NCBI GenBank assembly: GCA_012490745.1
Contig: GCA_012490745.1_3925.1
DNA from: a phage
DNA length: 64,000 bases
Reading direction: 5' to 3' (one strand)
Shown here: in pieces, positions 1 through 64,000 of the stretch
Layout of the letters: every line of letters starts with the position of its first letter
How positions within the stretch are numbered: the first letter of the stretch is position 1
Notes under the pieces: generated by a model
What the model was told of the DNA's origin: nothing
Seen by the model: only the letters and a program-made list of their open reading frames with translations
Database searches by the model: none
Position numbers and translations under genes: made by a program

Positions 1-84
1 GTACTTTACAAGGGGCTTATAGTTCGATAAAGTAAGCCCCAGATAAAGAGCTTTACCACTAAATCCTAAACTGGAGATTCAAAA
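1..84 (+). promoter_or_regulatory. Intergenic cassette family A: hairpin ggggcttat...taagcccc, then conserved leader agataaagagctttaccactaaatcctaaactGGAGattcaaaaATG
   Basis: Near-identical copies at 1675-1760, 2472-2557, 2807-2891 and a variant at 598-689; SD GGAG 8-9 nt before ATG; TTTACA-17nt-TAAAGT promoter-like spacing overlaps the hairpin. Confidence 0.6.
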
Positions 85-597
85 ATGAAAACTGTAGACG
101 CTACCTTTGAAGTTGTAAAAGAAAAATTTTCCATCATTTACGAAGCAGTTAATTGCTTTGAAGCAAGCCATAATCTTGATAATTGGGAATTTACAGATGA
201 CCATCAAGGCGGTGTGACGATTAAAAATCCTAGCTGTCAGCGTAATGAATTTAAATATGCAATCCCTTTACATTACAGCCTTAAACAGCTTTCAAGTGAC
301 TATGCAAAACAAGGCCGGGAAAACCCATCAAAAGAGGCTTACATCAGCTTACAGAAAGAACTAGAAAGAGATTTAGAGGCTTCAGAATATAACATCGCCG
401 CGAAAGTTGTAGATGCAAACGGTAGCACGGTTTTAGAGAGTTTTTATATTGGTTATGCTTTCGATTGGTGCTATCATGACGGCGATGATTTAGAGGATAG
501 ACTAAAAGAAGAGGTGAACAACGCAGACGCAGAATCTGAAGTATTAGAACGTTTGGAATCGTTGAAAGACTCAGTGATGAATATCTTTAAGAACTAA
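85..597 (+). CDS. hypothetical early protein (170 aa)
   Basis: ORF directly behind cassette with SD GGAG; acidic protein. Confidence 0.6.
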   Translation: MKTVDATFEVVKEKFSIIYEAVNCFEASHNLDNWEFTDDHQGGVTIKNPSCQRNEFKYAIPLHYSLKQLSSDYAKQGRENPSKEAYISLQKELERDLEASEYNIAAKVVDANGSTVLESFYIGYAFDWCYHDGDDLEDRLKEEVNNADAESEVLERLESLKDSVMNIFKN

Positions 598-689
598 ATA
601 GATTTCTTTACACGGGGTTATCAGACTGATAAGATAGCCCCAGATAAAGAGCTTTATTCAAATCAACCCTTAAACTAGGAGATTCTAAA
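598..689 (+). promoter_or_regulatory. Cassette family A variant (hairpin ggggttatcagactgataagatagcccc plus conserved leader)
   Basis: Shares agataaagagcttta...ctaaactaGGAGattctaaaATG with the other cassettes. Confidence 0.55.
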
Positions 690-986
690 ATGAAATTATC
701 AAATCAAGTGCGTGAGAATCTGAGCAAATTACTCAACAAAATTGATTTCATTGAAACATCAAGGAATAGTCATGATGTTATGGAATGGTTACACGGCAAA
801 ATAAAAGGCCGTCGTGTAGTGATTTGCTTATGGAACAGTTGCAGGGAGTATAAAAAACCTGTATTGCAAGTCAATATCTATGATGATACTTTTAAAAGCC
901 CTGTAAAGTCTAAAAACGACTTATTAGAATCCTATGAGATAACTGTAAGTGGCAAAGTATCACGTAAAGAGGAAACACCATGTTAA
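690..986 (+). CDS. hypothetical early protein (98 aa)
   Basis: ORF behind cassette, SD GGAG. Confidence 0.55.
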   Translation: MKLSNQVRENLSKLLNKIDFIETSRNSHDVMEWLHGKIKGRRVVICLWNSCREYKKPVLQVNIYDDTFKSPVKSKNDLLESYEITVSGKVSRKEETPC

Positions 987-1312
987 TGACTGGTATCACT
1001 GCAATCATTGCCATTTTCGCGCTATATAAGGCATATAAAGCCTATAATCTAGCAAATAAGGCAATCACACAGCAGGTTAGAAATAACCTTGTAGAGAGCT
1101 TTCTAGGGCGTCTCAGTGATGAGCAAATAAAGCGGCTAGAGATGAGCTTCAGATACAAAGCGAAAACCTATCAGATAAGTGACATCTTCAAAGATAATTT
1201 TCAGTTAGTTGATGATTATAATTCTCTGATAAATGCTTTAAATGTCAGTGACTTAAAAGACTACTACGCTGTAATTGTTCAAGAGTTGAGCAAACGAAAA
1301 CAAAACTGTTGA
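980..1312 (+). CDS. hypothetical early protein (110 aa), N-terminal hydrophobic segment
   Basis: ATG overlaps upstream stop (translational coupling), SD agaGGAaa; start could be ATG at 986. Confidence 0.5.
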   Translation: MLMTGITAIIAIFALYKAYKAYNLANKAITQQVRNNLVESFLGRLSDEQIKRLEMSFRYKAKTYQISDIFKDNFQLVDDYNSLINALNVSDLKDYYAVIVQELSKRKQNC

Positions 1313-1401
1313 CACTGGTTTTTAGATAGATTAAATTACACATCAACGGGGAGGGAATGACCTTCCCCACTAAATAAAGTCCTAAACTGGAGATTCTGAA
1401 A
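1309..1401 (+). promoter_or_regulatory. Cassette family B: TTGACA-17nt-TAAATT promoter, 5'UTR hairpin ggggagggaatgaccttcccc, conserved leader and SD
   Basis: Sigma70-like -35/-10 spacing; copies at 2170-2267 and 3745-3825 (latter has ttgtca). Confidence 0.6.
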
Positions 1402-1674
1402 ATGTATACTACTAACAACGGTCGCACCTTAAATGTCACCTTGCGTCACTATGTAGACGGTGTGATGTGCTTTGAAGATTTACGGGCTGAGCAACACATC
1501 TTAAATTGGCAAGTTGCAGGACTCCAAAAAACTGCTACAGGATACGGGAAAAAGATTCCAACCAGTTGGAAAGTACACTACGAAGGACGTTTGCGCAGAA
1601 TTTATCAGGATGTGCAAAGCAATAGCGCATCGAGTTACATTATAGTAAAAGGCAAAAAACTGCATTTAATGTAA
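1402..1674 (+). CDS. hypothetical early protein (90 aa)
   Basis: ORF behind cassette B. Confidence 0.55.
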   Translation: MYTTNNGRTLNVTLRHYVDGVMCFEDLRAEQHILNWQVAGLQKTATGYGKKIPTSWKVHYEGRLRRIYQDVQSNSASSYIIVKGKKLHLM

Positions 1675-1760
1675 AGTACTTTACAAGGGGCTTATAGTTC
1701 GATAAAGTAAGCCCCAGATAAAGAGCTTTACCACTAAATCCTAAATTGGAGAACTTAAAA
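1675..1760 (+). promoter_or_regulatory. Cassette family A copy
   Basis: Near-identical to 1-84. Confidence 0.6.
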
Positions 1761-2165
1761 ATGGCTATTAATAACCGTGAATTATCAATTTTAAAAGCAC
1801 GTTTGACCGTTAACCGGATTAATGTTATCACGTCATCAGCACCAGATGAAACACTGCAAAACATTATTGGGAAGATTCAAAGTGTTATCTTAGACGTTGA
1901 AAGCGTAAAAAATTCATTGGCTGACGTTGCAGCAGGTATCACACTAGACGGTGCGCAATATGAAATGTCCGACATGTTAGGCAAATCTAAGGTAATGAAT
2001 AAAGAGTTAGATTTGAAAATGTTCCGATTTGCTGTTAAAGTGTGGCTATCTGTCGAGTATGATGCTAACTTTGCAATCGCTGACTTTTTCGCCACTTGGT
2101 TGCAGCGTAATTTGACTAATCATGACTTCCGCGATATCTGTGATGCAATTTATGCAGAACTCTAA
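1761..2165 (+). CDS. hypothetical early protein (134 aa)
   Basis: ATG at 1761 sits at the conserved cassette position; the ORF-track start 1746 is a TTG inside the cassette. Confidence 0.55.
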   Translation: MAINNRELSILKARLTVNRINVITSSAPDETLQNIIGKIQSVILDVESVKNSLADVAAGITLDGAQYEMSDMLGKSKVMNKELDLKMFRFAVKVWLSVEYDANFAIADFFATWLQRNLTNHDFRDICDAIYAEL

Positions 2166-2169
2166 AAAA

Positions 2170-2267
2170 ATTTTGTTGACACTGGTTTTTAGATAGATTA
2201 AATTACACATCAACGGGGAGGGAATGACCTTCCCCACTAAATAAAGTCCTAAACTGGAGATTCAAAA
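2170..2267 (+). promoter_or_regulatory. Cassette family B copy
   Basis: TTGACA at 2175 plus 5'UTR hairpin, near-identical to 1309-1401. Confidence 0.6.
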
Positions 2268-2471
2268 ATGGCTATTATTAATGGTTTAACCATTGAAACT
2301 ACACACATCAAAGATATCAAAGTTGGCGATATAGTCCTTTCCCACGGCGTAGAAAAAACTGTCACTGCAAAGGATATCAAAGAGGATTCTTTCATGGGTA
2401 GGACTCTCTTCGGTGATTCTTATTGCTTAGGCTATCTTGCAGTTTTAAAAGTTGTCAAAAATAACAAATAA
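2268..2471 (+). CDS. hypothetical early protein (67 aa)
   Basis: ORF behind cassette B. Confidence 0.5.
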   Translation: MAIINGLTIETTHIKDIKVGDIVLSHGVEKTVTAKDIKEDSFMGRTLFGDSYCLGYLAVLKVVKNNK

Positions 2472-2557
2472 AGTACTTTACAAGGGGCTTAAAAGTTGAT
2501 AACTTAAGCCCCAGATAAAGAGCTTTACCACTAAATCCTAAACTGGAGATTCTAAAA
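2472..2557 (+). promoter_or_regulatory. Cassette family A copy (hairpin loop variant)
   Basis: Stem ggggctta/taagcccc conserved, loop differs. Confidence 0.55.
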
Positions 2558-2806
2558 ATGATGAACTACTTTAACATTCCCGATACCTGTAGATTATTGA
2601 CACAAGAAGAAAATTTGGGTAAACCTTTCATTTACCACATGCCAGATAACACGGCAAAAACTTATAGTTACAATGTTAACCGTTTCACCGCATACGCTGC
2701 AAAGAACGGCTATAGGTTGGTTACTCAAAAAGTAATGCTGGTTACAACTGCTGGCGAGATTCCTACAGTTGCAGTCAAACTAGTTTTCTCAAAGAAAGTT
2801 AAATAA
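2558..2806 (+). CDS. hypothetical early protein (82 aa)
   Basis: ORF behind cassette A. Confidence 0.5.
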   Translation: MMNYFNIPDTCRLLTQEENLGKPFIYHMPDNTAKTYSYNVNRFTAYAAKNGYRLVTQKVMLVTTAGEIPTVAVKLVFSKKVK

Positions 2807-2891
2807 AGTACTTTACAAGGGGCTTATAGTTCGATAAAGTAAGCCCCAGATAAAGAGCTTTACTACTCAATCCTAAACTGGAGATTCAAAA
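2807..2891 (+). promoter_or_regulatory. Cassette family A copy
   Basis: Near-identical to 1-84. Confidence 0.6.
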
Positions 2892-3434
2892 ATGAAATGT
2901 TATCACGGAACTACTCAAGAAAATTTCCTCAACCTGATTAATAACGGTGATAAACCATCAGGCGCATGGAATTGTTCGGATATGGACGGCAATTTTTACG
3001 TGTATCCAGAAAATAAAATCTATGGCGACGATGATGAAGAGATAACATCGGAGGGCATTCAGCAAGCTCTAGGGAACGCCACTATTACGGCGGCCTTCCA
3101 GATGAAAACCCAAAATATTGTTATCTTAGAACTCGATATTCCAGATGATGAGCTAAATGATGATTATTCTTGTGATAATATGTCGAGTGTAGCAAGTTTT
3201 ACAGAGTACTTTGATGTAAACTGGATTAAAAAGGTCTATACAACAGAGTTTAACGCTATGTATTCGCCTTTTTGTCTTCCTTCACTGGATAACCCAAATA
3301 TGAACTATCTTGATGAGACATTAGAACTACTTGCTAAAAGTGTTCAACAGTCGGACAGTATTCAGGTTTTTTGTGACATCATGGATACACTGACAGGAAA
3401 CATCGCAGAAGAGGATTTAAAGAGCTTTTTCTAA
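2892..3434 (+). CDS. hypothetical early protein (180 aa)
   Basis: ORF behind cassette A. Confidence 0.55.
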   Translation: MKCYHGTTQENFLNLINNGDKPSGAWNCSDMDGNFYVYPENKIYGDDDEEITSEGIQQALGNATITAAFQMKTQNIVILELDIPDDELNDDYSCDNMSSVASFTEYFDVNWIKKVYTTEFNAMYSPFCLPSLDNPNMNYLDETLELLAKSVQQSDSIQVFCDIMDTLTGNIAEEDLKSFF

Positions 3435-3466
3435 AAACCTATGCAATCACCTTATAAACACTATTT

Positions 3467-3486
3467 AGCCCCTTACAGGGGCTTTT
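3467..3486 (+). terminator. Rho-independent terminator-like hairpin agcccctt-aca-ggggct followed by T run
   Basis: GC stem plus tttt downstream of the 2892-3434 stop. Confidence 0.5.
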
Positions 3487-3500
3487 GGGAGGCTTAAATC

Positions 3501-3734
3501 ATGCTTACAACCGTTTACCTCATCCTTTCTATTTGTAACGGTCATTCATGCGATTTTAAAGGGCTTGAAGAGTTTACAGGAAGTAAAGAAAATGCTATTC
3601 AAGTTTGCCAGATAGCAAGACAAGACTATCCCGCTAGTGATGATATACAATGTTACTTTAAGACAGAAGATGAAGACGGTATCTATTTTGACAGCGTAGA
3701 TGGTCAGTATGAAATTATCATTGAAAAAGACTAG
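3501..3734 (+). CDS. hypothetical early protein (77 aa)
   Basis: ORF with SD gGGAGG; Cys-containing small protein. Confidence 0.5.
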   Translation: MLTTVYLILSICNGHSCDFKGLEEFTGSKENAIQVCQIARQDYPASDDIQCYFKTEDEDGIYFDSVDGQYEIIIEKD

Positions 3735-3744
3735 ACAAGCCTGA

Positions 3745-3825
3745 TAAAAATCTGTAAATTGTCAATCAACGGGGAGGGAATGACCTTCCCCACTAAGTAC
3801 AATCCTTAAACTAGGAGATTCAAAA
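3745..3825 (+). promoter_or_regulatory. Cassette family B copy (ttgtca variant)
   Basis: 5'UTR hairpin ggggagggaatgaccttcccc plus conserved leader. Confidence 0.5.
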
Positions 3826-4167
3826 ATGGCTTATGTAACCGTAATTACCGATAAAGAAAATTCATCTTGGTCAACTCAAGTAAGTGATAAGATGTCACCT
3901 ATGCAGTGCCTAAAATACTTTGAGCAGTGGAACAAAGGCGAGGATGTCAGCCCCTTTCAAGTGATGCAAATCATCCATACAGATAACGAAGGGAATAAAA
4001 CGGTTTTAAATAGTGAGTACTACGCAAGCCGTTTTGAAACTAGAAGTAAAACAATGAAGCTTTTACGTGAATCCGGTTATGCCCATATCGCCGCGCTAAT
4101 CTGGGATGACCTGCTAAAAAGACAGCGTATCAGCTATGTAAAACCTGAAAAAATATTCATCAGTTAA
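3826..4167 (+). CDS. hypothetical early protein (113 aa)
   Basis: ORF behind cassette. Confidence 0.55.
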   Translation: MAYVTVITDKENSSWSTQVSDKMSPMQCLKYFEQWNKGEDVSPFQVMQIIHTDNEGNKTVLNSEYYASRFETRSKTMKLLRESGYAHIAALIWDDLLKRQRISYVKPEKIFIS

Positions 4168-4189
4168 TCAATAACTTACAAAAAACTTT

Positions 4190-4386
4190 TAAAAAAGTGT
4201 TGACAATACCCATTGACATTGGTAACTTTGTTCGAGGGGGTTATCTAAAAGGGATTCACTTAAAAGATTCTTTATAGATAAGCTTAAAAAATTGCTTGCA
4301 ATCAGCTATCAAAACAAGTAAATTACTAATCAACGGGAGGGATGACCTCCCCACTAAATAAAAATCCTTAAACTAGGAGAGTCAAA
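4190..4386 (+). promoter_or_regulatory. Composite region: tandem TTGACA boxes (gttgacaatacccattgacattgg), hairpin gggagggatgacctcccc, conserved leader
   Basis: Two -35-like hexamers 14 nt apart, then family C cassette (taaattactaatcaacgggagg...). Confidence 0.5.
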
Positions 4387-4917
4387 ATGAACAAGTTTAA
4401 AGCTATCAACTTCATTCGTTCAAATGCTGTAATGTCTAAGCCTGTAAAAGATACATATGAATTCCGTTGTAATGGGGTACATTTCGCAACAATCACCAAA
4501 TCAGAAAACGGGGCTTATTACGTTCATCGTCGTAATGTCTCAACCGTTGTAGTCTCTCACTTTATGCAAGCTGTAGCGGAATTATTACCGTTATTCTTAG
4601 AGATTTATCTAGATGAGTGTAAAAACGTTCACAACCACGTTAAAAACCTTTTAAACGGTTATAAAATGGCTTATGAACGTTCTATCAAGTCACTAAACAA
4701 GTTTTACAATGCACCTGCAAATACTGTTTCAATGGCTTATGATGTAAACGGTGAGTTAGTTAGTCTCTTTAAAGTGGAAGAAATTAAACTGTATAATTTA
4801 CGTCCTAGTGGTTACTCTAAGACTCTTGGTGAAGGTTTAACGTTCAATATCAAGAACTTAGAAAAAACTTTAAAAGATATTGAAAAAGATATTGACGAGA
4901 CAATCAAAAGTCTGTAA
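4387..4917 (+). CDS. hypothetical early protein (176 aa)
   Basis: ORF behind cassette, SD aGGAGa. Confidence 0.55.
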   Translation: MNKFKAINFIRSNAVMSKPVKDTYEFRCNGVHFATITKSENGAYYVHRRNVSTVVVSHFMQAVAELLPLFLEIYLDECKNVHNHVKNLLNGYKMAYERSIKSLNKFYNAPANTVSMAYDVNGELVSLFKVEEIKLYNLRPSGYSKTLGEGLTFNIKNLEKTLKDIEKDIDETIKSL

Positions 4918-4982
4918 ATTACTAATCAACGGGAGGCGATAACCTCCCCACTAAATAAAACCCTTAAACTAGGAGATTCAAG
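4918..4982 (+). promoter_or_regulatory. Cassette family C (taaattactaatcaacgggaggNgatNacctcccc...ctaGGAGattcaaNATG)
   Basis: Copies at 4310-4386 and 5247-5311. Confidence 0.55.
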
Positions 4983-5246
4983 ATGGAAAACGTAGAATTA
5001 ACCACACTTTTACAAATTGCAACCGACAAAGAAGATGTAGCATTATTTCACCGTATTGAAAGTGATTTGTTCAATGGTGAAATCATCAAAGAATCTTACG
5101 AAGTTGTCGGATTCAAAGATGGTAAAGCGTTTGGCTTTTTTGACCTCGATAAAGGCAACGCTGTTACAAAATATGATGTTTTATCTTGTGAGATTCTTAC
5201 AAAATACAACGAAAAAAGGCTTGCAACATACGCCAATATGCAGTAA
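4983..5246 (+). CDS. hypothetical early protein (87 aa)
   Basis: ORF behind cassette C. Confidence 0.5.
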   Translation: MENVELTTLLQIATDKEDVALFHRIESDLFNGEIIKESYEVVGFKDGKAFGFFDLDKGNAVTKYDVLSCEILTKYNEKRLATYANMQ

Positions 5247-5311
5247 ATTACTAATCAACGGGAGGGATGACCTCCCCACTAAATAAAACCCTTAAACTAG
5301 GAGATTCAAAA
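5247..5311 (+). promoter_or_regulatory. Cassette family C copy
   Basis: Near-identical to 4918-4982. Confidence 0.55.
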
Positions 5312-5560
5312 ATGGCAACTATCCGCGCTACTGTTAACGAGTTCGGTTTTTCCTCTCTGGATGTTAAATTTGACATTGCAGGCACTGATAACGCCTTTGA
5401 AATGGTGAAATGTCTTATCAGTCAGACCATCAAAGACTATAATCCTTCGGATGAGTTCTGGGAGGAAACAAAACAAGAAGTTCTCAAGGATGGTTATACT
5501 TATCACTATTGGGGAGAAAAAATCGTCTCCCTGTACTACAACAAACAAGATTATAACTAA
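5312..5560 (+). CDS. hypothetical early protein (82 aa)
   Basis: ATG at the conserved cassette position; the ORF-track start 5267 reads through the cassette. Confidence 0.55.
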   Translation: MATIRATVNEFGFSSLDVKFDIAGTDNAFEMVKCLISQTIKDYNPSDEFWEETKQEVLKDGYTYHYWGEKIVSLYYNKQDYN

Positions 5561-5598
5561 TCGACGCAGCGGGGCTATTTAGCCCCAGATACCCTAAC

Positions 5599-5623
5599 AG
5601 CCCCTATTTAAAGGGGCTTTTTT
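5599..5623 (+). terminator. Rho-independent terminator (agcccct-attta-aaggggct + ttttt); a second hairpin at 5571-5586
   Basis: GC stem-loop followed by T run after the last early gene. Confidence 0.6.
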
Positions 5624-5625
5624 AC

Positions 5626-7236
5626 GTCTATCGAATCCTTATACAATCCCTTTCCCTCACCTTTCCAGAATCTTATCAGACCTTAAAAGCAATAACTCTA
5701 TAGTCTACTCTATAACCTCTTATCAAATCAACTTAAATATAAGCCCATAACCCGAAAGGGAAGGGCAACCCCTTAAACGCTCTATAACGCCCTATAACAG
5801 CCTTATCAACCTAACTTAAGGGGTTGCATTAACTCACCCTAAAAAGCCCTTCCTAGAGCTTCCTAGAACCTTAAAAGAATCTTATAAGGGTGTAAGCTTT
5901 ATTATCTCGTTAGCTATCTTGTGAACTACTAAACAAGCCCCTTGATAGTAACTGAAAAGTATGTTATAGGGGCTATAAAGTTACTTCAAAGTTGCTTAAA
6001 AGTTACGTAAATGCTAGCCCCCTTAACATTTTCTTAACAATTTCTTAACAAACCCTACATAGTTATGCTTTTAAGGCACTTGTTAGCAACTTGTTAGCCC
6101 CTTGTTAAATCTCTGTCAAGACCACGTAAAAGCCTTGTAAGAACCTTTGACATAGTCTTTAAAGCCCCTGTAAAGCCCTATAAAGAGGTATCTGTACAGT
6201 TGGGGTGTAATTACTAGGAAGAGGCTTAAAAGAGCTTACAAGGGGCTATAGAGAGCTTTTAAGAGGGCTATTTAGAGAATCACTAAGAAAGAGAGGGAAC
6301 GATAAGAAAAGAGATAGTGACCATGTTAATAGCTTGTTAAAAAGATTAAACACTTGTTAGAAACTTGTTAATTATCTTAACAAAATAACTCTTAAAAATT
6401 AACTTGTTAGCTCTTGTTAGTCATCTGTTAAGACTCTGTAAAGACCATGTATCGTCTGTTAAGAAACTGTTAAGCCCTTGTTAGTTATGTTAAGAATCTG
6501 TTAAGACCTCTGAAGAGATGTTAAGAGATTGAGAGAGTTGTTAAGAGATTGTTAAGGATATTTTAAAATTCTGCAAAGTACTTGTAAGGGAGCTGTTAAG
6601 GGCTACCAAGCAGATATACATCTTCTACAGATATTTTTCAGTTCCTTCAAAGACCCTAAAAAATGACTTGATAGTCCTATTTTATAAAAATTTTAAAAAT
6701 CTGAATAATTACCTATACAGTCTTTCTAAAATACAGGTAATAACAGGCTTATAAGATACCTTGTTAGTACCGTGTTAGACCTTGTGAGATAAGGTCTGTA
6801 AAGATATTCCTGTTAAGTTTGTTAAAACAGTCTATATAGAGGCTTAGTAGCACCTAGTGAACACCTATAGAGAGTATCATAGCTGACATAATGGGTTACT
6901 GTTAAGTAACACAGATAACCTAGAGATTAAGAGGTGTATAGGAGCTTCTAAGAGAGTGTAGAGAGATGGTTAAGGTGATTGTATAGGTTGTTAAGAAGGC
7001 TTGTTAGAAGAGTGTTTAGAGGGCTATTTAGAAGGGCTATACAGAGGGCTATTAAGACCACTAGATAGTTACTAAGATACTATATAGTACTATATAACTA
7101 TATAGAGAGTAAGATTAAGAAGGTTGTTAAGAAGGGTAGATATTTTATTCACATATGATGGTGACCCAGAGGTTGGGACAACCGATAAAATTTTACTCAA
7201 TAAAAAGCCCCCGATTAAGGAGGCTCTTAAGATATT
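5626..7236. repeat. ORF-free region dense in short direct repeats (CTTGTTAG / CTGTTAAG / TGTTAAGA and GGGCTAT(T/A)(T/A)AGA families)
   Basis: No ORF of 60 aa or more on either strand in the track; dozens of 7-9 nt repeat copies, clustered at 6000-6600. Confidence 0.7.
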
Positions 7237-7860
7237 TTAAATCAGTGTTTCCAGAACTGTTTTTAGGGATGACTTGGTTGTCTGATAAAAATGAGTGAAT
7301 CCGTTGTTGTTATCGAATATCTGCATCATGATATCATCTCCCTTGATTGGGTACACTCGGATATCATAGTGAAAACCATTAAAGACACAAGAACCACTAC
7401 AGAATGCACTAAAGTCAGCCACTGAGATATACTCTTCATGTCCTGTGATTTTTATACAAACACCTTTACTCGGTCTCTTAGGGTTGATATCTTCCATCAC
7501 AGACATACTCTGTCCACCAAGAGATACCATAGTGACCACTTTACGGTTCTTCTGTTTAAAGTACATCTTAACTTTCTGCAAAGTGTCTTCATAGAATGGA
7601 TAAGACCTTTCTACAAAGATTCCTTCAAGTGGCTCTTTACCATTTTCAACTTCTCGGTTATGCCGTACTGCAAAGATAATTTGTTCGAACCAGTCAAGAT
7701 TTTCTTCGGAGAGTGCTTCCCGAACATCCTTCCAGTCAAGTACTAAGTAGTTACCTTCAACTTCTTTTAAGTTATCTTTTTCCATATCTATCACACCATT
7801 ATCGTAAAACTTGATATTCTGGTACTGCGAATTTATTACTATTGTTCTTGATGAGGTCAT
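7237..7860 (-). CDS. hypothetical protein (up to 207 aa; true start probably an internal Met near 7785)
   Basis: Long ORF; its 5' end overlaps the upstream gene by 62 nt. Confidence 0.5.
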   Translation of the reverse strand: MTSSRTIVINSQYQNIKFYDNGVIDMEKDNLKEVEGNYLVLDWKDVREALSEENLDWFEQIIFAVRHNREVENGKEPLEGIFVERSYPFYEDTLQKVKMYFKQKNRKVVTMVSLGGQSMSVMEDINPKRPSKGVCIKITGHEEYISVADFSAFCSGSCVFNGFHYDIRVYPIKGDDIMMQIFDNNNGFTHFYQTTKSSLKTVLETLI

Positions 7861-8263
7861 CCTCTGAAACTAAAAATGTAATACCACATAAGTGTCTGTA
7901 ACGACTATCATACTCGAATATCTTAAACAGATATTTACCATCATGATAAACCTGTTGCACTTCACCTTCTGCAACAATCTCGCCTGTAATAAAATTTTTT
8001 AGTTTATATACATTACCAACTTTAGGTACTGTTTTCATCTCAGGCTCTTTTAGTGCTACACCTATTTTTGCATCACCGAGTAAATGAGAACTCTCAAAAG
8101 CTACGTGTTTCATATAAGCTTCTGAGCATTCCCAAATAAAACAGTGTACAAGAACCTTAGCAGCATGTCTTGAGCAGTTCAACTTATCACAAATTTCTGT
8201 GTACATCTCATCTTTAGTAGAATTGTCAAGCATTGCTCTTTGCACTACTTCTTTAATTTTCAT
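7799..8263 (-). CDS. hypothetical protein (154 aa)
   Basis: ORF in a co-directional minus-strand block. Confidence 0.5.
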   Translation of the reverse strand: MKIKEVVQRAMLDNSTKDEMYTEICDKLNCSRHAAKVLVHCFIWECSEAYMKHVAFESSHLLGDAKIGVALKEPEMKTVPKVGNVYKLKNFITGEIVAEGEVQQVYHDGKYLFKIFEYDSRYRHLCGITFLVSEDDLIKNNSNKFAVPEYQVLR

Positions 8264-8675
8264 AAGCTCTCCGAATAACCCTATTAAGCATCTCTAAAGT
8301 CAGCTTTCCAGATTCTAAATGCGGCATAACAAGCTTTAAAGCTTTTTCAACATCATGCACAATATCAATTATACCTTCTTCATAGGCTTCTACGAGGATA
8401 TCTTTTACACCGATATAGCCTTCATTGATAAGGATTTGCATATCAAAATCTTCTGATTGCTTGTTTAACTTACCTCTCCAATACCCATCAGCATTAAAAG
8501 ATATCACTTCACATTCTTTAAAATCCATATCATCTGCGTTGAATGGAGTAATTATTGTGCATTGGATTGGATACTCTACACCAGTGTCGTCAACATCAAA
8601 GACCTTCACAGAAGTAAGTGGTTTCTTTGTTTTAGAGCAGTAAACTGTCAATCTTTTACCAATAAGCTCTTTCAT
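8253..8675 (-). CDS. hypothetical protein (140 aa)
   Basis: ORF, tight packing with neighbours. Confidence 0.5.
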   Translation of the reverse strand: MKELIGKRLTVYCSKTKKPLTSVKVFDVDDTGVEYPIQCTIITPFNADDMDFKECEVISFNADGYWRGKLNKQSEDFDMQILINEGYIGVKDILVEAYEEGIIDIVHDVEKALKLVMPHLESGKLTLEMLNRVIRRAYEN

Positions 8676-8728
8676 TTCGCTACCTTCTAAGTTCCTACAA
8701 AGGGGCTATCAAGTAACCCCTCAAGCTA

Positions 8729-8953
8729 TTACTCAGACTTTTCAGTCTTCTTATCGGATTTCTTGCTAGTCTTCTTCTCAGCTTTCTGTTCAGGCTCCTT
8801 CTCAGAAGTTGCCTTAATAACCATATCAAGAAGCTCTGATAAGTCACTCTTCAGCAAAGTAACAGGTTGCTCGTTGTAGAAGTTTTTGTCAAGATAAACT
8901 TTGAACTCTTCAATAGATGGAAATCCAAAAATTGGTACAGGTGTCTTAATCAT
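8729..8953 (-). CDS. hypothetical protein (74 aa), Lys/Glu-rich C-terminus
   Basis: ORF. Confidence 0.4.
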   Translation of the reverse strand: MIKTPVPIFGFPSIEEFKVYLDKNFYNEQPVTLLKSDLSELLDMVIKATSEKEPEQKAEKKTSKKSDKKTEKSE

Positions 8954-9029
8954 TACTTAGTTTCTCCATAGGCATCTTTTAAGATTGCCTTGTTAATCAT
9001 TTCAGCGATTGCAAAACGAACACATACAG

Positions 9030-9563
9030 CTATAATTGTAGGTTGCATTCTTTACTTACCTCTTCAAGTTTAACTTCAGAGTCCTTAAGTCGTTTCTTAT
9101 GAACTATGAATCTTAGTAGTGAGATTATGATACCAGCTAAAGGAACAGCATACAAGTACCAAACATCATATACCTTTGCAGTAATCTGTGTAATAGTCAA
9201 GTCTTGAGCTATGTAGCTGATTGCTGATACGGCTAGTAATGTTGCTAAGAAGAAAACCAGTATCATAGCAATATTCAGACAACCTCTGGCATGGTATTCA
9301 TGCTTAATGCACTTATTCTTCTCTTCAACAACACTGTTGTAGTCATTTGTAAAGTCTCTGTAGAAAGCTTTTAAGTATTCTTGAGTGTAGCCTTCAAAGC
9401 AACCTGTACCGTACCAATAATCACCACCAAAATGTGCTATGATACCAGTATCCCCATTTGGTTTGGTTACTCTTAGTGAAGTATGATGACCAGTCTTCTG
9501 ATAATCTATCTTGTATCTTTCTTCGTAAATCATTTCCCAACCCCTCTCAATCGTTTGTTCCAC
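9030..9563 (-). CDS. hypothetical membrane protein (177 aa)
   Basis: Two hydrophobic helices (LNIAMILVFFLATLLAVSAISYI, AVPLAGIIISLLRFIV). Confidence 0.5.
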   Translation of the reverse strand: MEQTIERGWEMIYEERYKIDYQKTGHHTSLRVTKPNGDTGIIAHFGGDYWYGTGCFEGYTQEYLKAFYRDFTNDYNSVVEEKNKCIKHEYHARGCLNIAMILVFFLATLLAVSAISYIAQDLTITQITAKVYDVWYLYAVPLAGIIISLLRFIVHKKRLKDSEVKLEEVSKECNLQL

Positions 9564-9748
9564 TCAAGGTCAACAAGTCTTTGCAGGACTTTCCCTCTAG
9601 GTGTTACACCTTTTAAATCTGCATCGTAGCAACGGTAAAAGTCACCTTCAGCGTGTTTACCGTAGCATTTTCTGATATTCTGGCTCCTACGATACTGCTC
9701 TAACAGGGACAGTTTGTAGTAGTCTTCAACTGTAGTTAGTTTTTTCAT
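9530..9748 (-). CDS. hypothetical protein (72 aa)
   Basis: ORF. Confidence 0.4.
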   Translation of the reverse strand: MKKLTTVEDYYKLSLLEQYRRSQNIRKCYGKHAEGDFYRCYDADLKGVTPRGKVLQRLVDLEWNKRLRGVGK

Positions 9749-10290
9749 TCTTTCACCATAGCGTTTCTGAACTGGCGTTGTGTTTCTCTTGTAATTTCGT
9801 TTGGAGTAAAACCAGCTTTTAGCATATCTCTGAAAAGAACTTCTAAATGGTTCCTCTCAATGATGTAAATAGCATTCTGAATAGCTGTTTTGCGCTCCTT
9901 CAGGTCACTACTAATCTCTTCGCACTTACTGGTAAGTTCTGTATCAACTTTCTTATAGACTGGCATAACATGTGCGTAGCAACCTTTATTAGTCTCCATG
10001 AAAAATTTAAAAGATTCTTCAGAGTCCTTTAGAGCAATCCCTATAAAGTTTTTGTAAGCACCTGTGAAAGATAAGGAATCAATCTCAGCAGTTGAGTATA
10101 CAGTCCCTGCACACAGTCTTGCAGAAGTACTGAATGTGTGGTTTGGTGTTGTGTCAAAGTCTAAGTTCTTCAGTGGTCGGAAATAAACTGTACCATTGTG
10201 TGAGATGTGTGTTACAACAGCCTCAACACTCTTTGAAGGGTTCTGTTTAACATACAAAATAATTTTATCGTGCTCTTTCACTTTAGCCAT
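9745..10290 (-). CDS. hypothetical protein (181 aa)
   Basis: ORF, 4-nt overlap with the downstream gene. Confidence 0.5.
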   Translation of the reverse strand: MAKVKEHDKIILYVKQNPSKSVEAVVTHISHNGTVYFRPLKNLDFDTTPNHTFSTSARLCAGTVYSTAEIDSLSFTGAYKNFIGIALKDSEESFKFFMETNKGCYAHVMPVYKKVDTELTSKCEEISSDLKERKTAIQNAIYIIERNHLEVLFRDMLKAGFTPNEITRETQRQFRNAMVKE

Positions 10291-10362
10291 AACTATTCTC
10301 CAGAAACTAAAAAGGGAACTACCTCTCGATAGCTCCCATCATAGTCAATATTGTATACTCGG

Positions 10363-10944
10363 TCAAGAGTATTTTTTAGGCAGTAATGCACTGCGCTTGT
10401 TACTCTCTTCACTCAATAGTGCAATGAAATCATCACTTTTACCTTTCCACGGGCTGAATGAAGGGATATGCTCACGAATGGCTTCAATCACCGTTTTCAG
10501 TGCTGTATTTTTCATCCACCAATCAGAATCTGCTGATGCTACCACGTAGTATCCACCGTCATCAGTTAAAATTGGCTCTGAAATACATGGTGAAATCAAA
10601 GTGGTGATGATTGAACCGTTGTTCATGTAGTATGTGCGCTTCATAACCTTTTCAAGAAGCTTGTGAAGGTCACCAAACAGTGTTACAAGCTCTTTGTGGT
10701 CAATGTCTTTTTCGAGATTTGCACGATACTTCAACAAAGCTGCATCAACTTCTCTGTCATTGAACTTGAAGTACTGAACTTCATCAACAAGGCAAACACT
10801 GATATTGTTGACATTCATAGTCAACTTACAAACTTTTGCGGGAGAGTTAATACTTGGCTGAAAAAGTGCAATACACCCTTCAATGTTTCCAAAATGTTGT
10901 ACTAATGTCACTTGTGGAGTGATACTTTGTTGCTCTTCGGACAT
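10363..10944 (-). CDS. hypothetical protein (193 aa)
   Basis: ORF. Confidence 0.5.
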   Translation of the reverse strand: MSEEQQSITPQVTLVQHFGNIEGCIALFQPSINSPAKVCKLTMNVNNISVCLVDEVQYFKFNDREVDAALLKYRANLEKDIDHKELVTLFGDLHKLLEKVMKRTYYMNNGSIITTLISPCISEPILTDDGGYYVVASADSDWWMKNTALKTVIEAIREHIPSFSPWKGKSDDFIALLSEESNKRSALLPKKYS

Positions 10945-11288
10945 TACAGTTTCCTCATTAAATACTTTTTAAGTTGTGTGTTAGGTTTCTCAAAAACTTC
11001 TACAGAAGATATCTTGACAGCTTCACCACGCATACCTGTATGTTTGAATATATAGTACTCTAACATCCCTATATACTTTGCTGGTAAGTCATGTTTGACA
11101 TACACTGTTATAGAATCTTCAAATTCAACAACCTTTGTACCATCTTTGTAGTTGAACTCTTTAGGATGGTTGTAGTTGTCAATATCGTACATTAAAAATA
11201 GTCTTTTCCGTTGAATGTCAAGCTTGTTGGTTAGAGACTCTTTGATATCTGAGAAGTTTTTGTAGACTACGACATGGAGCTTACTCAT
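10944..11288 (-). CDS. hypothetical protein (114 aa)
   Basis: ORF, start/stop overlap with neighbours. Confidence 0.5.
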   Translation of the reverse strand: MSKLHVVVYKNFSDIKESLTNKLDIQRKRLFLMYDIDNYNHPKEFNYKDGTKVVEFEDSITVYVKHDLPAKYIGMLEYYIFKHTGMRGEAVKISSVEVFEKPNTQLKKYLMRKL

Positions 11289-11574
11289 CGTTAAACTCTC
11301 TGACGAAGAAATAGTTGACTTTGTTGTTACCTACCATAAGGTCAAAGCAGGTATTCTCAAAAGGTTTGTTGTAGGCATCATATGAAGTGTATGTATCAGC
11401 TACTTGCTTAGTAGTGAGCTTTTTACTTGATGGATTTAAGAGGCCACCATACAGTTTCTTGATAGCCTCTTCTACAACAGACCAGATAATTTCGTCAGTA
11501 ATTTCTTCGTACAGGTCAAGTTCACGCTCTAGTGAGAAGTCACAAATAGGGAAAATAACCTGTACTTTACTCAT
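11281..11574 (-). CDS. hypothetical protein (97 aa)
   Basis: ORF. Confidence 0.45.
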   Translation of the reverse strand: MSKVQVIFPICDFSLERELDLYEEITDEIIWSVVEEAIKKLYGGLLNPSSKKLTTKQVADTYTSYDAYNKPFENTCFDLMVGNNKVNYFFVREFNDE

Positions 11575-11963
11575 TAACGAATCACCTGTGAGACTTGAAT
11601 TGCTTCAGTTACTGACAAGTCACCTACTTTCTCTTCTTTGATAAATGTGAAGGTAAGTTCAACAGGCTCTTGCTCTTCTTGCTCAACTGGAATGCCATTA
11701 AGCTCATCTCGGATTGATTGAGTTGTCCAGTCTTCTCCACCATCTGGATAATGGATGGCGTAAAGAGGAAACTCCATATCATACCAGCCAAATACAGGGC
11801 AACCATCTGCATCATCTCGCATTCTGCGAAGGGTGCTACCTGAGCCTGTAAAGCGAAGACTAATATTTCCATTACACTCAAAAATCACTGCGTCAGCAAG
11901 TCCAGCATCTTCTCGACCATCATGGCCAAAAGTGTCAACTTTTACTTGAATCTCTTTATTCAT
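11574..11963 (-). CDS. hypothetical protein (129 aa)
   Basis: ORF. Confidence 0.5.
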   Translation of the reverse strand: MNKEIQVKVDTFGHDGREDAGLADAVIFECNGNISLRFTGSGSTLRRMRDDADGCPVFGWYDMEFPLYAIHYPDGGEDWTTQSIRDELNGIPVEQEEQEPVELTFTFIKEEKVGDLSVTEAIQVSQVIR

Positions 11964-12354
11964 AAAAACCTCTCTCTGCTTGTTCGATTTTTGCTCTTAA
12001 AACTTCACAGCGTTCTATGTGATATCTGGCCTCATGCTCATGTGTTGCCAAAGTCCTTTCAAGAACTGTTTTATAGTAACTCGCAAGCTGCTCTCTTGTC
12101 AAGGGGTGTTCTGAAATAATATCAAGGCCGCTTTCACCCAGAGTATTAAACTGCCCGTGCTCATTTACATGGTAAGTTTCAAACTTGAACAGACCGTTGT
12201 TAGCAGATTCAATAGGTGAGAGTTCAGCCAACTCAACAGTGAACATTGTGTGTACCCTATCACCAACTGTAACAATGTTACTACCAATGATTCTCACCAT
12301 AGAGCCATTACGAGTGTACTTAAAAGTCCCAAAGTCACTAGCCCAAAGTTTCAT
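11956..12354 (-). CDS. hypothetical protein (132 aa)
   Basis: ORF. Confidence 0.5.
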   Translation of the reverse strand: MKLWASDFGTFKYTRNGSMVRIIGSNIVTVGDRVHTMFTVELAELSPIESANNGLFKFETYHVNEHGQFNTLGESGLDIISEHPLTREQLASYYKTVLERTLATHEHEARYHIERCEVLRAKIEQAERGFYE

Positions 12355-12369
12355 AGTTTTCTCCTTAGA

Positions 12370-12396
12370 AAATAAAAAAGGCTCCCGAAGGAGCCT
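12370..12396 (-). terminator. Rho-independent terminator (ggctcc-cgaa-ggagcc with flanking A/T runs)
   Basis: Perfect 6-bp GC stem with tetraloop and T run on the minus strand after the lysozyme stop. Confidence 0.6.
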
Positions 12397-12405
12397 ATGA
12401 AGATA

Positions 12406-12870
12406 TTACTTTGGGTATACACTGTCAAGATAAATGTCAGCTTCCATTCTACGTCTGTTTTTCAGGCCGTTTGAAGTGACCTTCTGACCTTTGACTGTAA
12501 CCTTGTTCCACCACTGCATAGCTTCTGCACAACCTACCTTATTACCAGCGTTGTGGCGCTTGATAAATGTGGAATCCTGCATAGCTGTGATACCGATGTT
12601 GTATGTTTCACTTACAAGTGCATCAAACTCGTTCTGAGAAGTTGGAACCTTGATGGCTTTATTCACTGCTGCAACGAATTTTTCAACATCTGCAAGAAGA
12701 TACTGTTCAGCTTGTTCAGCAGTAATTTTCATACCCATCTTAACAGGCTTTCCGTCAATACGGATTGTCCCATACCCGATTGTTGGGATTCCGGCAGAGT
12801 CTTCGTAAGCCTCTAACTTCAGACCTTCGAAGAACTTAATAGCATCTAAACCTTTTCTTGAGAGTTGCAT
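12406..12870 (-). CDS. endolysin, T4-lysozyme-like GH24 muramidase (154 aa)
   Basis: Catalytic motif EGLKLEAYEDSAGIPTIGYG matches the E...D...T triad region of T4 lysozyme. Confidence 0.85.
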   Translation of the reverse strand: MQLSRKGLDAIKFFEGLKLEAYEDSAGIPTIGYGTIRIDGKPVKMGMKITAEQAEQYLLADVEKFVAAVNKAIKVPTSQNEFDALVSETYNIGITAMQDSTFIKRHNAGNKVGCAEAMQWWNKVTVKGQKVTSNGLKNRRRMEADIYLDSVYPK

Positions 12871-14003
12871 TACGCCTCCCCTGCTGGGTTAACTGTAACT
12901 GTTGCCGCATTAGATGTTACAGAGCCACCTGCACCAGTAACTACACAGGTGTAGCTTCCTGAATCAGCAGCGGTTGCACCTTCTTTGGTGTAAGTTGCAG
13001 TAGTTGCATCGAGGATGTCTTCCTCACCTTTCTTCCACTGGTAACCTGTTGCACCTGTTGCTACAACGTTAAGTGTTAATGTCTCACCTTCAGTGATTTC
13101 CTGATTGGTTGGCTGTTGAGTGATTACCGGAAGTGCTTTAACAGTAACTGTTGCAGGGCTAGAAGTAACAGAACCACCTGCACCTGTTACAACGCAAGTG
13201 TATGAACCTGCATCTGCTGGCAGAGCACCAGACTTGCTATAGGTAGCATTTGTCGCTGAAGGAATGTCAGAGCCATCTTTCTTCCATTGGTAACCAGTTG
13301 CACCAGTTGCAGTAACTGCTAAGTTGATGTTTCCACCTTCATTAATAGTCTGGTTAGAAGGTTGCTTGGTAATCACAGGTAGTGCGTTCACAGTCACTGT
13401 TGCTGCATCTGAGGTAACACTTGTTCCACCCTCTCCAGATACAACACAAGTGTATGAACCAGCGTCAGAAGGTGCTACTGACTGTTTTGTGTAAGTTGCA
13501 GAATTGGCACTAGGGATATTCTCACCATCCTTCTTCCACTGATATCCAGTGGCATTAGTTGCTAGAATGCTTAGAGTAAGTGTGCCACCATCATTGACTG
13601 TTTGACCTGTTGGTTGCTGAGTAATTGCTGGTGGCTTAATAGCATCCTTCAACTTAGCATTCAACATTGAGAACGGCTTAACTCTTGCCAACCATTCACA
13701 GTAAATTGTGTCAACATCTTTACCATTGATGATTGCATACTGCAAATCCATGAAGAAATCAGCAGTTCTCATCTGTGCACCAACACTGTAAAGCAATTCA
13801 TCACTAAATGGAACTTTGTAGTCTGGTTTGTAGTCAAACTTCTCAACTTCTGCAATATCAGCTTCAGGCCAATACGAGCTATAGGTAAGTGGTAAAATAG
13901 CCTCTTGATATGTTCTAAAATCATATCTCTTACCAGCCTTTACGTTTGCAATGAAGCCCTTCACAAACTCTTTGAAGTCTGGGTAAGTCTTTGCTTTAAT
14001 CAT
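12870..14003 (-). CDS. protein with N-terminal domain paralogous to the upstream gene plus three tandem Ig-like repeats (377 aa)
   Basis: Three ~90-aa repeats (QPTxQT(V/I)NxGG...ATGATGYQWKKDG...YT...AGSYTCVV(T/S)GxGGSVTS...ATVTV); ATGA overlap with 14000-14371. Confidence 0.65.
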   Translation of the reverse strand: MIKAKTYPDFKEFVKGFIANVKAGKRYDFRTYQEAILPLTYSSYWPEADIAEVEKFDYKPDYKVPFSDELLYSVGAQMRTADFFMDLQYAIINGKDVDTIYCEWLARVKPFSMLNAKLKDAIKPPAITQQPTGQTVNDGGTLTLSILATNATGYQWKKDGENIPSANSATYTKQSVAPSDAGSYTCVVSGEGGTSVTSDAATVTVNALPVITKQPSNQTINEGGNINLAVTATGATGYQWKKDGSDIPSATNATYSKSGALPADAGSYTCVVTGAGGSVTSSPATVTVKALPVITQQPTNQEITEGETLTLNVVATGATGYQWKKGEEDILDATTATYTKEGATAADSGSYTCVVTGAGGSVTSNAATVTVNPAGEA

Positions 14004-14371
14004 TTCTTTTCAGCCTCTAAATGTGCGTTTAGTCTAAAATAACCTTTGTGATTCGGAGATACATCACCAACGACAATACCTTTAACCTTATAACCTTTAC
14101 CAATTACATACTGGATATCCATAAGGAATCTTCCAAGACCAACAATATGGAACATTGGGTATAATAGATTCTCAGAGTCTGGAATATTGATTTCAGGTTT
14201 GTAGGTACGCTGTTCGCTTGTTGGTGTAATATCTTCTTCAGGCCATTTACTGAGTCTCCATGTCAAAGGTGTTGGGATAACATCATTAAGGTTGTACCTT
14301 TCACCATTTTGCACGGAATTGATATAGGATTGTAGGAAGCAATAAAAGTCTTTTGCACTCTTAGCTTTCAT
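14000..14371 (-). CDS. hypothetical protein (123 aa), paralog of the N-terminal domain of 12870-14003
   Basis: Shared motifs MKAK...Y.F...GERY...WPEEDI...YKP...LLY...FLMDLQY.IGKG. Confidence 0.55.
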   Translation of the reverse strand: MKAKSAKDFYCFLQSYINSVQNGERYNLNDVIPTPLTWRLSKWPEEDITPTSEQRTYKPEINIPDSENLLYPMFHIVGLGRFLMDIQYVIGKGYKVKGIVVGDVSPNHKGYFRLNAHLEAEKK

Positions 14372-14418
14372 TAAATATCCTTATAAATAGTTAAAGGGGC
14401 ATAAGCCCCTATTCACAC

Positions 14419-15009
14419 TTAAGCTTTGGTCTTAAGTAGGTTCTTAAGTTTTTTAAGATTCATACTCTCATCAAACTTAAAACCAAATCCATTGACATAA
14501 TCAATGAAATCGGATTTCTTACTGAGTGACAATGCGTAACTCATATCAAAGTTCTTACTTGTTTCTGCGTCTGGACTAGAGTTCACATCAAATGAAATTT
14601 CCGTAGGCTCTTGCTTACTTTTTCTCATATTATCAACCAACAAACATGTATAGTTTGCTGGATAGAAATTTACACTACCATCAACGTAGCTGTACTTATT
14701 ATTATGGATAAGGTTGGAAAAGACCTTAAGGAATGTTTCTGAGTCGTGGCAAACAAGTTTGAATTGACTGCTCTCTCCAAGCGCAACTAATGAATACGGA
14801 CTTTCACTATCAAAGTCATAATTTGGATTAGATGCCGTCACTGTTACACGCATCAAGTTATTAGCAATAGTCTTCTGTTTAAAAGAATTTTGAACATAGT
14901 GAAGACCTCTATCACACTGATTGACTAGCTCTTTAAGAAGGTCATTTGCATATGGTGAATTAATTGATACAGAGCCATCACTATTGTAATTAAAACTTAC
15001 TGTTAACAT
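14419..15009 (-). CDS. hypothetical protein (196 aa)
   Basis: ORF. Confidence 0.5.
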   Translation of the reverse strand: MLTVSFNYNSDGSVSINSPYANDLLKELVNQCDRGLHYVQNSFKQKTIANNLMRVTVTASNPNYDFDSESPYSLVALGESSQFKLVCHDSETFLKVFSNLIHNNKYSYVDGSVNFYPANYTCLLVDNMRKSKQEPTEISFDVNSSPDAETSKNFDMSYALSLSKKSDFIDYVNGFGFKFDESMNLKKLKNLLKTKA

Positions 15010-15236
15010 TTTTCAGTTCTCCTGCGATTTATAATTTTGCTGCAATAGAGAAACGAAGTAAACTCACTGGAAGAAACCATTAAGTGTTGTTCACTAGATT
15101 GAGCCATTGCCCTGAAATACATTCCAGTCAAAGCATCATAGTGACTATTCTTTCCAATTGAGGTTATATAGCCATGACTCTTTGCAGTTTGATATAAATC
15201 TATAATATCTGCGATTTCTAATTGGGAACTACACAT
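15003..15236 (-). CDS. hypothetical protein (77 aa)
   Basis: ORF. Confidence 0.4.
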   Translation of the reverse strand: MCSSQLEIADIIDLYQTAKSHGYITSIGKNSHYDALTGMYFRAMAQSSEQHLMVSSSEFTSFLYCSKIINRRRTEKC

Positions 15237-15400
15237 AGATAATCCTCTTGTCTTCTGTAATTTTGAAAGAACAGGTACAGACCAATTTCAGAGGATGAAT
15301 AGTAGATTAACTCTACCCTTTTTGATTCCTTACAGTGATTGGTATTCTTACCTTTCTTCGGTTTATTTGATTTTCTCATTAAGTCTCCTTTGTAGAACAA
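15218..15400 (-). CDS. hypothetical small basic protein (60 aa)
   Basis: ORF, first gene after the divergent promoter region. Confidence 0.35.
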   Translation of the reverse strand: MFYKGDLMRKSNKPKKGKNTNHCKESKRVELIYYSSSEIGLYLFFQNYRRQEDYLCVVPN

Positions 15401-15474
15401 GGCAGACCTACAGCTTTAACTAAGATGGTACAGTAATCCATACAACAAGTCAAGAACTATTGCAAGTTAAAAAA

Positions 15475-15516
15475 GTTGTTGACAAAGTACTTGACAAGGT
15501 GTAGGCTTATAAATAC
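15475..15516. promoter_or_regulatory. Divergent promoter region with tandem TTGACA boxes (gttgttgacaaagtacttgacaaggtg)
   Basis: A-tract plus two -35-like hexamers 13 nt apart; near-identical motif at 58173-58207. Confidence 0.5.
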
Positions 15517-15628
15517 TTAGAAGATAACTTAAAAGGTTCCTCTAAAAAGGCTATTTAAACAGATATCTTTCTGGATATCTATCTTTTATCTTAAAAGCCT
15601 TTTAAGAGGTCTTATAAGAGGCATACCA

Positions 15629-16000
15629 ATGAAAAACAGAACAAACAAAGGCCAGTTTAAAAAAGGCCAATCTGGAAACCCATCTGGAAGACCAAAAGGC
15701 TCTCGCAACAAAAGCTCACTTGTAAAAGCTCAACTGACCATTGACAATTCTGCTGAGTTTGCTGCAAAGTTATTTGAAGCGATTGTTACAAGGGATGCTG
15801 CTAAGCTTGCAGAGTTCGGGTTAAACACAGACGATGTAACCATCAAGAGTATGATTGAGGTCGGTAAAACTATCATGACTCACTCAGCAGGTGAGATGAA
15901 AGCAATTGCAGCAGACACTAAGAAGACTCCTGATAACAGTGGTCAGTCTCAGACAGACAACAAACCAACGTTCTCTGCTGTTGCAACCCTTAAAAAATAA
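15629..16000 (+). CDS. hypothetical protein with N-terminal KGQSGNPSGRPKG motif (123 aa)
   Basis: Basic Gly/Pro-rich N-terminus; the motif recalls uncharacterised phage protein families. Confidence 0.55.
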   Translation: MKNRTNKGQFKKGQSGNPSGRPKGSRNKSSLVKAQLTIDNSAEFAAKLFEAIVTRDAAKLAEFGLNTDDVTIKSMIEVGKTIMTHSAGEMKAIAADTKKTPDNSGQSQTDNKPTFSAVATLKK

Positions 16001-16081
16001 TTTTAAAAGATGTTGACAGACTCTATAAAGTTACTCTAAAGTCTGTCACATCAAACAACAAATGAGAGAAGAGAGTAAAAT

Positions 16082-17497
16082 ATGAGCGAGTTATTTAAAC
16101 ATGCGCACCTTCATGCAGGTCGAACTGAAAATGGTGCTGTAAACCATACTTCATCAATGTCTGCTCTTGTAGATTTTTACAAAGCTGCTGGTTCAAGCCG
16201 TAGCAATGTAGAAATCTTACCAGACTTGTTCTACAAAGCTTTGCGTGAGGATGTTGATGTTGCAGTTCGTATTTTACTGCATATGCGAGATGTACGAGAA
16301 GGTATGGGTGAGCGTAAAGCCTTCAGAACTGTTTTGCTTCAAGCGATTGAAGATAAAGTTTTAGAACCTACACAGGTTCTTCGCATTATGGATAAGATTG
16401 CAGAACTTGGTCGTTTTGATGACTTCAAAATCTTCGTAGGTACTCGTTTCGAGACAGATGCCTTCAAACATTTAGAAGCAGCATTACTAGACCATGCAAC
16501 AGCAGGTTTAGCAGCTAAGTGGTTGCCACGAGTAAAACCACGCCACAAACAGTTTGTAAAACGTTTCTGCAAGTTTGCCAACTTGAGTGAGAAAGAGTAC
16601 CGCACACTGTTGTCTGCACTATCTGATACAGTTGAGCAAAAAATCTCTGCTAATGAGTTTGGTAAGATTGATTACAGCAAGATTCCTTCACTTGCTGCTG
16701 CACGTTACCAAAAACTCTTTAACCGTAAAGATGGAGAGCGCTACAAAGCTTACATCGAGTCCTTATCAAAGGGTGAGACTAAGATTAATGCTGGTGCTGT
16801 TTACCCATACGATGTGATTAAATCTGTTAAGTATGGTAATGCAGATGTTGCTAATGAGCAGTGGAAAGCACTACCAAACTGGATGGCAGAGGGTGAAAAC
16901 ATTCTATGTATGTCTGATGTTTCAAGTTCAATGTCTTGGGTGAATTTTGGTTCAATTACTGCTCTTGATATTGGTGTTTCACTTGCATTGTATGTAGCAG
17001 AACGTAATACAGGTTGCTTTAAGAATGAGTTGATGGTTTATTCAACAAACCCTCACTTCATTGAACTGAGTGGTGATTTACGAAACCGTCATCGTCAGGT
17101 AATGCGTCATGTTGAATACGGTTCAACTAACTTACAAGCAGCTTTTGACCGCATTCTTGAGACAGGTAAGAGAAACAACTTGACTCAGAAAGATATGCCA
17201 AGTAAGCTTATCATCTTCTCTGATATGGAGTTCAATCAGGTTGACGGTGCAAATGGTCGTACAAACTTTGAAGCAATTCGTAGTAAGTACAAAAAAGCTG
17301 GATACGAAATGCCACAACTGGTATTCTGGTACTTAGCAAACCGTAGTGGTACTTGCGAAGTGTCTGTTAAGGATAACGGTGTAGCAATGGTATCAGGGTT
17401 CTCTCCAGCCACTTTAAAAGCTCTGCTTGGTGGTGAGAAGTTTGACCCAACCAGCGTAATGCTCAAAGCAGTAATGATTGACCGTTACATCTGGTAA
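16082..17497 (+). CDS. putative vWA/MIDAS-like domain protein (471 aa)
   Basis: Possible MIDAS-like D-x-S-x-S (MSDVSSSMS) followed by hydrophobic beta-strand-like segments and IIFSDMEF. Confidence 0.45.
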   Translation: MSELFKHAHLHAGRTENGAVNHTSSMSALVDFYKAAGSSRSNVEILPDLFYKALREDVDVAVRILLHMRDVREGMGERKAFRTVLLQAIEDKVLEPTQVLRIMDKIAELGRFDDFKIFVGTRFETDAFKHLEAALLDHATAGLAAKWLPRVKPRHKQFVKRFCKFANLSEKEYRTLLSALSDTVEQKISANEFGKIDYSKIPSLAAARYQKLFNRKDGERYKAYIESLSKGETKINAGAVYPYDVIKSVKYGNADVANEQWKALPNWMAEGENILCMSDVSSSMSWVNFGSITALDIGVSLALYVAERNTGCFKNELMVYSTNPHFIELSGDLRNRHRQVMRHVEYGSTNLQAAFDRILETGKRNNLTQKDMPSKLIIFSDMEFNQVDGANGRTNFEAIRSKYKKAGYEMPQLVFWYLANRSGTCEVSVKDNGVAMVSGFSPATLKALLGGEKFDPTSVMLKAVMIDRYIW

Positions 17498-17499
17498 AA

Positions 17500-17545
17500 A
17501 GTTTTAAAAAGGGTATTGACAATGTGTTTAATACCCTTTAATATG
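17500..17545 (+). promoter_or_regulatory. Sigma70-like promoter TTGACA-17nt-TAATAT upstream of the tRNA array
   Basis: gggtaTTGACAatgtgtttaataccctTTAATATg; second candidate TTGACA at 17609. Confidence 0.55.
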
Positions 17546-17662
17546 TTCTACATAGAAACGAAATGAGAGCTTTTCTAAGATACTGAAAAATATTTTAAAA
17601 AAGTTCTTGACAACCACTAAAAAATAATGTTAAAGTGGTTACATAGAGTTTGAAAAGTTTAT

Positions 17663-17739
17663 CTCTGTTTAGCTCAGCTTGGTAGAGCGTTCCGTTTGGG
17701 GCGGTAAGGCCGGAGGTTCAAGTCCTCCAACAGAGACCA
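17663..17739 (+). tRNA. tRNA-Pro (anticodon TGG)
   Basis: Acceptor ctctgtt/aacagag, T-arm ggagg-ttcaagt-cctcc, anticodon loop tttgggg, CCA encoded. Confidence 0.6.
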
Positions 17740-17746
17740 AATTAAT

Positions 17747-17824
17747 GTTCCAGTAGACAAAATGGTAAAGTCACCACTCTTTCAAAGTGGATATCTGAGG
17801 GTTCAAATCCCTTCTGGAACGCCA
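17747..17824 (+). tRNA. tRNA-Glu (TTC)
   Basis: Acceptor gttccag/ctggaac, anticodon arm ccact-ctttcaa-agtgg, T-loop ttcaaat, discriminator G. Confidence 0.7.
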
Positions 17825-17915
17825 GTTTTGACAGAAGACCAATTACAGCAAACTTAATCTTATTCATCTGAAGGTAAATCGGACAAAGAAGAGATTTGGT
17901 CTGGTCATTAAGAAT

Positions 17916-17992
17916 TGCGGGTATAGAGAAAGGGCGTCTCACATGTCTCATTAGCATGGTATCGGCAGGTTCGACTCCTGCACCCGCCTCCA
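17916..17992 (+). tRNA. tRNA-Met (CAT); possibly initiator
   Basis: Anticodon arm catgt-ctcatta-gcatg, T-arm gcagg-ttcgact-cctgc, 1:72 mismatch. Confidence 0.55.
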
Positions 17993-18069
17993 ATTTTGCA
18001 GAAGACCGTATTCAGCAACAAAATACTTTTTGCGGATAAAAGAAAAAACACGGTCTGGCAATGTATTAA

Positions 18070-18146
18070 GGTTAGGAAGCACATAAGGTATGTGCGGTCG
18101 CCTGTTAAGCGAATGGCACAGGGTTCGAATCCCTGACTAACCGCCA
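18070..18146 (+). tRNA. tRNA-Asn (GTT)
   Basis: Anticodon loop ctgttaa, T-arm caggg-ttcgaat-ccctg, CCA encoded. Confidence 0.65.
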
Positions 18147-18155
18147 AATTTAAAT

Positions 18156-18243
18156 GTGTCGTTATCCCGTAGATGGTAGCGGTGGGGACTGTAAATCCCT
18201 TGTCATTGAGACTCGGTAGGTTCGACTCCTACACGGCACACCA
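18156..18243 (+). tRNA. tRNA-Tyr (GTA), class II
   Basis: Anticodon arm gggga-ctgtaaa-tccct, long variable arm ttgtcattgagactcg, T-arm gtagg-ttcgact-cctac. Confidence 0.7.
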
Positions 18244-18249
18244 AATAAA

Positions 18250-18327
18250 GGTTATGTAGTTTAATCTGGTTAAAATACTCCCCTGTCACGGGAGATGATG
18301 AGGGTTCAAATCCCTTCGTAACCGCCA
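18250..18327 (+). tRNA. tRNA-Asp (GTC)
   Basis: Anticodon arm ctccc-ctgtcac-gggag, T-loop ttcaaat, discriminator G. Confidence 0.7.
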
Positions 18328-18643
18328 AATTATAATAAGTATTTCAAAATGATGTTTGAGAGGGCTATTTTAGCCCCTCCCTTAAAGAGTTCTTACGAGT
18401 ATTCTTTAAAGGAGCAGAAGACCAAATTCAGCAAGTACGTATGATATTTTCAAGCCAATTTAATTTTGAAAAAATTTATAAAACTTGGTCTGGCTCAACA
18501 ATTTTACAGAAGACCGTTTACAGCAAAACTTAAACAATCTATTTCTCCGGTAAAGAAAAGGCGAAGGTTCGATTCCTTCACTCGGCAGATGTCGAGTTGG
18601 TGTAATGGTAGCACTTAAGATGATAAACAACGGTCTGGTAATT

Positions 18644-18779
18644 ATCTTTGTAGATAAGTTATTAAGCTTACCTGTGAGTATGCGACCACAAAGGGTGAAA
18701 GGGTAAATTCTAGATTTAAACCCAAAAAGGCACATCGCTACAGACCTTAAGCAAGTCTGGGTAGCTTATCTACAAAGAT
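18644..18779 (+). ncRNA. Candidate structured small RNA: 15-bp perfect inverted repeat (atctttgtagataag / cttatctacaaagat) enclosing 106 nt with internal hairpins
   Basis: Perfect long-range stem plus internal hairpins cagac-cttaagcaa-gtctg and gggt...accc; lies between tRNA genes. Confidence 0.4.
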
Positions 18780-18787
18780 AATTTAAT

Positions 18788-18863
18788 GGAAGTGTAGCAG
18801 AATGGTGATGCGGCAGACTTTTAATCTGACAGGCGATGGGTTCGAATCCCTCCACTTCTACCA
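18788..18863 (+). tRNA. tRNA-Lys (TTT)
   Basis: Acceptor ggaagtg/cacttct, anticodon loop cttttaa, T-loop ttcgaat; paralog of 20023-20098. Confidence 0.6.
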
Positions 18864-18867
18864 AAAT

Positions 18868-18944
18868 GGTTCAGTCGCAGATAAGGTAATGCAAGGGTCT
18901 CATAAGCCCTATGAATGTGGGTTCGATTCCCATCTGAACCTCCA
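18868..18944 (+). tRNA. tRNA with CAT anticodon (elongator Met, or Ile2 if lysidine-modified)
   Basis: Acceptor ggttcag/ctgaacc, anticodon arm agggt-ctcataa-gccct, T-loop ttcgatt. Confidence 0.6.
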
Positions 18945-18945
18945 A

Positions 18946-19021
18946 GCTGGTATAGTTAAGAAGGTTATAACACTCCCCTGATAAGGGAACATCGGTGGTT
19001 CGATTCCACCTACCAGTACCA
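18946..19021 (+). tRNA. tRNA-Ile (GAT)
   Basis: D-arm gtta...taac, anticodon loop ctgataa, T-arm ggtgg-ttcgatt-ccacc. Confidence 0.65.
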
Positions 19022-19029
19022 ATTTCAAT

Positions 19030-19075
19030 AAAGTTGTTGACACTGAGATGTGACTACTTTATAGTAACCTTAGTT
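19030..19075 (+). promoter_or_regulatory. Internal promoter TTGACA-17nt-TATAGT within the tRNA array
   Basis: aaagttgTTGACActgagatgtgactacttTATAGTaacc. Confidence 0.55.
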
Positions 19076-19269
19076 TTCGTTGCGTAGCGTCTATTTTGCA
19101 AATTTAAAATAAATGCAAACGACAATGTTTTTCTGGCAGTAGCTTGATAGGCTAAACACCAGTGAGGTCTTCCAATCCCTCATCAAAGAATTTGGCGTAC
19201 TAGCCCACGGTATGATTAATAAGGTGGGCATCTTTAAGGGCTTTCTAAGAGAGTCTTTAAAGATAATTA

Positions 19270-19351
19270 CGGGGCGTATCTCAGCGGTCTTCTAAACCGC
19301 CGTTAACCGAGTAAGTGGAGTATGCGGGTTCGAGTCCTGCCGCCTCGACCA
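19270..19351 (+). tRNA. atypical tRNA-like gene (candidate Arg-TCT); cloverleaf not resolved
   Basis: Good acceptor cggggcg/cgcctcg and T-arm gcggg-ttcgagt-cctgc; perfect hairpin gcggt-cttctaa-accgc sits where the D-arm should be. Confidence 0.4.
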
Positions 19352-19494
19352 ATTTAGTTAGCAGATTACTTAGACGACCTAAGCGGGTCTTCCTGTAGGG
19401 AGGTGGTCTGTATCTCATGTTTTCCAGAACATGTAAATAATCTGAGAAGGGGCTTTACAGTGTTGAGATAATACGGTAAGCTTCGAATTATAGT

Positions 19495-19577
19495 ATGGGA
19501 CGATGTTAAGACTCTAAGGCATGAGCAACGGCCTCCAAAACCGTTTCAAAGGGGTTCAACTCCTCCGTCCCATGCCA
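19495..19577 (+). tRNA. tRNA-like gene, candidate Trp (CCA), with 7-8 extra nt in the 5' region
   Basis: Perfect acceptor atgggac/gtcccat, anticodon loop ctccaaa, T-loop ttcaact. Confidence 0.45.
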
Positions 19578-19590
19578 AAGTCTTATTAGG

Positions 19591-19680
19591 GGTAGGTAGC
19601 GGCTAATGGCAGCCAAACAGTCTTGAAAACTGTTGCCACTGTAGAGATACGGTGAGGGTTCGACTCCTTTACTTACCGCC
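19591..19680 (+). tRNA. tRNA-Ser (TGA), class II
   Basis: Anticodon arm acagt-cttgaaa-actgt, long variable arm, T-arm gaggg-ttcgact-ccttt, discriminator G. Confidence 0.65.
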
Positions 19681-19937
19681 TAATAAGATTTTTAAAGCCA
19701 AGCTTCATTCGGATGTTGCTTTGGTATACCGCGTGTATTGTCGTACACACAGATAAAGCACCTAGTAGGTGTCACGGAGAAGAGATAATATCAAGCTCTC
19801 CAAAGGTTCTAGTCACCGGATTAAACAAGACTATGCAAAGGCCTTTTTAGGTCTTTTTAGAGGGCTTCTAAGGTTATTACAGCTTGTTGTGGAACCTTGT
19901 TGCTTAGGTTCTTAGAAGTTCTCTAAAAAGATTTAAT

Positions 19938-20015
19938 GGGAGATTGACGGTAATTGGTAAACCTACCATCCTTAGAAGTTGGTGTTTGAGGGTTCGAATC
20001 CCTTGTCTCCTACCA
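19938..20015 (+). tRNA. tRNA with TAG anticodon (Leu) but class I length
   Basis: Anticodon arm ccatc-cttagaa-gttgg, Leu-like D-loop aattggtaaac, discriminator A, T-arm gaggg-ttcgaat-ccctt. Confidence 0.5.
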
Positions 20016-20022
20016 AATTAAT

Positions 20023-20098
20023 GCAGGTGTAGCAAAATGGTTATGCGGCTGACTCTTAATCAGTAAGACGATGGGTTCAATTCCCTCCACCTGTACCA
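20023..20098 (+). tRNA. tRNA-Lys (CTT)
   Basis: Anticodon arm gctga-ctcttaa-tcagt, T-loop ttcaatt, acceptor gcaggtg/cacctgt. Confidence 0.6.
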
Positions 20099-20104
20099 AA
20101 CAAT

Positions 20105-20180
20105 GGGGATGTAGTTTACATGGTTAAAACATAAGTTTTGCAAACTTAAGTACAGGGTTCAATTCCCTGCTTCTCCACCA
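20105..20180 (+). tRNA. tRNA-Ala (TGC)
   Basis: D-arm gttt...aaac, anticodon arm taagt-tttgcaa-actta, T-arm caggg-ttcaatt-ccctg. Confidence 0.65.
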
Positions 20181-20186
20181 ATTAGT

Positions 20187-20261
20187 GCATCCATAGTTTA
20201 AACGGGAAAATTACAGTCTTCCAAACTGAGGTTGAGGGTTCGATTCCCTCTGGATGCTCCA
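20187..20261 (+). tRNA. tRNA-Gly (TCC)
   Basis: Perfect acceptor gcatcca/tggatgc, anticodon loop cttccaa, T-arm gaggg-ttcgatt-ccctc. Confidence 0.65.
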
Positions 20262-20266
20262 AACAA

Positions 20267-20344
20267 TGCTGCTTTCGTATAATTGGCTATTACACATCCC
20301 TTGTAAGGATGGAAATGCAGGTTCGAGTCCTGTGAGCAGCACCA
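20267..20344 (+). tRNA. tRNA-Thr (TGT)
   Basis: Anticodon arm catcc-cttgtaa-ggatg, T-loop ttcgagt. Confidence 0.65.
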
Positions 20345-20440
20345 ATTCAGAGGTCAAGTGAAAGACCGCTTTGAGTCAACTGAAGACCGTAACAAATTCC
20401 ACGGAGTTGAGTTAGCGGCACAACTCCAGACCTCTTTCAT

Positions 20441-20515
20441 ACTCGCTTAGTTTATATGGTAAAACATCACCCTTACAAGATGAAGAAAAAGGTTCAAGTC
20501 CTTTAGTGAGTACCA
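20441..20515 (+). tRNA. tRNA-Val (TAC)
   Basis: D-arm gttt-atatggta-aaac, anticodon loop cttacaa, T-arm aaagg-ttcaagt-ccttt. Confidence 0.6.
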
Positions 20516-20516
20516 T

Positions 20517-20594
20517 GTTCCAGTATCCCAATTGGCAGAGGATGCAAGCTCAAACCTTGTACTAGTGACGGTTCGAATCCGTCTTGGAACACCA
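20517..20594 (+). tRNA. tRNA with CAA anticodon (Leu) but short variable arm
   Basis: Anticodon arm (t)gcaag-ctcaaac-cttgt(a), Leu-like D-loop aattggcagag, discriminator A, T-arm gacgg-ttcgaat-ccgtc. Confidence 0.5.
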
Positions 20595-20599
20595 ATTTT

Positions 20600-20675
20600 G
20601 CAGGATTAGTTCAAATGGATAGAGCAACAGTCTACGAAGCTGTTAATAGGGGTTCGAATCCCTTATCCTGCGCCA
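20600..20675 (+). tRNA. tRNA-Arg (ACG)
   Basis: Perfect acceptor gcaggat/atcctgc, anticodon arm acagt-ctacgaa-gctgt, T-loop ttcgaat. Confidence 0.65.
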
Positions 20676-20694
20676 ATTTAAAGAGGCTATTTAG

Positions 20695-21252
20695 ATGAGA
20701 TATTTGAAGTATGCTTCATGGATTTTCTTAGCTTTGTTAGAGCCATTTGCAGCAATCTTAGCAGTTATCTTAGCACCTTTTGTAGTTCCATTCTACAGTG
20801 AGAAGAAAGGACACTTACCTTTCGGGTTCAGATGGATGGAGACATATGACAACCCAATTGATGGTGATGAAGGTCACGTTAAAAGATGGGCTAATATTAG
20901 ATGGATTGGTAAACTAGGTGTCTACATGCAAAGAGTCGGATGGCTCTGGAGAAACAAAGCTTATAACTTCTCTTACCATGTATTAGGAAGAGATGTAAGA
21001 GATGTTACTAAGTGGAAAGGTAATATCAACGTAAGTTCTGACCCCGAAGATAATCAGACAGGTTATCTCCTAATGTGGAACAGTAATGCTTGGGGATTAT
21101 TCGCTTTTATCCCATCAATTAAAATCTTTGGTAAACAGTTTTACTGGAGAATTTATATTGGATGGAAACTTAAAAGTGTTGTCCCAGAAGAAAGAGCATT
21201 CTCAAGGGAAAGAGTTATGTTGGCATTCTTTATTCATCCACTGAGAAAGTAA
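20695..21252 (+). CDS. hypothetical Trp-rich membrane protein (185 aa) embedded in the tRNA array
   Basis: ORF with SD aaGAGG; N-terminal TM helix (WIFLALLEPFAAILAVILAPFVVPF). Confidence 0.55.
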   Translation: MRYLKYASWIFLALLEPFAAILAVILAPFVVPFYSEKKGHLPFGFRWMETYDNPIDGDEGHVKRWANIRWIGKLGVYMQRVGWLWRNKAYNFSYHVLGRDVRDVTKWKGNINVSSDPEDNQTGYLLMWNSNAWGLFAFIPSIKIFGKQFYWRIYIGWKLKSVVPEERAFSRERVMLAFFIHPLRK

Positions 21253-21260
21253 AGATTTAA

Positions 21261-21336
21261 AGGGGATTAGTTTACAAGGTTAAAACCTCGGTCTTTGAAA
21301 TCGAAGAAGTTGGTTCAATTCCAACATCCCCCGCCA
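21261..21336 (+). tRNA. tRNA-Gln (TTG)
   Basis: Anticodon arm tcggt-ctttgaa-atcga, T-arm gttgg-ttcaatt-ccaac, A1:C72 mismatch. Confidence 0.55.
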
Positions 21337-21338
21337 AT

Positions 21339-21416
21339 GCTCCATTACTCCAATTGGCAGAGAGGCCAGACTTAAAATCTGTGTTATGTATCGGTTCGAA
21401 TCCGATATGGAGTACC
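21339..21416 (+). tRNA. tRNA with TAA anticodon (Leu) but short variable arm
   Basis: Paralog of 20517-20594 (D-loop aattggcagag), anticodon loop cttaaaa, discriminator A. Confidence 0.5.
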
Positions 21417-21422
21417 AAATTT

Positions 21423-21497
21423 AGCGGTATAGCATAACTGGCAATGCAACAGTCTCTGAAGCTGTCCTATTAAGGTTCAAATCCTTATGCCGCTGCC
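21423..21497 (+). tRNA. tRNA-Gln (CTG)
   Basis: D-arm gcat...atgc, anticodon arm acagt-ctctgaa-gctgt, T-arm taagg-ttcaaat-cctta. Confidence 0.55.
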
Positions 21498-21529
21498 ACT
21501 TCTAAGGATTCTTACGAGAGTCCTTAAAT

Positions 21530-21605
21530 GTGGCCTTATCATAAAAGGTAATGACCCATGCTGTGAACATGGTCTATACGGGTTCAAATCCCGTAGGTCA
21601 CCCCA
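21530..21605 (+). tRNA. tRNA-His (GTG)
   Basis: Anticodon arm ccatg-ctgtgaa-catgg, discriminator C73, T-arm acggg-ttcaaat-cccgt. Confidence 0.65.
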
Positions 21606-21610
21606 ATTTA

Positions 21611-21688
21611 TAGTCCAAGTAGCTTATATGGTTAAAGCGCGTGTCTGAAAAACATGAGAAGAGGGTTCAAATCCCACTGGACTACCAA
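21611..21688 (+). tRNA. tRNA-Phe (GAA)
   Basis: Perfect acceptor tagtcca/tggacta, anticodon loop ctgaaaa, T-loop ttcaaat. Confidence 0.65.
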
Positions 21689-21703
21689 TTTCAAAGGTGC
21701 TTA

Positions 21704-22438
21704 ATGAAAGAGATGACAGAACAAGGTAAGGAGATTTTTAATCTCTTAAAAACTGGTAAAGGGTTTTCTAACCCCCTTATTACTGGTGCAGCAGTTCTCG
21801 GTGGAACCGTAGCTGCCTCTACATCACTTGTAAGCTCTATTAGCTCTGTATCAGACCCTACAGTAAAGGATAAGCTTGTTGCTGCTGGACTTACAACAGT
21901 TCTGCTTAACAGCTTTACCACGAGTCTGACAAGCACTACATCAACTACCAAAACACTAACAGATTACGGTCAAAAGTCCATTGATGAGTTTTCATCACGT
22001 ATGCAGGTAGCAAAAGGTTATTCTAATGTTATGGGTGCAGCAGGTGAACAAGTTGGCTGTACACCATTTAGTGGTATTATGGGTGTTGCTACAGAGTATG
22101 GTCAAAAAGCTATTGATACGATTAACAGTACACTAGATAGTGTTAATGGTGTGTTAAGTGACTTACAAGATGCTATTGATAAGGGTCTTGATACTGTTTC
22201 TGATTTAGCTAATCAGGCTGTTAGCAAGATTAATGAAGGTATCTCAAAGATTACAGCTTATGCAGATGAAGTTGTGCAGATGATTGAAGAAGAAGCTGCC
22301 CTTATTGCAGAGTACCTTAAAACGAATATCAATGGGTTCTTAGCAGGTATCTTACCAGACTGGTTTGATGATGCTTGTAAAACTGGTGTGATTGACACTA
22401 TTGCAACACCAGAAATGAAGAACGCATTACAGAAATAA
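21704..22438 (+). CDS. hypothetical Ser/Thr-rich protein (244 aa)
   Basis: The ORF-track start 21641 lies inside tRNA-Phe; ATG 21704 has SD aaaGGtg 5 nt upstream. Confidence 0.5.
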   Translation: MKEMTEQGKEIFNLLKTGKGFSNPLITGAAVLGGTVAASTSLVSSISSVSDPTVKDKLVAAGLTTVLLNSFTTSLTSTTSTTKTLTDYGQKSIDEFSSRMQVAKGYSNVMGAAGEQVGCTPFSGIMGVATEYGQKAIDTINSTLDSVNGVLSDLQDAIDKGLDTVSDLANQAVSKINEGISKITAYADEVVQMIEEEAALIAEYLKTNINGFLAGILPDWFDDACKTGVIDTIATPEMKNALQK

Positions 22439-22439
22439 T

Positions 22440-22532
22440 GGAAGATTAACCCTAAAAGGTAAGGGAGCAGTTTGCTAAACTGCCAGTAGCTGAGAAATCG
22501 GTGTACCAGTTCAAGTCTGGTATCTTCCTCCA
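22440..22532 (+). tRNA. tRNA-Ser (GCT), class II
   Basis: Perfect acceptor ggaagat/atcttcc, anticodon arm gcagt-ttgctaa-actgc, long variable arm, T-arm accag-ttcaagt-ctggt. Confidence 0.7.
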
Positions 22533-22536
22533 ATTT

Positions 22537-22612
22537 GAATCCGTGACAGAAATGGCTATGTGCCTGTCTGCAAAACAGGTTTATAAGGGTTCGAGTCCCT
22601 TCGGATTCTCCA
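22537..22612 (+). tRNA. tRNA-Cys (GCA)
   Basis: Perfect acceptor gaatccg/cggattc, anticodon arm cctgt-ctgcaaa-acagg, discriminator U73. Confidence 0.7.
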
Positions 22613-22834
22613 AGTTATTTTACTCTCTCTCAATTAAAATAATAATAATGCCCTGCTATAAGTATTCTTCCTTTCGCTACCGAAGAGTATTTTTAGACAG
22701 GGCTTTTTTACAGAGCTATACTTTATAAGAAGACTTATACAGTATGTCTCTGACGTACATTGTGGTTTCTCCTTGACGGTCTCTGTGCCGTCTTTTTTAA
22801 GGGGAAACATGGTTAATTATTTGGAGAAAACATA

Positions 22835-23035
22835 ATGAGCGAGACCGTTTATAAAGAACTTTATGAAGCTAACAAGAAGCTAGAATTTATGCAGAATACT
22901 ATCATGGCAATTGCAGACAGATTATCTGTAGCAACAGGCATTGATATTAAAGAAGCATCTATGGATGCACTTCTTGATGCTGTTGATGCAAAGTTCGAAG
23001 TTAAGAAAGAAGAGACTGCTACAGACTCTGAATAA
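22835..23035 (+). CDS. hypothetical protein (66 aa)
   Basis: ORF with SD GGAG just upstream of the terminase gene. Confidence 0.45.
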   Translation: MSETVYKELYEANKKLEFMQNTIMAIADRLSVATGIDIKEASMDALLDAVDAKFEVKKEETATDSE

Positions 23036-23056
23036 TTCTATTTGCGGAGGTGCTTA

Positions 23057-24658
23057 ATGGACTTAAATGCTGTTAAGCAGAAGCGAGTGGAAGATGTTAG
23101 GAAAGTCCTAGCTGGAGAGTTGGGGCTTTCTGATGAAGTAAAAGAAATTATCAAATCATTCGGTAAAGACCCCTCTAAATTCCTTCCAACTCAAATTCTG
23201 ACTTTATTAAGATACACACCAGACCAAGTTAGACTTATCTTCAAATTGATGACTGATAAGAACTATGTAGCCCCTCAGCCGGGTTCTCAAGAGGTCTTTT
23301 TAAATACTAATGCTGACTTGGTTCTCTATGGTGGTGCTGCGGGTGCTGGTAAGACTGCTGCATTGTTAATGGACTCTTTAAGGTTTATTGAAGACCCTAA
23401 CTATAATGCTGTATATTTCCGTCGAAATACAACACAGTTACAAGGTGGTTTATGGCCTGCTGCAAAGAAACTATTTGGTAAGTTTGGTGGGGTTCCTCAC
23501 GAGCAGAAGATGACTATCACATTCCCTTCTGGGGCAACTATCAAGTTTACCTATCTAGAACTTGAAAAGCACGCTGAAGGTCATCAGGGTATTGAATACT
23601 CAGCTATTTACTTTGACGAAGGTACACACTTCTCTGCTTCACAGATTTCATACCTACAGACTCGTCTACGTTCTGGGGCTGAAGGTGATTCATACATGAA
23701 GATTTCTATGAACCCAGACAGAGACCACTTTATTTACGATTGGGTAGAACCATTCTTAGATGAAGAAGGTTATCCAGACCCTGAAAAGTGTGGTCGTATT
23801 CGTTGGTATGTAATGAATGACGGTGTGATGGTTTCTGATTGGGAGAGAGACAAGATTCTTGAAATGTTCCCTCTTGAGATTCCTCAAACATACACCTTTA
23901 TCTCTGGTACGATTGATGATAACCCAATCCTTGACTTCTTAGAGCCTAAGTACCGTGGTAAGTTGGAAAACAACACCCCTGTAAACGTTGCAAGACTTCG
24001 TTTCGGTAACTGGAAGGCTCGTGCAGAAGGTTCAAACTATTGGCAAAGACAATGGTGTGAGATTGTTGATTCACTCCCAGAAGATGTATTCGATGTTAGA
24101 GCATGGGACTTAGCAGCAACTTTACCATCTGAGGTTAACCCTAATCCAGACTGGACAGCAGGTGTTAAGATGGGTAAATCTAAAAAAGACGGTTGCTATT
24201 ATATCATTGATGTAGTAAGATTTAGAGATAGACCCTCTGGAGTCGAAACACAAATTAATTTGACTGCTGAAAGTGACGGTAAGCGAACTGGTATTTTTAT
24301 CCCTCAAGACCCAGGCGCTGCTGGTAAATCCTACGCAACATCCCTCATCAGGAAACTTGCCGAGAAAGGCTATCGTGCAAGAGCTAAACCAACAAATAAA
24401 GATAAAGTTACCCGCTTTGCGGGATTTTCTGCTGCTTCTGAAGCTGGACTTGTAAAAGTCTTGAGAGGTAGTTGGAATGAAGCTTACTTTCAAGAGCTTG
24501 AAGGCTTTTGTGGTGATGGCAAAACTAAAGATGACCAAGTGGATGCTACCAGTGATGCTTTCAACAGTCTTAACGAAGTTAAATTATTCAAGCCACCATC
24601 AATGGGTGCTCACACAGACTTAGTGAGGGGAAACCCATATGAGGGGCTTAGACGTTGA
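23057..24658 (+). CDS. terminase large subunit (533 aa)
   Basis: Walker A-like LYGGAAGAGKTAA, Walker B-like IYFDEGTHF, C-terminal nuclease-like acidic motifs; SD GGAGG before ATG 23057. Confidence 0.85.
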   Translation: MDLNAVKQKRVEDVRKVLAGELGLSDEVKEIIKSFGKDPSKFLPTQILTLLRYTPDQVRLIFKLMTDKNYVAPQPGSQEVFLNTNADLVLYGGAAGAGKTAALLMDSLRFIEDPNYNAVYFRRNTTQLQGGLWPAAKKLFGKFGGVPHEQKMTITFPSGATIKFTYLELEKHAEGHQGIEYSAIYFDEGTHFSASQISYLQTRLRSGAEGDSYMKISMNPDRDHFIYDWVEPFLDEEGYPDPEKCGRIRWYVMNDGVMVSDWERDKILEMFPLEIPQTYTFISGTIDDNPILDFLEPKYRGKLENNTPVNVARLRFGNWKARAEGSNYWQRQWCEIVDSLPEDVFDVRAWDLAATLPSEVNPNPDWTAGVKMGKSKKDGCYYIIDVVRFRDRPSGVETQINLTAESDGKRTGIFIPQDPGAAGKSYATSLIRKLAEKGYRARAKPTNKDKVTRFAGFSAASEAGLVKVLRGSWNEAYFQELEGFCGDGKTKDDQVDATSDAFNSLNEVKLFKPPSMGAHTDLVRGNPYEGLRR

Positions 24659-24674
24659 TAGCTAGGTGAGAAGA

Positions 24675-26141
24675 ATGGCAGATATTACAGAAACACAAGA
24701 AAGCTTACCACCATTTAGAATGGGTGAAGTAGGTTCTTTGGGTCTGAAGGTTAAGAATGGAAGAATCTATGAAGAACCTCGTCAGGCACTAAGGTTCCCT
24801 GAAAGTATTAAAACTTTCCAATTAATGATGCGTGACCCTGCTGTAGCAGCATCTGTAAATATTATTAAGATGTTTGTCAGAAAAGTCAACTGGAGATTCG
24901 TACCTCCAAAGGGAAAAGAGCAAGACCCTAAAATGCTTGAAAGAGCAGACTTCTTTAATTCTTTAATGGATGACATGGAGCATGATTGGGCAGATTTTAT
25001 TAATTCTGTAATGTCATTCTGCACTTATGGGTTCTGTGTTAACGAGAAAGTTTATAAGAAGCGACAGGGTAAAAAAGGAAAGTACCAGTCAAAATTTGAT
25101 GATGGTCTAATTGGATGGGCTAAATTACCAATCAGAAACCAATCAACACTTGATAAGTGGTATTTTGACGAAGACTTTAGAAAAGTTACTGGTGTCAGAC
25201 AGAATCTGAGAAATGTTTCACATATTGCTGGAGCAATTAATCTTGGAGAGAGACCATTAACAAGAAAACTTCCACGAGCTAAATTCATGCTGTTTAAGTA
25301 TGACGATGAATATGGAAACCCAGAAGGTCGTTCACCATTACTCAATGCCTATGTACCGTGGAAGTATAAAGTTCAGATTGAAGAGTACGAAGCTGTTGGT
25401 GTTTCAAGAGACTTGGTAGGTATGCCAAAAATTGGTTTACCACCAGATTATCTGGATGAAAATGCAGAACCTGAAAAGAAAGCTTTCGTACAATACTGCA
25501 AAACTGTTGTTAACGATATGATTGCTAACGATAGAGCAGGTTTAATCTGGCCTAGATATATCGACCCAGATACTAAAGAGGATATTTTCGAGTTCTCATT
25601 AGTTTCTAGACAGGGTGCTAAAGCATACGATACAGGTTCTATTATTGACAGATATTCCAAGCAGATTATGATGGCATTTATGTCAGATGTTCTTGCTATG
25701 GGTCAGTCAAAATATGGTTCATTCTCTCTTGCAGATTCTAAGACGAGTTTACTAGCAATGTCAGTAGATATTCTGCTGAAGCAAATTAAGAACGTAATTA
25801 ACCGTGATTTAGTTGCACAGACTTATGCTCTTAATATGTGGGATGATGAAGAACATGTACAAATCACATATGATGATATCGAAACTCCAGACCTTGAAGC
25901 AATTGGTTCTTATATTCAGAAGACTGTTGCAGTAGGTGCTTTGGAAGTTGACAAAGAGCTATCTAACAAACTTAGAGAGCATATTGGTCTCCCTCCTGCT
26001 GATGAGTCTCAGCCAGTATCTGAAAAGCTTTCTCCAAATAGCCAAAGCCGCTCAGGAGATGGTTATAAGACCGCTGGAGAAGGTACTGCAAAGACACCTT
26101 CAGCGAAAGACCCAAGCACAGCAAATAAGGCAAATAAATAA
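24675..26141 (+). CDS. putative portal protein (488 aa)
   Basis: Size and position directly after the terminase; SD aGGTGa before ATG 24675. Confidence 0.6.
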   Translation: MADITETQESLPPFRMGEVGSLGLKVKNGRIYEEPRQALRFPESIKTFQLMMRDPAVAASVNIIKMFVRKVNWRFVPPKGKEQDPKMLERADFFNSLMDDMEHDWADFINSVMSFCTYGFCVNEKVYKKRQGKKGKYQSKFDDGLIGWAKLPIRNQSTLDKWYFDEDFRKVTGVRQNLRNVSHIAGAINLGERPLTRKLPRAKFMLFKYDDEYGNPEGRSPLLNAYVPWKYKVQIEEYEAVGVSRDLVGMPKIGLPPDYLDENAEPEKKAFVQYCKTVVNDMIANDRAGLIWPRYIDPDTKEDIFEFSLVSRQGAKAYDTGSIIDRYSKQIMMAFMSDVLAMGQSKYGSFSLADSKTSLLAMSVDILLKQIKNVINRDLVAQTYALNMWDDEEHVQITYDDIETPDLEAIGSYIQKTVAVGALEVDKELSNKLREHIGLPPADESQPVSEKLSPNSQSRSGDGYKTAGEGTAKTPSAKDPSTANKANK

Positions 26142-26641
26142 TGGCTGAAGTTATCTCTATTTCAAATGCTACACGAGTGCATTCGTATAGGGGTGTCCTT
26201 ATCATTACTGACAAGTTATCTGTAGAGGCTGGCTCAAGGGTCAGTCTTTCAGGTTATGTAAGTGATGGTGGAACCTCTGACGTTTTCACTATTTGCAGGT
26301 TACTTGATGCACCAATGAGTGGAAAACCGTTTATTTTAGGAAATTGTAGTGAAATTGTTAAAATTCCATTTGACAGTTCATGCCTTTTGGGTGTAAAGTT
26401 ATATAACTGCGAGAATAAACGTATCAATGTTAATAGCATTGAAGCCGCTTTCATTACCCTCGACACTGCATTTCAATCTCCAATGACAGTTAATAAAGAA
26501 ACAAACAGACTTGAATACATTTTTTCACAAAATGATTACAAAGTACTTGTCAAAGGTAAAGTATATGCTATGATTGTAAATGTGGTAGATGAATCTGGTA
26601 ACCATTCAACAGTCCTTAAACAAAAAGTAAGGTTTAATTAA
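26141..26641 (+). CDS. hypothetical head-module protein (166 aa)
   Basis: ORF, start overlaps portal stop. Confidence 0.45.
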   Translation: MAEVISISNATRVHSYRGVLIITDKLSVEAGSRVSLSGYVSDGGTSDVFTICRLLDAPMSGKPFILGNCSEIVKIPFDSSCLLGVKLYNCENKRINVNSIEAAFITLDTAFQSPMTVNKETNRLEYIFSQNDYKVLVKGKVYAMIVNVVDESGNHSTVLKQKVRFN

Positions 26642-26973
26642 TGGGAACATTAACTATTGATGGTAAGAATAAAATCCTCGCCACGCTAAACCCAACGACT
26701 ATTATTTTACACAATGTAGACCCAACGGCAGACCCTACAGCAAATAAGGTTACTCAGCCAGTGGCTATTTATTTTTCTGAACCGGATAATGGCTTAATTG
26801 CCTCAGAAGACACAGTTAATATTACTGTTCCAGCTTCTGCAACGGTCTCACACTATAGCTTGTGGGATGCTAACGATAAATGCGTGGCAACTGGTGCTCT
26901 TAGCAAACCTCAATTCTTTGCTGAAGAAGGTATCTATGTTATCTCTTCAGTCTCTGTAGATTTAAACAAATAG
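26641..26973 (+). CDS. hypothetical head-module protein (110 aa)
   Basis: ORF, translationally coupled. Confidence 0.45.
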   Translation: MGTLTIDGKNKILATLNPTTIILHNVDPTADPTANKVTQPVAIYFSEPDNGLIASEDTVNITVPASATVSHYSLWDANDKCVATGALSKPQFFAEEGIYVISSVSVDLNK

Positions 26974-26984
26974 GGTGAGTAAAA

Positions 26985-28331
26985 ATGAGTTCGAATATCT
27001 TCAGACTTGCTGATAGATTATTCAACCAACCTTTACTAGCCACTGAATCATTAGCTCACTCAGCAGCAACTTATGTGAATAACAGATTGCTGGGTGATGT
27101 CCAAGCAGCAGTAAACTTTGATAAACCCAAAGGTGATGCAAGAAGTCTTTTAAAAGTAAAAGATGACATTGCTATTATCCCTATTATGGGTGGTTTAACC
27201 CATCGTATGACATTCATTGATGCAATGTGTACAGGTGGTCTAAGCTCTTATGAAGGTTTACGTAGAGGCTTTGATGAAGCTTTAGCAGATGAGTCAATTA
27301 AGACTATTGTTCTGCATATTGATTCTGGTGGTGGTGAAGCTTCAGGTTGCTTTGAATTAGCACGTCACATCATGGCTTCAAGAGGCCAAAAGAAAATTAT
27401 TGCTTATGTAGATGAGTTCGCTTGTTCCGCTGCATATGCTCTTGCATCTTCTGCTGAAGAAATTATTGCATCACCAGATGCAGATGTTGGTTCTATCGGT
27501 GTAATCATGGTTCATCAGGAATTAACTAAGGCATTTGAAAAGAATGGCGTAACAATTAACGTCATCAAAGCTGGTGAGTTTAAAGGTATGGGTTCACCAT
27601 TCCAAGCACTTTCAGAAGAAAGCAAAGAAAGACTTCAAAAGAGAATTAATGATACCTACTCAACCTTTACAGGCTTTGTAGCTGAATCGCGTAATCTCTC
27701 TGAAGAAGCTGTAAAGAATACTGAGGCGAATGTTTATTCTGCTCAGGAAGCTCTTGAACTTGGTTTAATTAACTCAATCATGTCTCAAGATGATTTCTTA
27801 AATTACTTACAAGGTTCTGAAGAGGCTCCTGTAAGTTTAAACGTTAACAATTCAGGTGAAGAAATGACTGAACAAGAAAAGCAAGAACTAGAAGCTTTGC
27901 GTCTTCAGGTTGCTCAAATGAAAGCTAAAGAACAGGAAGCTGCTTTGTCAGATTTGACTAATAAGATTTCTGCTTCTGCTGAAGCTTTTGGGTTTGATGC
28001 AAAAGAAGCTGCAACGACTATTTTAGGTGCTGGTCTTGATAACCCTCTGAGCGTTCTGTTTATGAATGCTATGGAAGGTGCTAACCAGAAACTTAATGAA
28101 ACTATCGCGTCCCATGCTTCTGCAATGGAAGAAAAAGAATCAGAAATTACCAAGCTGAAAGAAACTGCTGGTGCTGTTCTTGAACATTCTAATGCTATGG
28201 AAGAAATGGGTAATGACGGCGAAGCTGATTTGGTTGAAGAAGAAAAAGAACCAGCTAAGAATGCTTCCGAAGACACCGCTGAACAACGCAAACTGGCTCT
28301 CCAGAATGCTCTAAAATCTCTTATCAAATAA
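26985..28331 (+). CDS. prohead protease, S49 (ClpP-like) family, fused to a C-terminal coiled-coil scaffold-like domain (448 aa)
   Basis: S49-like core (IVLHIDSGGGEASG ... AYVDEFACSAAYALASSA ... GSIGVIMVHQ); Glu/Ala/Lys-rich helical C-terminal half. Confidence 0.75.
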   Translation: MSSNIFRLADRLFNQPLLATESLAHSAATYVNNRLLGDVQAAVNFDKPKGDARSLLKVKDDIAIIPIMGGLTHRMTFIDAMCTGGLSSYEGLRRGFDEALADESIKTIVLHIDSGGGEASGCFELARHIMASRGQKKIIAYVDEFACSAAYALASSAEEIIASPDADVGSIGVIMVHQELTKAFEKNGVTINVIKAGEFKGMGSPFQALSEESKERLQKRINDTYSTFTGFVAESRNLSEEAVKNTEANVYSAQEALELGLINSIMSQDDFLNYLQGSEEAPVSLNVNNSGEEMTEQEKQELEALRLQVAQMKAKEQEAALSDLTNKISASAEAFGFDAKEAATTILGAGLDNPLSVLFMNAMEGANQKLNETIASHASAMEEKESEITKLKETAGAVLEHSNAMEEMGNDGEADLVEEEKEPAKNASEDTAEQRKLALQNALKSLIK

Positions 28332-28342
28332 GGAACACAATA

Positions 28343-28720
28343 ATGGCATATGAAGGTTTTACTCACTTAGGTAAAAGAGAACCTCTGAATGATATCATTC
28401 TTTGGGAACAGGTTACCCCAACAGGTCACTCTCGCAAAGAGTACACTCCAGTTGCTTCAACAGAATACCGTGTAGGTGAAGTCCTGAAAGCAGATGGTAC
28501 TAAAGTTGCAGCAGGGGAAGAAGCTCAGGCTGATTCTGTATGTATCGTTAACTTTTATGCAGACCTGCAACTGTCTTACCACGGTCAGTTGAAAGTCGTT
28601 GGTATTTACCGCGACGCAGAACTGAAAGACATGCTTACTCTTGAGTCTGGTGTTAATGCTGAGAACGTCAAGAAAGCTCTGGCTGCTAAAGGTATTGATT
28701 TCGTACCAACTGGCCTGTAA
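28343..28720 (+). CDS. putative head decoration protein (125 aa)
   Basis: Small protein between protease and major capsid gene; strong SD. Confidence 0.45.
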   Translation: MAYEGFTHLGKREPLNDIILWEQVTPTGHSRKEYTPVASTEYRVGEVLKADGTKVAAGEEAQADSVCIVNFYADLQLSYHGQLKVVGIYRDAELKDMLTLESGVNAENVKKALAAKGIDFVPTGL

Positions 28721-28753
28721 TAACAATAATAAGACATTCTGGAGAATTTTACA

Positions 28754-29860
28754 ATGTTGACTAATTCTGAAAAAAGCAGATTTTTCCTTGCTGACCTGAC
28801 TGGTGAAGTCCAGTCTATCCCAAATACTTATGGGTATATTTCCAACTTAGGTCTGTTCCGTTCAGCACCAATCACCCAAACTACTTTCCTTATGGACTTG
28901 ACTGATTGGGATGTTAGCTTGCTTGATGCGGTAGACCGTGATAGCCGTAAAGCAGAGACTAGCGCACCTGAGCGTGTTCGTCAAATCAGCTTCCCAATGA
29001 TGTACTTCAAAGAAGTTGAAAGCATCACTCCTGATGAAATTCAGGGTGTACGTCAGCCAGGCACTGCAAACGAACTGACTACTGAAGCTGTAGTACGTGC
29101 TAAGAAGCTGATGAAGATTCGTACCAAGTTCGATATTACTCGTGAGTTCCTGTTTATGCAAGCTCTGAAGGGTAAAGTTGTTGATGCTCGTGGTACTCTG
29201 TACGCTGACCTGTACAAGCAGTTCGACGTTGAGAAGAAGACTGTTTACTTCGACCTTGACAACCCTAATGCTGACATCGACGCTTCTATTGAAGAACTGC
29301 GTATGCACATGGAAGACGAAGCTAAGACTGGCACTGTAATCAACGGTGAAGAAATTCACGTAGTTGTTGACCGTGTGTTCTTCAGCAAACTGGTTAAGCA
29401 TCCTAAGATTCGTGACGCTTATCTTGCACAGCAGACTCCACTGGCTTGGCAGCAGATTACTGGTTCTCTGAGAACTGGTGGTACTGACGGCGTTCAGGCC
29501 CACATGAACACTTTCTACTACGGTGGTGTTAAGTTTGTCCAGTACAACGGTAAGTTCAAAGACAAGCGTGGTAAGGTTCACACTCTGGTGAGCATTGATG
29601 GTGCAGCAGCAACTGTTGGTGTTGGTCATGCTTTCCCTAACGTTTCTATGCTGGGTGAAGCAAACAACATCTTCGAAGTTGCATATGGTCCATGTCCTAA
29701 GATGGGTTATGCAAATACACTTGGTCAGGAACTGTACGTATTCGAATACGAAAAAGACCGTGACGAAGGTATCGACTTTGAAGCTCACTCTTACATGCTG
29801 CCATACTGTACTCGTCCTCAGTTGCTGGTAGACGTTCGTTCTGACGCTAAACCAGACTAA
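28754..29860 (+). CDS. major capsid protein (368 aa)
   Basis: Position after protease/decoration, size, SD GGAG, strongly biased codon use typical of highly expressed genes. Confidence 0.75.
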   Translation: MLTNSEKSRFFLADLTGEVQSIPNTYGYISNLGLFRSAPITQTTFLMDLTDWDVSLLDAVDRDSRKAETSAPERVRQISFPMMYFKEVESITPDEIQGVRQPGTANELTTEAVVRAKKLMKIRTKFDITREFLFMQALKGKVVDARGTLYADLYKQFDVEKKTVYFDLDNPNADIDASIEELRMHMEDEAKTGTVINGEEIHVVVDRVFFSKLVKHPKIRDAYLAQQTPLAWQQITGSLRTGGTDGVQAHMNTFYYGGVKFVQYNGKFKDKRGKVHTLVSIDGAAATVGVGHAFPNVSMLGEANNIFEVAYGPCPKMGYANTLGQELYVFEYEKDRDEGIDFEAHSYMLPYCTRPQLLVDVRSDAKPD

Positions 29861-29881
29861 TATTCTTAAGGAGGGTTATAA

Positions 29882-30331
29882 ATGTGCTATACAGGCGACC
29901 CAGCCAATAACCCTCTTGATAGAGTAAGAATCCTCTGCACAGACACCAATAATGATGAAATTCTTATTGAACAGTCTGTGCTAGAGTGGTTCTATCTAGA
30001 ATCTGGAAAGGATGAAAAGAAAGCAGCCATCAAAGCTCTTAAATATTTACTCTTTCAAGTAGCCAAGATGGGAGATGAGAAAGTTGGTGGTGTCTATTTA
30101 CGTAACTCTTCCAGATTCAAATCTCTGAAAGCTGTTTATGACGACCTTGTTAAAAGCTCTGTTTCAGGACTACCCTATGCAGGTGGTATTAATCAGTGTG
30201 ATATTGACATGCGTCGTCAGAATCCTTGCTCTGTCAAGAAATACACAGAATATGGTGATGCTGCCAGATACGAAGGCAGAGATTACTGCAACCGTGTTAA
30301 TGGCGTATTTATTATCGAGCGAGATGAATAA
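29882..30331 (+). CDS. hypothetical neck/head-completion protein (149 aa)
   Basis: ORF with SD aGGAGGg in the head-tail joining region. Confidence 0.45.
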   Translation: MCYTGDPANNPLDRVRILCTDTNNDEILIEQSVLEWFYLESGKDEKKAAIKALKYLLFQVAKMGDEKVGGVYLRNSSRFKSLKAVYDDLVKSSVSGLPYAGGINQCDIDMRRQNPCSVKKYTEYGDAARYEGRDYCNRVNGVFIIERDE

Positions 30332-30813
30332 TGGTTAAAAGGGTTATTCACCCCGCTAGAGCAAAATTAGTCGGGGCTATGAAGAACTTGCAAACGGCTA
30401 ATGCTCAAGTTGGGTATTTTCAAGAACAAGGTCAACATAGCTCTGGTTTTTCTTATCCTGCTTTAATGTATTTACAAGAAGTTATTGGGGTTCCTTCAGC
30501 TTCTGGTAAAGTATATCGTAGGTTGTTTGAAATCACTATGATGCTAAACAAACAGACCTTGTTAGAGCAGACTAAGAAGAATCTATATAAGCAACTTAGC
30601 AGTCTCAACACAGACCCTTCAAATACCTTAGAAGCATTTGCAAAGAATGCTCAAAAGGCAATTAAAAGGGGTTTTGGTAATTCTGCTATCCTCCCTCCTA
30701 ACGCACCTTCCACAGTCAAGAAAAAAGGCTTTAATGCACCTCTTGTTGAGACAGGTGACTTAAGGGATAACCTTGCTTATAAAATTTCTACTAAGAAGGG
30801 TATTAAGAAATGA
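30331..30813 (+). CDS. hypothetical neck protein (160 aa)
   Basis: ORF, ATGA overlap. Confidence 0.45.
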   Translation: MVKRVIHPARAKLVGAMKNLQTANAQVGYFQEQGQHSSGFSYPALMYLQEVIGVPSASGKVYRRLFEITMMLNKQTLLEQTKKNLYKQLSSLNTDPSNTLEAFAKNAQKAIKRGFGNSAILPPNAPSTVKKKGFNAPLVETGDLRDNLAYKISTKKGIKK

Positions 30814-31211
30814 GACTCTTAAACAGACACAGCTTTGTAGTAAAGCGTAAAGTCTCTGAAGACGGTTATTATAATGATGATGGTGATTGGGTAGCTTCGC
30901 AAGATATTGTAGAGGTCAACTGTAAAGGTAATATCCAGCCATATATCAAAGGTTCTGTAAAGAATGGTACACAGATTGCTTTACCGGAAGGTATTAGGCT
31001 TACTGATACAAGAATCCTGTATACCACATATAAGCTTAGAACTTCAGATGATGTAGAGTGGAATGAGTCTGACATTGTTATGATTGATGGTCATGAGTAT
31101 GAAGTATTTATGACTATGGATTGGTCACAGCAATTAGCCCATACGTCCCATTATGAATATATCATTATTAGAAGGGATAAAATGAATGCAGTTAGAAACA
31201 GCAGAACTTGA
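30810..31211 (+). CDS. hypothetical neck/tail-completion protein (133 aa)
   Basis: ORF, overlap-coupled. Confidence 0.45.
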   Translation: MRLLNRHSFVVKRKVSEDGYYNDDGDWVASQDIVEVNCKGNIQPYIKGSVKNGTQIALPEGIRLTDTRILYTTYKLRTSDDVEWNESDIVMIDGHEYEVFMTMDWSQQLAHTSHYEYIIIRRDKMNAVRNSRT

Positions 31212-31785
31212 AAAAGGTCTAGTTAGAACCTTAGTGGATGTTATTGGTCACAGACTAGCTCGTGATAAGAATAATAGACCAAATGTAATTAGAGCTTACC
31301 CTTCTGATAACTCAAATGACAAAGGTTTAAAACCTGACCAGCCATTTATCACCGTATACTGTCAAGATGCTGCAACACCTTATGGTTGGGTTCTTGATAA
31401 GTTTGTTGAGGATGATGTAGTTTGCTACAGAATTGCTTTTCAGATTCCAGTGTTAATTACGGTGAATGGTAAAGGTGCTCACAGTATTATGCTTGAGCTT
31501 AAACAACGATTAGAGATGAGTTCAGTCAGAGATTTAATCCTTGAAGAAACAGGAGCTACAGTACTGGACACTGGAGCAATCCCAAATGATTACACTTATC
31601 TCAATACAGATTTCGAAAATTCTGCACCTCTTGTTGTAACTCTTGTAAAAAACTCAGTCCTGAAAGATGAACGTGGAAGTATTATTGAGCGTGTCATTGT
31701 TGATGGTGAGTTAGTTTATGAAGAAGGACAAGAGCCACCAGAATATACTATCCATCTAGATGTAGACTCCAAAGGGGTAAAATAA
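31186..31785 (+). CDS. hypothetical tail-completion protein (199 aa)
   Basis: ORF. Confidence 0.45.
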   Translation: MQLETAELEKGLVRTLVDVIGHRLARDKNNRPNVIRAYPSDNSNDKGLKPDQPFITVYCQDAATPYGWVLDKFVEDDVVCYRIAFQIPVLITVNGKGAHSIMLELKQRLEMSSVRDLILEETGATVLDTGAIPNDYTYLNTDFENSAPLVVTLVKNSVLKDERGSIIERVIVDGELVYEEGQEPPEYTIHLDVDSKGVK

Positions 31786-33138
31786 ATGTGGAATCCAATT
31801 GTTAATGTAGATATTACATTGAACACCGCAGGAACTACAAGAGAAGGTTTTGGTTTGCCACTATTCTTAGCTTCAACAGATAACTTTGAAGAAAGAGTCC
31901 GTGGTTACACTTCCTTAACTGAAGTTGCTGAAGATTTCGATGAAAACTCTGCTGCATATAAGGCTGCTAAACAACTTTGGAGTCAGACTCCTAAAGTAAC
32001 TCAGCTTTATATTGGTAGACGTGCTATGCAGTACACTGTATCAATTCCTGATGCCGTTACCAAAAGTACAGACTACTCAATTACTGTAGCTGCTGGCGGT
32101 GGAATTTCTCAACCATACCAGTACACAGCACAAGACTCAGACACTGCTGAGGTAGTGTTGCAACAGTTTAAAACACAGATTGAAGCTGACCCAACAATCA
32201 AAGATAAGGTTTCTGTGAATGTAACTGGTAGCAATGGCTCTGCCACAATGATTATTACCAAAGCTGGTGATAATGACTTTGTGAAAGTAACAACCACAGC
32301 ACAGACTGTATACATTGCAAGTACAACTGCCGATACAGCATCAACTGCTCTGGCAGCTATCGAAGCTTATTCTACTGACTGGTATTTCATTGCAGCAGAA
32401 GACAGAACTCAACAGTTTGTCTTAGCAATGGCTTCTGAGATTCAGGCTCGCAAGAAAATCTTCTTTACGGCTAACTCAGATGTAGCAGCACTGCAAGGCA
32501 CAGAATTAGCCAGTGCAAATGATGTTCCAGCACAGCTTGCTAAGAATATGTACACTCGTACAGTTTGCTTGTGGCATCACACAGCAGCAGAAGATTATCC
32601 AGAGATGGCATACATTGCTTATGGTGCTCCATATGACGCAGGTTCGATTGCTTGGGGTAATGCTCAGCTAACTGGTGTAGCAGCTTCTCTACAACCATCT
32701 AATCAGAGGCCTCTGACAAGTATTCAGAAGTCTGCTTTAGATGCACGTCACTGTAACTTTATTGACCTTGATGGTGGTGTTCCAGTGGTTCGTAGAGGGA
32801 TTACTTCTGGTGGGGAATGGATTGATATCATCCGTGGTGTTGACTGGTTAGAATCAGACCTGAAAACTTCTCTGAGAGACTTGCTAATTAACCAGAAGGG
32901 TGGTAAGATTACTTATGATGATACTGGTATTACTCGTATTCGTCAAGTCATTGAAACCTCTCTGCAAAGAGCAGTCAACAGAAACTTCCTGTCATCTTAC
33001 ACAGTTAATGTTCCTAAAGCCTCTCAAGTTGCTTTAGCAGACAAGAAAGCACGTATCCTGAAAGACGTTACCTTCGCAGGTATCTTAGCAGGGGCTATCT
33101 TGGATGTTGACTTGAAAGGTACAGTGGCTTACGAATAA
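31786..33138 (+). CDS. putative tail sheath protein (450 aa)
   Basis: Synteny: ~450-aa gene followed by ~150-aa gene, chaperones and tape measure; contractile-tail inference. Confidence 0.45.
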   Translation: MWNPIVNVDITLNTAGTTREGFGLPLFLASTDNFEERVRGYTSLTEVAEDFDENSAAYKAAKQLWSQTPKVTQLYIGRRAMQYTVSIPDAVTKSTDYSITVAAGGGISQPYQYTAQDSDTAEVVLQQFKTQIEADPTIKDKVSVNVTGSNGSATMIITKAGDNDFVKVTTTAQTVYIASTTADTASTALAAIEAYSTDWYFIAAEDRTQQFVLAMASEIQARKKIFFTANSDVAALQGTELASANDVPAQLAKNMYTRTVCLWHHTAAEDYPEMAYIAYGAPYDAGSIAWGNAQLTGVAASLQPSNQRPLTSIQKSALDARHCNFIDLDGGVPVVRRGITSGGEWIDIIRGVDWLESDLKTSLRDLLINQKGGKITYDDTGITRIRQVIETSLQRAVNRNFLSSYTVNVPKASQVALADKKARILKDVTFAGILAGAILDVDLKGTVAYE

Positions 33139-33153
33139 TAGAGGTAAATTGGA

Positions 33154-33600
33154 ATGGCTATGTATCAGCAATATTCCCCTAAAGACGTTGTATGTAGCTG
33201 GAATGGTATTGCCATTGAAGGCTTTGCCCCAGATTCATTCTTGCGTCTACAGAGAACATCACCACTTGTGACACCAGTTGTTGGTGCAGGTGGTCAAGTT
33301 GCTCTGACAAGAAATGCAGACAAGACAGGTACTATTGAGATTGAGTTAATGCAGACTTCTCTCTCTAACCAGATGCTTTCTGCAATTCAAGCTAAACAAG
33401 ACAATATGGAACTTGAAGAAGATATCTCTTCTAACTTCGTAATCTACGACCCATCAGGCTCTGTTCTGGCAACTGGTATTAATGCTTGGTTGCAGGAATT
33501 ACCGCAGATTGAACTTGGTCGTGACCAGAACTCTAAAACTTGGATTTTTGGTTGTGAGAAGCTAGACTACACTTCTACAATTCCAGCGTCAAGTGTTTAA
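33154..33600 (+). CDS. putative tail tube protein (148 aa)
   Basis: Size and position; followed by a strong terminator. Confidence 0.45.
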   Translation: MAMYQQYSPKDVVCSWNGIAIEGFAPDSFLRLQRTSPLVTPVVGAGGQVALTRNADKTGTIEIELMQTSLSNQMLSAIQAKQDNMELEEDISSNFVIYDPSGSVLATGINAWLQELPQIELGRDQNSKTWIFGCEKLDYTSTIPASSV

Positions 33601-33612
33601 TAAATCCTATAA

Positions 33613-33645
33613 GGGGGAGACTTTAAAAGGTCTTCCCCTTTTTTG
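33613..33645 (+). terminator. Rho-independent terminator (gggggagac-tttaaaag-gtcttcccc + tttttt)
   Basis: 9-bp GC-rich stem plus T run after the tube gene. Confidence 0.65.
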
Positions 33646-33673
33646 TTTCTTTTAAAAGTATTAAGGAATCACA

Positions 33674-34072
33674 ATGAAAACAGAATCTAGAGTAATTAAT
33701 GGTAAGAAAGTAAATATCGTTCTGCTTGGGGCAAGAGATGGTATTAAGATGTCTATGAAGTTGGGTAAAATTGTTGTTCCAACCTTTGCACAGATGCTAT
33801 CAAGTCTGACTGACAAGGGTAAGAAGGAAGCTCCAATGGTTCCATTTAAAGAGCTTGTTGAAGCTTGTTTTGACAGAATTGAAGAAATTAACCTTGAAGA
33901 GATGGCTACCTTATTATTTCAAGGGGCAACTGTTGATGACTTCCCACTTAATATTGATACATACTTCCAAGCAAACTATGGTGAATTTATTGATTACTTA
34001 GCATTTGCGCTGGAGGCAAACTTCGGAAGTTTTTTCGAAGCAAGCATTTTCAAAAGCCTAACTTCTCAGTAA
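33674..34072 (+). CDS. tail assembly chaperone (132 aa), upstream frame of a putative -1 frameshift pair
   Basis: Immediately upstream of the tape measure gene; slippery heptamer T_TTT_TTC at 34030-34036. Confidence 0.6.
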   Translation: MKTESRVINGKKVNIVLLGARDGIKMSMKLGKIVVPTFAQMLSSLTDKGKKEAPMVPFKELVEACFDRIEEINLEEMATLLFQGATVDDFPLNIDTYFQANYGEFIDYLAFALEANFGSFFEASIFKSLTSQ

Positions 34073-34313
34073 ACATGGGTAACACTCTACAGACACCACT
34101 AACTGATGCTGCTGTAGAGGCAACCTATGAAGAAGCAGACGAGATGAAATTTGTGCTTGCTATTTATGGTATGGAAGGGTGTAAAGAAACACTTGACCAA
34201 CTCTTTGCTATGACATTCTCTGATTTATTATCATTGAGACAATTTCTTGAAATTCAGAGGTCGTATAAAGAGGAAATTGCTTACAACGAACTTAGAAGAG
34301 CAGGAAAAATGTA

Positions 34314-34314
<1 letters not shown>
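34030..34314 (+). CDS. frameshift extension of the tail assembly chaperone (-1 frame; the ORF track shows it as 34075-34314)
   Basis: The -1 frame is open from 34003 through 34314 and overlaps the 3' end of 33674-34072; stop overlaps the tape measure ATG. Confidence 0.5.
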
Positions 34315-42336
<8,022 letters not shown>

Positions 42337-42338
42337 TA

Positions 42339-43526
42339 ATGGCAGTAGGTGAAATTCAAATTAGTGCCTTGCCTCAAGCAGCCTTACCAATTGACCTTAG
42401 TGATATCTTCCATCTTAAACAAGGTATTGAGGATAAGAGATGCACTCTTGAGCAATTACTTGCTCCACACTCAAGCCTAAGAAATAACCCTCATGGTGTT
42501 ACTAAAACACAAATTGGTTTAGATAACGTTATCAATGCTCTTCAGTTAGTTGCTGCAAATAACTTATCAGACGTTACTAATGTAGCTCAGGCAAGAGCAA
42601 ATCTACAGATTATGTCTTCAGAAGAGGTTAATAATCTTGTTCAACAGCATATTCAGGACAAGAGCAACCCACATAATACAACTAAGGCACAGGTAGGATT
42701 GAGTAATGTTCAGAACTGGACAACATCTAACCTTTATAACGAAGATGCAGATAAGTATGCTACAGCAAGAGCAGTAAATAACTTGTACAAGGCTGTTCAG
42801 GCTTCTTATCCAGTAGGTACTATCCATCTTTCCATGAACTCTGCAAACCCTTCTACGTATTTAATTTGTGGAGGAACTTGGGAGTTAGTTTCAAAAGGTA
42901 GAGCATTGGTTGGTTATGACTCTGACACAAGACCAGCAGGTTCTGTATTTGGTGCTTCAACTGTCACTTTGTCAGTTAATAACATGCCTCAACACTCTCA
43001 CTCTGTGTCTCTTAGTGGTGGTGGTCATACTCATAATGCAACGGTGTCAATTTCAGCTTTTGACTATGGGACTAAGACTACCAACTCTTTTGACTATGGA
43101 ACTAAGACCACTAACACAACTGGTAACCACAACCATGTTGGTAGTGGGTCAACAAGTTCTGCTGGTGCTCATAACCACAGATTGACCTATGAATCAGGTG
43201 GTGGTTTATCGGAAAGACCTGCAATGGTTTGGTCTTCAAGGAATGACCAATCATGGTACTCAGCAGATGCTGTCTGTGAAGTAGCTGGTGCACACACTCA
43301 CTCTTTCAGTGTTACCACTAACACAACTGGTAACCACAACCATACGGTTGGTATTGGTGCTCATAGCCACACAGTTGGTATTGGTTCGCATACACATAAT
43401 GGTACTGTAACAGTTTCTTCTTCTGAACATACGCATAGCGGGAACACTAATAGTGTTGGTGGTGGACAAGCTTTCAATATTGAGCAGCCATCCTTCGTAC
43501 TGTATGTATGGCAGAGAACGGCTTAA
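42339..43526 (+). CDS. tail fiber protein with C-terminal His-x-His repeat tip domain (395 aa)
   Basis: Repeated HSHS/HTHN/HNHV/HTHS/HSHT motifs, duplicated FDYGTKTTN; C-terminal module shared with 43573-45951. Confidence 0.7.
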   Translation: MAVGEIQISALPQAALPIDLSDIFHLKQGIEDKRCTLEQLLAPHSSLRNNPHGVTKTQIGLDNVINALQLVAANNLSDVTNVAQARANLQIMSSEEVNNLVQQHIQDKSNPHNTTKAQVGLSNVQNWTTSNLYNEDADKYATARAVNNLYKAVQASYPVGTIHLSMNSANPSTYLICGGTWELVSKGRALVGYDSDTRPAGSVFGASTVTLSVNNMPQHSHSVSLSGGGHTHNATVSISAFDYGTKTTNSFDYGTKTTNTTGNHNHVGSGSTSSAGAHNHRLTYESGGGLSERPAMVWSSRNDQSWYSADAVCEVAGAHTHSFSVTTNTTGNHNHTVGIGAHSHTVGIGSHTHNGTVTVSSSEHTHSGNTNSVGGGQAFNIEQPSFVLYVWQRTA

Positions 43527-43572
43527 TTTCTTTACAGGGGCTTTATAGCCCCTTTTAAGAGGAAAATTTATA

Positions 43573-45951
43573 ATGGCAGATTACAAGTTGAGTGAATTAA
43601 ACTCAATCGATACAATCCGTTCAGATGACCTTCTTCATGTCAGAGTTAAAAAGAGACCTGAAATGCTGGGTGATGAAGACCGTCGAATGACCTATCAAGA
43701 CTTCTTAGCATCTTTTAAACTCGAAAGATTTGTTCAGATTGCTGGTAGCACTATGACGGGTGACTTAGGTATTGTCAAACTTCTTTATGGTGGTAAGGCA
43801 GTATTTGACCCAACAGGCTCTTCTGAGATTAATATTGGGGACGTTTTAAAGACTTTTAAAATTAACTCAAACGGTCTTAAGCTAACTATTGCAGACGCTT
43901 CAAGGTCGGCAACTGTTTATCACACTCTGAATAAGCCAAGTCCTAATGAGCTTGGGATGAGAACTAATGAAGAGAATGATGCAAGATACTCAAGATTAGC
44001 TGCAAATAACATCTTTACCTTCCAACAGGTTATTCAAGCAAATGGCGAAGCTATTAGACTAAAAAATTCTTCTGAGAACTCACCGTTGTATATTAGAGGT
44101 CAGGACAGCACTGGTGCTAATAGGTGGTATGTAGGTAATGGTTCAGGGAATGATGATGTTATTATCCACAACTACAAGACAGGTTGTGAAGTGAATCTGT
44201 CTAGTGTTGCTGCTATTAGCAAGACACTTAGAATCACTGGTCAAGTCCAACCTTCTGACTTCTCTAACTTAGATGCTAGATACTTCACACAGACAGTTGC
44301 TAATCAGAGATTTGCACAGTTAAATGCTAGTAATGTTCTTTATGGTGCTAATACATTTAAAAAAGATGTTGTATTTAACTCAGATATCCCTGTCATTCTT
44401 AAGAGTCTAACAGCTAACAAACCATTATATATTCTAGGTAGAGATGACCAAAACTCCAACTTGTGGTTTGTTGGTAAAGGTGGTTCGGGAACAGAGATTA
44501 AATTCTATAACTATGTGAGTGATACGGTTTTAGAGTTGTCTGAGACGGCAAGATTTAATAAAACTTTGAAGATTACTGGTCAAGTTCAACCATCTGATTG
44601 GACTAACATTGACTCTAGATATATTCCAGCAGCAACTTTGAGTAATCTTGCTAAGATTAATGTGGCTAACACTTTTACAAATGTGCAGACTATTGTATCT
44701 AACAATGAAGGTCTAGTATTGAGGAACTTAACACAGGGTCAGCCACAATATATCCGTGGTGTTGATACTGCGAATGTATCTAGGTGGTGGGTAGGTGTAG
44801 GTGGTACAAATTCTACTGATGTAGCCTTAAACAACAGCTCATCTGGGACTCAAATTACCCTTATGACTTCAGCGATTAAGGCTAATAAGAATCTAACCAT
44901 TACTGGTCAAGTTCAACCTTCTGATTGGTCTAACTTAGATGCTAGATATTTTGTTAAAACTCAGTTATTAAACCAATCCTTAATGACTGTCTCTGTAGAT
45001 AACCTTGAAAACCCTTCAGGTTTTAATCTTGGATATTCAGGTTTTGTCAGAAACAATGCGGTTACTAGTGGACTGAAAGAATTGGCAATCCATGTTGCGC
45101 ACTCTAATAAGACTGCTGCACATGCAAGAGGAATCTCTTTTGTGTATGGCTCAAATGGACTGGCAACATTTACCTATGCCTATGACAAAAATGGTGACTA
45201 TGCCGGAGAAGCACAGATTTATACAACTGATTTTAAACCAACCCCTTCAGATATTGGTGCATACACTAAAGCTGAAACTGACCAGAAGATTGCACAAGCT
45301 GTAAGCGACTCCACAGACCTTAACAAAATCTATCCAGTGGGTATTGTAACGTGGTTTAACAGTAATGTTAACCCTAATACAGCACTTCCTGGGTTAACTT
45401 GGACGTACCTTAACAATGGTGTTGGTAGAACTATCAGGATTGCAGCAGCAAACGGTTCAGATGTTGCTACAACTGGCGGTTCAGATTCTGTGACGTTAGC
45501 TGTTGGTAACTTACCATCACACACTCACAGCTTCTCTGCTACCACTTCATCTTTTGATTATGGTACGAAGAGCACTAATAGTACTGGTGGTCACACCCAC
45601 ACTGTAAGTGGTACAACAAGTGCTGCGGGTAACCATGCTCACCACTTAGGTCTGCTATTGGTTAATGGTGGTGATGCTCAGTATGGTTACACAACTGTTA
45701 GCAACAGCAAGACAAGAACTCTTGACTGGCTTGATAGAAAAGATAACAAATTCCCTAACACTAACACAACTGGTAACCATACACACACATGGTCTGGTAC
45801 TACAAGTAACACTGGTGCTCACACCCACTCTGTAGGTATCGGTGCTCACACTCATACAGTTAGTGGTAACACTGGTGGTACAGGTTCTGGTTCAGCATTC
45901 AGTGTTACTAACCAGTTCTACAAGTTAATGGCTTGGGTAAGAACTGCTTAA
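43573..45951 (+). CDS. long tail fiber protein with three internal ~110-aa repeats and HxH-rich C-terminal tip (792 aa)
   Basis: Repeated L(R/K)ITGQVQPSD(F/W)(S/T)N(L/I)D(A/S)RY motif roughly every 330 nt; C-terminal HTHS...HTHT...W(V)RTA like the preceding fibre. Confidence 0.75.
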   Translation: MADYKLSELNSIDTIRSDDLLHVRVKKRPEMLGDEDRRMTYQDFLASFKLERFVQIAGSTMTGDLGIVKLLYGGKAVFDPTGSSEINIGDVLKTFKINSNGLKLTIADASRSATVYHTLNKPSPNELGMRTNEENDARYSRLAANNIFTFQQVIQANGEAIRLKNSSENSPLYIRGQDSTGANRWYVGNGSGNDDVIIHNYKTGCEVNLSSVAAISKTLRITGQVQPSDFSNLDARYFTQTVANQRFAQLNASNVLYGANTFKKDVVFNSDIPVILKSLTANKPLYILGRDDQNSNLWFVGKGGSGTEIKFYNYVSDTVLELSETARFNKTLKITGQVQPSDWTNIDSRYIPAATLSNLAKINVANTFTNVQTIVSNNEGLVLRNLTQGQPQYIRGVDTANVSRWWVGVGGTNSTDVALNNSSSGTQITLMTSAIKANKNLTITGQVQPSDWSNLDARYFVKTQLLNQSLMTVSVDNLENPSGFNLGYSGFVRNNAVTSGLKELAIHVAHSNKTAAHARGISFVYGSNGLATFTYAYDKNGDYAGEAQIYTTDFKPTPSDIGAYTKAETDQKIAQAVSDSTDLNKIYPVGIVTWFNSNVNPNTALPGLTWTYLNNGVGRTIRIAAANGSDVATTGGSDSVTLAVGNLPSHTHSFSATTSSFDYGTKSTNSTGGHTHTVSGTTSAAGNHAHHLGLLLVNGGDAQYGYTTVSNSKTRTLDWLDRKDNKFPNTNTTGNHTHTWSGTTSNTGAHTHSVGIGAHTHTVSGNTGGTGSGSAFSVTNQFYKLMAWVRTA

Positions 45952-46030
45952 TCCCTTGTTGACTGATTGTTAAGATGGTGTTAATATTCTTTATGGGTAT
46001 TCTCACCATCTTGGCTGATGAGGTGATTAA

Positions 46031-46225
46031 ATGCCTACAATCCTAGCAATTCTTCTAAAAAATCTAGGTAGCTTCTTCTGGAAACTCATTTTATCCCTTC
46101 TAAGTGAATACATGATTGAGAAAGTGTTCTTTAATCTTGCAAGATACCTTGCGAGTAAAACAGACACACCTATTGATGATGAGTTCGTAGATAACTTAGA
46201 AAAAGCTTTTAAGGGGGAGAAATAA
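46031..46225 (+). CDS. small hydrophobic protein, possible holin-like (64 aa)
   Basis: N-terminal hydrophobic segment ILAILLKNLGSFFWKLILSLL; downstream of the fibre genes. Confidence 0.35.
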   Translation: MPTILAILLKNLGSFFWKLILSLLSEYMIEKVFFNLARYLASKTDTPIDDEFVDNLEKAFKGEK

Positions 46226-46597
46226 ATGAAGTGGCTAGAGGAAGCTTTTAAAAATAATATTGGTGCAATTGTAGTTGGTATTTTTAGTGTTATTGGGATG
46301 TATACCACGATGCAGGTTTCAAGTGGTAAACAAGAAGTGTCTGTCACAACAAAGTTACAGCAGCTAGATAATTATTCCAAAAGTAACTATTCAGCTATTC
46401 GTGATTTACAGTCTGACATGAGACTGATTCAGCTAGGGATGGAGAACCAGAAAGTTCAGTTAGAGAATGTTAAGGGTGAAAACGCAAAACTTACCAAAAC
46501 TCTTGATAAATTCTCTGACAGTGTGAACAATCTGGCTCAATCAGTATCAGCCCTCCAAGCTATTACTGAAAAGAACACAAAGAATACTGAAAAATAA
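46226..46597 (+). CDS. membrane-anchored coiled-coil protein, possible i-spanin-like (123 aa)
   Basis: N-terminal TM helix GAIVVGIFSVIGMYTT followed by a heptad-rich periplasmic-type domain. Confidence 0.4.
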   Translation: MKWLEEAFKNNIGAIVVGIFSVIGMYTTMQVSSGKQEVSVTTKLQQLDNYSKSNYSAIRDLQSDMRLIQLGMENQKVQLENVKGENAKLTKTLDKFSDSVNNLAQSVSALQAITEKNTKNTEK

Positions 46598-46601
46598 AGT
46601 T

Positions 46602-46630
46602 TAAGGCTCCTTTTTACGGGAGCCTTTTTT
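46602..46630. terminator. Bidirectional rho-independent terminator (ggctcc-tttttac-gggagcc flanked by T/A runs)
   Basis: Sits between convergent gene blocks. Confidence 0.65.
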
Positions 46631-46633
46631 GTT

Positions 46634-47533
46634 TTATTTACCTACTGACAAAGGTGCTTCAATCTTTCCTGCATGTTGATAGTTGCTAATACCACCGATA
46701 AAGTCACTTGCAGTAAGATGTTTTAAGTCACTTAAAGTGTTAAGCTGTACACCAATCTCAAAAGTAGGTGCATGGAACTCTTCATTGTTTATCAGTTCAT
46801 AAACCTGCTTCATATGGTTCTGATAAATCTGAGTATCTCCAAAGACACCTATCAAGTACCGTGGAGTGTATCCAGTCATCTTGCAAAGAACTTCTAAGAT
46901 GAAGCCATAAGACGCAATGTTGAATGGAAGTCCTAAAAAGGTGTCTACAGAACGCTGATACCATTGCAAATCCACTTCACCTTCATTAGTGATATAAATC
47001 TGAAACAGAACATGACAAGGTGCTAAAGCCATTGAGTTTGCTGCAATATCTGCTGCATTCCAAGCATTAACAAGCATGTAACGGTCTGTGATATCACCCT
47101 TCATCTTCGTTACTAAGGCCTCTAACTGGTCTACAACACAACCATTATGACCTTCGAAGTTTCTCCACTGAACCCCGTAGATTCTCCCACCTGCATCTTC
47201 TAACCAGTCTTGCTCAGAAGAATAGTTAGAGCTTAACCAACGTTTAAAATCATCTGACCAGATAGTCCAACGTTCTCCATCATTTTCACCCCAAGTGCGA
47301 TAACGGAGTTCACTAAGTTTATTCTCACCATTCAGGAACCATAAAGCTTCCCCAATGACTTGCCGTGTAAACACCTGTTTAGATGTTAAGAGCGGGAAAC
47401 CAGTTCGCATATCAAAACGAAACTGAGGTGGAGCAAATGCAGAGATAACATCTCCAGTTCGTGTAGTACGCAGTTCACCAACGGATAAAACATGGTTCAG
47501 GATATTTTTGTAACTTGAATCTGCTTGTGACAT
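46634..47533 (-). CDS. thyA: thymidylate synthase (299 aa)
   Basis: Active-site region LAPCHVLFQ and folate-binding QRSVDTFLGLPFNIASY. Confidence 0.9.
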   Translation of the reverse strand: MSQADSSYKNILNHVLSVGELRTTRTGDVISAFAPPQFRFDMRTGFPLLTSKQVFTRQVIGEALWFLNGENKLSELRYRTWGENDGERWTIWSDDFKRWLSSNYSSEQDWLEDAGGRIYGVQWRNFEGHNGCVVDQLEALVTKMKGDITDRYMLVNAWNAADIAANSMALAPCHVLFQIYITNEGEVDLQWYQRSVDTFLGLPFNIASYGFILEVLCKMTGYTPRYLIGVFGDTQIYQNHMKQVYELINNEEFHAPTFEIGVQLNTLSDLKHLTASDFIGGISNYQHAGKIEAPLSVGK

Positions 47534-47534
47534 A

Positions 47535-48080
47535 TCAAAAGTGTCCTTTTACTTGTGGAACATAAATTTCAAAAGTTGCTTTACCATCCTCTGATGGTTT
47601 TGACTGTACCTTTGTAAATACACGGTTATCATACAGCTTCTCAAAGAAGTTTTCAAAAGGTAAATGCACAGTAGCCTCTTCAGTAACTTTATGGAAGACT
47701 GTATGGAACACCACACCAGCATACGGTAAAGCATTGACAAGGACACCTGCACCACCAATTACAAAGACATCTTCATCAATAGAGCTATCAAGATACTTCA
47801 AAAATGCTCCAAAGGATTCTTTGCTGGCCTTAGCATACATTACACCATCTTTGCCAAAATCTATACCTAAGTATGGTACAGAATTTGTTAAGATTAGGTT
47901 TGCACGTTCTGGTAGAGGTTTACTACCCAGAGTCTTAAAAGTCTCATTACCCATGACTACTAAGTTATTTTTAGTGAGTCTCTTAAACTCTTGCATGTCC
48001 TGTTTATGTCGAGGCCACGGCATACCAGTTGGAGTACCAAACTCCCCATTTTCACCACTTGCAAAGATTAATTTAATCAT
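47535..48080 (-). CDS. folA: dihydrofolate reductase (181 aa)
   Basis: N-terminal GMPW motif, VVMGNETFKTLG, VIGGAGV; sits next to thyA. Confidence 0.85.
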   Translation of the reverse strand: MIKLIFASGENGEFGTPTGMPWPRHKQDMQEFKRLTKNNLVVMGNETFKTLGSKPLPERANLILTNSVPYLGIDFGKDGVMYAKASKESFGAFLKYLDSSIDEDVFVIGGAGVLVNALPYAGVVFHTVFHKVTEEATVHLPFENFFEKLYDNRVFTKVQSKPSEDGKATFEIYVPQVKGHF

Positions 48081-48337
48081 TTTGTAAATCCTTTCTTAAT
48101 GAACCAGTTGATAACATTCTTCACGGCTTTATTGCTATGGTATATTAGGTGTGGTGTAGGTTGGTATGAACCATAAGCCCAGAATGATAGATGCTCACCA
48201 CAACCAACACATGTAGTACTTTCTTCAGCTATATGACCATTAACAATCACATGAACTTCACCTTGTAAGTCTGTACACCCACAATGTGGACATCGGATAG
48301 GTGTCCCATCAGACTCATAGCAGTGTTCAATTTTCAT
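48077..48337 (-). CDS. small zinc-ribbon protein (86 aa)
   Basis: CPHCGC ... CVGCGEH Cys pairs. Confidence 0.5.
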   Translation of the reverse strand: MKIEHCYESDGTPIRCPHCGCTDLQGEVHVIVNGHIAEESTTCVGCGEHLSFWAYGSYQPTPHLIYHSNKAVKNVINWFIKKGFTK

Positions 48338-48853
48338 CTATTTAACCTCAAAAACTGGTTCAAGAACCAATATAAAGTCTACACAGTCATCTTCTTCATC
48401 CAGAATACCATCAAAGTTCTTAGGTACAAAGTCGAAGAGGCTCATAGAATATCGGTCAGAAGTAACCCTGATAGTGTTCCCTATATTCTCTACAGTTAAT
48501 ATTGTACGGCTTTCTGTTACCTCACTTAGAAGATTACTCACAAAGTCATCTAAGAAGTGTTTCATCAGTGACTTGAAGCCTTTAGGGTAATCTGTACCAG
48601 AGTATGTTTCAATCTGAGGAACAAGCTTAACATTTATACTAGTCTTTGTTAAGAACGTTTTAGAGAACATGCTATCAGGTAGCTTACAAACAGTCTTTCC
48701 AGTACCTTCATGTTCAATCTCAACAAAACCAGCTTCGTCGCCACATGTAACTATTTTAAAAGATGCTTCATTCTCATACTGTGAAGCCATAAACTTTTTA
48801 AGCATTTCTTTAAGGAAATCTGCATGAGCATCTTGTAAGTAGATATCAATCAT
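48338..48853 (-). CDS. hypothetical protein (171 aa)
   Basis: ORF. Confidence 0.5.
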   Translation of the reverse strand: MIDIYLQDAHADFLKEMLKKFMASQYENEASFKIVTCGDEAGFVEIEHEGTGKTVCKLPDSMFSKTFLTKTSINVKLVPQIETYSGTDYPKGFKSLMKHFLDDFVSNLLSEVTESRTILTVENIGNTIRVTSDRYSMSLFDFVPKNFDGILDEEDDCVDFILVLEPVFEVK

Positions 48854-48866
48854 AGTTAATCACCTA

Positions 48867-49226
48867 TTATGGGAACAAGCACTTAATGTCATCATTTTTG
48901 AAAACAAAACTTGTGTAGTTATGACCATCAACATCCAGCCAAACAGCCTGAACATCTACACCATCAAGGTTGTGGTAAAGCTCTTTGATGAAGTGGTCTT
49001 TTACAATCTGGCTGCTAGTTGTTTCCAGCTTAATGTTTGAGATTGCTGAACCTACAGCCATATAGCCCATGACACGTTTCTTCTCAGTATGCTTAATCTT
49101 ACCATCTTTGTAAGCCATAATGAGATTGGAGAGAATCTTCACACCATAATACTTTTCAAGGTGAGTAGGTACACCATAAAAGCCTAATGCAAAGTTTTCA
49201 GAGTGGATAATGTTTTCACGTTTCAT
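48867..49226 (-). CDS. hypothetical protein (119 aa)
   Basis: ORF. Confidence 0.5.
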   Translation of the reverse strand: MKRENIIHSENFALGFYGVPTHLEKYYGVKILSNLIMAYKDGKIKHTEKKRVMGYMAVGSAISNIKLETTSSQIVKDHFIKELYHNLDGVDVQAVWLDVDGHNYTSFVFKNDDIKCLFP

Positions 49227-49227
49227 A

Positions 49228-49557
49228 TTAATCTGCCAACCTTAAATTAAAATTAACACCAAATTTTTCACATACTTCCAACATATACTCAAGAGAGACA
49301 TTCCCAGTGAGGTGGATTATGTTGGATACACGAGCTTGAGAGATGCCACAAATTTTAGCGACTTGCTCTTGAGAAAGACCTCTAGATTTAATCTCTCTCT
49401 TAAAACGATGTGCAACGAAGTCTCTCATTTCGTCTACATCCATTGGACAAATATAACTCTCCATTTCAGCCTCTCTATCAGCCTCCCAATCATCTTGTGG
49501 AGCATAAGGGTCAAAAACCTCATTCATCTTTCTTCTTCCGTTTACGTGAAGTATCAA
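49228..49557 (-). CDS. helix-turn-helix DNA-binding protein, XRE-like (109 aa)
   Basis: C-terminal HTH-like segment GLSQEQVAKICGISQARVSNI. Confidence 0.6.
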   Translation of the reverse strand: MILHVNGRRKMNEVFDPYAPQDDWEADREAEMESYICPMDVDEMRDFVAHRFKREIKSRGLSQEQVAKICGISQARVSNIIHLTGNVSLEYMLEVCEKFGVNFNLRLAD

Positions 49558-49732
49558 TCAATGAGTCTATGTTTGTAGCTCTGACCTTTTCACGTTCATC
49601 ATTAAGATAATCGTCAAGAGCCTTTTCAATCTGTGAATCATCCTGACAGATGACTGTAAAGACTGTAAAGCCGTCTGTATCGTCAATTATCTTACCATAA
49701 CCGCTTCTGGGATGTAACTTTTTAAGAGCCAT
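49520..49732 (-). CDS. hypothetical protein (70 aa)
   Basis: ORF. Confidence 0.4.
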   Translation of the reverse strand: MALKKLHPRSGYGKIIDDTDGFTVFTVICQDDSQIEKALDDYLNDEREKVRATNIDSLIDTSRKRKKKDE

Positions 49733-49733
49733 A

Positions 49734-50117
49734 TCAAATACCTGTGCAGCTTCTGTTTTCTAAGAAATACTCAACACCATACATAGCTTTTTGCATCAAA
49801 TCTTCTTTAAACTGGATACGATGATTGAGCATAGCCTGTACATCAATATCATCAGGGTGCTTCTCTTTAATATTTGCAGATTGCAGGAAATACTCTGCAA
49901 GAACACGATACTGATAGTCAGTTACCTTATCAGTCATCTCTGTTAAAGACTCTTCAGAGATTGGTTTAAGTAGTTCACCTTTAGATAGGGCAACACCTTT
50001 AACAATCTGGCAAGTGTCTTCTGGAACACCTGATAAGTCCACATTTGGAAGTTCTGTTGCATTGACTGGTAAATTCATTGCCATAACCATTGCAGCAGCT
50101 AATAAAATCTTTTTCAT
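49734..50117 (-). CDS. secreted/periplasmic protein with signal peptide (127 aa)
   Basis: N-terminal MKKILLAAAMVMAMNLPVNA signal-peptide-like sequence. Confidence 0.5.
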   Translation of the reverse strand: MKKILLAAAMVMAMNLPVNATELPNVDLSGVPEDTCQIVKGVALSKGELLKPISEESLTEMTDKVTDYQYRVLAEYFLQSANIKEKHPDDIDVQAMLNHRIQFKEDLMQKAMYGVEYFLENRSCTGI

Positions 50118-50179
50118 AATGACCTCAAAGTTATATTAAATTTTGTATTACATTGAGTATAAAAATAAGCTATAACACC

Positions 50180-50481
50180 TGACTTGTCAACAGATTTTAT
50201 AGCTTATTTGGCAGATTTTTTATAAGGCTACTGCCATCCTTCCAAACTATACCAAACCTAACCCCACCTAACCCTACCACACCAGACCTAACCTAACCTT
50301 GTTAAAAGACCCTCTTAAAGACCTTTTAAAAAGGTAAGTCTCATTTTAATGTAGCTGAGACTAACTACCCATACCAGACCCTACCTTACCAAACCAGACC
50401 TCACCCTACCCCACCATACCGTATACTACCTCATTAAAAGACCCTCTTAAAGACCTTTTAAAAAGGAGCCTCCGAAGAGGC
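50180..50481. repeat. Left flanking repeat block: hairpins, C/A-rich degenerate repeats (ccaaacc / accttacc / ccagacc) and 69-nt core 50302-50370 identical to 51713-51781
   Basis: 69-nt core ttaaaagaccctcttaaagaccttttaaaaaggtaagtctcattttaatgtagctgagactaactaccc occurs twice; terminator-like hairpin gcctc-cgaa-gaggc at 50466-50481. Confidence 0.7.
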
Positions 50482-50493
50482 TACCTAGTCAAC

Positions 50494-50934
50494 TTAGAAA
50501 GGTTTTCTACGTTGCTTGTTAATGTTAGCTTTCATAGCAGCTAAATGGTTTTGCTGTTCAATTAGTCGTGAACGTTCTTGATGGCTAAGTGCCATAGTGT
50601 TCACATTCTCAATCGCTTGAGTGGCTTGCTTTAAAGCACGACCAATCTTACCAGACATTTTACGTTTTGCAATAGTTGCTTGATGCTTAGGTTCAACCAC
50701 ACGATAACCAACACCCATTGAAGCAACCAGATAAATCTTCTCTTCTTTAAGAAGCTTCTCAATAAACTTCTCAAGTCGGTTTAGACGTGTAAGCGCATAA
50801 GCCTTCATTTCATCTTCGTACTTAACAATGTCACCTTGATAAGTTGGTTTCACAATACCTAAGAAGGTATCCATCTCAGAATGTGATACAGTGTCACCGT
50901 AACTAAACTTTGCTGCTAATGCTTTTGTATTCAT
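50494..50934 (-). CDS. hypothetical protein (146 aa) in repeat-flanked cassette
   Basis: ORF; basic C-terminus. Confidence 0.5.
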   Translation of the reverse strand: MNTKALAAKFSYGDTVSHSEMDTFLGIVKPTYQGDIVKYEDEMKAYALTRLNRLEKFIEKLLKEEKIYLVASMGVGYRVVEPKHQATIAKRKMSGKIGRALKQATQAIENVNTMALSHQERSRLIEQQNHLAAMKANINKQRRKPF

Positions 50935-50936
50935 AA

Positions 50937-51542
<606 letters not shown>

Positions 51543-51569
51543 TTAGTTGATTGTTAAGTTGTTTGTAAA

Positions 51570-51960
51570 GAACCCTCAACAGAAGACTCTTTAGAAACTT
51601 GGTAGATTTTTAACGTGGCTACTACCATCCACCCATACCATACCGAACCTTACCTTACCAAACCAGACCGCGCCTTACCAAACCAGACCAAACATTACTT
51701 TACCCTACCTTATTAAAAGACCCTCTTAAAGACCTTTTAAAAAGGTAAGTCTCATTTTAATGTAGCTGAGACTAACTACCCGCACTTTACCGCACCGGAC
51801 CTTACCGGACCGCACATCACCGCACTAAACCAGACATCACATTACCTGACCACACCAAACCAAACATCACATTACTTAAAAACCCTCTTAGAAGACTCTT
51901 AAGTGATGTTGGTGAGTACCCGTTGGTTTATGCTGCTCAGTATACTCACCAAATTTTCTA
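51570..51960. repeat. Right flanking repeat block, homologous to 50180-50481
   Basis: Hairpin ggtag...ctacc covaries with ggcag...ctgcc in the left copy; same C/A-rich repeats; identical 69-nt core. Confidence 0.7.
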
Positions 51961-51973
51961 TGTCAACAACTTT

Positions 51974-53074
51974 TTATTCGTAATCTCGAATAACTAACCC
52001 AACAGGGAACTGTAAAGAACCCTTACGAGTCATCTTCTGGAACTGAACAGTTAAAGGTTTCCCGATAAACTCTTCAGGATGTTCAGCAAGATACTGTTTC
52101 TTCTCATGAGTAGTCTTCCATGAGACATCTACAAAGACGTTAGGAAGAGTCTCTACGACGAACTTACCATGACCACGTTTATCAGTCTTTACACCAGTTA
52201 CTTTAAACTCTTCAGTGTGCATCTTCTTGTGCTTAATCAAGAAGTATGAACGGTGACAACACTCATAGAATGAGTCTTCAGAGATTGAACGGTACATTGC
52301 ACCTTCAAACTTAGCCTCAACCCACTTATCATGAGCTTCATCAAATTCTTCCCAAGAGTTCACACGGATAGTCTGTACAGGAACCACTCTACAGGTATCA
52401 CCAAGCTCAACAATGGGTGAATTATCAATAACTTCACGACGCTCAGGCCAAGATTTTGAATTGTCACAGATATCATACCAGTAGAATTTAAGAAGGTGGC
52501 GGTCTGGATTGTCAGCATTCTTAATCATAGAGACAATATCTTCTAAGTCCCAACCATGAGCATAAATCTCACCATCAAAGTCTTCAACTTGTGGATGTAA
52601 TTTAAGCAACAAAAGCAAATCTGGAATTAGTTCTGCTGGAACGTTGTAAACAGTATTCTCACGAGAATAAGCCGTGAAGTTAACTAAATCAGCATCTCTT
52701 GAAATTCTACAACGGACACCATCAAGTTTTGGTTGAGCATCAGCAGGGAACTTCAGATACTTTGCATGACTAACCTTTGCAGCATCATGAGCAAGCTGTA
52801 CACCTACCTTCTCAGTATTCTGTGCAGATTCTTTTGTGTAAGCATAACCTTTACGGTCAACTTGCTTTTTATACTTAGCAGCAACTTCAAAGAGAGCTTG
52901 CTGTTCAGCATTACGCTCATTCTTTTTACCGATGTTTTTAGGTTCTGCTGTATACTCTTCAAACATCATCTTGCCATTTTCTTTACCATAGGTTGTAATA
53001 ACTTTGTCACCTACAGCGACACATGACCAGACGTTAAAAGAGCCATCTTTATTTTGTTTGTATAGAATTGTCAT
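51974..53074 (-). CDS. ATP-dependent DNA ligase (366 aa)
   Basis: Adenylation motif I KLDGVR (Lys-x-Asp-Gly), motif IV-like FEGAMYR, motif V-like FLIKHKK. Confidence 0.8.
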   Translation of the reverse strand: MTILYKQNKDGSFNVWSCVAVGDKVITTYGKENGKMMFEEYTAEPKNIGKKNERNAEQQALFEVAAKYKKQVDRKGYAYTKESAQNTEKVGVQLAHDAAKVSHAKYLKFPADAQPKLDGVRCRISRDADLVNFTAYSRENTVYNVPAELIPDLLLLLKLHPQVEDFDGEIYAHGWDLEDIVSMIKNADNPDRHLLKFYWYDICDNSKSWPERREVIDNSPIVELGDTCRVVPVQTIRVNSWEEFDEAHDKWVEAKFEGAMYRSISEDSFYECCHRSYFLIKHKKMHTEEFKVTGVKTDKRGHGKFVVETLPNVFVDVSWKTTHEKKQYLAEHPEEFIGKPLTVQFQKMTRKGSLQFPVGLVIRDYE

Positions 53075-53079
53075 TCAAA

Positions 53080-53637
53080 TTACCTTAGCATGTGTGATTT
53101 TACTGGAATAAAGATACCAAATTGTGAGACTGCTAAATCAGATAGTGACATACACTGTTCAGGTAAGTACACAAAAACCCCTGTGTAGAAGTCTATAAAA
53201 GAACCATCATCTTGTTTGCAGGCTAGTTTTCCATAACCATAGTTGTACAACTTTAATGAACCATCATCATACTTTAAGTAGTTCTTGAACTGAACATTAA
53301 AAGCATATTCAGAGAACCTTGTGTACAGGTCATAAAGCAATCCAATACTGTCGTCGACTATTGCTACACCAAACTTTTTACAAACATCTACATAGTTTTT
53401 GTATAATTTATTATGATTTTCAGGTGTTGCAAAGTTTGTATACCAATGTTCTAAGATAGATAACTTAATTGGCTGATTTTTAGAATATTCTAATACCTTC
53501 ATGTCATACCAAGATTTCCTAAGTCTGACATCATCTAGCCTTAAATTTTGAGACACTTCGCGGAAGTTTTTGATGATTATATTTCTGCGCCTATTGTCAA
53601 TCATAATCAATCCTCTGAGTGATACCAAGTATTGCAA
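53080..53637 (-). CDS. hypothetical protein (185 aa)
   Basis: ORF. Confidence 0.5.
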   Translation of the reverse strand: MQYLVSLRGLIMIDNRRRNIIIKNFREVSQNLRLDDVRLRKSWYDMKVLEYSKNQPIKLSILEHWYTNFATPENHNKLYKNYVDVCKKFGVAIVDDSIGLLYDLYTRFSEYAFNVQFKNYLKYDDGSLKLYNYGYGKLACKQDDGSFIDFYTGVFVYLPEQCMSLSDLAVSQFGIFIPVKSHMLR

Positions 53638-53798
53638 GCATTACATGCGTAAAGCTCTAAGTCATTTTTATCTGGTTTATGAAAACAGTTTGCTCCGCAG
53701 TGGCAACGAAACGGCTTTCCACCAACTGTCAGGATGAAGGATTGAACCTTTCCATCAGGAGTCCGTACAGCATTTTTATGCTTATCTTCTTTGTTCAT
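53607..53798 (-). CDS. small Cys-rich zinc-binding-like protein (63 aa)
   Basis: CHCGANC ... CNACNTWYH motif. Confidence 0.45.
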   Translation of the reverse strand: MNKEDKHKNAVRTPDGKVQSFILTVGGKPFRCHCGANCFHKPDKNDLELYACNACNTWYHSED

Positions 53799-54001
53799 TT
53801 TCTCTTACCACCAATCTCTACGTCAATAACTTGAACATCACCAGCAACATCAAACTTATGAATGATGTTTTCCACAGTGTAAGTCCAACCCTCAATGCGA
53901 ACCAATTCACCTTCTCGCGGTACGATTGGGTTACGTTGGGCCACGGTTGCAGTGGAATAAACAACATCGTAGCAGTAGATATAGTGTACTAAAACTTGCA
54001 T
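53795..54001 (-). CDS. hypothetical protein (about 68 aa; start trimmed to an internal Met)
   Basis: The ORF-track version 53795-54100 would overlap the upstream lipoprotein gene by 92 nt. Confidence 0.4.
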   Translation of the reverse strand: MQVLVHYIYCYDVVYSTATVAQRNPIVPREGELVRIEGWTYTVENIIHKFDVAGDVQVIDVEIGGKRK

Positions 54002-54008
54002 ATTAGTC

Positions 54009-54269
54009 TCATCCATCAATAACAGTAGTGTGTGATTGACCATTTTTGCCATATCTATAAGATGTTGTTGTTTGAGAGTTTGGGCATCTGACAACAACAA
54101 TATCCCTGCTTATAGCATCCCCATTGAGTTTGTAGATTTTGCAGTCTTGCATCTCTGGAGGGAGGCTGTAAGAGGCATCTTTGTTTTCATAAGATGGGTT
54201 ACAGCCAGCCAGAAAAATTACTACAAGTGCAACCATTGCTTTCACACAACTCTTAACCTTATTGTTCAC
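54009..54269 (-). CDS. putative lipoprotein (86 aa)
   Basis: Signal peptide with lipobox VIFLAGC (L-A-G-C). Confidence 0.6.
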   Translation of the reverse strand: MNNKVKSCVKAMVALVVIFLAGCNPSYENKDASYSLPPEMQDCKIYKLNGDAISRDIVVVRCPNSQTTTSYRYGKNGQSHTTVIDG

Positions 54270-54401
54270 GATAATCTACCTCTCTGTATGTTTTTAAATA
54301 GTGAGTGATGAGTTCTGGTAATTCACTACGTTTAACGTTTGAACGAAGAAGTGTCCAGTCAAAACCTTTACCAACCCTCCCCCAGAGACTGTACATTTTC
54401 T

Positions 54402-54635
54402 TCATAGCAACTCCAGAATATCAATACGTTCACCTTTGAGTGCTCCAGTACGGTCTTTTGCAATCTTCCCTTCAACAATAAGAATGTGTGCAGACCTTAA
54501 AGTGTCACTGTTAAAGGCTTTTACGAACTTGCTAGGCATCACTACAATACACATCTCCTGAATCAACTCTGGAGTATAGCAGTTGTCGTGAAGTTGCTGA
54601 ATAACGTCTGCAAGTGTCATTTTTGATGTCTCCAA
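54402..54635 (-). CDS. hypothetical protein (77 aa)
   Basis: ORF. Confidence 0.45.
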   Translation of the reverse strand: METSKMTLADVIQQLHDNCYTPELIQEMCIVVMPSKFVKAFNSDTLRSAHILIVEGKIAKDRTGALKGERIDILELL

Positions 54636-54826
54636 TATTCAATATCTACAAGTTCTTGTGCAATGCTTTTCAGATTACCTTTCAAGAAAACCTTCTCAGA
54701 ACCTGAAAGAGATGAATTGTCAATTAACCTGTTCATCCTCTCAAATAACTTCTGCTTACGGTTCTTAATAGTTTCCTTTGAAGCACCTTTCATCATCGCT
54801 GCATGGGTTCTTCCACGGTGGCTCAT
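54617..54826 (-). CDS. hypothetical basic protein (69 aa)
   Basis: ORF. Confidence 0.4.
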   Translation of the reverse strand: MSHRGRTHAAMMKGASKETIKNRKQKLFERMNRLIDNSSLSGSEKVFLKGNLKSIAQELVDIEYWRHQK

Positions 54827-54877
54827 AAGCCCTCCTATACAAGATGTAGTATAAGGTACTCTTCCATGAGCACCTTG

Positions 54878-55405
54878 TCAACTTAGTTTTGCAAACTCTC
54901 CGTGGAGTTTCATAGCAGCTTCACAGTAAGCTTTATGGGCTTCTTCAGGTGTATCATAGTAGCCTAAGTACATCTTTTTACCTTTATAACTTATTTGTGC
55001 AACCCACCTACCAGACTTCTTCTTCAGGCTTACACCTTTATAACCTGATTTATTGGTGGATAGCTTGCTTTTATTCCAAGCGCTTTGGCAGTCATCTGCT
55101 TCTCTTAGGTTTACAACCCTGTTATCAAGGGAGTCTCCATTAACATGGTCAATGATACCTCTCGGCAACCTACCATACACGTACAGCCATGCGAGTCTGT
55201 GCGCTTTATGTGCTTTCTTATCAAAGTAGATGGTAACCTGCTTATGACCAGTTGAGTCAATCTGGATACTCCCCGCTATCTGTCCTGCGTACTGACTATT
55301 AAAGACCTTAACAGCCTTTGAGTCGCCCTCTCTACGAAGCCAAGTAAAGACCCCTGTTTCGGGGTCATAGTGTAGTAGTTCCTTTAAACGTTCTTGTGTA
55401 ATCAT
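54878..55405 (-). CDS. HNH homing endonuclease with C-terminal AP2-type DNA-binding domain (about 175 aa)
   Basis: HNH region HRLAWLYVYG...IDHVNGD..DNR..NLR; AP2-like YKGVS...GRWVAQISYKGKKMYLGYYDTPEEAHKAY; internal Met start avoids overlap with the polymerase stop. Confidence 0.75.
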   Translation of the reverse strand: MITQERLKELLHYDPETGVFTWLRREGDSKAVKVFNSQYAGQIAGSIQIDSTGHKQVTIYFDKKAHKAHRLAWLYVYGRLPRGIIDHVNGDSLDNRVVNLREADDCQSAWNKSKLSTNKSGYKGVSLKKKSGRWVAQISYKGKKMYLGYYDTPEEAHKAYCEAAMKLHGEFAKLS

Positions 55406-55415
55406 TTTGTCACCA

Positions 55416-58145
55416 TTAATGCACTTCCAACCACGATTTACCAACCTTACCAGTACCAGTTACCAGTGTTTCACTCTTTAGTCCTAAGTTCTTAGAGGCT
55501 TGCCCGTAATACCAATCAGTGACAGCCTTCACCTCTGCCGTCATACTTTCTGGACATTCCCAACTCGTCTCATCGTGATAGGAGCACAATAAACGAGCAC
55601 CTATAGCTGGTTTGCGACCGTTCAACTTCATCAAACCTTCGTCAATCATACGACGGCAAGCAAGGTTAATTGCCTCGTTCTGAATCTGACTTTCCGAACC
55701 CATGAGCAAATAATTCAATAACTTATGTGGAGATTTACACCACAACCAAGCTCCAGCAACCTTTACAAAACCCCCTTTAGAGATTGCAGCGGTCTTACCA
55801 AACACCTCTTCAAGTGCCTTTTTAGTCGCTTTGTAGTCAGCTTCCAAGTCATCTAACAGCTTCTTAATTTTAGGCAAACGTATAAAGTAAGTCTGTTTAG
55901 TCAGCGCACCTTCCTGAGTAGTCGCAGCTTTAATCGTCTTAGCAAACTTCTCATCACCTGCACCAAACAGCAGTGCATAGATACCATTCTTAGCTTTCTT
56001 ACGACCTTTGCTAATCTCATGAAGAAGATTCTCATCCTGAGTAGCTCGACAAGTCAAGATGTCCTGCTCATCATTCAAGCTAAAGTAAATACTGTTCAGT
56101 GTATGTGCATCAGTCCCTGAATAGACAACGTACAGGTCATTCTCAGAGTCATAGCGAAGGTACTTATCAATCTCTGGGTTGAGGTACTCATCAAAGTGTT
56201 TGCAGTAATAGCGTCCATCTTCTTGACGAATGAACTCAATTTCTTCTTTACCTTGCGTCACCGCTTTGGTGAAGTCTTTGTCACCCATAAAGTTACAAAG
56301 AAGAACTAGCTGGGCTGAGTTCATGTCTACAGAGACGACGTTAGTACCTTCTTCACAAATCCACACTGCCCTCATTGGTTCCCCATAGACAGCAGCACCA
56401 GACGGTACGTTTACAATACCATATTGTGTCATACGTCCAGTTGAAGTACCAAACACCATTGCACCAGCACTAAGGCGACCATCAGGACGAATCTGGTTCA
56501 ACCAACCTTTTTCATCATCCTTTGAGTTCTCAATAGTTCTACGTCGGTGCATCAAAGTATAGTATTTAGCAATCTTCTGTCCAAGCTCGCCTTCAATCGT
56601 ATCATAAGATGATTCAGTAAGTTTTGGTGAAGTACGGATTAAGCAAGGCTCAAGCAAATCTGTGTACTTCTTCACAGACCAGTTATGCTCAATGTACTGG
56701 ACACCTTCATGTTCAACATAACTCAAGCCACACCGTTCAACCATCTCCTGCCACTTAGGATGCTTTGTAATCATCTTTTTGTTGTCTTTGAAACGACAAA
56801 CTTTGACAGGGCGACCATCTGAGTCTTTCTTGTAGTTCCAGTCATCTGGAATCCAACCAACTGATTTCAAGTAGTCTTTAACAACTGCTACCTGAGTCAT
56901 ACGAGAAACTTCGAACTCAATTGGTGTATATGGTGCATCAATCAATCCTGTGTAGCGACTTGACTCAAGTTCAAAGTGGTTAACAACATGGCTGTTATAG
57001 TACTTCACAGTTTTAACAGTTTTTACTGGCTTCCAGTCTTTGCATTTCTTACCAATCTTTGCATTCAACTCGTTGCAAATTGCACGGGCATCCTTCATTG
57101 CTACAAAGCCTTCCTTGTACTCTTCACCAGTTACAGAGTTGGTTGGTGTATAGCAATTTCTCTTTTCAATGTTAAAAATCTTTGTAGTTGGCTTACCAAA
57201 TGGCTTGATTTCGTATGTCTGCATCTCACCGTTACGTACCTGCTGACGATACTTTGTTTTAGGGTACTTGGTAATTCTCTTCAGTCCATCTGCATGACCG
57301 AATGTTTCAACATACTCATTCCAAGCTTTTGCAAACTCTTCTCCAGTGACTTTACCTTTGGTCTTAATAGTTGGAGGTAGATGTGGTTCAACCTCTGAAG
57401 CAAGCTCATTAGTCAACTTGTCAAGTTCCTTTACATGGAACTCCATAAGCTCTTTATCAGCTTTCCAGCCATTGATAGCTTGTTGACTCATCCAGAAAGA
57501 TGTTTCTTTAGCTCGCATGTAGGTTTCATAAGTGTCTATGCCACACTTCTTAAGCTTGAGATATTCATTATCAAGTGCCCGTTTAGTTTTGGCGTTAATA
57601 CGGATATCTTCTACAACACGAGTGAAGATTTCTGCATTCCACACACCCCAATGTTCAATCTCTGGTTTACGAACACCGACACGAGCGCCCCATGCAGCCA
57701 AACCATGAGCACCTTTATAACCCTTTGGAGTTGGTCTATCCATCCACTGAACACGAGACTGGATAAGAGAATCCTGAAAGAAATTACTCCACGGTTTACA
57801 CTTTGGATTATCAAAGTTCCACAAATCAGGTGCAATGTGATTGAAAACCCACCAGTCATAACCGAGACCATTATGGATGCAAAGGCGTTTTGCCTTTAAC
57901 GCAAACTCAATACCTTCACGTAAGCCACCCTTAATGTACTTGGTATACTTGTGACCGAGGATAGGCTCATCTGTAAAGACCCATACAGGTGGCTCTTCAT
58001 CGTCAGATTTATAGTCTGCGAAAGCCATTACGTGCACTTTAGTGAACTCAAGGAGTAAACCATCAGTTTCTGTATCACCAACTAAATGTAAGTTTTTAAA
58101 ATCTATGTTTTCCATTTTTACTCCCTCTAAAATCATTAACCTCAT
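55416..58145 (-). CDS. DNA polymerase, family A, with 3'-5' exonuclease domain (909 aa)
   Basis: Exo I VGDTETDGL; Pol A motif A-like SVDMNSAQL, motif B K..KNGIYALLFG, motif C YHDE. Confidence 0.9.
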   Translation of the reverse strand: MRLMILEGVKMENIDFKNLHLVGDTETDGLLLEFTKVHVMAFADYKSDDEEPPVWVFTDEPILGHKYTKYIKGGLREGIEFALKAKRLCIHNGLGYDWWVFNHIAPDLWNFDNPKCKPWSNFFQDSLIQSRVQWMDRPTPKGYKGAHGLAAWGARVGVRKPEIEHWGVWNAEIFTRVVEDIRINAKTKRALDNEYLKLKKCGIDTYETYMRAKETSFWMSQQAINGWKADKELMEFHVKELDKLTNELASEVEPHLPPTIKTKGKVTGEEFAKAWNEYVETFGHADGLKRITKYPKTKYRQQVRNGEMQTYEIKPFGKPTTKIFNIEKRNCYTPTNSVTGEEYKEGFVAMKDARAICNELNAKIGKKCKDWKPVKTVKTVKYYNSHVVNHFELESSRYTGLIDAPYTPIEFEVSRMTQVAVVKDYLKSVGWIPDDWNYKKDSDGRPVKVCRFKDNKKMITKHPKWQEMVERCGLSYVEHEGVQYIEHNWSVKKYTDLLEPCLIRTSPKLTESSYDTIEGELGQKIAKYYTLMHRRRTIENSKDDEKGWLNQIRPDGRLSAGAMVFGTSTGRMTQYGIVNVPSGAAVYGEPMRAVWICEEGTNVVSVDMNSAQLVLLCNFMGDKDFTKAVTQGKEEIEFIRQEDGRYYCKHFDEYLNPEIDKYLRYDSENDLYVVYSGTDAHTLNSIYFSLNDEQDILTCRATQDENLLHEISKGRKKAKNGIYALLFGAGDEKFAKTIKAATTQEGALTKQTYFIRLPKIKKLLDDLEADYKATKKALEEVFGKTAAISKGGFVKVAGAWLWCKSPHKLLNYLLMGSESQIQNEAINLACRRMIDEGLMKLNGRKPAIGARLLCSYHDETSWECPESMTAEVKAVTDWYYGQASKNLGLKSETLVTGTGKVGKSWLEVH

Positions 58146-58172
58146 ACATTACTGCAAAAAATTATAAAAAGC

Positions 58173-58207
58173 AAGTTGACAATGTACTTGACAAGGTGTT
58201 AATCTTT
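58173..58207. promoter_or_regulatory. Divergent promoter region with tandem TTGACA boxes (aagttgacaatgtacttgacaaggtg)
   Basis: 25-nt motif almost identical to 15475-15500; lies between divergent gene blocks. Confidence 0.5.
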
Positions 58208-58372
58208 GCGAAGTGGGTTTTTACTTAAAAGGTTACTTAACAGTTTAACTATACAGATACTTTAAAACTCTTAAAAGATTATTTAATAGCTTTTAAAAAG
58301 CTTTAAAGTATAACGTATAGAATACGTTAAGATAAAAGATTAAAACTTAATAGCTACTTAAAAGAGGCTTAC

Positions 58373-58795
58373 ATGCAGAAAATGTTTGTTCACCCAGACA
58401 TAGCTGACTTTGTTAGAGCTTTGCAGAAGTTGGAAGAACTTGACATTGCTGCTCAACGGGAATATGCTCACCATCACAGGAGAATGGTTGATATACAACA
58501 TGAAATAGAGTTGTCTGAAGACTATGAAGATGACTTAAAATGCTCTGTATTTGAGCATATGAAAGATGTTGCTACAGCGAGACGTAAAGCTAAAGACACA
58601 GTTGCTTTACTAGATTCTCTTAAAAAGAGGTTGCAAAGTGGTACAGACCTGTGTAATCTAGCATCACTGATTAACGATGTTGAAACTTCTTGGGATAGGC
58701 ACTATTATCCACGTTCTGAAAAGACACTTGACTTTTCTTCATCCGAAAACTTAAAATGTTCTAGAAAGAAACTTAACCAACTGAGAGAGAAATAA
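58373..58795 (+). CDS. hypothetical protein (140 aa)
   Basis: ORF. Confidence 0.5.
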   Translation: MQKMFVHPDIADFVRALQKLEELDIAAQREYAHHHRRMVDIQHEIELSEDYEDDLKCSVFEHMKDVATARRKAKDTVALLDSLKKRLQSGTDLCNLASLINDVETSWDRHYYPRSEKTLDFSSSENLKCSRKKLNQLREK

Positions 58796-58796
58796 T

Positions 58797-59597
58797 ATGA
58801 ATATCGATGCAGAAAAGATGCTTGAAGAGAAAGGTGTTGATGAAGCATTCTTAATCAATGCCGTAGAAAGCATGGCTATGATTCTTCGTGGTAATAACTA
58901 CACAGAACAGTTTATGCCTGCAAGCTATAACTTGCCTAAAGACAAGTCTGATAACGTTGCTTTTGCAGAACAGGTTAATATGATGTTGACAGACACTACA
59001 CTTGCTCTGGCATCTATTGCGGTTGGTGTTGATGCACTTGCTGAGTTCATTTTTTATGAAATGCAAAAGAATGACTATATCAGGATGTCAGACGAAGATA
59101 AGGAACTGTTGCTGACTAAGGACACTGATTTCATTATTGATACGCTTATCTCATCAACGAGTGCTGTTATGGCTGTTCTTGAGAAGCGTATGGAAGAGAA
59201 ACTTTCACGATATGAAAAACTTGATTGGGGCGTAGAAGAATTAAACCCACGAATCAAAGAGATTATCCAGCAAACTAAAGAGTCTTTGGAAGAAGCTGTT
59301 GAAAATGACTCTGTAGCTGACATTGAACCACTTCAGGTGAAAGTTGCACTGATGATTCCAGCTATCTCTACGATGATGAATATCGTTGCACTAATCCAAC
59401 TGTCACAGATGATGGGTGTGAGTATTGAGTTCATTGAGGAAATGACTGGTGGTGTTAGTATGCAAGCAATCAATGATGTTTTGGTGAGTATTGGTGCTTC
59501 AATCATTGAAGAGAAGCTACGCATTAACTTTGGTGATGATTTTGTGAAGCAAATCTCAGCTATGGCTGAAAAAGAGTCTGCTGAGCAACTGCACTAA
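58797..59597 (+). CDS. hypothetical protein (266 aa)
   Basis: ORF, coupled to the upstream gene. Confidence 0.5.
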   Translation: MNIDAEKMLEEKGVDEAFLINAVESMAMILRGNNYTEQFMPASYNLPKDKSDNVAFAEQVNMMLTDTTLALASIAVGVDALAEFIFYEMQKNDYIRMSDEDKELLLTKDTDFIIDTLISSTSAVMAVLEKRMEEKLSRYEKLDWGVEELNPRIKEIIQQTKESLEEAVENDSVADIEPLQVKVALMIPAISTMMNIVALIQLSQMMGVSIEFIEEMTGGVSMQAINDVLVSIGASIIEEKLRINFGDDFVKQISAMAEKESAEQLH

Positions 59598-59658
59598 GTC
59601 TTTATAAATCTTACAAGCCTCCTTAGTTGGGGGCTTTTTAGTAATTAAGGGAGATAAA

Positions 59659-60402
59659 ATGAGTAATATTATCGCATTTACTGGAAAGGCACGCTCTGGA
59701 AAAGACACCTCATGTTCTATTGTGAAGAACATCTTAGAGGATGAGTACGGCTACAATGTTGCTGTAATGGCCTTTGCAGACAACCTTAAAATGTCTGCAT
59801 CAAAGATATTTGACCTGACTTGGAATGACCTGTATGGTGAAACTAAAGAGACTCCACAGGTATTTGACTTATCATATCCTGAACTGATGTTTAAAGTTAC
59901 GGAAGCTATGGAGTTCACCTTCAGAGATGAACGTTACCATATGGACTTCAAGCTTATGTCAGAGTTAACCGGACGATTAATCATGGAGCTTAAGAAGGTT
60001 GCTAAACCTACCATACTAACACGTCTGGGATTTAGTAAAAAGTATAAATTCTCATCAAGACAAATTCAACAAATTTGGGGTACTGAAGTTGTCCGTAAGG
60101 TAATGGGCGACAAGTTCTGGTCTAAAGACCTTGAAAAAAGAATGGTTAGATTCCATGAAATGTGCTCACTTAGAAATCAATATGGTTTTGTCTTAATCAG
60201 TGATTTAAGATTTGACTCTGAAGCTGAATGGCTGAGTAGATTTGCACACCAAACTATTGAAGTAAAAAGAGACAATGTGGACAAAGTTTCATCACATGTT
60301 TCAGAAAATGGGATTTCTACAAAATATGAGCGTGACATTATTCATAATAATGGTACTCTTGCAGACCTTGAGAACAAGCTAAGAGCCATCATTAAAGTTT
60401 AA
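59659..60402 (+). CDS. deoxynucleoside monophosphate kinase-like P-loop protein (247 aa)
   Basis: N-terminal P-loop FTGKARSGKDT resembles the T4 gene 1 dNMP kinase GxxRSGKDT. Confidence 0.65.
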   Translation: MSNIIAFTGKARSGKDTSCSIVKNILEDEYGYNVAVMAFADNLKMSASKIFDLTWNDLYGETKETPQVFDLSYPELMFKVTEAMEFTFRDERYHMDFKLMSELTGRLIMELKKVAKPTILTRLGFSKKYKFSSRQIQQIWGTEVVRKVMGDKFWSKDLEKRMVRFHEMCSLRNQYGFVLISDLRFDSEAEWLSRFAHQTIEVKRDNVDKVSSHVSENGISTKYERDIIHNNGTLADLENKLRAIIKV

Positions 60403-60410
60403 AAGAGAGA

Positions 60411-60611
60411 ATGAAGATGAGAGTAAAAGACAATTTTAAAGTTATTGACCACCGTTTAGTGGAACTCTCATCTCTTTCCAATGAGGTAATGATTGAACGT
60501 CTTAAGAGAGTTGAATCACGAAGGAAAGAGATTGCAGATGAAATTCATGAACTGGACAAGATTGAAAATGGATTGAAGGCAGAACTACAACGAAGAGGTG
60601 CTAATGTCTAA
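60411..60611 (+). CDS. hypothetical protein (66 aa)
   Basis: ORF. Confidence 0.4.
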   Translation: MKMRVKDNFKVIDHRLVELSSLSNEVMIERLKRVESRRKEIADEIHELDKIENGLKAELQRRGANV

Positions 60612-62589
60612 AGGTCGTAAATTGAAAGAGGCTGGTCAGTTTATTGGTCATTGTGCATGTCCACGTTGTGGTTCATCAGATGCTGGTTCAATCTATCATC
60701 ATGACGATGATTCTTATTCGATGACTTGCTTTAGTTGTAACAAAGGTTTCCCAGAGTGGGATTTTGATAAAGGACAAATCGTGAGTACTTATTCTACTGG
60801 TTCAGACAATAAAAACCGTACTTTCCGTGGAATGGATTTAGACGATGTAAAAGAAAACCTTGAAGCAATGGACTTGAAAGACAGGAAGATTCCTGCAAAA
60901 GTTCTTGAGCGTTTGGGTATTAAGGTTGACATTGACAGTGATGGTGAAATTGACGCGCATTTCTACCCAACTTACAAACGCAATGAAGATGGCAAGCTAG
61001 AGCATGTTGGCTACCGTGTTCGTCACCGTTACCCAGAAGACCATCCAAAAGAGCACCTACGAGGTAAGTTAAAAGACTTTTCTGGTGGTGTTGGAGACAT
61101 TAAAGGTGAACTGGCAATGTTCGGTTCATGGATTGCTCCAGAAGGTGGTAACCGTCTATTCATCTGGGAAGGTGAGATGGAATGTGCGACAGCAATCTAT
61201 ATGACTTCTCTTGCGATTAAGGACAAATCTCGTCGTAAGAATTACTGTCATGTATCTGTTCCGTCAGGTGCAAACATCAAGTCTATCAAAGATAACTATC
61301 AGTACATCACATCATTTGATGAAATTTACTTGTGCTTTGATAACGATGAAGCAGGTGCTAAAGCTACCAAAGAGGCTGCTGGTATCTTACCTATTGAGAA
61401 GGTTCGTTTATTCCAGTATCCAGAGGGTGTAAAAGACCTTAACGAATGGTGGACAAAGTTCTATAAAGAGAAAGACACAGTTCTGGAAGGATTTAAGCAG
61501 CGTATCTACAACGCACCTCGTTACTGCCCTGCTGGTATCAAGAACTTCGCAGATGGTTTTGAGGCAATGAAGAATCGTGGTCAGATTCCATTGATTCCTT
61601 TCCCAGAATCTTTCGGAGATTTGAACAGACTGACTTATGGTGGTTACGGTTTAGGTGAGATTACAACTCTGGCAGCACCATCTTCAGTGGGTAAATCTGC
61701 ATACACTCGTGAAATGATTTATACTGCTTGGAAAGATACCGATTACAATATTGGTGTAATTCCTGTAGAAGATACCTATGAAGAGTTGATGGAGATGCTC
61801 TGTGCAATCCACCTGAGCAAGCAGATTTCTGAGATTCCTTATGACGAACGTGATTGGGATGAATTGAAGAAGGCACACGCAGAACTGTCTAAAGGTCGTC
61901 GTATCCACATCGTTGACCATCAAGGGGCAATTGACCAAGATAACTTGCTGGAGTTTGTTGACTATCTTGTTAACAGCTTAGACTGTAAGATTATTATTCT
62001 TGACCCTATTACGTTGGCTCTGTCACGTTCAGATACGGATGAAGAGGAAGTTTTATCTGAGCTATTGCGTCGTTGCAAACGCTACCAGTATGCACAGGTG
62101 AACGTCTGTCACGTTCGTAAGAGTGCAGGTGGTCAGAAGGCTAACTCCGAAGGTGGAGATATCTCTGAAGAGGATATCAAAGGTTCTGGTGCGTATTTCC
62201 AGATTTCTATGAACAACATTCTGTTAATGCGTAACAAGGTTGACCCAGACCCTGTTAAGAAAAACTTGACAAAAATCAAGTTAACTAAATGCCGTCGTCA
62301 CGGTAAGTCAACAGGTATTGCTGGTCATACTTGGTACAATCCAGATACAGGACGTCTCATTAAAGCCTCTGGTTGTGGAGTTGACATTGATGGTGCAGCA
62401 GAAAATATTCGCCAACAGTTTGGTATTGGTGAAGCTGAAGACCATTACGATGACTCTTTGCCACATTATGAGGATGAAGTGTTTGACCGTGAAACTGGTG
62501 AAGTTTATACTGAAGAACAACGTCAAAGTTCAACAATTCCACCTGTATTAAGTGAGGATGCAGATGACTGCCCGTTCGAAACTGAGTGA
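60598..62589 (+). CDS. DNA primase-helicase, T7 gp4-like (663 aa)
   Basis: N-terminal Zn ribbon CACPRCG...CFSCNKG, TOPRIM-like YLCFDNDEAG, helicase Walker A PSSVGKSAYT. Confidence 0.8.
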   Translation: MLMSKGRKLKEAGQFIGHCACPRCGSSDAGSIYHHDDDSYSMTCFSCNKGFPEWDFDKGQIVSTYSTGSDNKNRTFRGMDLDDVKENLEAMDLKDRKIPAKVLERLGIKVDIDSDGEIDAHFYPTYKRNEDGKLEHVGYRVRHRYPEDHPKEHLRGKLKDFSGGVGDIKGELAMFGSWIAPEGGNRLFIWEGEMECATAIYMTSLAIKDKSRRKNYCHVSVPSGANIKSIKDNYQYITSFDEIYLCFDNDEAGAKATKEAAGILPIEKVRLFQYPEGVKDLNEWWTKFYKEKDTVLEGFKQRIYNAPRYCPAGIKNFADGFEAMKNRGQIPLIPFPESFGDLNRLTYGGYGLGEITTLAAPSSVGKSAYTREMIYTAWKDTDYNIGVIPVEDTYEELMEMLCAIHLSKQISEIPYDERDWDELKKAHAELSKGRRIHIVDHQGAIDQDNLLEFVDYLVNSLDCKIIILDPITLALSRSDTDEEEVLSELLRRCKRYQYAQVNVCHVRKSAGGQKANSEGGDISEEDIKGSGAYFQISMNNILLMRNKVDPDPVKKNLTKIKLTKCRRHGKSTGIAGHTWYNPDTGRLIKASGCGVDIDGAAENIRQQFGIGEAEDHYDDSLPHYEDEVFDRETGEVYTEEQRQSSTIPPVLSEDADDCPFETE

Positions 62590-62845
62590 TAGCTATAAAA
62601 GAGAGGGGTTCACACCCTTCTTTGAAGAAAAAAGTTTAAATAAATTTCATGAAGAGTGTTTGACAAAGATTGATAGGTTCTATAGAATGCTCCACATGAA
62701 ATGCGATGGGGAAGTTGAGATAAAACAAGATTTCCACCAGAGCATGATTACGGTCATCATTGCGCTGCCTCAGCATAATATTAGTTGGCTGTTTATAATG
62801 AAAGAAAATGTGTTTGAATATCAAGTATATCGGAGAATATCATGA
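62558..62845 (+). CDS. hypothetical protein (about 95 aa)
   Basis: ORF overlapping the 3' end of the helicase gene; start uncertain (ATG 62558 or 62564). Confidence 0.35.
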   Translation: MQMTARSKLSDSYKREGFTPFFEEKSLNKFHEECLTKIDRFYRMLHMKCDGEVEIKQDFHQSMITVIIALPQHNISWLFIMKENVFEYQVYRRIS

Positions 62846-62991
62846 AACACTCTAAAGCATTTGAAAAAGTTTTTGGGGATTCCTTAAAAGCCACTGCTGG
62901 TAAACCAGCAAAATACTATGAAGAGAAGCGTGTAAGAACTGGAAAAACTGCACGTAAAGCAGCTTCTAAAGATAAGCACAACTTCCAGTAA
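62842..62991 (+). CDS. small basic protein (49 aa), absent from the ORF track because under 60 aa
   Basis: ATG at 62842 with SD GGAG 6 nt upstream; Lys-rich; ATGA overlap with the upstream ORF. Confidence 0.35.
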   Translation: MKHSKAFEKVFGDSLKATAGKPAKYYEEKRVRTGKTARKAASKDKHNFQ

Positions 62992-63063
62992 TTAATGTTT
63001 GACAATAGAGTATCAACAAATTAGAATTGGTACTCTTCATAAATTGAGATAGAGGTTTAAATA

Positions 63064-63921
63064 ATGTCTAAAGTTGTTAAAATGAAAGCTCCGGTAGAGA
63101 AGTACAACGGTACTGAACGTCAAACTCTGCGTTACCTTCTGAAAGATGTCTGGTTTTATTACCTGAACACTTCACCACGTCCGGGAAAAGGCAAGTCCAT
63201 TGATAAGAAATTCCCAGGCAAAGACTGTAACTACAGCGTTTCAATTCTGGCAGAAGATGGTAACAAGCTGTTTAAAGAGTTTACTAAGTCTAAGAAAAAC
63301 CCAGAAGGTTGGGATAAAGTTACCACTGAAGCAGTTGATGCAGATGACTTCGAAGAGAAGTTTGGTTGCAAACCACCATTTGAAGCAGACACTTACTACA
63401 TCTTGAAAGTAAGTCGTGCAGCAGCTTATAAAGATGGTGCTGTGTGGACAGCTAAACAGTCATTCCCTGTAATGCTGATTGAAGAAGTAAATGGTAAACG
63501 TGTAGCTGTTAAACAGCCGATGAAGAAAATCAAAGCTCAAGCATCCGATAAACATGAAGATGACAAGAACTATGATGTAATTCATCCAGATATTGCAGTT
63601 GGTAACGGTTCTTTTGGTAGTGTGATTCTTTCTACTCACTTCTACACTTTTGAGAACAATGTTCTGACAAAACCTATTCAGGAACAGTTTATCATTGACA
63701 CCCTTGTACCTTACACTGGTGGTAACGGTGCTAACGGTGAACCTGAACTGGATGAAGACGAACTGGCTATGCTTGGTCTTGATGGTGTTGAAGATAATGG
63801 TGAAATCACTGAAGAAGACGCAAAAGACCATAAATCTTCGAATGATTCTGATGATGGTGACGATGAAGACTTGCCAGACCCAGATGACGAAGAAGATGAA
63901 GACTTCGATACAGAAGACTAA
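63064..63921 (+). CDS. putative single-stranded DNA-binding protein with acidic C-terminal tail (285 aa)
   Basis: Strongly acidic C-terminus ...DEDLPDPDDEEDEDFDTED as in phage SSBs; adjacent to primase-helicase. Confidence 0.5.
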   Translation: MSKVVKMKAPVEKYNGTERQTLRYLLKDVWFYYLNTSPRPGKGKSIDKKFPGKDCNYSVSILAEDGNKLFKEFTKSKKNPEGWDKVTTEAVDADDFEEKFGCKPPFEADTYYILKVSRAAAYKDGAVWTAKQSFPVMLIEEVNGKRVAVKQPMKKIKAQASDKHEDDKNYDVIHPDIAVGNGSFGSVILSTHFYTFENNVLTKPIQEQFIIDTLVPYTGGNGANGEPELDEDELAMLGLDGVEDNGEITEEDAKDHKSSNDSDDGDDEDLPDPDDEEDEDFDTED

Positions 63922-63939
63922 TATCTAAAAGTTACTTTA

Positions 63940-63969
63940 AAGCCCTGTACTTAGTATGGGGCTTTTTCA
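63940..63969 (+). terminator. Rho-independent terminator (aagccc-loop-gggctt + ttt)
   Basis: GC stem and T run after the SSB-like gene. Confidence 0.55.
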
Positions 63970-64000
63970 TATGGAGAGTCACAATGGAGAAGTACACATT

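What the first reader, a model, noticed from the sequence alone, without database searches (positions are those of the whole stretch)
17663..22612. About 27 tRNA genes with encoded CCA ends, interrupted by two protein genes
The array appears to cover most amino acids (no Gly-GCC or clear initiator identified by eye). Nearly all genes encode the 3' CCA. Two ORFs sit inside the array: a Trp-rich membrane protein (20695-21252) and a Ser/Thr-rich protein (21704-22438). The array also has its own TTGACA-type promoters at 17507, 17609 and 19040.
Basis: partly seen in the sequence, partly recalled or inferred. Interest (0 to 1): 0.45.

Follow-up and report, generated by a model that had tools for sequence, protein, structure and literature searches.

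The report
Felix O1-type phage tRNA and small-RNA island
This is the already published tRNA gene cluster of a Felix O1-like coliphage, but its "gaps" hold unannotated structured RNAs, including four Y-RNA-like modules beside a Ro60-like gene and a tmRNA-like coding RNA.

Summary
ARAGORN finds 25 tRNA genes at 17663-22612, all on the + strand. Twenty-four of them encode CCA; tRNA-Ser(UGA) ends CCU. Both ORFs and all three TTGACA promoters are present.

The window is a Felixounavirus, 97% identical to phages EcoM2 and AYO145A. Its tRNA cluster was published with Felix O1 in 2010, so the array itself is already known.

About 1.6 kb of the interval is not tRNA, and this part is less ordinary:
- The gene just upstream (16082-17497, DUF2828) folds as a Ro60/TROVE ring plus a vWA domain.
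- Four spacer elements (17826-17912, 17993-18066, 18409-18500, 18501-18646) share a covarying bulged closing stem and a UNCNGCA motif.
- The fourth element carries V, T, closed-acceptor and D arms in the order seen in YrlA Y RNAs.
- Such units occur in every fetched locus that holds this gene, including a mycobacteriophage. They are absent from the full array of the one Ounavirinae relative checked that lacks it.
- Positions 19072-19232 hold a tmRNA-like coding module (tag ANDNVFLAVA**) with no tRNA-like domain. It has matches in 626 phage records plus prophages and plasmids.

Binding and function are inferred, not shown.

The parts
16082..17497 (+).
   Evidence: Pfam; PHROG 850 'RNA-binding protein'. 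AF2 model pLDDT 89. The top 11 Foldseek PDB hits are all Ro60/Rsr/phage phiLo Ro60, E 8e-8 to 4e-6. The MIDAS residues D279, S281 and S283 are invariant.
17516..17544 (+). promoter-like site TTGACA-17-TAATAT
17607..17636 (+). promoter-like site TTGACA-18-TAAAGT with an upstream TG
17663..17824 (+). tRNA-Pro(UGG) 17663-17739 and tRNA-Glu(UUC) 17747-17824
   Evidence: ARAGORN; Rfam 57.7 and 60.4 bits; CCA encoded
17826..17912 (+). Y-RNA-like unit U1 (short type). Closing stem UGAC/GUCA, internal loop AGA/G, helix AGACCAA/UUGGUCU, then UUACAGCAA
   Evidence: fold; model R1 37.7 bits, E 4e-6, not in the seed; closing-stem covariation
17916..17992 (+). tRNA-Met(CAU), low-scoring
   Evidence: ARAGORN. 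Not reported by Rfam. Cove score 28.9 in Felix O1 (PMC3185647).
17993..18066 (+). Y-RNA-like unit U2 (short type)
   Evidence: fold z = -2.2; R1 52.3 bits, E 7e-11, not in the seed
18070..18327 (+). tRNA-Asn(GUU) 18070-18146, tRNA-Tyr(GUA) 18156-18243, tRNA-Asp(GUC) 18250-18327
18383..18412 (+). hairpin UUAAAGAGUUCUUACGAGUAUUCUUUAAAG; one of several similar hairpins (others at 19230-19266 and 21503-21528)
   Evidence: folds; TTCTTACGAG occurs only at 18390 and 21509 in 64 kb
18409..18500 (+). Y-RNA-like unit U3 (short type)
   Evidence: fold; R1 24.4 bits, E 4e-4 with filters off
18501..18646 (+). Y-RNA-like unit U4 (YrlA-like type). Same closing stem, then a V hairpin, a T arm (GAAGGUUCGAUUCCUUC), a closed acceptor-like hairpin and a D arm (GGUGUAAUGGUAGCAC)
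   Evidence: fold. RNAalifold on 9 units from 7 phage lineages: 16 of 21 pairs have compensatory changes. Partial Rfam tRNA hit at 18530-18580.
18647..18787 (+). very stable structured spacer with an 18-bp closing stem; function unknown
   Evidence: -41.7 kcal/mol, z = -4.1. The inner hairpin motif CCUUAAGCAAG recurs in L012, L013, L021 and L024.
18788..19021 (+). tRNA-Lys(UUU) 18788-18863, tRNA-Met(CAU) 18868-18944, tRNA-Ile(GAU) 18946-19021
19037..19065 (+). promoter-like site TTGACA-17-TATAGT (11 of 12 matches); equals P45 proposed in Felix O1
   Evidence: PMC3185647
19072..19232 (+). tmRNA-like coding module with no tRNA-like domain. 5' AGUUUUCGU; AAAAUAAAU upstream of the resume-like codon; tag ORF 19115-19144 (ANDNVFLAVA); stops at 19145-19150; H5-like helix, H-type pseudoknot, and a hairpin with a UGAUUAAUAA loop
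   Evidence: Rfam tmRNA 15.4 bits against a gathering score of 47. ARAGORN calls it only at -ps80/90. Structure count on 9 phage lineages: 93.8% of cells paired, 12 of 22 pairs compensatory. Tag variants.
19270..19351 (+). atypical tRNA-like gene. 7-bp acceptor stem, no D arm (UAUCUCA linker), anticodon arm with loop CUUCUAA (UCU = Arg), 23-nt variable region, T arm, A73, CCA
   Evidence: Rfam tRNA 31.7 bits; missed by ARAGORN. The anticodon stem covaries in L012, ESCO9 and WPEC5. AGA makes up 40% of Arg codons in the window's long ORFs.
19495..19577 (+). atypical tRNA-Trp-like gene. A1-U72, G73, anticodon loop CUCCAAA, expanded region between the acceptor and D stems, CCA
   Evidence: weak Rfam hit of 23 bits. 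Conserved in Felix O1, Mijalis and L012, with a compensatory change in the D stem.
19591..19680 (+). tRNA-Ser(UGA); the only gene without a full CCA (ends CCU)
19938..20344 (+). tRNA-Leu(UAG), Lys(CUU), Ala(UGC), Gly(UCC) and Thr(UGU)
20345..20440 (+). structured spacer; function unknown
   Evidence: -29.4 kcal/mol, z = -3.8
20441..20675 (+). tRNA-Val(UAC), Leu(CAA) and Arg(ACG)
20695..21252 (+). ORF of 185 aa, DUF7338 / PHROG 2143. Trp-rich, with one N-terminal hydrophobic helix; labelled 'holin' or 'membrane protein' in some records without tests
21261..21687 (+). tRNA-Gln(UUG), Leu(UAA), Gln(CUG), His(GUG) and Phe(GAA), with a hairpin at 21503-21528 between Gln and His
21704..22438 (+). ORF of 244 aa, DUF7217 / PHROG 2114. 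Ser/Thr-rich. Kept at the end of the tRNA array, before the terminase gene, in all Ounavirinae-like loci examined
22440..22612 (+). tRNA-Ser(GCU) 22440-22532 and tRNA-Cys(GCA) 22537-22612
22775..22800 (+). intrinsic-terminator-like hairpin with a T run, downstream of the last tRNA

Best explanation
The interval is the tRNA/small-RNA island of a Felix O1-like myovirus (genus Felixounavirus). It lies between a Ro60-like gene and the terminase gene and is transcribed rightward from sigma-70-type promoters at 17516, 17607 and 19037.

The polycistronic transcripts are presumably cut by host RNase P at tRNA 5' ends and trimmed by host exonucleases back to the encoded CCA. This is inferred from how E. 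coli matures its own CCA-encoding tRNA genes. The products would be 25 canonical tRNAs plus atypical Arg(UCU)- and Trp(CCA)-like tRNAs, giving decoders for all 20 amino acids. These suit a 39% G+C phage whose genes favour A/U-ending codons. AGA, rare in E. coli, makes up 40% of Arg codons here.

The same processing would release the spacers as discrete RNAs. Four of them (U1-U4) are Y-RNA-like. Each has a closing stem with a conserved ANA/G internal loop and a UNCNGCA tail. U4 also has a tRNA-like V/T/closed-acceptor/D core, as in bacterial YrlA. I infer that these RNAs are the partners of the adjacent Ro60-like protein. The orthologue of that protein in phage Bas63 (gp130) counters the Ppl defence system.

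A separate promoter-proximal RNA (19072-19232) mimics the coding half of tmRNA.

Shown here: gene content, synteny, RNA structures with covariation, the protein fold, and co-occurrence. Inferred: processing, protein-RNA binding and biological role.
For: Identity and content:
- The region is 96-97% identical over 8.7 kb to more than 200 Felixounavirus genomes. Felix O1 itself has the same 25 ARAGORN genes in the same order.
- The tRNA cluster and codon-usage argument are published for Felix O1 (PMC3185647).
- Codon use in 21 long ORFs of the window is given.

Ro60-like fold:
- AF2 pLDDT is 89. The 11 best PDB matches are all Ro60/Rsr/phage Ro60 over the full length.

Y-like units:
- AGAAGACC occurs at 17833, 18000, 18416 and 18508 on the + strand, with one other + strand and one - strand copy in 64 kb.
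- All four units fold with a common closing stem.
- RNAalifold on a plain MAFFT alignment of T-type units from 7 lineages recovers the closing stem, T arm and acceptor-like hairpin; 16 of 21 pairs have compensatory changes.
- Across 25 units, the closing stem is 99.2% paired and 9 of 10 pairs change on both sides, against 17-40% paired in slid controls.
- A covariance model built from T-type units finds the non-seed units U1-U3. It also finds units beside the Ro-like gene in Klebsiella phage KP13-26, contig L023, Aeromonas phage LAh_9 and mycobacteriophage Krypton555.
- The model finds nothing convincing in Erwinia phage phiEa104 (L011). That locus covers a whole tRNA array and has no Ro-like gene.
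- The order V-T-AS-D and the YUAY start of the V region match the published YrlA description (PMC4201824).
- The Krypton555 units share the ACAGCAA motif.
- Bas63 gp130 is reported as Ro60-like and as a counter to Ppl. Its authors guessed that Y RNAs hide among the tRNA genes.
Against: - No expression, processing or binding data exist for this phage's spacers.
- The published Ro-binding motif (GNCGAAN0-1G / CGAA) is absent; these units have ANA-AG instead.
- No Rfam family matches them.
- gp130 alone, from a plasmid or inserted in T7, restores plaquing on Ppl strains. The Y-like RNAs are therefore not needed for that activity.
- U1 and U2 sit exactly between tRNAs, so they could be processing spacers.
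- The 25-unit closing-stem alignment was assembled partly by looking for pairing, which inflates the percentage paired. The RNAalifold and covariance-model results do not share this bias.
- Promoter-like sites are not more numerous than in shuffled sequence.
Confidence: 0.75

Rival explanations
1. The array is only a tRNA cluster. The conserved spacer stems are processing or folding signals for the polycistronic precursor, such as RNase E/III/P entry sites or insulators that keep adjacent tRNAs from misfolding. They are not stand-alone RNAs bound by the Ro60-like protein.
For: U1 and U2 fill exactly the Glu-Met and Met-Asn spacers. Each unit starts with A/GUUUUG right after a CCA. Other spacers also hold stable hairpins. 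gp130 works without them in T7.
Against: The units follow the Ro-like gene, not the tRNAs. They lie beside it in Aeromonas phage LAh_9 and mycobacteriophage Krypton555, where there is no array. They are absent from the Erwinia Kolesnikvirus array (L011), which lacks the gene. Invariant loop nucleotides and a tRNA-like core are more than a cleavage site needs.
Confidence: 0.15
2. U4 and the atypical Arg/Trp genes are decaying tRNA pseudogenes, and the short units are their remnants, all without function.
For: tRNAscan and RefSeq label several genes of this cluster 'pseudo'. ARAGORN misses the atypical genes.
Against: Compensatory changes maintain every helix across lineages whose Ro-like proteins are only 52-64% identical. 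The anticodon loops CUUCUAA and CUCCAAA are kept while the stems vary. AGA is the commonest Arg codon, and no other tRNA here reads it.
Confidence: 0.07
3. The main selective value of the tRNAs is not codon matching. They replace host tRNAs that are cleaved or depleted by tRNA-targeting defence systems, and the Ro60-like RNP is part of the same RNA-damage counter-measure.
For: The set is near-complete (all 20 amino acids), beyond what codon bias requires. The PhageMaP authors call the Bas63 tRNAs mostly non-essential and conditionally useful, and the neighbouring gene is an anti-defence factor. Bacterial Ro60 operons are linked to RNA repair (PMC7790460, listed).
Against: Nothing in the sequence tests this. 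Ppl is proposed to act on DNA, not tRNA. Codon bias fits at least 7 tRNAs in Felix O1.
Confidence: 0.3

Closest known systems
tRNA gene cluster of Salmonella phage Felix O1 and E. coli phage wV8 (Whichard et al. 2010, PMC3185647; Villegas et al. 2009, PMC2674420)
   Same: Same genus and same position, between ORF42 (the DUF2828 protein) and the terminase gene. ARAGORN finds the same tRNAs in the same order. The internal promoter P45 and the two embedded ORFs are also the same.
   Different: Those papers list 22-23 tRNAs from tRNAscan-SE. They noted a missing AGA decoder and did not describe the spacer RNAs. Felix O1 also carries three HNH endonuclease genes inside the array that this window lacks.
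Bacterial and phage Y RNAs (YrlA/YrlB) with Ro60/Rsr (Chen et al. 2014, PMC4201824; phiLo Ro60-Yrl1/2, PMC12135203)
   Same: Small RNAs encoded within about 1.2 kb of a Ro60-fold gene, here on the same strand. Each has a terminal stem with a conserved internal loop. One member has V, T, closed-acceptor and D arms in the YrlA order, and shorter members lack the tRNA-like core, as YrlB does.
   Different: The protein is the DUF2828 branch and gets no Pfam TROVE hit. The CGAA/GNCGAAG motif is replaced by ANA-AG plus UNCNGCA. There are four tandem copies interleaved with real tRNAs. No binding data exist.
tmRNA (ssrA)
   Same: A resume-type GCA codon preceded by AAAAUAAAU. A 10-codon tag, ANDNVFLAVA, against ANDENYALAA in E. 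coli (the latter from my own knowledge). Double stop codons inside an H5-like helix, followed by an H-type pseudoknot.
   Different: No tRNA-like domain is formed by its ends, and the transcript appears to begin about 43 nt before the tag. It is below the Rfam gathering score and below the ARAGORN default. Two genome announcements called it 'ssrA' from ARAGORN output (PMC4319497, PMC4392139). A curated tmRNA survey of RefSeq viruses listed no enterobacterial phage (PMC4131195).
T4 and T5 tRNA regions (own knowledge: the T4 cluster encodes eight tRNAs plus two stable RNAs of unknown function, species 1 and 2)
   Same: A virulent coliphage tRNA cluster co-transcribed with non-tRNA stable RNAs and processed by host enzymes. 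Some genes lack an encoded CCA.
   Different: No sequence relationship was tested. T4 has no Ro60-like gene next to its cluster, to my knowledge.

Membership tests
Felixounavirus tRNA cluster | High nucleotide identity and synteny with published Felixounavirus genomes (DUF5681 - DUF2828 - tRNAs - DUF7217 - terminase) | tested here: met
   96-97% identity over 8.7 kb to more than 200 records. The annotated gene order is the same in EcoM2, AYO145A and Felix O1.
Felixounavirus tRNA cluster | Same tRNA complement and order as Felix O1 | tested here: met
   ARAGORN finds 25 genes with an identical anticodon series in the window and in Felix O1.
Canonical tRNA genes (27 candidate loci) | Cloverleaf accepted by automated predictors | tested here: met
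   25 of 27 accepted by ARAGORN. 23 loci pass the Rfam RF00005 gathering score. The loci at 19270 and 19495 are atypical, and Rfam does not report 17916.
Canonical tRNA genes (27 candidate loci) | Aminoacylation and use in translation | not testable with these tools
   Only sequence-level identity elements could be read. Examples: A1-U72/G73/CCA for the Trp-like gene; G3.U70/A73 alongside a UCU anticodon for the Arg-like gene.
Ro60 / TROVE proteins (for 16082-17497) | HEAT-repeat ring followed by a vWA domain with a MIDAS motif | tested here: met
   Full-length Foldseek matches to 2i91, 1yvr, 2nvo, 9kop, 9l5y and 9nfa, with TM 0.46-0.66 and E down to 8e-8. The DxSxS residues D279, S281 and S283 are invariant in 40 homologues.
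Ro60 / TROVE proteins (for 16082-17497) | Sequence-profile membership (Pfam TROVE) | tested here: not met
   Pfam hits are DUF2828 and DUF7788 only. The profile search against PDB gives TROVE chains at E = 1.8, which is not significant.
Y RNA (YrlA/YrlB type) | Encoded within 4 kb of the Ro60 homologue on the same strand | tested here: met
   Units lie 330-1150 nt downstream of the stop codon, on the + strand. The same holds in 11 further loci.
Y RNA (YrlA/YrlB type) | Terminal stem formed by the 5' and 3' ends, carrying a conserved internal loop or bulge | tested here: met
Y RNA (YrlA/YrlB type) | tRNA-like domain with V, T, closed acceptor-like and D stem-loops in that order | tested here: met
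   Met for U4 and its orthologues, compared with the description in PMC4201824. U1-U3 lack the domain, as YrlB does.
Y RNA (YrlA/YrlB type) | Ro-binding sequence motif GNCGAAN0-1G / CGAA | tested here: not met
   The invariant positions are A5, A7, G9 and U..C.GCA. No unit in the window has CGAA.
Y RNA (YrlA/YrlB type) | Physical association with the Ro60 homologue | not testable with these tools
   Only co-occurrence is shown.
tmRNA | Tag reading frame without a start codon, with a resume codon, an upstream A-rich frame-setting element and terminal stop codon(s) | tested here: met
   The peptide is conserved across families, mostly through synonymous changes.
tmRNA | Alanine-accepting tRNA-like domain (G3.U70, T arm, CCA) formed by the RNA's own 5' and 3' ends | tested here: not met
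   ARAGORN finds none at default settings. The relaxed calls borrow halves of neighbouring tRNAs. The Schitoviridae copies have no T arm nearby.
tmRNA | Rfam gathering score | tested here: not met
   15.4 bits in the window and at most 33.7 bits in other phages, against 47.

The most novel reading that the evidence does not exclude
The promoter-proximal RNA at 19072-19232 would be the founding example of a new class: a tmRNA-derived coding RNA that has lost its own tRNA-like domain. Virulent phages (Ounavirinae, Ackermannviridae, Schitoviridae), lambdoid prophages and SSU5/pHCM2-type phage-plasmids would use it to hijack or re-programme host ribosome rescue, for example by substituting a phage-specified tag ending in LAVA or LMAA. 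In the same reading, the four Y-like RNAs would be the RNA subunits of the Ro60-like anti-defence protein. The 'tRNA array' would then be a multi-purpose RNA arsenal rather than a codon-usage patch.
Probability: 0.2. Interest if true: 0.8.

Novelty: new member of a known kind. Interest (0 to 1): 0.4.

Why it matters
The tRNA array itself adds nothing new; it was described with Felix O1 in 2010.

The spacer RNAs do give concrete, coordinate-level candidates for a question left open by recent work. Bas63 gp130, the Felixounavirus Ro60-like protein, counters the Ppl defence system. Its authors could only guess that some annotated tRNAs might be Y RNAs. The candidates identified here are instead four unannotated spacer elements with a conserved bulged stem. 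This makes the RNP hypothesis directly testable by pull-down, loop mutations or deletion of 17826-18646.

The atypical UCU tRNA may explain the 'missing' AGA decoder noted in the Felix O1 paper.

The tmRNA-like module is unannotated in every listed record in which a feature could be checked, apart from a few hypothetical-protein calls. It is structurally conserved across unrelated phage families. If it is functional, it would bear on how phages interact with trans-translation.

Tried and rejected
1. A true or permuted tmRNA gene. ARAGORN at default settings finds none in the window, Felix O1, Mijalis or CBA120. At -ps80/90 it reports 'permuted' tmRNAs whose tRNA halves are pieces of tRNA-Lys, tRNA-Ile or the atypical tRNA. 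These calls are artefacts around a real resume/tag motif.
2. The atypical tRNA at 19270 as the alanine-accepting domain of that tmRNA-like RNA. It has G3.U70 and A73. However, the ESCO9 homologue has G3-C70 and its own promoter with no tag module. Mooglevirus has an ordinary tRNA-Arg(UCU) at that position. Not supported.
3. Base pairing between the atypical tRNA's GGUCUUCU and the Y-unit motif AGAAGACC. This is a single 8-mer match, at chance level for 64 kb, and it is not conserved in L012 or ESCO9. Rejected.
4. Direct sequence links of the DUF2828 protein to Ro60. phmmer and a 40-sequence profile against PDB were not significant, and NCBIfam gave nothing. Only the fold comparison was decisive.
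5. An Rfam family for the units. None was found; there were only partial tRNA hits.
6. Supplementary tables of Chen et al. 2014, to see whether Felix O1 was among their 22 phages. These are not held.
7. Strict regular-expression scans for the units. They missed many variants, so they were replaced by a covariance model.
8. The host ssrA as the source of the similarity. The E. coli genome search hit 338 of 5,426 genomes, in prophages and plasmids, and did not hit the chromosomal ssrA gene.

Full report
**1. Observation**

ARAGORN finds 25 tRNA genes, all on the + strand, from 17663 to 22612.

Rfam's tRNA model passes its gathering score at 23 loci:
- Twenty-two of them are ARAGORN genes.
- The other is an extra locus at 19270-19348 (31.7 bits).
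- Tyr and Ser(UGA) align better to the tRNA-Sec model, below its threshold.
- The first tRNA-Met (17916-17992) is not reported by Rfam.

A script check shows that 24 of the 25 genes end in an encoded CCA. tRNA-Ser(UGA) ends G-CC-T.

The two embedded ORFs are at the stated coordinates:
- 20695-21252 encodes 185 aa with 5.9% Trp and one N-terminal hydrophobic helix (DUF7338).
- 21704-22438 encodes 244 aa with 20.5% Ser+Thr (DUF7217).

The number of promoter-like sites overall is not above shuffled expectation. The support for these three sites is therefore their position, their quality and, for 19037, the published Felix O1 promoter P45.

No Gly-GCC gene is present. By inspection of the sequence, neither CAU tRNA has the bacterial initiator signature. 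One has a U1.C72 mismatch but an A/U-rich anticodon stem. The other has three G-C pairs at positions 28-30 with a paired 1-72.

**2. What the locus is**

The 8.7 kb around the array is 96-97% identical to more than 200 Felixounavirus genomes, including EcoM2, KhF3, AYO145A and VpaE1. The annotated order is DUF5681 protein, 'RNA-binding protein', tRNAs, terminase, portal.

Felix O1 gives the same 25 ARAGORN genes in the same order. The Felix O1 and wV8 papers describe 22-23 tRNAs and argue for codon compensation in a 39% G+C genome. They note that a decoder for the over-used AGA codon seemed to be missing. The array as such is therefore already known.

**3. Two atypical tRNA genes**

*Positions 19270-19351.* This gene has the following parts:
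- a 7-bp acceptor stem;
- a 7-nt linker (UAUCUCA) in place of a D arm;
- a 5-bp stem with the loop CUUCUAA;
- a 23-nt variable region;
- a normal T arm, then A73 and CCA.

Homologues in contig L012, in the Justusliebigvirus ESCO9 and in the jumbo phage WPEC5 keep the loop and the invariant linkers. Their anticodon stems change in a compensatory way: GCGGU/ACCGC, UCUGU/ACAGA, CCUGA/UCAGG and ACGGU/ACCGU.

Mooglevirus and more distant relatives have an ordinary tRNA-Arg(UCU) at or near this position. In 21 long ORFs of the window, AGA accounts for 40% of Arg codons. The gene is therefore probably the AGA decoder.

Two points argue for caution. It lacks the D loop, and in the window it has G3.U70 with A73. 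The amino acid it accepts cannot be read from the sequence.

*Positions 19495-19577.* This gene has A1-U72, G73 and the loop CUCCAAA. From my own knowledge these are the E. coli tRNA-Trp identity set. It has extra nucleotides between the acceptor and D stems. Its D stem changes CUC/GAG to CAC/GUG in Mijalis.

With these two genes, all 20 amino acids have a potential decoder.

**4. The gene upstream is Ro60-like**

The gene at 16082-17497 matches Pfam DUF2828 and DUF7788 and PHROG 850, 'RNA-binding protein'. Sequence searches against PDB were not significant.

An AlphaFold2 model built from 40 homologues has pLDDT 89. Its 11 best Foldseek matches in PDB are all Ro60-type proteins:
- Xenopus and human Ro60;
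- Deinococcus Rsr;
- the Ro60 of Thermus phage phiLo.

These matches are full length, with E from 8e-8 to 4e-6. Isolated vWA domains follow far behind.

Homologues are annotated 'Ro-like RNA binding protein' in mycobacteriophages. They occur in many phage groups.

A 2024 preprint on the Felixounavirus Bas63 reports the following:
- Its gp130, directly upstream of the tRNAs, resembles Ro60.
- It counters the Ppl defence system.
- It does so even when moved alone into T7.

**5. Four Y-RNA-like units in the spacers**

The motif AGAAGACC occurs at 17833, 18000, 18416 and 18508 on the + strand, with one other + strand and one - strand copy in 64 kb. GGTCTGG occurs at 17898, 18052, 18487 and 18632.

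The four units are 17826-17912, 17993-18066, 18409-18500 and 18501-18646. Each folds with the following elements:
- a 4-bp outer helix, different in each unit;
- an AGA/G internal loop;
- a 7-8-bp helix AGACCNN/NNGGUCU;
- a single-stranded UUACAGCAA.

U4 encloses a small hairpin, a T arm (GAAGGUUCGAUUCCUUC), a closed acceptor-like hairpin and a D arm (GGUGUAAUGGUAGCAC). This is the order V, T, AS, D described for YrlA, including the YUAY start of the V region.

*Conservation.* The units are conserved in Felix O1, Mijalis and L012. They persist in contigs whose Ro-like proteins are only 52-56% identical. There the inner helix becomes AGUAUC/GAUACU, AGAAUC/GAUUCU, AGGCUG/CAGCCU or GGACUG/CAGUCC, among others, and the loop becomes AUA, AAA or ACA.

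*Covariation.*
- RNAalifold on a plain MAFFT alignment of nine T-type units recovers both closing helices, the T arm and the acceptor-like hairpin. Sixteen of 21 pairs have compensatory changes.
- On 25 units, the closing stem is 99.2% paired and 9 of 10 pairs change on both sides. Slid controls give 17-40% paired. The caveat is that units were picked partly by pairing.

*Covariance model R1.* The model was built from the T-type units. It finds the non-seed units:

| Unit | Bits |
|---|---|
| U2 | 52 |
| U1 | 38 |
| U3 | 24 |

It finds nothing else in the window other than tandem-tRNA noise. Elsewhere it finds:
- three tandem units just after the Ro-like gene of Klebsiella phage KP13-26;
- two units in L023;
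- short units beside the gene in Aeromonas phage LAh_9;
- one unit at 31 bits in mycobacteriophage Krypton555.

It finds nothing convincing in Erwinia phage phiEa104 (L011), whose locus covers a whole tRNA array and has no Ro-like gene.

The three Krypton555 units downstream of its Ro-like gene share the ACAGCAA motif and a GGAC.../...GUCC-AG stem.

*Limits.* The published CGAA motif is absent. No Rfam family matches. Binding is untested. gp130 counters Ppl without these RNAs.

I therefore treat them as new, divergent members of the phage Y-RNA kind, and treat the partnership with the protein as an inference.

**6. A tmRNA-like coding module**

Downstream of the 19037 promoter the sequence reads AGUUUUCGU...AAAAUAAAU GCA AAC GAC AAU GUU UUU CUG GCA GUA GCU UGA UAG. 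The encoded tag is ANDNVFLAVA**. For comparison, the E. coli tag is ANDENYALAA (own knowledge).

*Database scores.* Rfam's tmRNA model aligns this stretch at 15.4 bits, well below the gathering score of 47.

*Distribution among phages.* BLAST finds the module in 626 phage records. It is unannotated, or lies under hypothetical-protein calls, in the listed records that carry annotation. Tags by group:

| Group | Tag |
|---|---|
| Felixounavirus, Mooglevirus | ANDNVFLAVA |
| Kolesnikvirus | ANDAQFLAVA |
| Kuttervirus CBA120 | ANDNTFLAVA |
| Agtrevirus and two Schitoviridae | ANDDVVLMAA |
| Klebsiella phages KP13-27 and 6991 | ANEEMYLAVA |

*Signs of selection on the peptide.* Between the window and CBA120, six single-nucleotide differences are all silent or stop-preserving, and one codon is replaced entirely. 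No in-frame start codon precedes the tag before a stop is reached (by reading).

*Structure.* A structure of an H5-like helix holding the stop codons, an H-type pseudoknot and a hairpin with a UGAUUAAUAA loop is 93.8% paired on nine lineages. Twelve of 22 pairs are compensatory, against 24-57% paired in slid controls.

*No tRNA-like domain.* No tRNA-like domain belongs to the element. ARAGORN's relaxed 'permuted tmRNA' calls borrow neighbouring tRNA halves.

*Prior mentions.* Two genome announcements mention an ARAGORN 'ssrA' in Moogle and Felix O1. A curated tmRNA survey of RefSeq viruses lists no such phage.

*Beyond lytic phages.* Related copies lie in lambdoid E. coli prophages between the Q antiterminator and the holin gene, with the tag ANEEMYLAVA. 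They also lie in about 100-kb non-mobilizable plasmids such as pHCM2, with the tag ANEDTYLAVA.

How a tag ORF with no start codon and no tRNA-like domain would be used remains unexplained.

**7. Other structured spacers**

- 18647-18787 folds at -41.7 kcal/mol (z = -4.1) with an 18-bp closing stem.
- 20345-20440 folds at -29.4 kcal/mol (z = -3.8).
- A hairpin family with the loop UUCUUACGAG recurs at 18383-18412, 19230-19266 (variant) and 21503-21528.

**8. Mechanism**

*Shown:* the gene content, the structures and the co-occurrence.

*Inferred from established E. coli tRNA maturation:*
- The island is transcribed from the three promoters, with termination near 22775-22800.
- RNase P and 3' exonucleases release tRNAs with ready-made CCA ends.
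- tRNA-Ser(UGA) needs repair of its terminal A.
- The same cuts would free the spacer RNAs.

The tRNAs supply A/U-ending codon decoders. They may also back up host tRNAs under attack by defence systems.

The Ro60-like protein plus U1-U4 would form an RNP. This is by analogy with Rsr-Y RNA-PNPase and with phiLo Ro60-Yrl.

**9. Verdict**

The finding is correct and ordinary as a tRNA array, which is already known for this genus.

What raises it above routine is the unannotated RNA content, in order of how far it departs from what is known:
- the Y-like units, which are new members of a known kind;
- the D-armless UCU tRNA;
- the tmRNA-like module, which may be a new variant and whose function is open.

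Noticed in passing
window 19072-19232 (tag ORF 19115-19150); also L003, L008, L011, L015-L020, L026, L027: A tmRNA-like coding module with no tRNA-like domain. The tag peptide is conserved (ANDNVFLAVA and variants), and the H5-like helix, pseudoknot and hairpin covary. It has matches in 626 phage records across Ounavirinae, Ackermannviridae, Schitoviridae and Klebsiella phages. It also occurs in lambdoid E. coli prophages (between Q and holin) and in pHCM2/pMT1-type plasmids. It is unannotated in almost every record listed.
   Followed up: partly
window 19270-19351; L006 1508-1589; L005 1499-1580; L012 10454-10535: A D-armless tRNA-like gene with anticodon loop CUUCUAA (Arg-UCU) and a 23-nt invariant variable region. 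Unrelated phages (Felixounavirus, Justusliebigvirus ESCO9, jumbo phage WPEC5) share it. ARAGORN misses it. The window copy has G3.U70 and A73, the AlaRS identity elements.
   Followed up: partly
window 19495-19577: A tRNA-Trp-like gene (A1-U72, G73, CCA anticodon) with an expanded acceptor-to-D linker. It falls below the detection thresholds, is conserved in Felix O1, Mijalis and L012, and shows a compensatory D-stem change.
   Followed up: partly
window 18647-18787 and 20345-20440: Two spacers fold far better than shuffles (z = -4.1 and -3.8). The first has an 18-bp closing stem and an inner hairpin motif, CCUUAAGCAAG, that recurs before tRNA-Lys in distant relatives.
   Followed up: partly
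window 18383-18412, 19230-19266, 21503-21528: A family of A/U-rich hairpins with the loop UUCUUACGAG(AG). It is also seen in Erwinia and other relatives and may be processing or protein-binding sites.
   Followed up: partly
L003 (Escherichia phage CBA120, record positions 134.2-136.4 kb): About 2.1 kb with no annotated gene. It contains the tmRNA-like module, several tRNA-like elements that ARAGORN does not call, and many long helices. It looks like an unannotated RNA island in Kuttervirus.
   Followed up: no
L010 (Klebsiella phage KP13-26) 5001-7114: In a Stephanstirmvirinae phage, the Ro60-like gene sits inside the tRNA array and is followed by three tandem Y-like units. This is a second example of linkage between the Ro-like gene, Y-like units and a tRNA array, in a different phage group.
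   Followed up: partly
L007 (Felix O1) 4995-5480, 5968-6360, 7278-7691: Felix O1 carries three HNH homing-endonuclease genes inserted between tRNAs and next to the atypical tRNA. The window lacks them, so the array is a hotspot for endonuclease insertion.
   Followed up: no
window 16013-16042: A TTGACA-18-TAAAGT promoter-like site lies directly upstream of the Ro60-like gene. That gene may therefore have its own promoter, separate from those of the tRNAs.
   Followed up: no

What the first reader, a model, noticed from the sequence alone, without database searches (positions are those of the whole stretch)
17826..18520. Repeated non-tRNA spacer units in the tRNA array (cagaagacc ... cagcaa ... 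ggtctgg)
At least four spacer units (about 17826-17910, 17994-18069, 18411-18493, 18503-18520) share a start like (t)ttg(a)cagaagacc-N5-cagcaa, and most have the short inverted partner ggtctgg. A related copy is at 20380-20400 inside a spacer with nested inverted repeats (agaggtc...gacctct and ggagttg...caactcc, 20345-20440). Units are tRNA-sized but lack tRNA features; candidates are small RNAs, processing-site cassettes or internal promoters.
Basis: seen in the sequence. Interest (0 to 1): 0.5.

Follow-up and report, generated by a model that had tools for sequence, protein, structure and literature searches.

The report
Y-RNA-like genes beside phage Ro60
The repeated "spacer units" in this Felix O1-like phage's tRNA array are four small structured RNA genes, one carrying a circularly permuted tRNA-like domain. 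They belong to a widespread, uncatalogued phage RNA family that always sits next to a Ro60-like RNA-binding protein gene, so they are most likely that protein's Y-RNA partners.

Summary
CAGAAGACC-N5-CAGCAA occurs exactly four times in the window, all on the + strand, against 0.11 expected. Each copy is followed by GGTCTGG.

All four units fold the same way:
- an outer 4-bp stem that differs but stays paired between copies;
- an AGA/G internal loop;
- a 6-8 bp AGACC/GGUCU stem;
- single-stranded U-N-CAGCAA;
- a variable interior.

Unit 4 runs to 18641, not 18520. It encloses V arm, T arm, closed 7-bp acceptor stem and D arm, the anatomy of bacterial YrlA Y RNAs.

The ORF 332 nt upstream (16082-17497) has a Ro60 fold. 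Its Bas63 orthologue, gp130, is reported to be Ro60-like and to counter the Ppl defence.

The same RNA design lies beside homologues of this protein in 49 of 75 distant viral contigs, always on the gene's strand. It also occurs in a mycobacteriophage and a Listeria phage. A covariance model built only from distant phages ranks units 2 and 1 as the two best hits in the window. An Ounavirinae relative that lacks the protein also lacks the units.

Verdict: Y-RNA-like partner RNAs with a new recognition motif. Binding and function are inferred. The "related copy" at 20380-20400 is not a member.

The parts
16082..17497 (+). Ro60-like (TROVE-ring + vWA) protein gene, 471 aa; orthologue of Bas63 gp130; proposed protein partner of the units
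   Evidence: ORF list. Pfam gives only DUF2828 + DUF7788. The AF2 model has pLDDT 89 and pTM 0.88. In Foldseek against PDB the top 12 hits are all full-length Ro60/TROVE (phiLo phage Ro60, Xenopus Ro, D. radiodurans Rsr; E 2e-8 to 2e-6, TM 0.4-0.6), followed by a gap to vWA-only hits. About 33% identical over the full length to mycobacteriophage 'Ro-like RNA binding protein'. bas63_0130 is the syntenic orthologue.
17516..17636 (+). Two strong sigma-70-like promoters (17516-17544, 17607-17636) upstream of tRNA-Pro; likely start of the transcript that carries units 1-4
   Evidence: Consensus scan: 10/12 matches each. The next strong + strand site is at 19037. No + strand terminator-like site lies between 17640 and 19000. 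These are consensus matches only.
17829..17907 (+). Unit 1 (79 nt), short Y-like RNA. Outer stem 17829-17832/17904-17907; AGA loop 17833-17835 opposite G 17903; inner stem 17836-17842/17896-17902; CAGCAA 17846-17851; interior 5-bp hairpin with a 7-nt loop. Lies 4 nt after tRNA-Glu and 8 nt before tRNA-Met
   Evidence: The independent model R2 scores it 24.6 bits, E 0.004, second-best hit in the window. The interior hairpin stem changes UCUGA/UCGGA <-> AUUUC/GAAAU <-> UUUUC/GAAAA in relatives while the 7-nt loop length is kept.
17996..18061 (+). Unit 2 (66 nt), short Y-like RNA. Outer stem 17996-17999/18058-18061; AGA 18000-18002 opposite G 18057; inner stem 18003-18008/18051-18056; CAGCAA 18013-18018; hairpin CUUUU-UGCGGAU-AAAAG. 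Lies 3 nt after tRNA-Met and 8 nt before tRNA-Asn
   Evidence: R2 scores it 31.6 bits, E 1e-4, best hit in the window. The orthologous outer stem is UUGC/GCAA in some genomes and UUAC/GUAA in others, a compensatory change. The same UGCGGAU loop occurs in a mycobacteriophage unit.
18412..18496 (+). Unit 3 (85 nt), short Y-like RNA. Outer stem 18412-18415/18493-18496; AGA 18416-18418 opposite G 18492; inner stem 18419-18425/18485-18491; CAGCAA 18429-18434; interior 7-8 bp hairpin
   Evidence: In Mooglevirus the outer stem is GAGC/GUUC, a G.U pair possible only in + strand RNA. R2 does not report the window's own unit 3 at E<=10. It finds the orthologues only weakly (E 0.01-0.26). R1, which was trained on this unit, scores it 30.6 bits.
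18504..18641 (+). Unit 4 (138 nt), YrlA-type Y-like RNA. It has the same closing module: outer 18504-18507/18638-18641, AGA 18508-18510 opposite G 18637, inner 18511-18518/18629-18636, CAGCAA 18521-18526. The module encloses a circularly permuted tRNA-like domain: V arm 18542-18558, T arm 18563-18579, closed acceptor stem 18580-18586/18591-18597, D arm 18599-18615
   Evidence: Fold. Across 9 orthologues the acceptor stem is 100% paired, with 3 of 7 pairs changed on both sides (sequences). After re-permutation ARAGORN -i calls it a tRNA with a 48-nt 'intron', which is the closing module. Rfam finds only a partial tRNA match at 18530-18580.

Best explanation
The four units are genes for small non-coding RNAs of the Y-RNA kind. 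Their proposed partner is the Ro60-like protein encoded 332 nt upstream (16082-17497).

The proposed mechanism has four steps:
1. The units are transcribed together with the tRNAs from the promoters at about 17516 and 17607. They are set free by the enzymes that trim the neighbouring tRNAs: RNase P at the next tRNA's 5' end and 3' trimming of the previous tRNA.
2. Each RNA closes on itself through its 5' and 3' ends. This gives an outer stem, an AGA/G internal loop, an AGACC/GGUCU stem, and then the single-stranded U-N-CAGCAA. This module is the docking site for the Ro60-like ring. It plays the role that the bulged stem and the CGAA motif play in known Y RNAs.
3. The variable interior is the effector end. 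In units 1-3 it is a short hairpin, which in units 1 and 2 looks like an anticodon arm (5-bp stem, 7-nt loop). In unit 4 it is a tRNA-like domain that could be recognised by tRNA enzymes. [quoted passage not shown] It could also tether a host nuclease such as PNPase.
4. The resulting RNPs reshape host RNA metabolism or defence. The Bas63 orthologue of the protein counters the Ppl defence system.

What is shown here: the sequence family, its structure, covariation, strand, and genomic coupling to a protein with a Ro60 fold. What is inferred: transcription and processing, protein binding, and biological role.
For: Motif and fold:
- Four exact motif copies against 0.11 expected, with a common fold in all four.
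- RNA-level conservation on the + strand: AGGCC (G.U) and GAGC/GUUC in Mooglevirus; UUGC/GCAA <-> UUAC/GUAA in unit 2 orthologues; unit 4 acceptor stem fully re-written but paired in Sf17 and Mordin.

Protein:
- The upstream ORF has a Ro60 fold.
- It is about 33% identical to mycobacteriophage Ro-like proteins.
- Bas63 gp130 is the orthologue. It is reported as Ro60-like and as a Ppl counter-defence gene, and its authors only conjectured Y RNAs among the tRNA genes.

Anatomy:
- It matches YrlA as described by Chen et al. 2014: within 4 kb of the Ro gene, on the same strand, V-T-AS-D order, at least two Y RNAs per genome of which one is tRNA-like, and a 7-bp acceptor stem that is cut by RNase P in M. 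smegmatis.

Family-wide evidence:
- 32 aligned units from diverse phages share invariant U-N-CAGCAA, an invariant G-C second pair and a 3' G. The 7-bp helix is 98% paired, with 6 of 7 pairs changed on both sides.
- Model R2, built from 24 distant units with no Ounavirinae, ranks units 2 and 1 first and second in the window. It also finds the orthologues in other Ounavirinae.
- Model R1 gives 55 hits at E<=0.05 in 49 of 75 distant loci, all on the strand of the Ro-like gene and mostly within a few hundred nt of it.
- Long members in distant loci again carry T, AS and D arms.
- The same tandem units flank the Ro-like gene in mycobacteriophage LilDestine and Listeria phage List-36.
- Erwinia phage phiEa21-4 has a tRNA array but neither the protein nor the units.
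Against: - No experiment links these RNAs to the protein. Expression, RNA ends and binding are all inferred.
- The defining YrlA sequence motif GNCGAA(N)G is absent, and no Rfam family matches.
- The protein is not recognised as TROVE by Pfam or by sequence or profile search of the PDB. Only the fold comparison links it to Ro60, with TM 0.4-0.6.
- The units used for the family alignment were picked by a scan that required a stem, so the pairing percentage is partly by construction. The background for that scan is high: 31% of + strand CAGCAA sites have a stem, against 15-16% on the - strand and in shuffles.
- Within Ounavirinae most helices of unit 4 never vary, so only the acceptor stem has covariation there.
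- The window's unit 3 is not found by the independent model, and its orthologues only weakly. Unit 4 is too long for the model.
Confidence: 0.75

Rival explanations
1. Processing-site cassettes: the conserved stem-loop modules are recognition sites for an endoribonuclease (RNase III, RNase E or a phage enzyme). The enzyme would cut the polycistronic tRNA precursor, and the excised pieces would have no function of their own.
For: The units lie between tRNAs with only 3-8 nt linkers. A stem / asymmetric loop / stem design resembles phage RNase III sites (established knowledge, not tested here).
Against: The same units flank the Ro-like gene in many contigs with no tRNA gene in the 9-kb locus, such as L137, L139, L142, L147 and L159, and in LilDestine. 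Most tRNA junctions in this array (1-10 nt spacers) need no such cassette. The helix is only 10-12 bp, short for RNase III. The invariant part is a single-stranded octamer plus a tRNA-like domain in one copy per genome.
Confidence: 0.07
2. Decaying relics: the units are pseudogenes derived from a rearranged (permuted) tRNA gene and its duplicates. They would be conserved only because the phages are closely related.
For: Units 1, 2 and 4 share extended similarity (ACAGCAAA-CUUAA; GGUAA-type hairpin loops), and units 1-3 look like unit 4 with the tRNA body deleted. One genome annotates a 'putative tRNA pseudogene' in this region and another a 'tRNA-OTHER'.
Against: The closing module and the U-N-CAGCAA motif persist in phages whose Ro-like proteins are only 29-53% identical and whose hosts span Proteobacteria, Actinobacteria and Firmicutes. 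Helices are kept by compensatory changes. Relics would not stay on the strand of one particular gene in 55 of 55 cases.
Confidence: 0.05
3. DNA-level elements: internal promoters, or recombination or mobile-element sites (inverted repeats bounding tRNA 'cassettes').
For: Unit 1 begins with TTGACA. Inverted repeats bound a variable interior. The gene content of the array varies between relatives, for example an HNH endonuclease inserted in phage nataliec and extra sequence between units 2 and 3 in L033.
Against: No promoter-like site is scored in any unit, and TTGACA is absent from units 2-4. G.U-type substitutions (AGGCC, GAGC/GUUC) keep pairing only in + strand RNA; they would be A.C mismatches on the other strand or in cruciform DNA. 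All copies have one orientation. The conserved octamer is unpaired.
Confidence: 0.03
4. Structured small RNAs that are real but act independently of the Ro60-like protein. For example, they could be decoys or inhibitors for host tRNA-targeting nucleases or tRNA-modifying enzymes, or regulators of the neighbouring genes' mRNAs.
For: Units 1 and 2 carry anticodon-arm-like hairpins (5-bp stem, 7-nt loop) and unit 4 a tRNA-like body. The units sit in a tRNA array, and phage tRNAs are known to counter tRNA-cleaving defences (established knowledge; the PhageMaP text says the same).
Against: This does not explain the tight, strand-specific linkage to the Ro-like gene across unrelated phage lineages, including ones without tRNA arrays. 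Nor does it explain co-absence in phiEa21-4. It is compatible with, rather than exclusive of, Ro binding.
Confidence: 0.1

Closest known systems
YrlA-type bacterial Y RNAs (S. Typhimurium, M. smegmatis, mycobacteriophage ET08; Chen et al. 2014, PMC4201824)
   Same: Encoded within 4 kb of a Ro60-type gene on the same strand. The 5' and 3' ends pair into a stem. The interior holds a V arm, T arm, closed acceptor-like stem and D arm in that order, with tRNA-type invariant bases. One tRNA-like RNA plus one or more shorter Y RNAs per genome. The 7-bp acceptor stem matches that of M. smegmatis YrlA, which RNase P cuts.
   Different: The conserved GNCGAA(N)G motif is absent; the invariant motif here is U-N-CAGCAA directly 3' of the stem's 5' strand. 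The partner protein belongs to the DUF2828/DUF7788 clade, which Pfam does not call TROVE. The genes are embedded in a tRNA operon. There are four copies.
Yrl1/Yrl2 of Thermus phage phiLo with phage Ro60 (PMC12135203)
   Same: Phage-encoded Ro60-fold protein with two adjacent stem / internal-loop / stem RNAs whose loop motif mediates binding. phiLo Ro60 is among the best structural matches of the window's ORF.
   Different: phiLo RNAs carry CGAA and lie upstream of the gene. No tRNA array. Binding and a PNPase complex were shown in vitro for phiLo; nothing has been shown for these units.
Short bacterial Y RNAs (YrlB, Yrn2) and metazoan Y RNAs
   Same: Units 1-3 are small RNAs of about 65-85 nt with a terminal stem, an internal loop and a hairpin, and they accompany a tRNA-like sibling.
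   Different: No sequence similarity. The metazoan Ro-binding sequence GGUCCGA lies on the 5' strand; here GGUCU lies on the 3' strand.
Bas63 gp130 / Ppl counter-defence (bioRxiv 10.1101/2024.10.10.617714)
   Same: gp130 is the orthologue of the window's ORF, directly upstream of the same tRNA array. Its authors proposed that it works with Y RNAs.
   Different: They guessed that some annotated tRNA genes might be the Y RNAs. The candidates found here are the unannotated spacers, two of which are overlain by probably spurious minus-strand ORFs in the Bas63 record.
Circularly permuted tRNA genes (red alga Cyanidioschyzon) and two-piece tmRNA genes (from memory)
   Same: Gene order is 3' half then 5' half, with a closed acceptor stem that could be opened by RNase P.
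   Different: Those mature into functional tRNA or tmRNA. Here no anticodon loop exists; a long protein-docking helix takes the place of the anticodon loop. No aminoacylation identity is evident.
Stable RNAs C and D (species 1 and 2) of the phage T4 tRNA cluster (from memory)
   Same: Small non-tRNA RNAs co-transcribed and co-processed within a phage tRNA gene cluster.
   Different: No known link to a Ro-like protein. Sequences were not compared here.

Membership tests
YrlA-type Y RNA (Chen et al. 2014) | Encoded within about 4 kb of a Ro60 orthologue, on the same strand | tested here: met
   The units begin 332 nt and end 1144 nt after the stop of ORF 16082-17497, on the same strand. The ORF has a Ro60 fold.
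YrlA-type Y RNA (Chen et al. 2014) | Partner protein is a Ro60/TROVE orthologue | tested here: inconclusive
   Fold level: yes. The top 12 PDB matches are all full-length Ro60. Sequence level: Pfam gives DUF2828/DUF7788, not TROVE. There is no PDB hit by sequence or profile. It is about 33% identical to mycobacteriophage proteins annotated as Ro-like.
YrlA-type Y RNA (Chen et al. 2014) | GNCGAA(N0-1)G motif near the 5' end | tested here: not met
   Reading of all four units and of 32 family members shows no such motif. The invariant motif is U-N-CAGCAA.
YrlA-type Y RNA (Chen et al. 2014) | 5' and 3' ends pair to form the stem that holds the protein-binding site | tested here: met
   Common closing helices in all units. 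Across 32 family members the helix is 98% paired, with 6 of 7 pairs changed on both sides. Caveat: the selection required a stem.
YrlA-type Y RNA (Chen et al. 2014) | tRNA-like domain with V, T, AS (closed acceptor) and D stem-loops in this order, with tRNA-type conserved bases | tested here: met
   Unit 4 only: fold; U8, A14, G18G19, A21 and UUCGA in the T loop by reading; acceptor-stem covariation; ARAGORN calls the re-permuted sequence a tRNA. Units 1-3 lack it, as YrlB-type RNAs do.
YrlA-type Y RNA (Chen et al. 2014) | Bound by the Ro60 orthologue; carries tRNA modifications (Psi55, D) | not testable with these tools
   Needs RIP/EMSA and modification mapping.
Any Rfam 15 family | Match to a curated covariance model | tested here: not met
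   cmscan at E<=1 over 17400-22800 gives no plausible family for units 1-3. The only match inside one is Dicty_Class_I_RNA in unit 2 (24 bits against a gathering score of 41.5, E 0.38). Unit 4 gets only a partial sub-threshold tRNA match (22 bits). No Y-RNA family hit in 15 related loci.
Canonical tRNA gene | Linear cloverleaf recognised by ARAGORN or the Rfam tRNA model | tested here: not met
   None of the units is called. Unit 4 is recognised only after circular permutation and with a 48-nt insertion.
Sigma-70 promoter | -35 and -10 hexamers with 16-18 nt spacing | tested here: not met
   No + strand site inside any unit; the only site scored inside one is a weak 9/12 match on the - strand in unit 3 (18470-18441). 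Strong + strand sites lie at 17516, 17607 and 19037 instead.

The most novel reading that the evidence does not exclude
These units define a second, phage-borne lineage of Ro-Y RNA particles with its own recognition code: U-N-CAGCAA plus a helix that starts A-G-R and ends Y-C-U-G. The lineage is paired with the DUF2828 clade of Ro60-like proteins across phages of Proteobacteria, Actinobacteria and Firmicutes. In Felix O1-like phages the RNAs, not the protein alone, would be the active part of the counter-defence against Ppl. The tRNA-like unit 4 would be opened by RNase P and CCA-tailed into a two-piece tRNA mimic that recruits or blocks a host nuclease, while the anticodon-arm-like hairpins of units 1 and 2 would act as baits for RNA-targeting immunity.
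Probability: 0.2. Interest if true: 0.8.

Novelty: new variant of a known kind. Interest (0 to 1): 0.62.

Why it matters
- It turns a published guess, that Bas63 gp130 may work with Y RNAs hidden among its tRNA genes, into four precisely delimited, testable RNA genes.
- These genes lie in spacers that annotation pipelines leave empty or cover with spurious ORFs.
- An uncatalogued RNA family is systematically coupled to a large clade of phage Ro60-like proteins. There were 2680 protein clusters with E<=1e-5 among the 8000 candidates scored in one search.
- This gives a consensus for finding the partners elsewhere. It also gives a natural system, E. coli phage plus the Ppl defence, for asking what Ro-Y RNA particles do during infection. 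That question is still open for bacterial and phage Ro60.

Tried and rejected
- Kink-turn reading of the AGA/G loop: the G.A/A.G tandem is absent (sequence reading).
- Archaeal bulge-helix-bulge splice motif and a true permuted tRNA gene: there is no anticodon loop, and units 1-3 lack a tRNA body.
- Integron attC-like or MITE-like DNA element: rejected on the G.U evidence and the single orientation.
- RNase III site: the helix is too short, and the units occur without tRNAs.
- T4 MotA-box-like promoter on the opposite strand: does not explain the compensatory pairs.
- Exact-pattern scan of IMG/VR: apart from Felixounavirus-like contigs, the hits were single matches without the GGTCTG partner, so of no use for distant relatives.
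- Sequence and profile searches of the PDB with the protein found nothing; only the fold search worked.
- Rfam has no matching family.
- The first alignment for the leave-out model was spoiled by one sequence and was redone.
- Attempt to tie the family to the 'highly transcribed non-coding regions' of Listeria phage CKA15: the only region with published coordinates (26,236-26,727) is not the unit cluster, which maps to 25,274-25,572. No expression evidence could be claimed.
- The supplementary tables of Chen et al. 2014 and two Wolin reviews were not available. I therefore could not check whether any Felix O1-like or DUF2828-type phage was in their list of 22 phages.
Full report
**Where we are.** The window is a Felix O1-like myovirus (Felixounavirus). 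Bases 17500-19100 are 99.9% identical to phage KhF3, and 301 phage records match. A tRNA array of 25 ARAGORN-called genes runs on the + strand from 17663 to 22612. The finding concerns the non-tRNA spacers near its start.

**The observation.** CAGAAGACC-N5-CAGCAA has exactly four matches in the 64-kb window on both strands, at 17832, 17999, 18415 and 18507. All are on the + strand, against 0.11 expected. Each is followed by GGTCTGG, at 17898, 18052, 18487 and 18632.

Folding each unit alone gives the same closing architecture four times:
- an outer 4-bp stem whose sequence differs between copies but stays paired (UGAC/GUCA, UUGC/GCAA, GAGC/GCUC, UUAC/GUAA);
- an internal loop, AGA on the 5' side and G on the 3' side;
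- an inner stem AGACCR/YGGUCU of 6-8 bp;
- a single-stranded stretch ending in CAGCAA;
- a variable interior.

It runs from 18504 to 18641. Its interior contains a small hairpin, a T arm (GAAGG-UUCGAUU-CCUUC), a 7-bp acceptor-like stem closed by a 4-nt loop, and a D arm (GUG-UAAUGGUAG-CAC). In other words it is a circularly permuted tRNA-like cloverleaf. I joined the unit's ends and opened the acceptor loop. ARAGORN with introns allowed then calls a tRNA whose 48-nt 'intron' is the closing module. The linear sequence is not called by ARAGORN or the Rfam tRNA model.

**Conservation in close relatives.** All four units are present in Felixounavirus, Mooglevirus (Sf17, Sf14, KMM2, Mordin, ESh22) and Suspvirus (EcSzw-2). 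The substitutions are of the RNA kind:
- AGACC becomes AGGCC opposite GGUCU (a G.U pair).
- The outer stem of unit 3 becomes GAGC/GUUC.
- The outer stem of unit 2 is UUGC/GCAA in some genomes and UUAC/GUAA in others.
- The interior hairpin of unit 1 changes from UCUGA/UCGGA to AUUUC/GAAAU or UUUUC/GAAAA while keeping a 7-nt loop.
- The acceptor-like stem of unit 4 is ACUCGGC/GUCGAGU here, ACACGUU/GGCGUGU in Sf17 and ACCCUUC/GAAGGGU in Mordin. Across nine orthologues it is 100% paired, with three of seven pairs changed on both sides.

The other helices of unit 4 do not vary within this subfamily, so they say nothing either way.

**The neighbour that explains it.** The ORF just upstream (16082-17497, 471 aa) is called only DUF2828 + DUF7788 by Pfam. 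Neither the sequence nor a profile of it finds anything relevant in the PDB. A tblastn search showed that many phage records annotate its homologues as 'RNA-binding protein' or 'Ro-like RNA binding protein'. Mycobacteriophage examples are about 33% identical over the full length.

An AlphaFold2 model from a 34-sequence alignment (pLDDT 89, pTM 0.88) was compared with the PDB. The 12 best matches are all full-length Ro60/TROVE proteins: Thermus phage phiLo Ro60, Xenopus and human Ro60, and D. radiodurans Rsr. They score E 2e-8 to 2e-6 over about 515-560 aligned columns. After a gap come matches to the vWA domain alone, at E>=2e-3.

The orthologue in phage Bas63 (bas63_0130) has already been reported as structurally similar to Ro60 and as a counter to the Ppl defence system. 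[quoted passage not shown]

**Comparison with known Y RNAs.** Chen et al. 2014 describe bacterial and phage YrlA RNAs as follows:
- encoded within 4 kb of the Ro60 gene on the same strand;
- a stem formed by the two ends;
- a conserved GNCGAA(N)G motif near the 5' end;
- an interior with V, T, AS (closed acceptor) and D stem-loops that mimics tRNA.

[quoted passage not shown] M. smegmatis YrlA, which has a 7-bp acceptor stem, is cut by RNase P and receives CCA.

Unit 4 matches this anatomy point by point, and units 1-3 match the shorter companions. The exception is the sequence motif. GNCGAA(N)G is absent, and U-N-CAGCAA occupies the equivalent place, directly 3' of the stem's 5' strand. In phage phiLo the analogous CGAA motif in the internal loop was shown to mediate Ro60 binding.

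**A wide family.** I fetched 80 viral contigs that encode relatives of the protein; 75 of them are only 39-47% identical. I also fetched Yersinia phage P778 (53%). Reading the spacers of P778 and of contig L133 showed the same design with different stem sequences: GGACUGU/ACAGUCC, GGAUUC/GAAUCC, GAGCAC/GUGCUC, GGACAC/GUGUCC. In every case U-N-CAGCAA follows.

A scan anchored on CAGCAA found many more. Thirty-two short units align cleanly. They share invariant U-N-CAGCAA, an invariant G-C second pair of the helix and a nearly invariant G after the helix, none of which the scan demanded. The 7-bp helix is 98% paired, with 6 of 7 pairs changed on both sides and 89 such cells. Because the scan required a stem, that percentage is partly by construction. 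Its background is not negligible: 98 of 319 CAGCAA sites on the + strand passed, against 31 of 209 on the - strand and 111 of 674 in shuffles.

I therefore ran three tests that do not depend on the scan.
- Leave-out model: a covariance model built from 24 units of distant phages only, with no Ounavirinae, searched the whole window on both strands. Its two best hits are unit 2 (31.6 bits, E 1e-4) and unit 1 (24.6 bits, E 0.004). It also finds the units of the other Ounavirinae, down to E 2e-7. It finds nothing in three tRNA-array loci without a Ro-like gene.
- Strand test: the full model gives 55 hits at E<=0.05 in the 75 distant loci. They lie in 49 loci, all 55 are on the strand of the Ro-like gene, and most lie within a few hundred bases of it.
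- Co-absence: Erwinia phage phiEa21-4 is an Ounavirinae member with a tRNA array at the same place. It has neither the protein (best tblastn E 0.26 over 91% of the genome) nor any unit.

Long members in distant loci again carry T arm, closed stem and D arm. The family also reaches beyond Proteobacteria phages. Mycobacteriophage LilDestine has three tandem units right after its 'Ro-like RNA binding protein' gene. The middle one has T, AS and D arms, and the first has the same UGCGGAU hairpin loop as the window's unit 2. Listeria phage List-36 has three units right before its Ro-like gene. About 30 of the 75 distant loci have tRNA genes on the Ro gene's strand, in roughly 20 of them beginning within a few hundred bases after its stop codon; the rest have none in the locus. 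The units are therefore linked to the protein, not to tRNAs.

**Most likely mechanism.** Shown here: four structured RNAs of one family, on the tRNA strand, next to a gene for a Ro60-fold protein, with family-wide strand-specific linkage.

Inferred:
- The units are co-transcribed with the tRNAs from the strong promoter-like sites at 17516-17544 and 17607-17636. No + strand terminator-like site lies before 19000.
- The tRNA-processing enzymes release them, since only 3-8 nt separate units 1 and 2 from the flanking tRNAs.
- The closing module with U-N-CAGCAA docks onto the Ro60-like ring.
- The interiors act as effector ends: anticodon-arm-like hairpins in units 1 and 2, a longer hairpin in unit 3 and a tRNA-like domain in unit 4. 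By analogy with RYPER, they could recruit tRNA enzymes or a host exoribonuclease.
- The particle contributes to the counter-defence reported for gp130.

**Rivals.** Processing cassettes, promoters, DNA repeats and decaying pseudogenes each fail on at least one tested point: occurrence without tRNAs, no promoter consensus, G.U-only compatibility with + strand RNA, and deep conservation with compensatory change. A Ro-independent role as tRNA-mimic decoys cannot be excluded. It would not explain the linkage.

**The 'related copy'.** The spacer 20345-20440 folds strongly (z -3.8) and is almost invariant across Felixounavirus and Mooglevirus. However, it lacks CAGCAA and the 3' partner, neither family model hits it, and it has no Rfam match. 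It is a separate, unexplained structured element.

**Novelty.** Phage Ro60 homologues with adjacent Y-like RNAs are known from mycobacteriophages, CcrColossus, phage G and phiLo. The Ro60-likeness of the Felixounavirus protein is also published. New here:
- the location of the RNAs, in the spacers rather than the annotated tRNAs;
- their number;
- their distinct conserved motif;
- the recognition that they belong to a broad family tied to the DUF2828 clade, which Rfam does not hold.

I could not see the phage list of Chen et al. 2014, so prior listing of some members cannot be excluded. I rate it a new variant of a known kind.

Noticed in passing
window 20345-20440: The tRNA-Thr/tRNA-Val spacer is a strongly folding element (MFE -29.4, z -3.8) that is almost invariant across Felixounavirus and Mooglevirus. 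It is not a member of the Y-like family and has no Rfam match. Function unknown.
   Followed up: partly
window 18645-18785: A perfect 17-bp inverted repeat (TTATCTTTGTAGATAAG ... CTTATCTACAAAGATAA) encloses about 105 nt immediately after unit 4. Many relatives match the query only up to about 18655-18675, so this piece is variable or absent in them.
   Followed up: no
window 19270-19348 and 19497-19571: The first is a tRNA by Rfam (31.7 bits) that ARAGORN missed; relatives annotate tRNA-Arg(TCT) at this place. The second is a weak tRNA-like match (23 bits to tRNA-Sec) with an odd D region and a CCA anticodon-like triplet.
   Followed up: no
window 19022-19268: A strong promoter-like site (19037-19065, 11/12) is followed by about 200 nt of non-coding sequence with sub-threshold tmRNA-type matches (15-29 bits, gathering score 47). 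ARAGORN calls no tmRNA.
   Followed up: no
window 50374-50400 and 51663-51689 (- strand): GGTCTGG occurs 18 times in the window against 4.3 expected. Outside the units there are two minus-strand pairs spaced exactly 20 nt apart.
   Followed up: no
L214 4440-4707 (Mycobacterium phage LilDestine): Three tandem family members lie directly after the 'Ro-like RNA binding protein' gene. The middle one has T, closed-acceptor and D arms. The first has the same UGCGGAU hairpin loop as the window's unit 2.
   Followed up: partly
L215 3112-3386 (Listeria phage List-36; = CKA15 25274-25572): Three tandem family members lie directly before the Ro-like gene, with an RtcB 'tRNA splicing ligase' gene 1.3 kb further on. 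The CKA15 paper reports three highly transcribed non-coding regions nearby. The one region with published coordinates is a different stretch.
   Followed up: partly
L208 2674-2948 (Bas63 bas63_0137, bas63_0138): Two short minus-strand 'hypothetical protein' ORFs are annotated: one over unit 4 and the 3' end of unit 3, the other over the spacer just after unit 4. They are probably annotation artefacts.
   Followed up: no
L122 4540-4974 (phage nataliec): An HNH nuclease gene is inserted between tRNA-Pro and unit 1, and tRNA-Glu is not annotated there. The array is a target of homing-type insertions.
   Followed up: no
L160 5895-6137, L157 3597-3711, L169 8184-8302, L136 3358-3485: Rfam tRNA matches of 113-128 nt (far longer than a tRNA) lie beside distant Ro-like genes. 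They may be intron-containing tRNAs or tRNA-like Y RNAs read through by the tRNA model.
   Followed up: no

What the first reader, a model, noticed from the sequence alone, without database searches (positions are those of the whole stretch)
18540..18625. tRNA halves in permuted order inside the tRNA array
A T-arm plus 3' acceptor strand (gaagg-ttcgatt-ccttc-actcggc, about 18562-18588) is followed 4 nt later by a 5' acceptor strand plus D-arm-like sequence (gtcgagt-tg-gtgtaatggtagcac). The two acceptor strands are complementary over 7 bp with one G-U, but in the wrong order for a normal gene and with no CCA. This could be a circularly permuted tRNA, a tRNA disrupted by rearrangement, or a tRNA-like stable RNA.
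Basis: seen in the sequence. Interest (0 to 1): 0.6.

Follow-up and report, generated by a model that had tools for sequence, protein, structure and literature searches.

The report
Phage Y RNA that mimics tRNA
The "tRNA halves in the wrong order" are the tRNA-shaped core of a conserved, unannotated small RNA that very probably partners the phage's own Ro60-like RNA-binding protein encoded 1 kb upstream, which makes it a new variant of the bacterial Y RNAs.

Summary
T arm 18563-18579, 3' acceptor strand 18580-18586, loop AGAU, 5' acceptor strand 18591-18597 and D arm 18600-18614 lie in permuted order. ARAGORN and Rfam call no tRNA or tmRNA there.

It is not debris. In other Ounavirinae genera the acceptor-like stem changes sequence but keeps pairing. 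The same layout recurs in unrelated viral contigs: closing helix, CAGCAA loop, variable arm, T arm, closed acceptor hairpin, D arm. On 21 sequences 91.9% of cells pair, against 40-45% in slid controls, and 21 of 24 pairs show compensatory changes.

These RNAs lie on the strand of, and mostly within 300 nt of, a DUF2828/DUF7788 gene. In the window this is ORF 16082-17497, whose AlphaFold model matches Ro60 over its full length. All 124 covariance-model hits are on the gene's strand.

The topology is that of YrlA-type Y RNAs, which have been described as circularly permuted tRNAs. However, the Rfam YrlA model does not hit it, and the expected GNCGAA motif is replaced by CAGCAA.

The window holds four modules; only one (18504-18641) carries the tRNA-like insert.

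Verdict: a new variant of a known kind. Protein binding and function are inferred.

The parts
16082..17497 (+). Gene for the Ro60-like protein (471 aa; Pfam DUF2828 + DUF7788; PHROG 850 'RNA-binding protein'). It is the presumed protein partner of the RNA modules.
   Evidence: Pfam. AlphaFold2 model with pLDDT 90. In Foldseek against the PDB the top 10 hits are all Ro60/TROVE structures aligned over the full length (TM 0.55-0.65, E 6e-8 to 7e-7). PHROG 850 also holds the TROVE-type Ro60 of mycobacteriophage Bxz1.
17829..17907 (+). Short module M1, between tRNA-Glu and tRNA-Met. Outer helix tgac/gtca, internal loop AGA/G, inner helix AGACCAA (17836-42) with TTGGTCT (17896-902), CAGCAA at 17846-51. 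No tRNA-like insert.
   Evidence: Exact match to AGAAGACCNNNNNCAGCAA at 17833; sequence; homologous module hit by R1 in relatives (L001-L005).
17996..18061 (+). Short module M2, between tRNA-Met and tRNA-Asn. Outer helix ttgc/gcaa, AGA/G loop, inner helix AGACCGT (18003-09) with ACGGTCT (18050-56), CAGCAA at 18013-18.
   Evidence: Pattern match at 18000; R1 hit 17999-18062, 32.1 bits, E 0.007.
18412..18496 (+). Short module M3. Outer helix gagc/gctc, AGA/G loop, inner helix AGACCAA (18419-25) with TTGGTCT (18485-91), CAGCAA at 18429-34.
   Evidence: Pattern match at 18416; the RNAalifold consensus recovers both helices in 6 Ounavirinae.
18504..18641 (+). Long module M4, the YrlA-like Y RNA that contains the finding. 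Outer helix ttac (18504-07) with gtaa (18638-41); internal loop AGA (18508-10) / G (18637).
   Evidence: R1 102.8 bits and R2 103 bits. The MFE fold of this stretch alone gives exactly this architecture. Covariation.
18511..18526 (+). 5' strand of the inner closing helix P1 (AGACCGTT, 18511-18518) followed by the conserved loop motif ta-CAGCAA (18521-18526). This is the presumed protein-binding module.
   Evidence: P1 pairs with 18629-18636. 7 of its 8 pairs show changes on both sides across 21 sequences, 92.9% paired. C.GCA is invariant in the family alignments.
18542..18558 (+). V arm, which looks like an anticodon arm: stem TTTCT/AGAAA, 7-nt loop CCGGTAA ('anticodon' GGU), followed by the 4-nt linker AGGC.
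   Evidence: Rfam tRNA partial alignment; ARAGORN calls tRNA-Thr(ggt) on the re-ordered sequence. Not conserved in Moogle or in the metagenomic members.
18563..18579 (+). T arm (GAAGG / TTCGATT / CCTTC).
   Evidence: GGTTCGAnTCC is invariant or nearly so in all 21 aligned members; the stem is 100% paired with 3 covarying pairs.
18580..18597 (+). Acceptor-like stem-loop (AS): ACTCGGC / AGAT / GTCGAGT, 7 bp with one U.G, closed by a 4-nt loop.
   Evidence: All 7 pairs show changes on both sides. Within Ounavirinae the stem is ACTCGGC/GTCGAGT, ACACG/CGTGT or ACCCTTC/GAAGGGT.
18598..18614 (+). TG linker (tRNA positions 8-9) and D arm (GTGT / AATGGTA / GCAC), with A14, G18 G19 and A21 equivalents.
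   Evidence: The family consensus keeps t..g...A....tGG.tA; the 4 D-stem pairs all covary.
18629..18636 (+). 3' strand of the closing helix P1 (AACGGTCT), followed by the conserved G and (T/A)AA.
18640..18786 (+). Structured 3' domain up to tRNA-Lys. A long helix (18640-18658 with 18766-18784) encloses a mini-module CAGACC-TTAAGCAA-GTCTGG (18741-18760). Whether it belongs to the same RNA is uncertain.
   Evidence: RNAalifold consensus with 9 compensatory pairs in 6 sequences. Two sequence versions exist among relatives.

Best explanation
The finding is the tRNA-like effector domain of a phage-encoded Y RNA of the YrlA type.

Production (inferred): the RNA (about 18504-18641) is made as part of the transcript that carries the tRNA array downstream of the Ro60-like gene. 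It is presumably released by the RNase P/RNase Z/RNase E processing that frees the neighbouring tRNAs.

Fold (shown): a bulged closing helix is followed on the 5' strand by a conserved CAGCAA loop. From that base rises a complete tRNA-shaped domain: anticodon-like arm, T arm, 7-bp acceptor-like hairpin and D arm. The RNA chain enters and leaves between the D arm and the anticodon-like arm, so the gene reads as a circularly permuted tRNA.

Protein partner (inferred from gene-RNA linkage and from analogy with Ro60/Y RNA): the helix plus CAGCAA module is the docking site for the phage Ro60 homologue (ORF 16082-17497). This module recurs four times in the window and next to DUF2828 genes in many unrelated phages.

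Role of the tRNA-like domain (inferred): its conserved T-loop/D-loop elbow and 12-bp acceptor/T stack present a tRNA look-alike to a tRNA-recognising host or phage factor. The Y RNA would thereby tether or gate the Ro60-like ring, as Y RNAs do in the Ro60/Y RNA/PNPase complex.

Processing of the acceptor loop (inferred): in some members the loop encodes N-CCA, so RNase P cleavage and a CCA end, as shown for M. smegmatis YrlA, are likely there. For the window copy (loop AGAU) this is open.

Biological role (weakest step): RNA surveillance or counter-defence during infection. The orthologous protein of Felixounavirus Bas63, gp130, was reported to counter the ppl defence system.
For: (1) Structure and conservation. 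The acceptor-like stem covaries within Ounavirinae. On 21 sequences 91.9% of cells pair, against 40-45% when partners are slid; 21 of 24 pairs change on both sides; the covariation score is 0.773 against 0.21 in shuffles, with 0 of 500 shuffles reaching it. The nucleotides that build the tRNA tertiary fold are conserved: U8, A14, G18, G19, A21, G53, T54, T55, C56, A58, C61.

(2) Linkage to the protein. 124 of 124 R1 hits (E<=1) and 47 of 47 R2 hits (E<=0.01) lie on the DUF2828 gene's strand. 31 of 45 significant hits in 75 diverse loci lie within 300 nt of the gene ends.

(3) The protein is a Ro60 homologue. Foldseek's top 10 PDB hits are all Ro60, including phage phiLo Ro60, aligned over the full length. 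It shares PHROG 850 with the TROVE-type Ro60 of Bxz1. There is a weak profile hit to the Ro60 vWA MIDAS region.

(4) Same topology as YrlA. Published YrlA runs 5' motif - V - T - AS - D (PMC4201824). In Bxz1 the Rfam YrlA model and my model both hit the same T-AS-D core upstream of the Ro60 gene.

(5) The helix plus CAGCAA module occurs 4 times in the window with 0 mismatches, all on the + strand within the first 900 nt of the array, and its 4-bp outer helix covaries among the copies.

(6) The authors of the Bas63 study noted the Ro60-like fold of gp130 and guessed that 'some tRNA genes ... are possibly Y RNAs' (10.1101/2024.10.10.617714).

(7) N-CCA follows the 7-bp stem in 5 of 13 members (L051 read). 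[quoted passage not shown]
Against: There is no expression, processing or binding data for this RNA; all of that is inferred.

The Rfam YrlA model (RF02553) gives no hit on the window even at E<=10. The published Ro-binding motif GNCGAAN0-1G is absent from the expected position. A GGCGAAG at 18560-18566 is not conserved.

The protein does not match Pfam TROVE, and its sequence similarity to canonical Ro60 is marginal (hhalign probability 63%).

The covariation was counted on a model-fitted alignment, which favours the model. The gap to the slid controls is nevertheless very large.

Thermodynamic stability of the module alone is unremarkable (z = -1.55).

Co-localisation with tRNA arrays means a purely tRNA-processing role cannot be excluded.
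Confidence: 0.78

Rival explanations
1. Dead remnants: the 3' part of one tRNA gene and the 5' part of the next copy, left by deletions in a tandem pair. On this reading there is no function and the complementarity is inherited from identical acceptor stems.
For: Tandem tRNAs do give this signature. My scanner and the covariance model picked up Lys-Lys and Glu-Arg junctions as weak false positives (L012:8435, L051:1012). Chen et al. warn of the same artefact. The spacer of 4 nt is typical of this array.
Against: The acceptor stem has changed on both strands in register in three versions within Ounavirinae, and in every metagenomic member. The flanks are not tRNA remnants; they are the helix plus CAGCAA module shared with the copies that have no tRNA-like insert. 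Relatives in three genera have the same permuted element, never an intact tRNA, at this position. Some members close the stem with GNRA or UNCG tetraloops.
Confidence: 0.02
2. A working permuted or split tRNA. RNase P and 3' trimming plus CCA addition would open the acceptor loop and give a two-piece tRNA-Thr(GGU), held together by the acceptor stem and helix P1, which is charged and used in translation.
For: The re-ordered sequence is called tRNA-Thr(ggt) by ARAGORN. One GenBank record (phage REP5) even annotates a 131-nt tRNA-Thr GGT here. The 7-bp acceptor plus 5-bp T stack is kept in 12 of 16 distinct members, and 5 members encode N-CCA. The array otherwise has only tRNA-Thr(tgt). M. smegmatis YrlA is cleaved by RNase P and receives CCA.
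Against: The window copy has C, not U, at position 33 of the loop. The anticodon-like arm is absent or different in Moogle and in most metagenomic members, and some members lack the acceptor stem altogether (L038, L024). SUSP2, ESh19, L077b and L032 close the stem with UACG, GAAA or GUAA tetraloops. No CCA is encoded in the window, although the phage's real tRNAs encode it. The family-wide conserved parts are the elbow and the CAGCAA module, not the anticodon.
Confidence: 0.07
3. A cis-acting processing signal. On this reading the tRNA-like fold only serves as an entry site for RNase P/RNase Z to cut the long array transcript (like mascRNA-type tRNA-like ends), and the repeated helix plus CAGCAA elements are RNase sites or spacers that do not depend on the Ro60-like protein.
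For: Modules M1 and M2 exactly fill tRNA-tRNA gaps, as does L012:7102-7229. Nearly all loci examined also carry tRNA genes.
Against: In most diverse loci the modules abut the DUF2828 gene itself, upstream or downstream, rather than tRNAs (31 of 45 within 300 nt). Examples are L056:5399-5641 and L077:5382-6115, where ARAGORN finds no tRNA nearby. An array of real tRNAs already provides processing sites, so an extra mimic would be redundant.
Confidence: 0.1
4. A two-piece (circularly permuted) tmRNA gene: acceptor piece first, coding piece second.
For: The gene order T arm - 3' acceptor - spacer - 5' acceptor is that of permuted ssrA genes. Rfam gives weak permuted-tmRNA and tmRNA matches elsewhere in the array (18963-19147 at 28.8 bits; 19079-19268 at 15.4 bits; both below the threshold of 47).
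Against: Rfam and ARAGORN tmRNA searches find nothing at the element. There is no G3:U70 pair (the pair is C3-G70 in the window). A full D arm is present, unlike tmRNA. No tag reading frame or pseudoknots follow, since the RNA closes with helix P1 15 nt after the D arm.
Confidence: 0.01

Closest known systems
YrlA RNAs (Rfam RF02553): tRNA-mimicking Y RNAs bound by bacterial Ro60 (Rsr) in Salmonella Typhimurium, Mycobacterium smegmatis and mycobacteriophages (Chen et al. 2014, PMC4201824; Wang et al. 2018, 10.1101/312249)
   Same: The module order is the same: terminal stem with a conserved loop motif on the 5' strand, then V, T arm, closed acceptor-like hairpin, UA/UG linker, D arm, and the 3' strand. 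The T-loop/D-loop elbow nucleotides are conserved. It is encoded within 4 kb of, and on the same strand as, a Ro60-fold gene. It occurs together with shorter YrlB-like partners. [quoted passage not shown] It lies next to tRNA genes.
   Different: The Rfam YrlA model does not detect it, and my model sees only the tRNA core of Bxz1 YrlA (14.9 bits). The loop motif is CAGCAA instead of GNCGAAN0-1G. The D and T stem sequences vary freely, whereas they are conserved in YrlA. The acceptor-like stem is mostly exactly 7 bp. The Ounavirinae copy also has an anticodon-like arm, so a whole cloverleaf is mimicked. The partner protein is DUF2828/DUF7788, not Pfam TROVE.
Yrl1/Yrl2 of Thermus phage phiLo with phage Ro60 (PMC12135203; PDB 9KOP, 9L5Y)
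   Same: Phage-encoded Ro60-fold protein with two or more adjacent Y-like RNAs that have a stem - internal loop - stem layout. phiLo Ro60 is among the best structural matches of the window protein.
   Different: The phiLo RNAs were identified by a CGAA motif, and the paper's text contains no mention of a tRNA-like domain (0 occurrences of 'tRNA-like'). The phiLo protein was identified as a Ro60 homologue by sequence (UniProt search), unlike the DUF2828 protein here.
Two-piece (circularly permuted) tmRNA genes of alpha-proteobacteria, cyanobacteria and some beta-proteobacteria
   Same: Permuted gene order, with the T arm and 3' acceptor strand before the 5' acceptor strand; in some family members an encoded CCA is followed by a short spacer.
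   Different: No alanine identity pair, no tag reading frame, no pseudoknots; a full D arm is present; no match to tmRNA models.
Circularly permuted tRNA genes of the red alga Cyanidioschyzon merolae (from my own knowledge)
   Same: The 3' half of a tRNA is encoded upstream of the 5' half, separated by a few nucleotides.
   Different: Those genes yield ordinary decoding tRNAs through a circular intermediate made by the archaeal/eukaryotic splicing endonuclease, an enzyme absent from E. coli and Salmonella. Here the chain ends are held in a conserved protein-binding helix, and the anticodon arm is dispensable in relatives.

Membership tests
YrlA-type Y RNA | Order T arm - acceptor-like stem-loop - D arm, with the tRNA tertiary-interaction nucleotides conserved | tested here: met
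   T loop TTCGAnn, G53-C61, U8, A14, G18, G19 and A21 equivalents are conserved; all helices covary.
YrlA-type Y RNA | Encoded within about 4 kb of, and on the same strand as, a Ro60 orthologue | tested here: met
   The element lies 1.0 kb downstream of ORF 16082-17497 on the + strand. The protein has a Ro60 fold and is in PHROG 850 together with Bxz1 Ro60. All covariance-model hits are on the gene's strand. Caveat: the protein is DUF2828, not Pfam TROVE.
YrlA-type Y RNA | GNCGAAN0-1G motif near the 5' end (putative Ro60 contact) | tested here: not met
   The corresponding position carries (T)T(T/A)CAGCAA. The only GGCGAAG (18560-18566) sits at the V/T junction and is not conserved.
YrlA-type Y RNA | Match to the Rfam RF02553 covariance model (gathering score 69 bits) | tested here: not met
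   No hit at E<=10 on 18328-18790. As a positive control the model hits Bxz1 at 32.5 bits.
YrlA-type Y RNA | Physical binding to Ro60/Rsr; psi55 and dihydrouridine modification by TruB and DusA | not testable with these tools
   Requires immunoprecipitation, gel-shift assays and modification mapping.
Ro60 / TROVE protein family (the partner protein) | Ring of HEAT-like repeats followed by a vWA domain with a MIDAS motif | tested here: met
   AF2 model with pLDDT 90. Full-length Foldseek matches to 1YVP, 2I91, 2NVO, 9KOP and 9L5Y. The D-x-S-x-S motif aligns with the Ro60 MIDAS region.
Ro60 / TROVE protein family (the partner protein) | Match to Pfam TROVE (PF05731) / vWA_Ro60 (PF25045) | tested here: not met
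   Only DUF2828 and DUF7788 are matched, whereas Bxz1 gp220 matches TROVE + vWA_Ro60.
tRNA gene (canonical) | Collinear cloverleaf detectable by ARAGORN or by Rfam RF00005 at or above 29 bits | tested here: not met
   Only a 22-bit partial match is found.
Permuted (two-piece) tmRNA | G3:U70 alanine identity pair, tag reading frame, pseudoknots, model match | tested here: not met
   The pair is C3-G70. No tmRNA call comes from ARAGORN -m or from Rfam at the element.
Permuted decoding tRNA | Conserved anticodon arm with U33 and a processed, chargeable CCA end | tested here: inconclusive
   An anticodon-like arm (GGU) is present in Felixounavirus, Suspvirus and some Mooglevirus, but with C33 in the window and absent in Moogle and most other members. 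N-CCA is encoded in 5 of 13 members but not in the window. Charging cannot be tested.

The most novel reading that the evidence does not exclude
The Ounavirinae element is a complete tRNA cloverleaf grafted onto a Ro60-binding stem. [quoted passage not shown] The resulting RNP would act in the phage-host conflict over tRNAs, either as a decoy or sensor for tRNA-targeting defence nucleases or as a device that brings an exoribonuclease or repair enzyme to damaged tRNAs. This would explain why the gene heads the tRNA array and why Bas63 gp130 counters a defence system. More broadly, DUF2828 proteins plus CAGCAA-module RNAs would form a second, phage-wide lineage of Ro60/Y RNA particles that has gone unrecognised, with at least 589 loci in IMG/VR.
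Probability: 0.15. Interest if true: 0.85.

Novelty: new variant of a known kind. Interest (0 to 1): 0.62.

Why it matters
Felix O1-like phages are classical typing and therapy phages, yet this 460-nt stretch of their tRNA array is unannotated or mis-annotated. Records show hypothetical ORFs there, and one shows a 131-nt 'tRNA-Thr'.

The analysis gives a concrete candidate for the Y RNAs that a 2024 preprint could only guess at for the Ro60-like anti-defence protein gp130 of Bas63.

It also defines a sequence and structure signature (bulged helix + CAGCAA + optional tRNA mimic) that links a large phage protein family of unknown function (DUF2828/DUF7788) to Ro60/Y RNA biology. This makes several things directly testable: what a phage Ro60 particle does, what recognises the tRNA-like elbow (still unknown even for bacterial YrlA), and whether Y RNAs arose from tRNAs by circular permutation.

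The Ounavirinae copy, with all four arms, looks like an intermediate in that proposed origin.

Tried and rejected
1. ARAGORN in default, intron, tmRNA and low-threshold modes on 18330-18790 found nothing.

2. Rfam at permissive thresholds gave only a 22-bit partial tRNA hit; there was no YrlA, tmRNA or other family.

3. ORF reading: only short overlapping ORFs of at most 91 aa on both strands, none convincing. Annotated 'hypothetical proteins' in some records are probably artefacts.

4. Internal promoter: none convincing in 18330-18790. The 'promoter' in the AYO145A record lies at the tRNA-Asp end.

5. PDB sequence searches with the protein or its profile gave only a marginal Ro60 vWA hit. A fold search was needed.

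6. A simple regex for 'helix + C[AC]GCA + complementary strand' was too permissive: 191 hits on the + strand against 124 on the - strand. I dropped it in favour of the covariance model.

7. Reverse test from RNA to protein, with the pattern AAAGAATNNNTTYCAGCAA in IMG/VR, was uninformative. The exact pattern occurs 0 times in the known loci. The 120 hits lack a pairing partner and none has a DUF2828 gene, so they are chance matches.

8. I looked for a recent tRNA ancestor among the 25 phage tRNAs and found none closer than any other tRNA pair.

9. I guessed the accession of Bas63 to confirm orthology of gp130; the guess was wrong, so orthology rests on synteny and genus.

10. The Annual Review on bacterial Ro60 (PMC10870794) is not held.
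Full report
WHAT IS THERE

The window is a Felixounavirus genome: the interval 18330-18790 is 100% identical to phages KhF3 and XTG1. The finding lies in a 460-nt gap between tRNA-Asp (18250-18327) and tRNA-Lys (18788-18863), inside a 25-gene tRNA array on the + strand.

- T arm 18563-18579
- 3' acceptor strand ACTCGGC 18580-18586
- AGAT 18587-18590
- 5' acceptor strand GTCGAGT 18591-18597
- TG 18598-18599
- D arm 18600-18614

The two acceptor strands pair over 7 bp with one U.G, and no CCA follows. ARAGORN calls nothing here in any mode, including intron, tmRNA and low-threshold modes. Rfam gives only a 22-bit partial tRNA match over 18530-18580.

That partial match reveals an anticodon-like arm just upstream: stem TTTCT/AGAAA with loop CCGGTAA, at 18542-18558. 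The whole tRNA-like domain is enclosed by a helix, AGACCGTT (18511-18518) with AACGGTCT (18629-18636). A second 4-bp helix (18504-07 with 18638-41) lies beyond an asymmetric AGA/G internal loop. The minimum-free-energy fold of 18504-18641 alone reproduces exactly this architecture.

IT IS A CONSERVED STRUCTURED RNA, NOT DEBRIS

The Asp-Lys interval is present in 252 phage records, including the genera Suspvirus and Mooglevirus. In an alignment of six of them the acceptor-like stem has three versions that all keep pairing:
- ACTCGGC/GTCGAGT with loop AGAT (window, SPJ41)
- ACACG/CGTGT around a UACG-type loop (SUSP2, ESh19, KMM2)
- ACCCTTC/GAAGGGT with loop GCCAAACA (Moogle)

A decayed junction of two tRNA genes would not do this.

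I then collected 80 IMG/VR loci that encode relatives (about 40% identity) of the upstream ORF. I scanned them with my own search for 'T arm + complementary strands + D arm'. The same permuted element turned up in L018, L020, L022, L027, L032, L056 (twice), L077 (three times) and L082, at places where ARAGORN sees no tRNA.

All of these share two further features that I had not searched for. Each has a closing helix of different sequence in every case. On the 5' strand, that helix is followed immediately by (T)TYCAGCAA.

A covariance model built from 15 sequences (R1) found 124 matches with E<=1 in 81 sources, all on the + strand, which is the strand of the protein gene. A rebuilt model (R2) found 47 with E<=0.01, again all on the + strand.

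On the 21 best full-length members:
- 91.9% of cells form standard pairs, against 40-45% when the 3' partners are slid by 1-3 columns.
- 21 of 24 pairs change on both sides.
- The covariation score is 0.773, against 0.21 in shuffles (0 of 500 shuffles reach it).
- Each of the four helices (closing helix, T, acceptor-like, D) is supported.

The alignment was fitted to the model, which favours it, but the margin is very large.

The nucleotides that build the tRNA elbow and core are conserved across the family: U8, A14, G18, G19, A21, G53, T54, T55, C56, A58, C61.

THE PARTNER PROTEIN

ORF 16082-17497 (471 aa) lies 1 kb upstream on the same strand. It matches Pfam DUF2828 and DUF7788, not TROVE. 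Its AlphaFold2 model (pLDDT 90) matches Ro60 structures over the full length. The ten best PDB hits are all Ro60: Xenopus and human Ro60, Deinococcus Rsr and Thermus phage phiLo Ro60, with TM 0.44-0.65 and E 6e-8 to 7e-7. vWA domains come only after these.

PHROG 850 ('RNA-binding protein') contains both this protein and the TROVE-type Ro60 of mycobacteriophage Bxz1. Direct sequence similarity to canonical Ro60 is marginal.

[quoted passage not shown] Orthology of gp130 with the window ORF is inferred from genus and synteny.

In the 75 diverse loci, 31 of 45 significant RNA hits lie within 300 nt of the ends of the protein gene, upstream or downstream.

COMPARISON WITH KNOWN Y RNAs

Bacterial YrlA RNAs are described as a 5' GNCGAAN0-1G motif, V arm, T arm, closed acceptor-like stem-loop and D arm. 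They are encoded within 4 kb of Ro60 on the same strand, often next to tRNAs, and are accompanied by shorter YrlB RNAs (PMC4201824). [quoted passage not shown] The topology here is the same.

As a positive control, Rfam's YrlA model hits Bxz1 just upstream of its Ro60 gene (L087:4980-5056, 32.5 bits). My model hits the same tRNA-like core there weakly (14.9 bits).

The window element nevertheless fails two membership tests. RF02553 gives no hit even at E<=10. The GNCGAA motif is replaced by CAGCAA at the corresponding position. I therefore file it as working like a YrlA but belonging to a distinct, undescribed lineage that goes with the DUF2828 branch of Ro60-fold proteins. Nothing in Rfam 15 or in the searchable literature describes it.

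MORE THAN ONE MODULE

The 14-base pattern AGAAGACC-N5-CAGCAA occurs four times in the window with no mismatch, all on the + strand, at 17833, 18000, 18416 and 18508. Each is followed 45-110 nt later by the complementary strand ...GGTCT-G-, and by an outer 4-bp helix that differs between copies: TGAC/GTCA, TTGC/GCAA, GAGC/GCTC, TTAC/GTAA.

Modules M1 (17829-17907) and M2 (17996-18061) fill tRNA-tRNA gaps. M3 (18412-18496) directly precedes M4 (18504-18641). Only M4 has the tRNA-like insert. This is the YrlA/YrlB pattern.

Tandem arrays of short and long modules are also seen in L056 and L077. The rest of the Asp-Lys interval is also conserved and structured but unexplained: two invariant hairpins at 18356-18411, and a long-helix domain at 18640-18786 containing a mini-module CAGACC-TTAAGCAA-GTCTGG.

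HOW FAITHFUL THE tRNA MIMIC IS

If the parts of M4 are re-ordered (5' acceptor, D arm, V arm, linker, T arm, 3' acceptor), ARAGORN calls a tRNA-Thr(GGU). One GenBank record (REP5) annotates a 131-nt tRNA-Thr GGT across part of the element.

The anticodon-like arm is not conserved, however. Moogle and most metagenomic members lack it, and the window has C at position 33.

The acceptor-like stem is exactly 7 bp in 12 of 16 distinct members. Five of the 13 seven-bp members have N-CCA directly after the 3' strand: Moogle GCCA, L056b GCCA, L077a ACCA, L077c CCCA, L051 ACCA. Others have GAAA, GUAA or UACG tetraloops. My rough estimate of the chance of CCA at that position is about 0.011 per sequence, which makes five of 13 very unlikely by chance (about 2e-7). 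The three L077 copies are paralogues and so are not independent.

Some members therefore look built to be opened by RNase P and to end in CCA, as shown for M. smegmatis YrlA, and others look built to stay closed. The window copy (loop AGAU, discriminator-like A, no CCA) is undecided.

MECHANISM, WITH STATUS OF EACH STEP

Shown:
- The fold, its conservation and covariation.
- The strand and distance linkage to a Ro60-fold gene.
- The repetition of the helix/CAGCAA module.

Inferred from the Ro60/Y RNA precedent:
- The Ro60-like protein binds the bulged helix and the CAGCAA loop.
- The tRNA-like domain recruits a tRNA-recognising factor, or gates the ring.

Inferred from context:
- The modules are released from the array transcript by tRNA processing.
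- The particle acts in RNA surveillance or counter-defence.

RIVALS

- Dead tRNA fragments: rejected by covariation.
- A decoding permuted tRNA-Thr: not excluded for the Ounavirinae copy but not supported family-wide.
- A pure processing signal: weakened by modules that abut the protein gene where no tRNA is near.
- Permuted tmRNA: its defining features are not met.

VERDICT

The best explanation is a new variant of YrlA-type Y RNA paired with a divergent phage Ro60. Confidence is about 0.78 for that identity and much lower for the downstream function.

Noticed in passing
window 17829-17907, 17996-18061, 18412-18496: Three further copies of the bulged-helix + CAGCAA module without a tRNA-like insert. 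They are interleaved with tRNA-Glu, Met, Asn and Asp, and their outer 4-bp helices covary between copies.
   Followed up: yes
window 18356-18411: Two hairpins (GAGAGGGC...GCCCCTC and CCTTAAAGAGT...ATTCTTTAAAGG) that are invariant across three Ounavirinae genera, directly upstream of module M3. No function assigned.
   Followed up: partly
window 18640-18786: A structured domain closed by a helix of about 19-24 bp with compensatory changes. It contains a mini-module CAGACC-TTAAGCAA-GTCTGG (18741-18760). Felixounaviruses carry one of two divergent versions of its interior, and many relatives match the query only up to about 18653.
   Followed up: partly
window 19270-19351: An odd tRNA-Arg(UCU)-like gene: acceptor stem with a G3.U70 pair, only 7 nt where the D arm should be, and a 23-nt extra region before the T arm. 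Rfam tRNA scores 31.7 bits but ARAGORN is silent. Relatives annotate tRNA-Arg here.
   Followed up: no
window 18963-19268 and 19037-19065: Sub-threshold Rfam matches to permuted tmRNA (28.8 bits) and tmRNA (15.4 bits) downstream of tRNA-Ile, and a near-consensus promoter-like site (TTGACA-17-TATAGT) inside the array. These are probably chance matches seeded by the tRNA-Ile T arm.
   Followed up: no
L209 399-529 (Escherichia phage REP5, OQ174504.1): The GenBank record annotates a 131-nt 'tRNA-Thr GGT' that spans part of module M3 and the V and T arms of the element. This is an annotation artefact caused by the tRNA mimic.
   Followed up: partly
L003 1400-1455 (Moogle); L056 5563-5618; L077 5843-5900 and 8527-8582; L051 5418-5550: In these relatives the loop of the 7-bp acceptor-like stem begins with N-CCA, as in a tRNA precursor. 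Other relatives have GNRA or UNCG tetraloops (L077 6039-6088, L032 8411-8462, SUSP2).
   Followed up: partly
L038 3785-3903, L024 1528-1640: Family members in which the T arm is followed almost directly by the D arm, with no acceptor-like stem. This suggests that the T/D elbow is the essential part.
   Followed up: no
L001 689-1117 (Salmonella phage SPJ41): An HNH homing endonuclease gene sits in the array just upstream of the Asp-Lys interval in this relative, in place of part of the tRNA set.
   Followed up: no
window 20695-21252 and 21641-22438: Two protein-coding ORFs (185 aa, hydrophobic N-terminus; 265 aa) are embedded in the tRNA array on the same strand.
   Followed up: no
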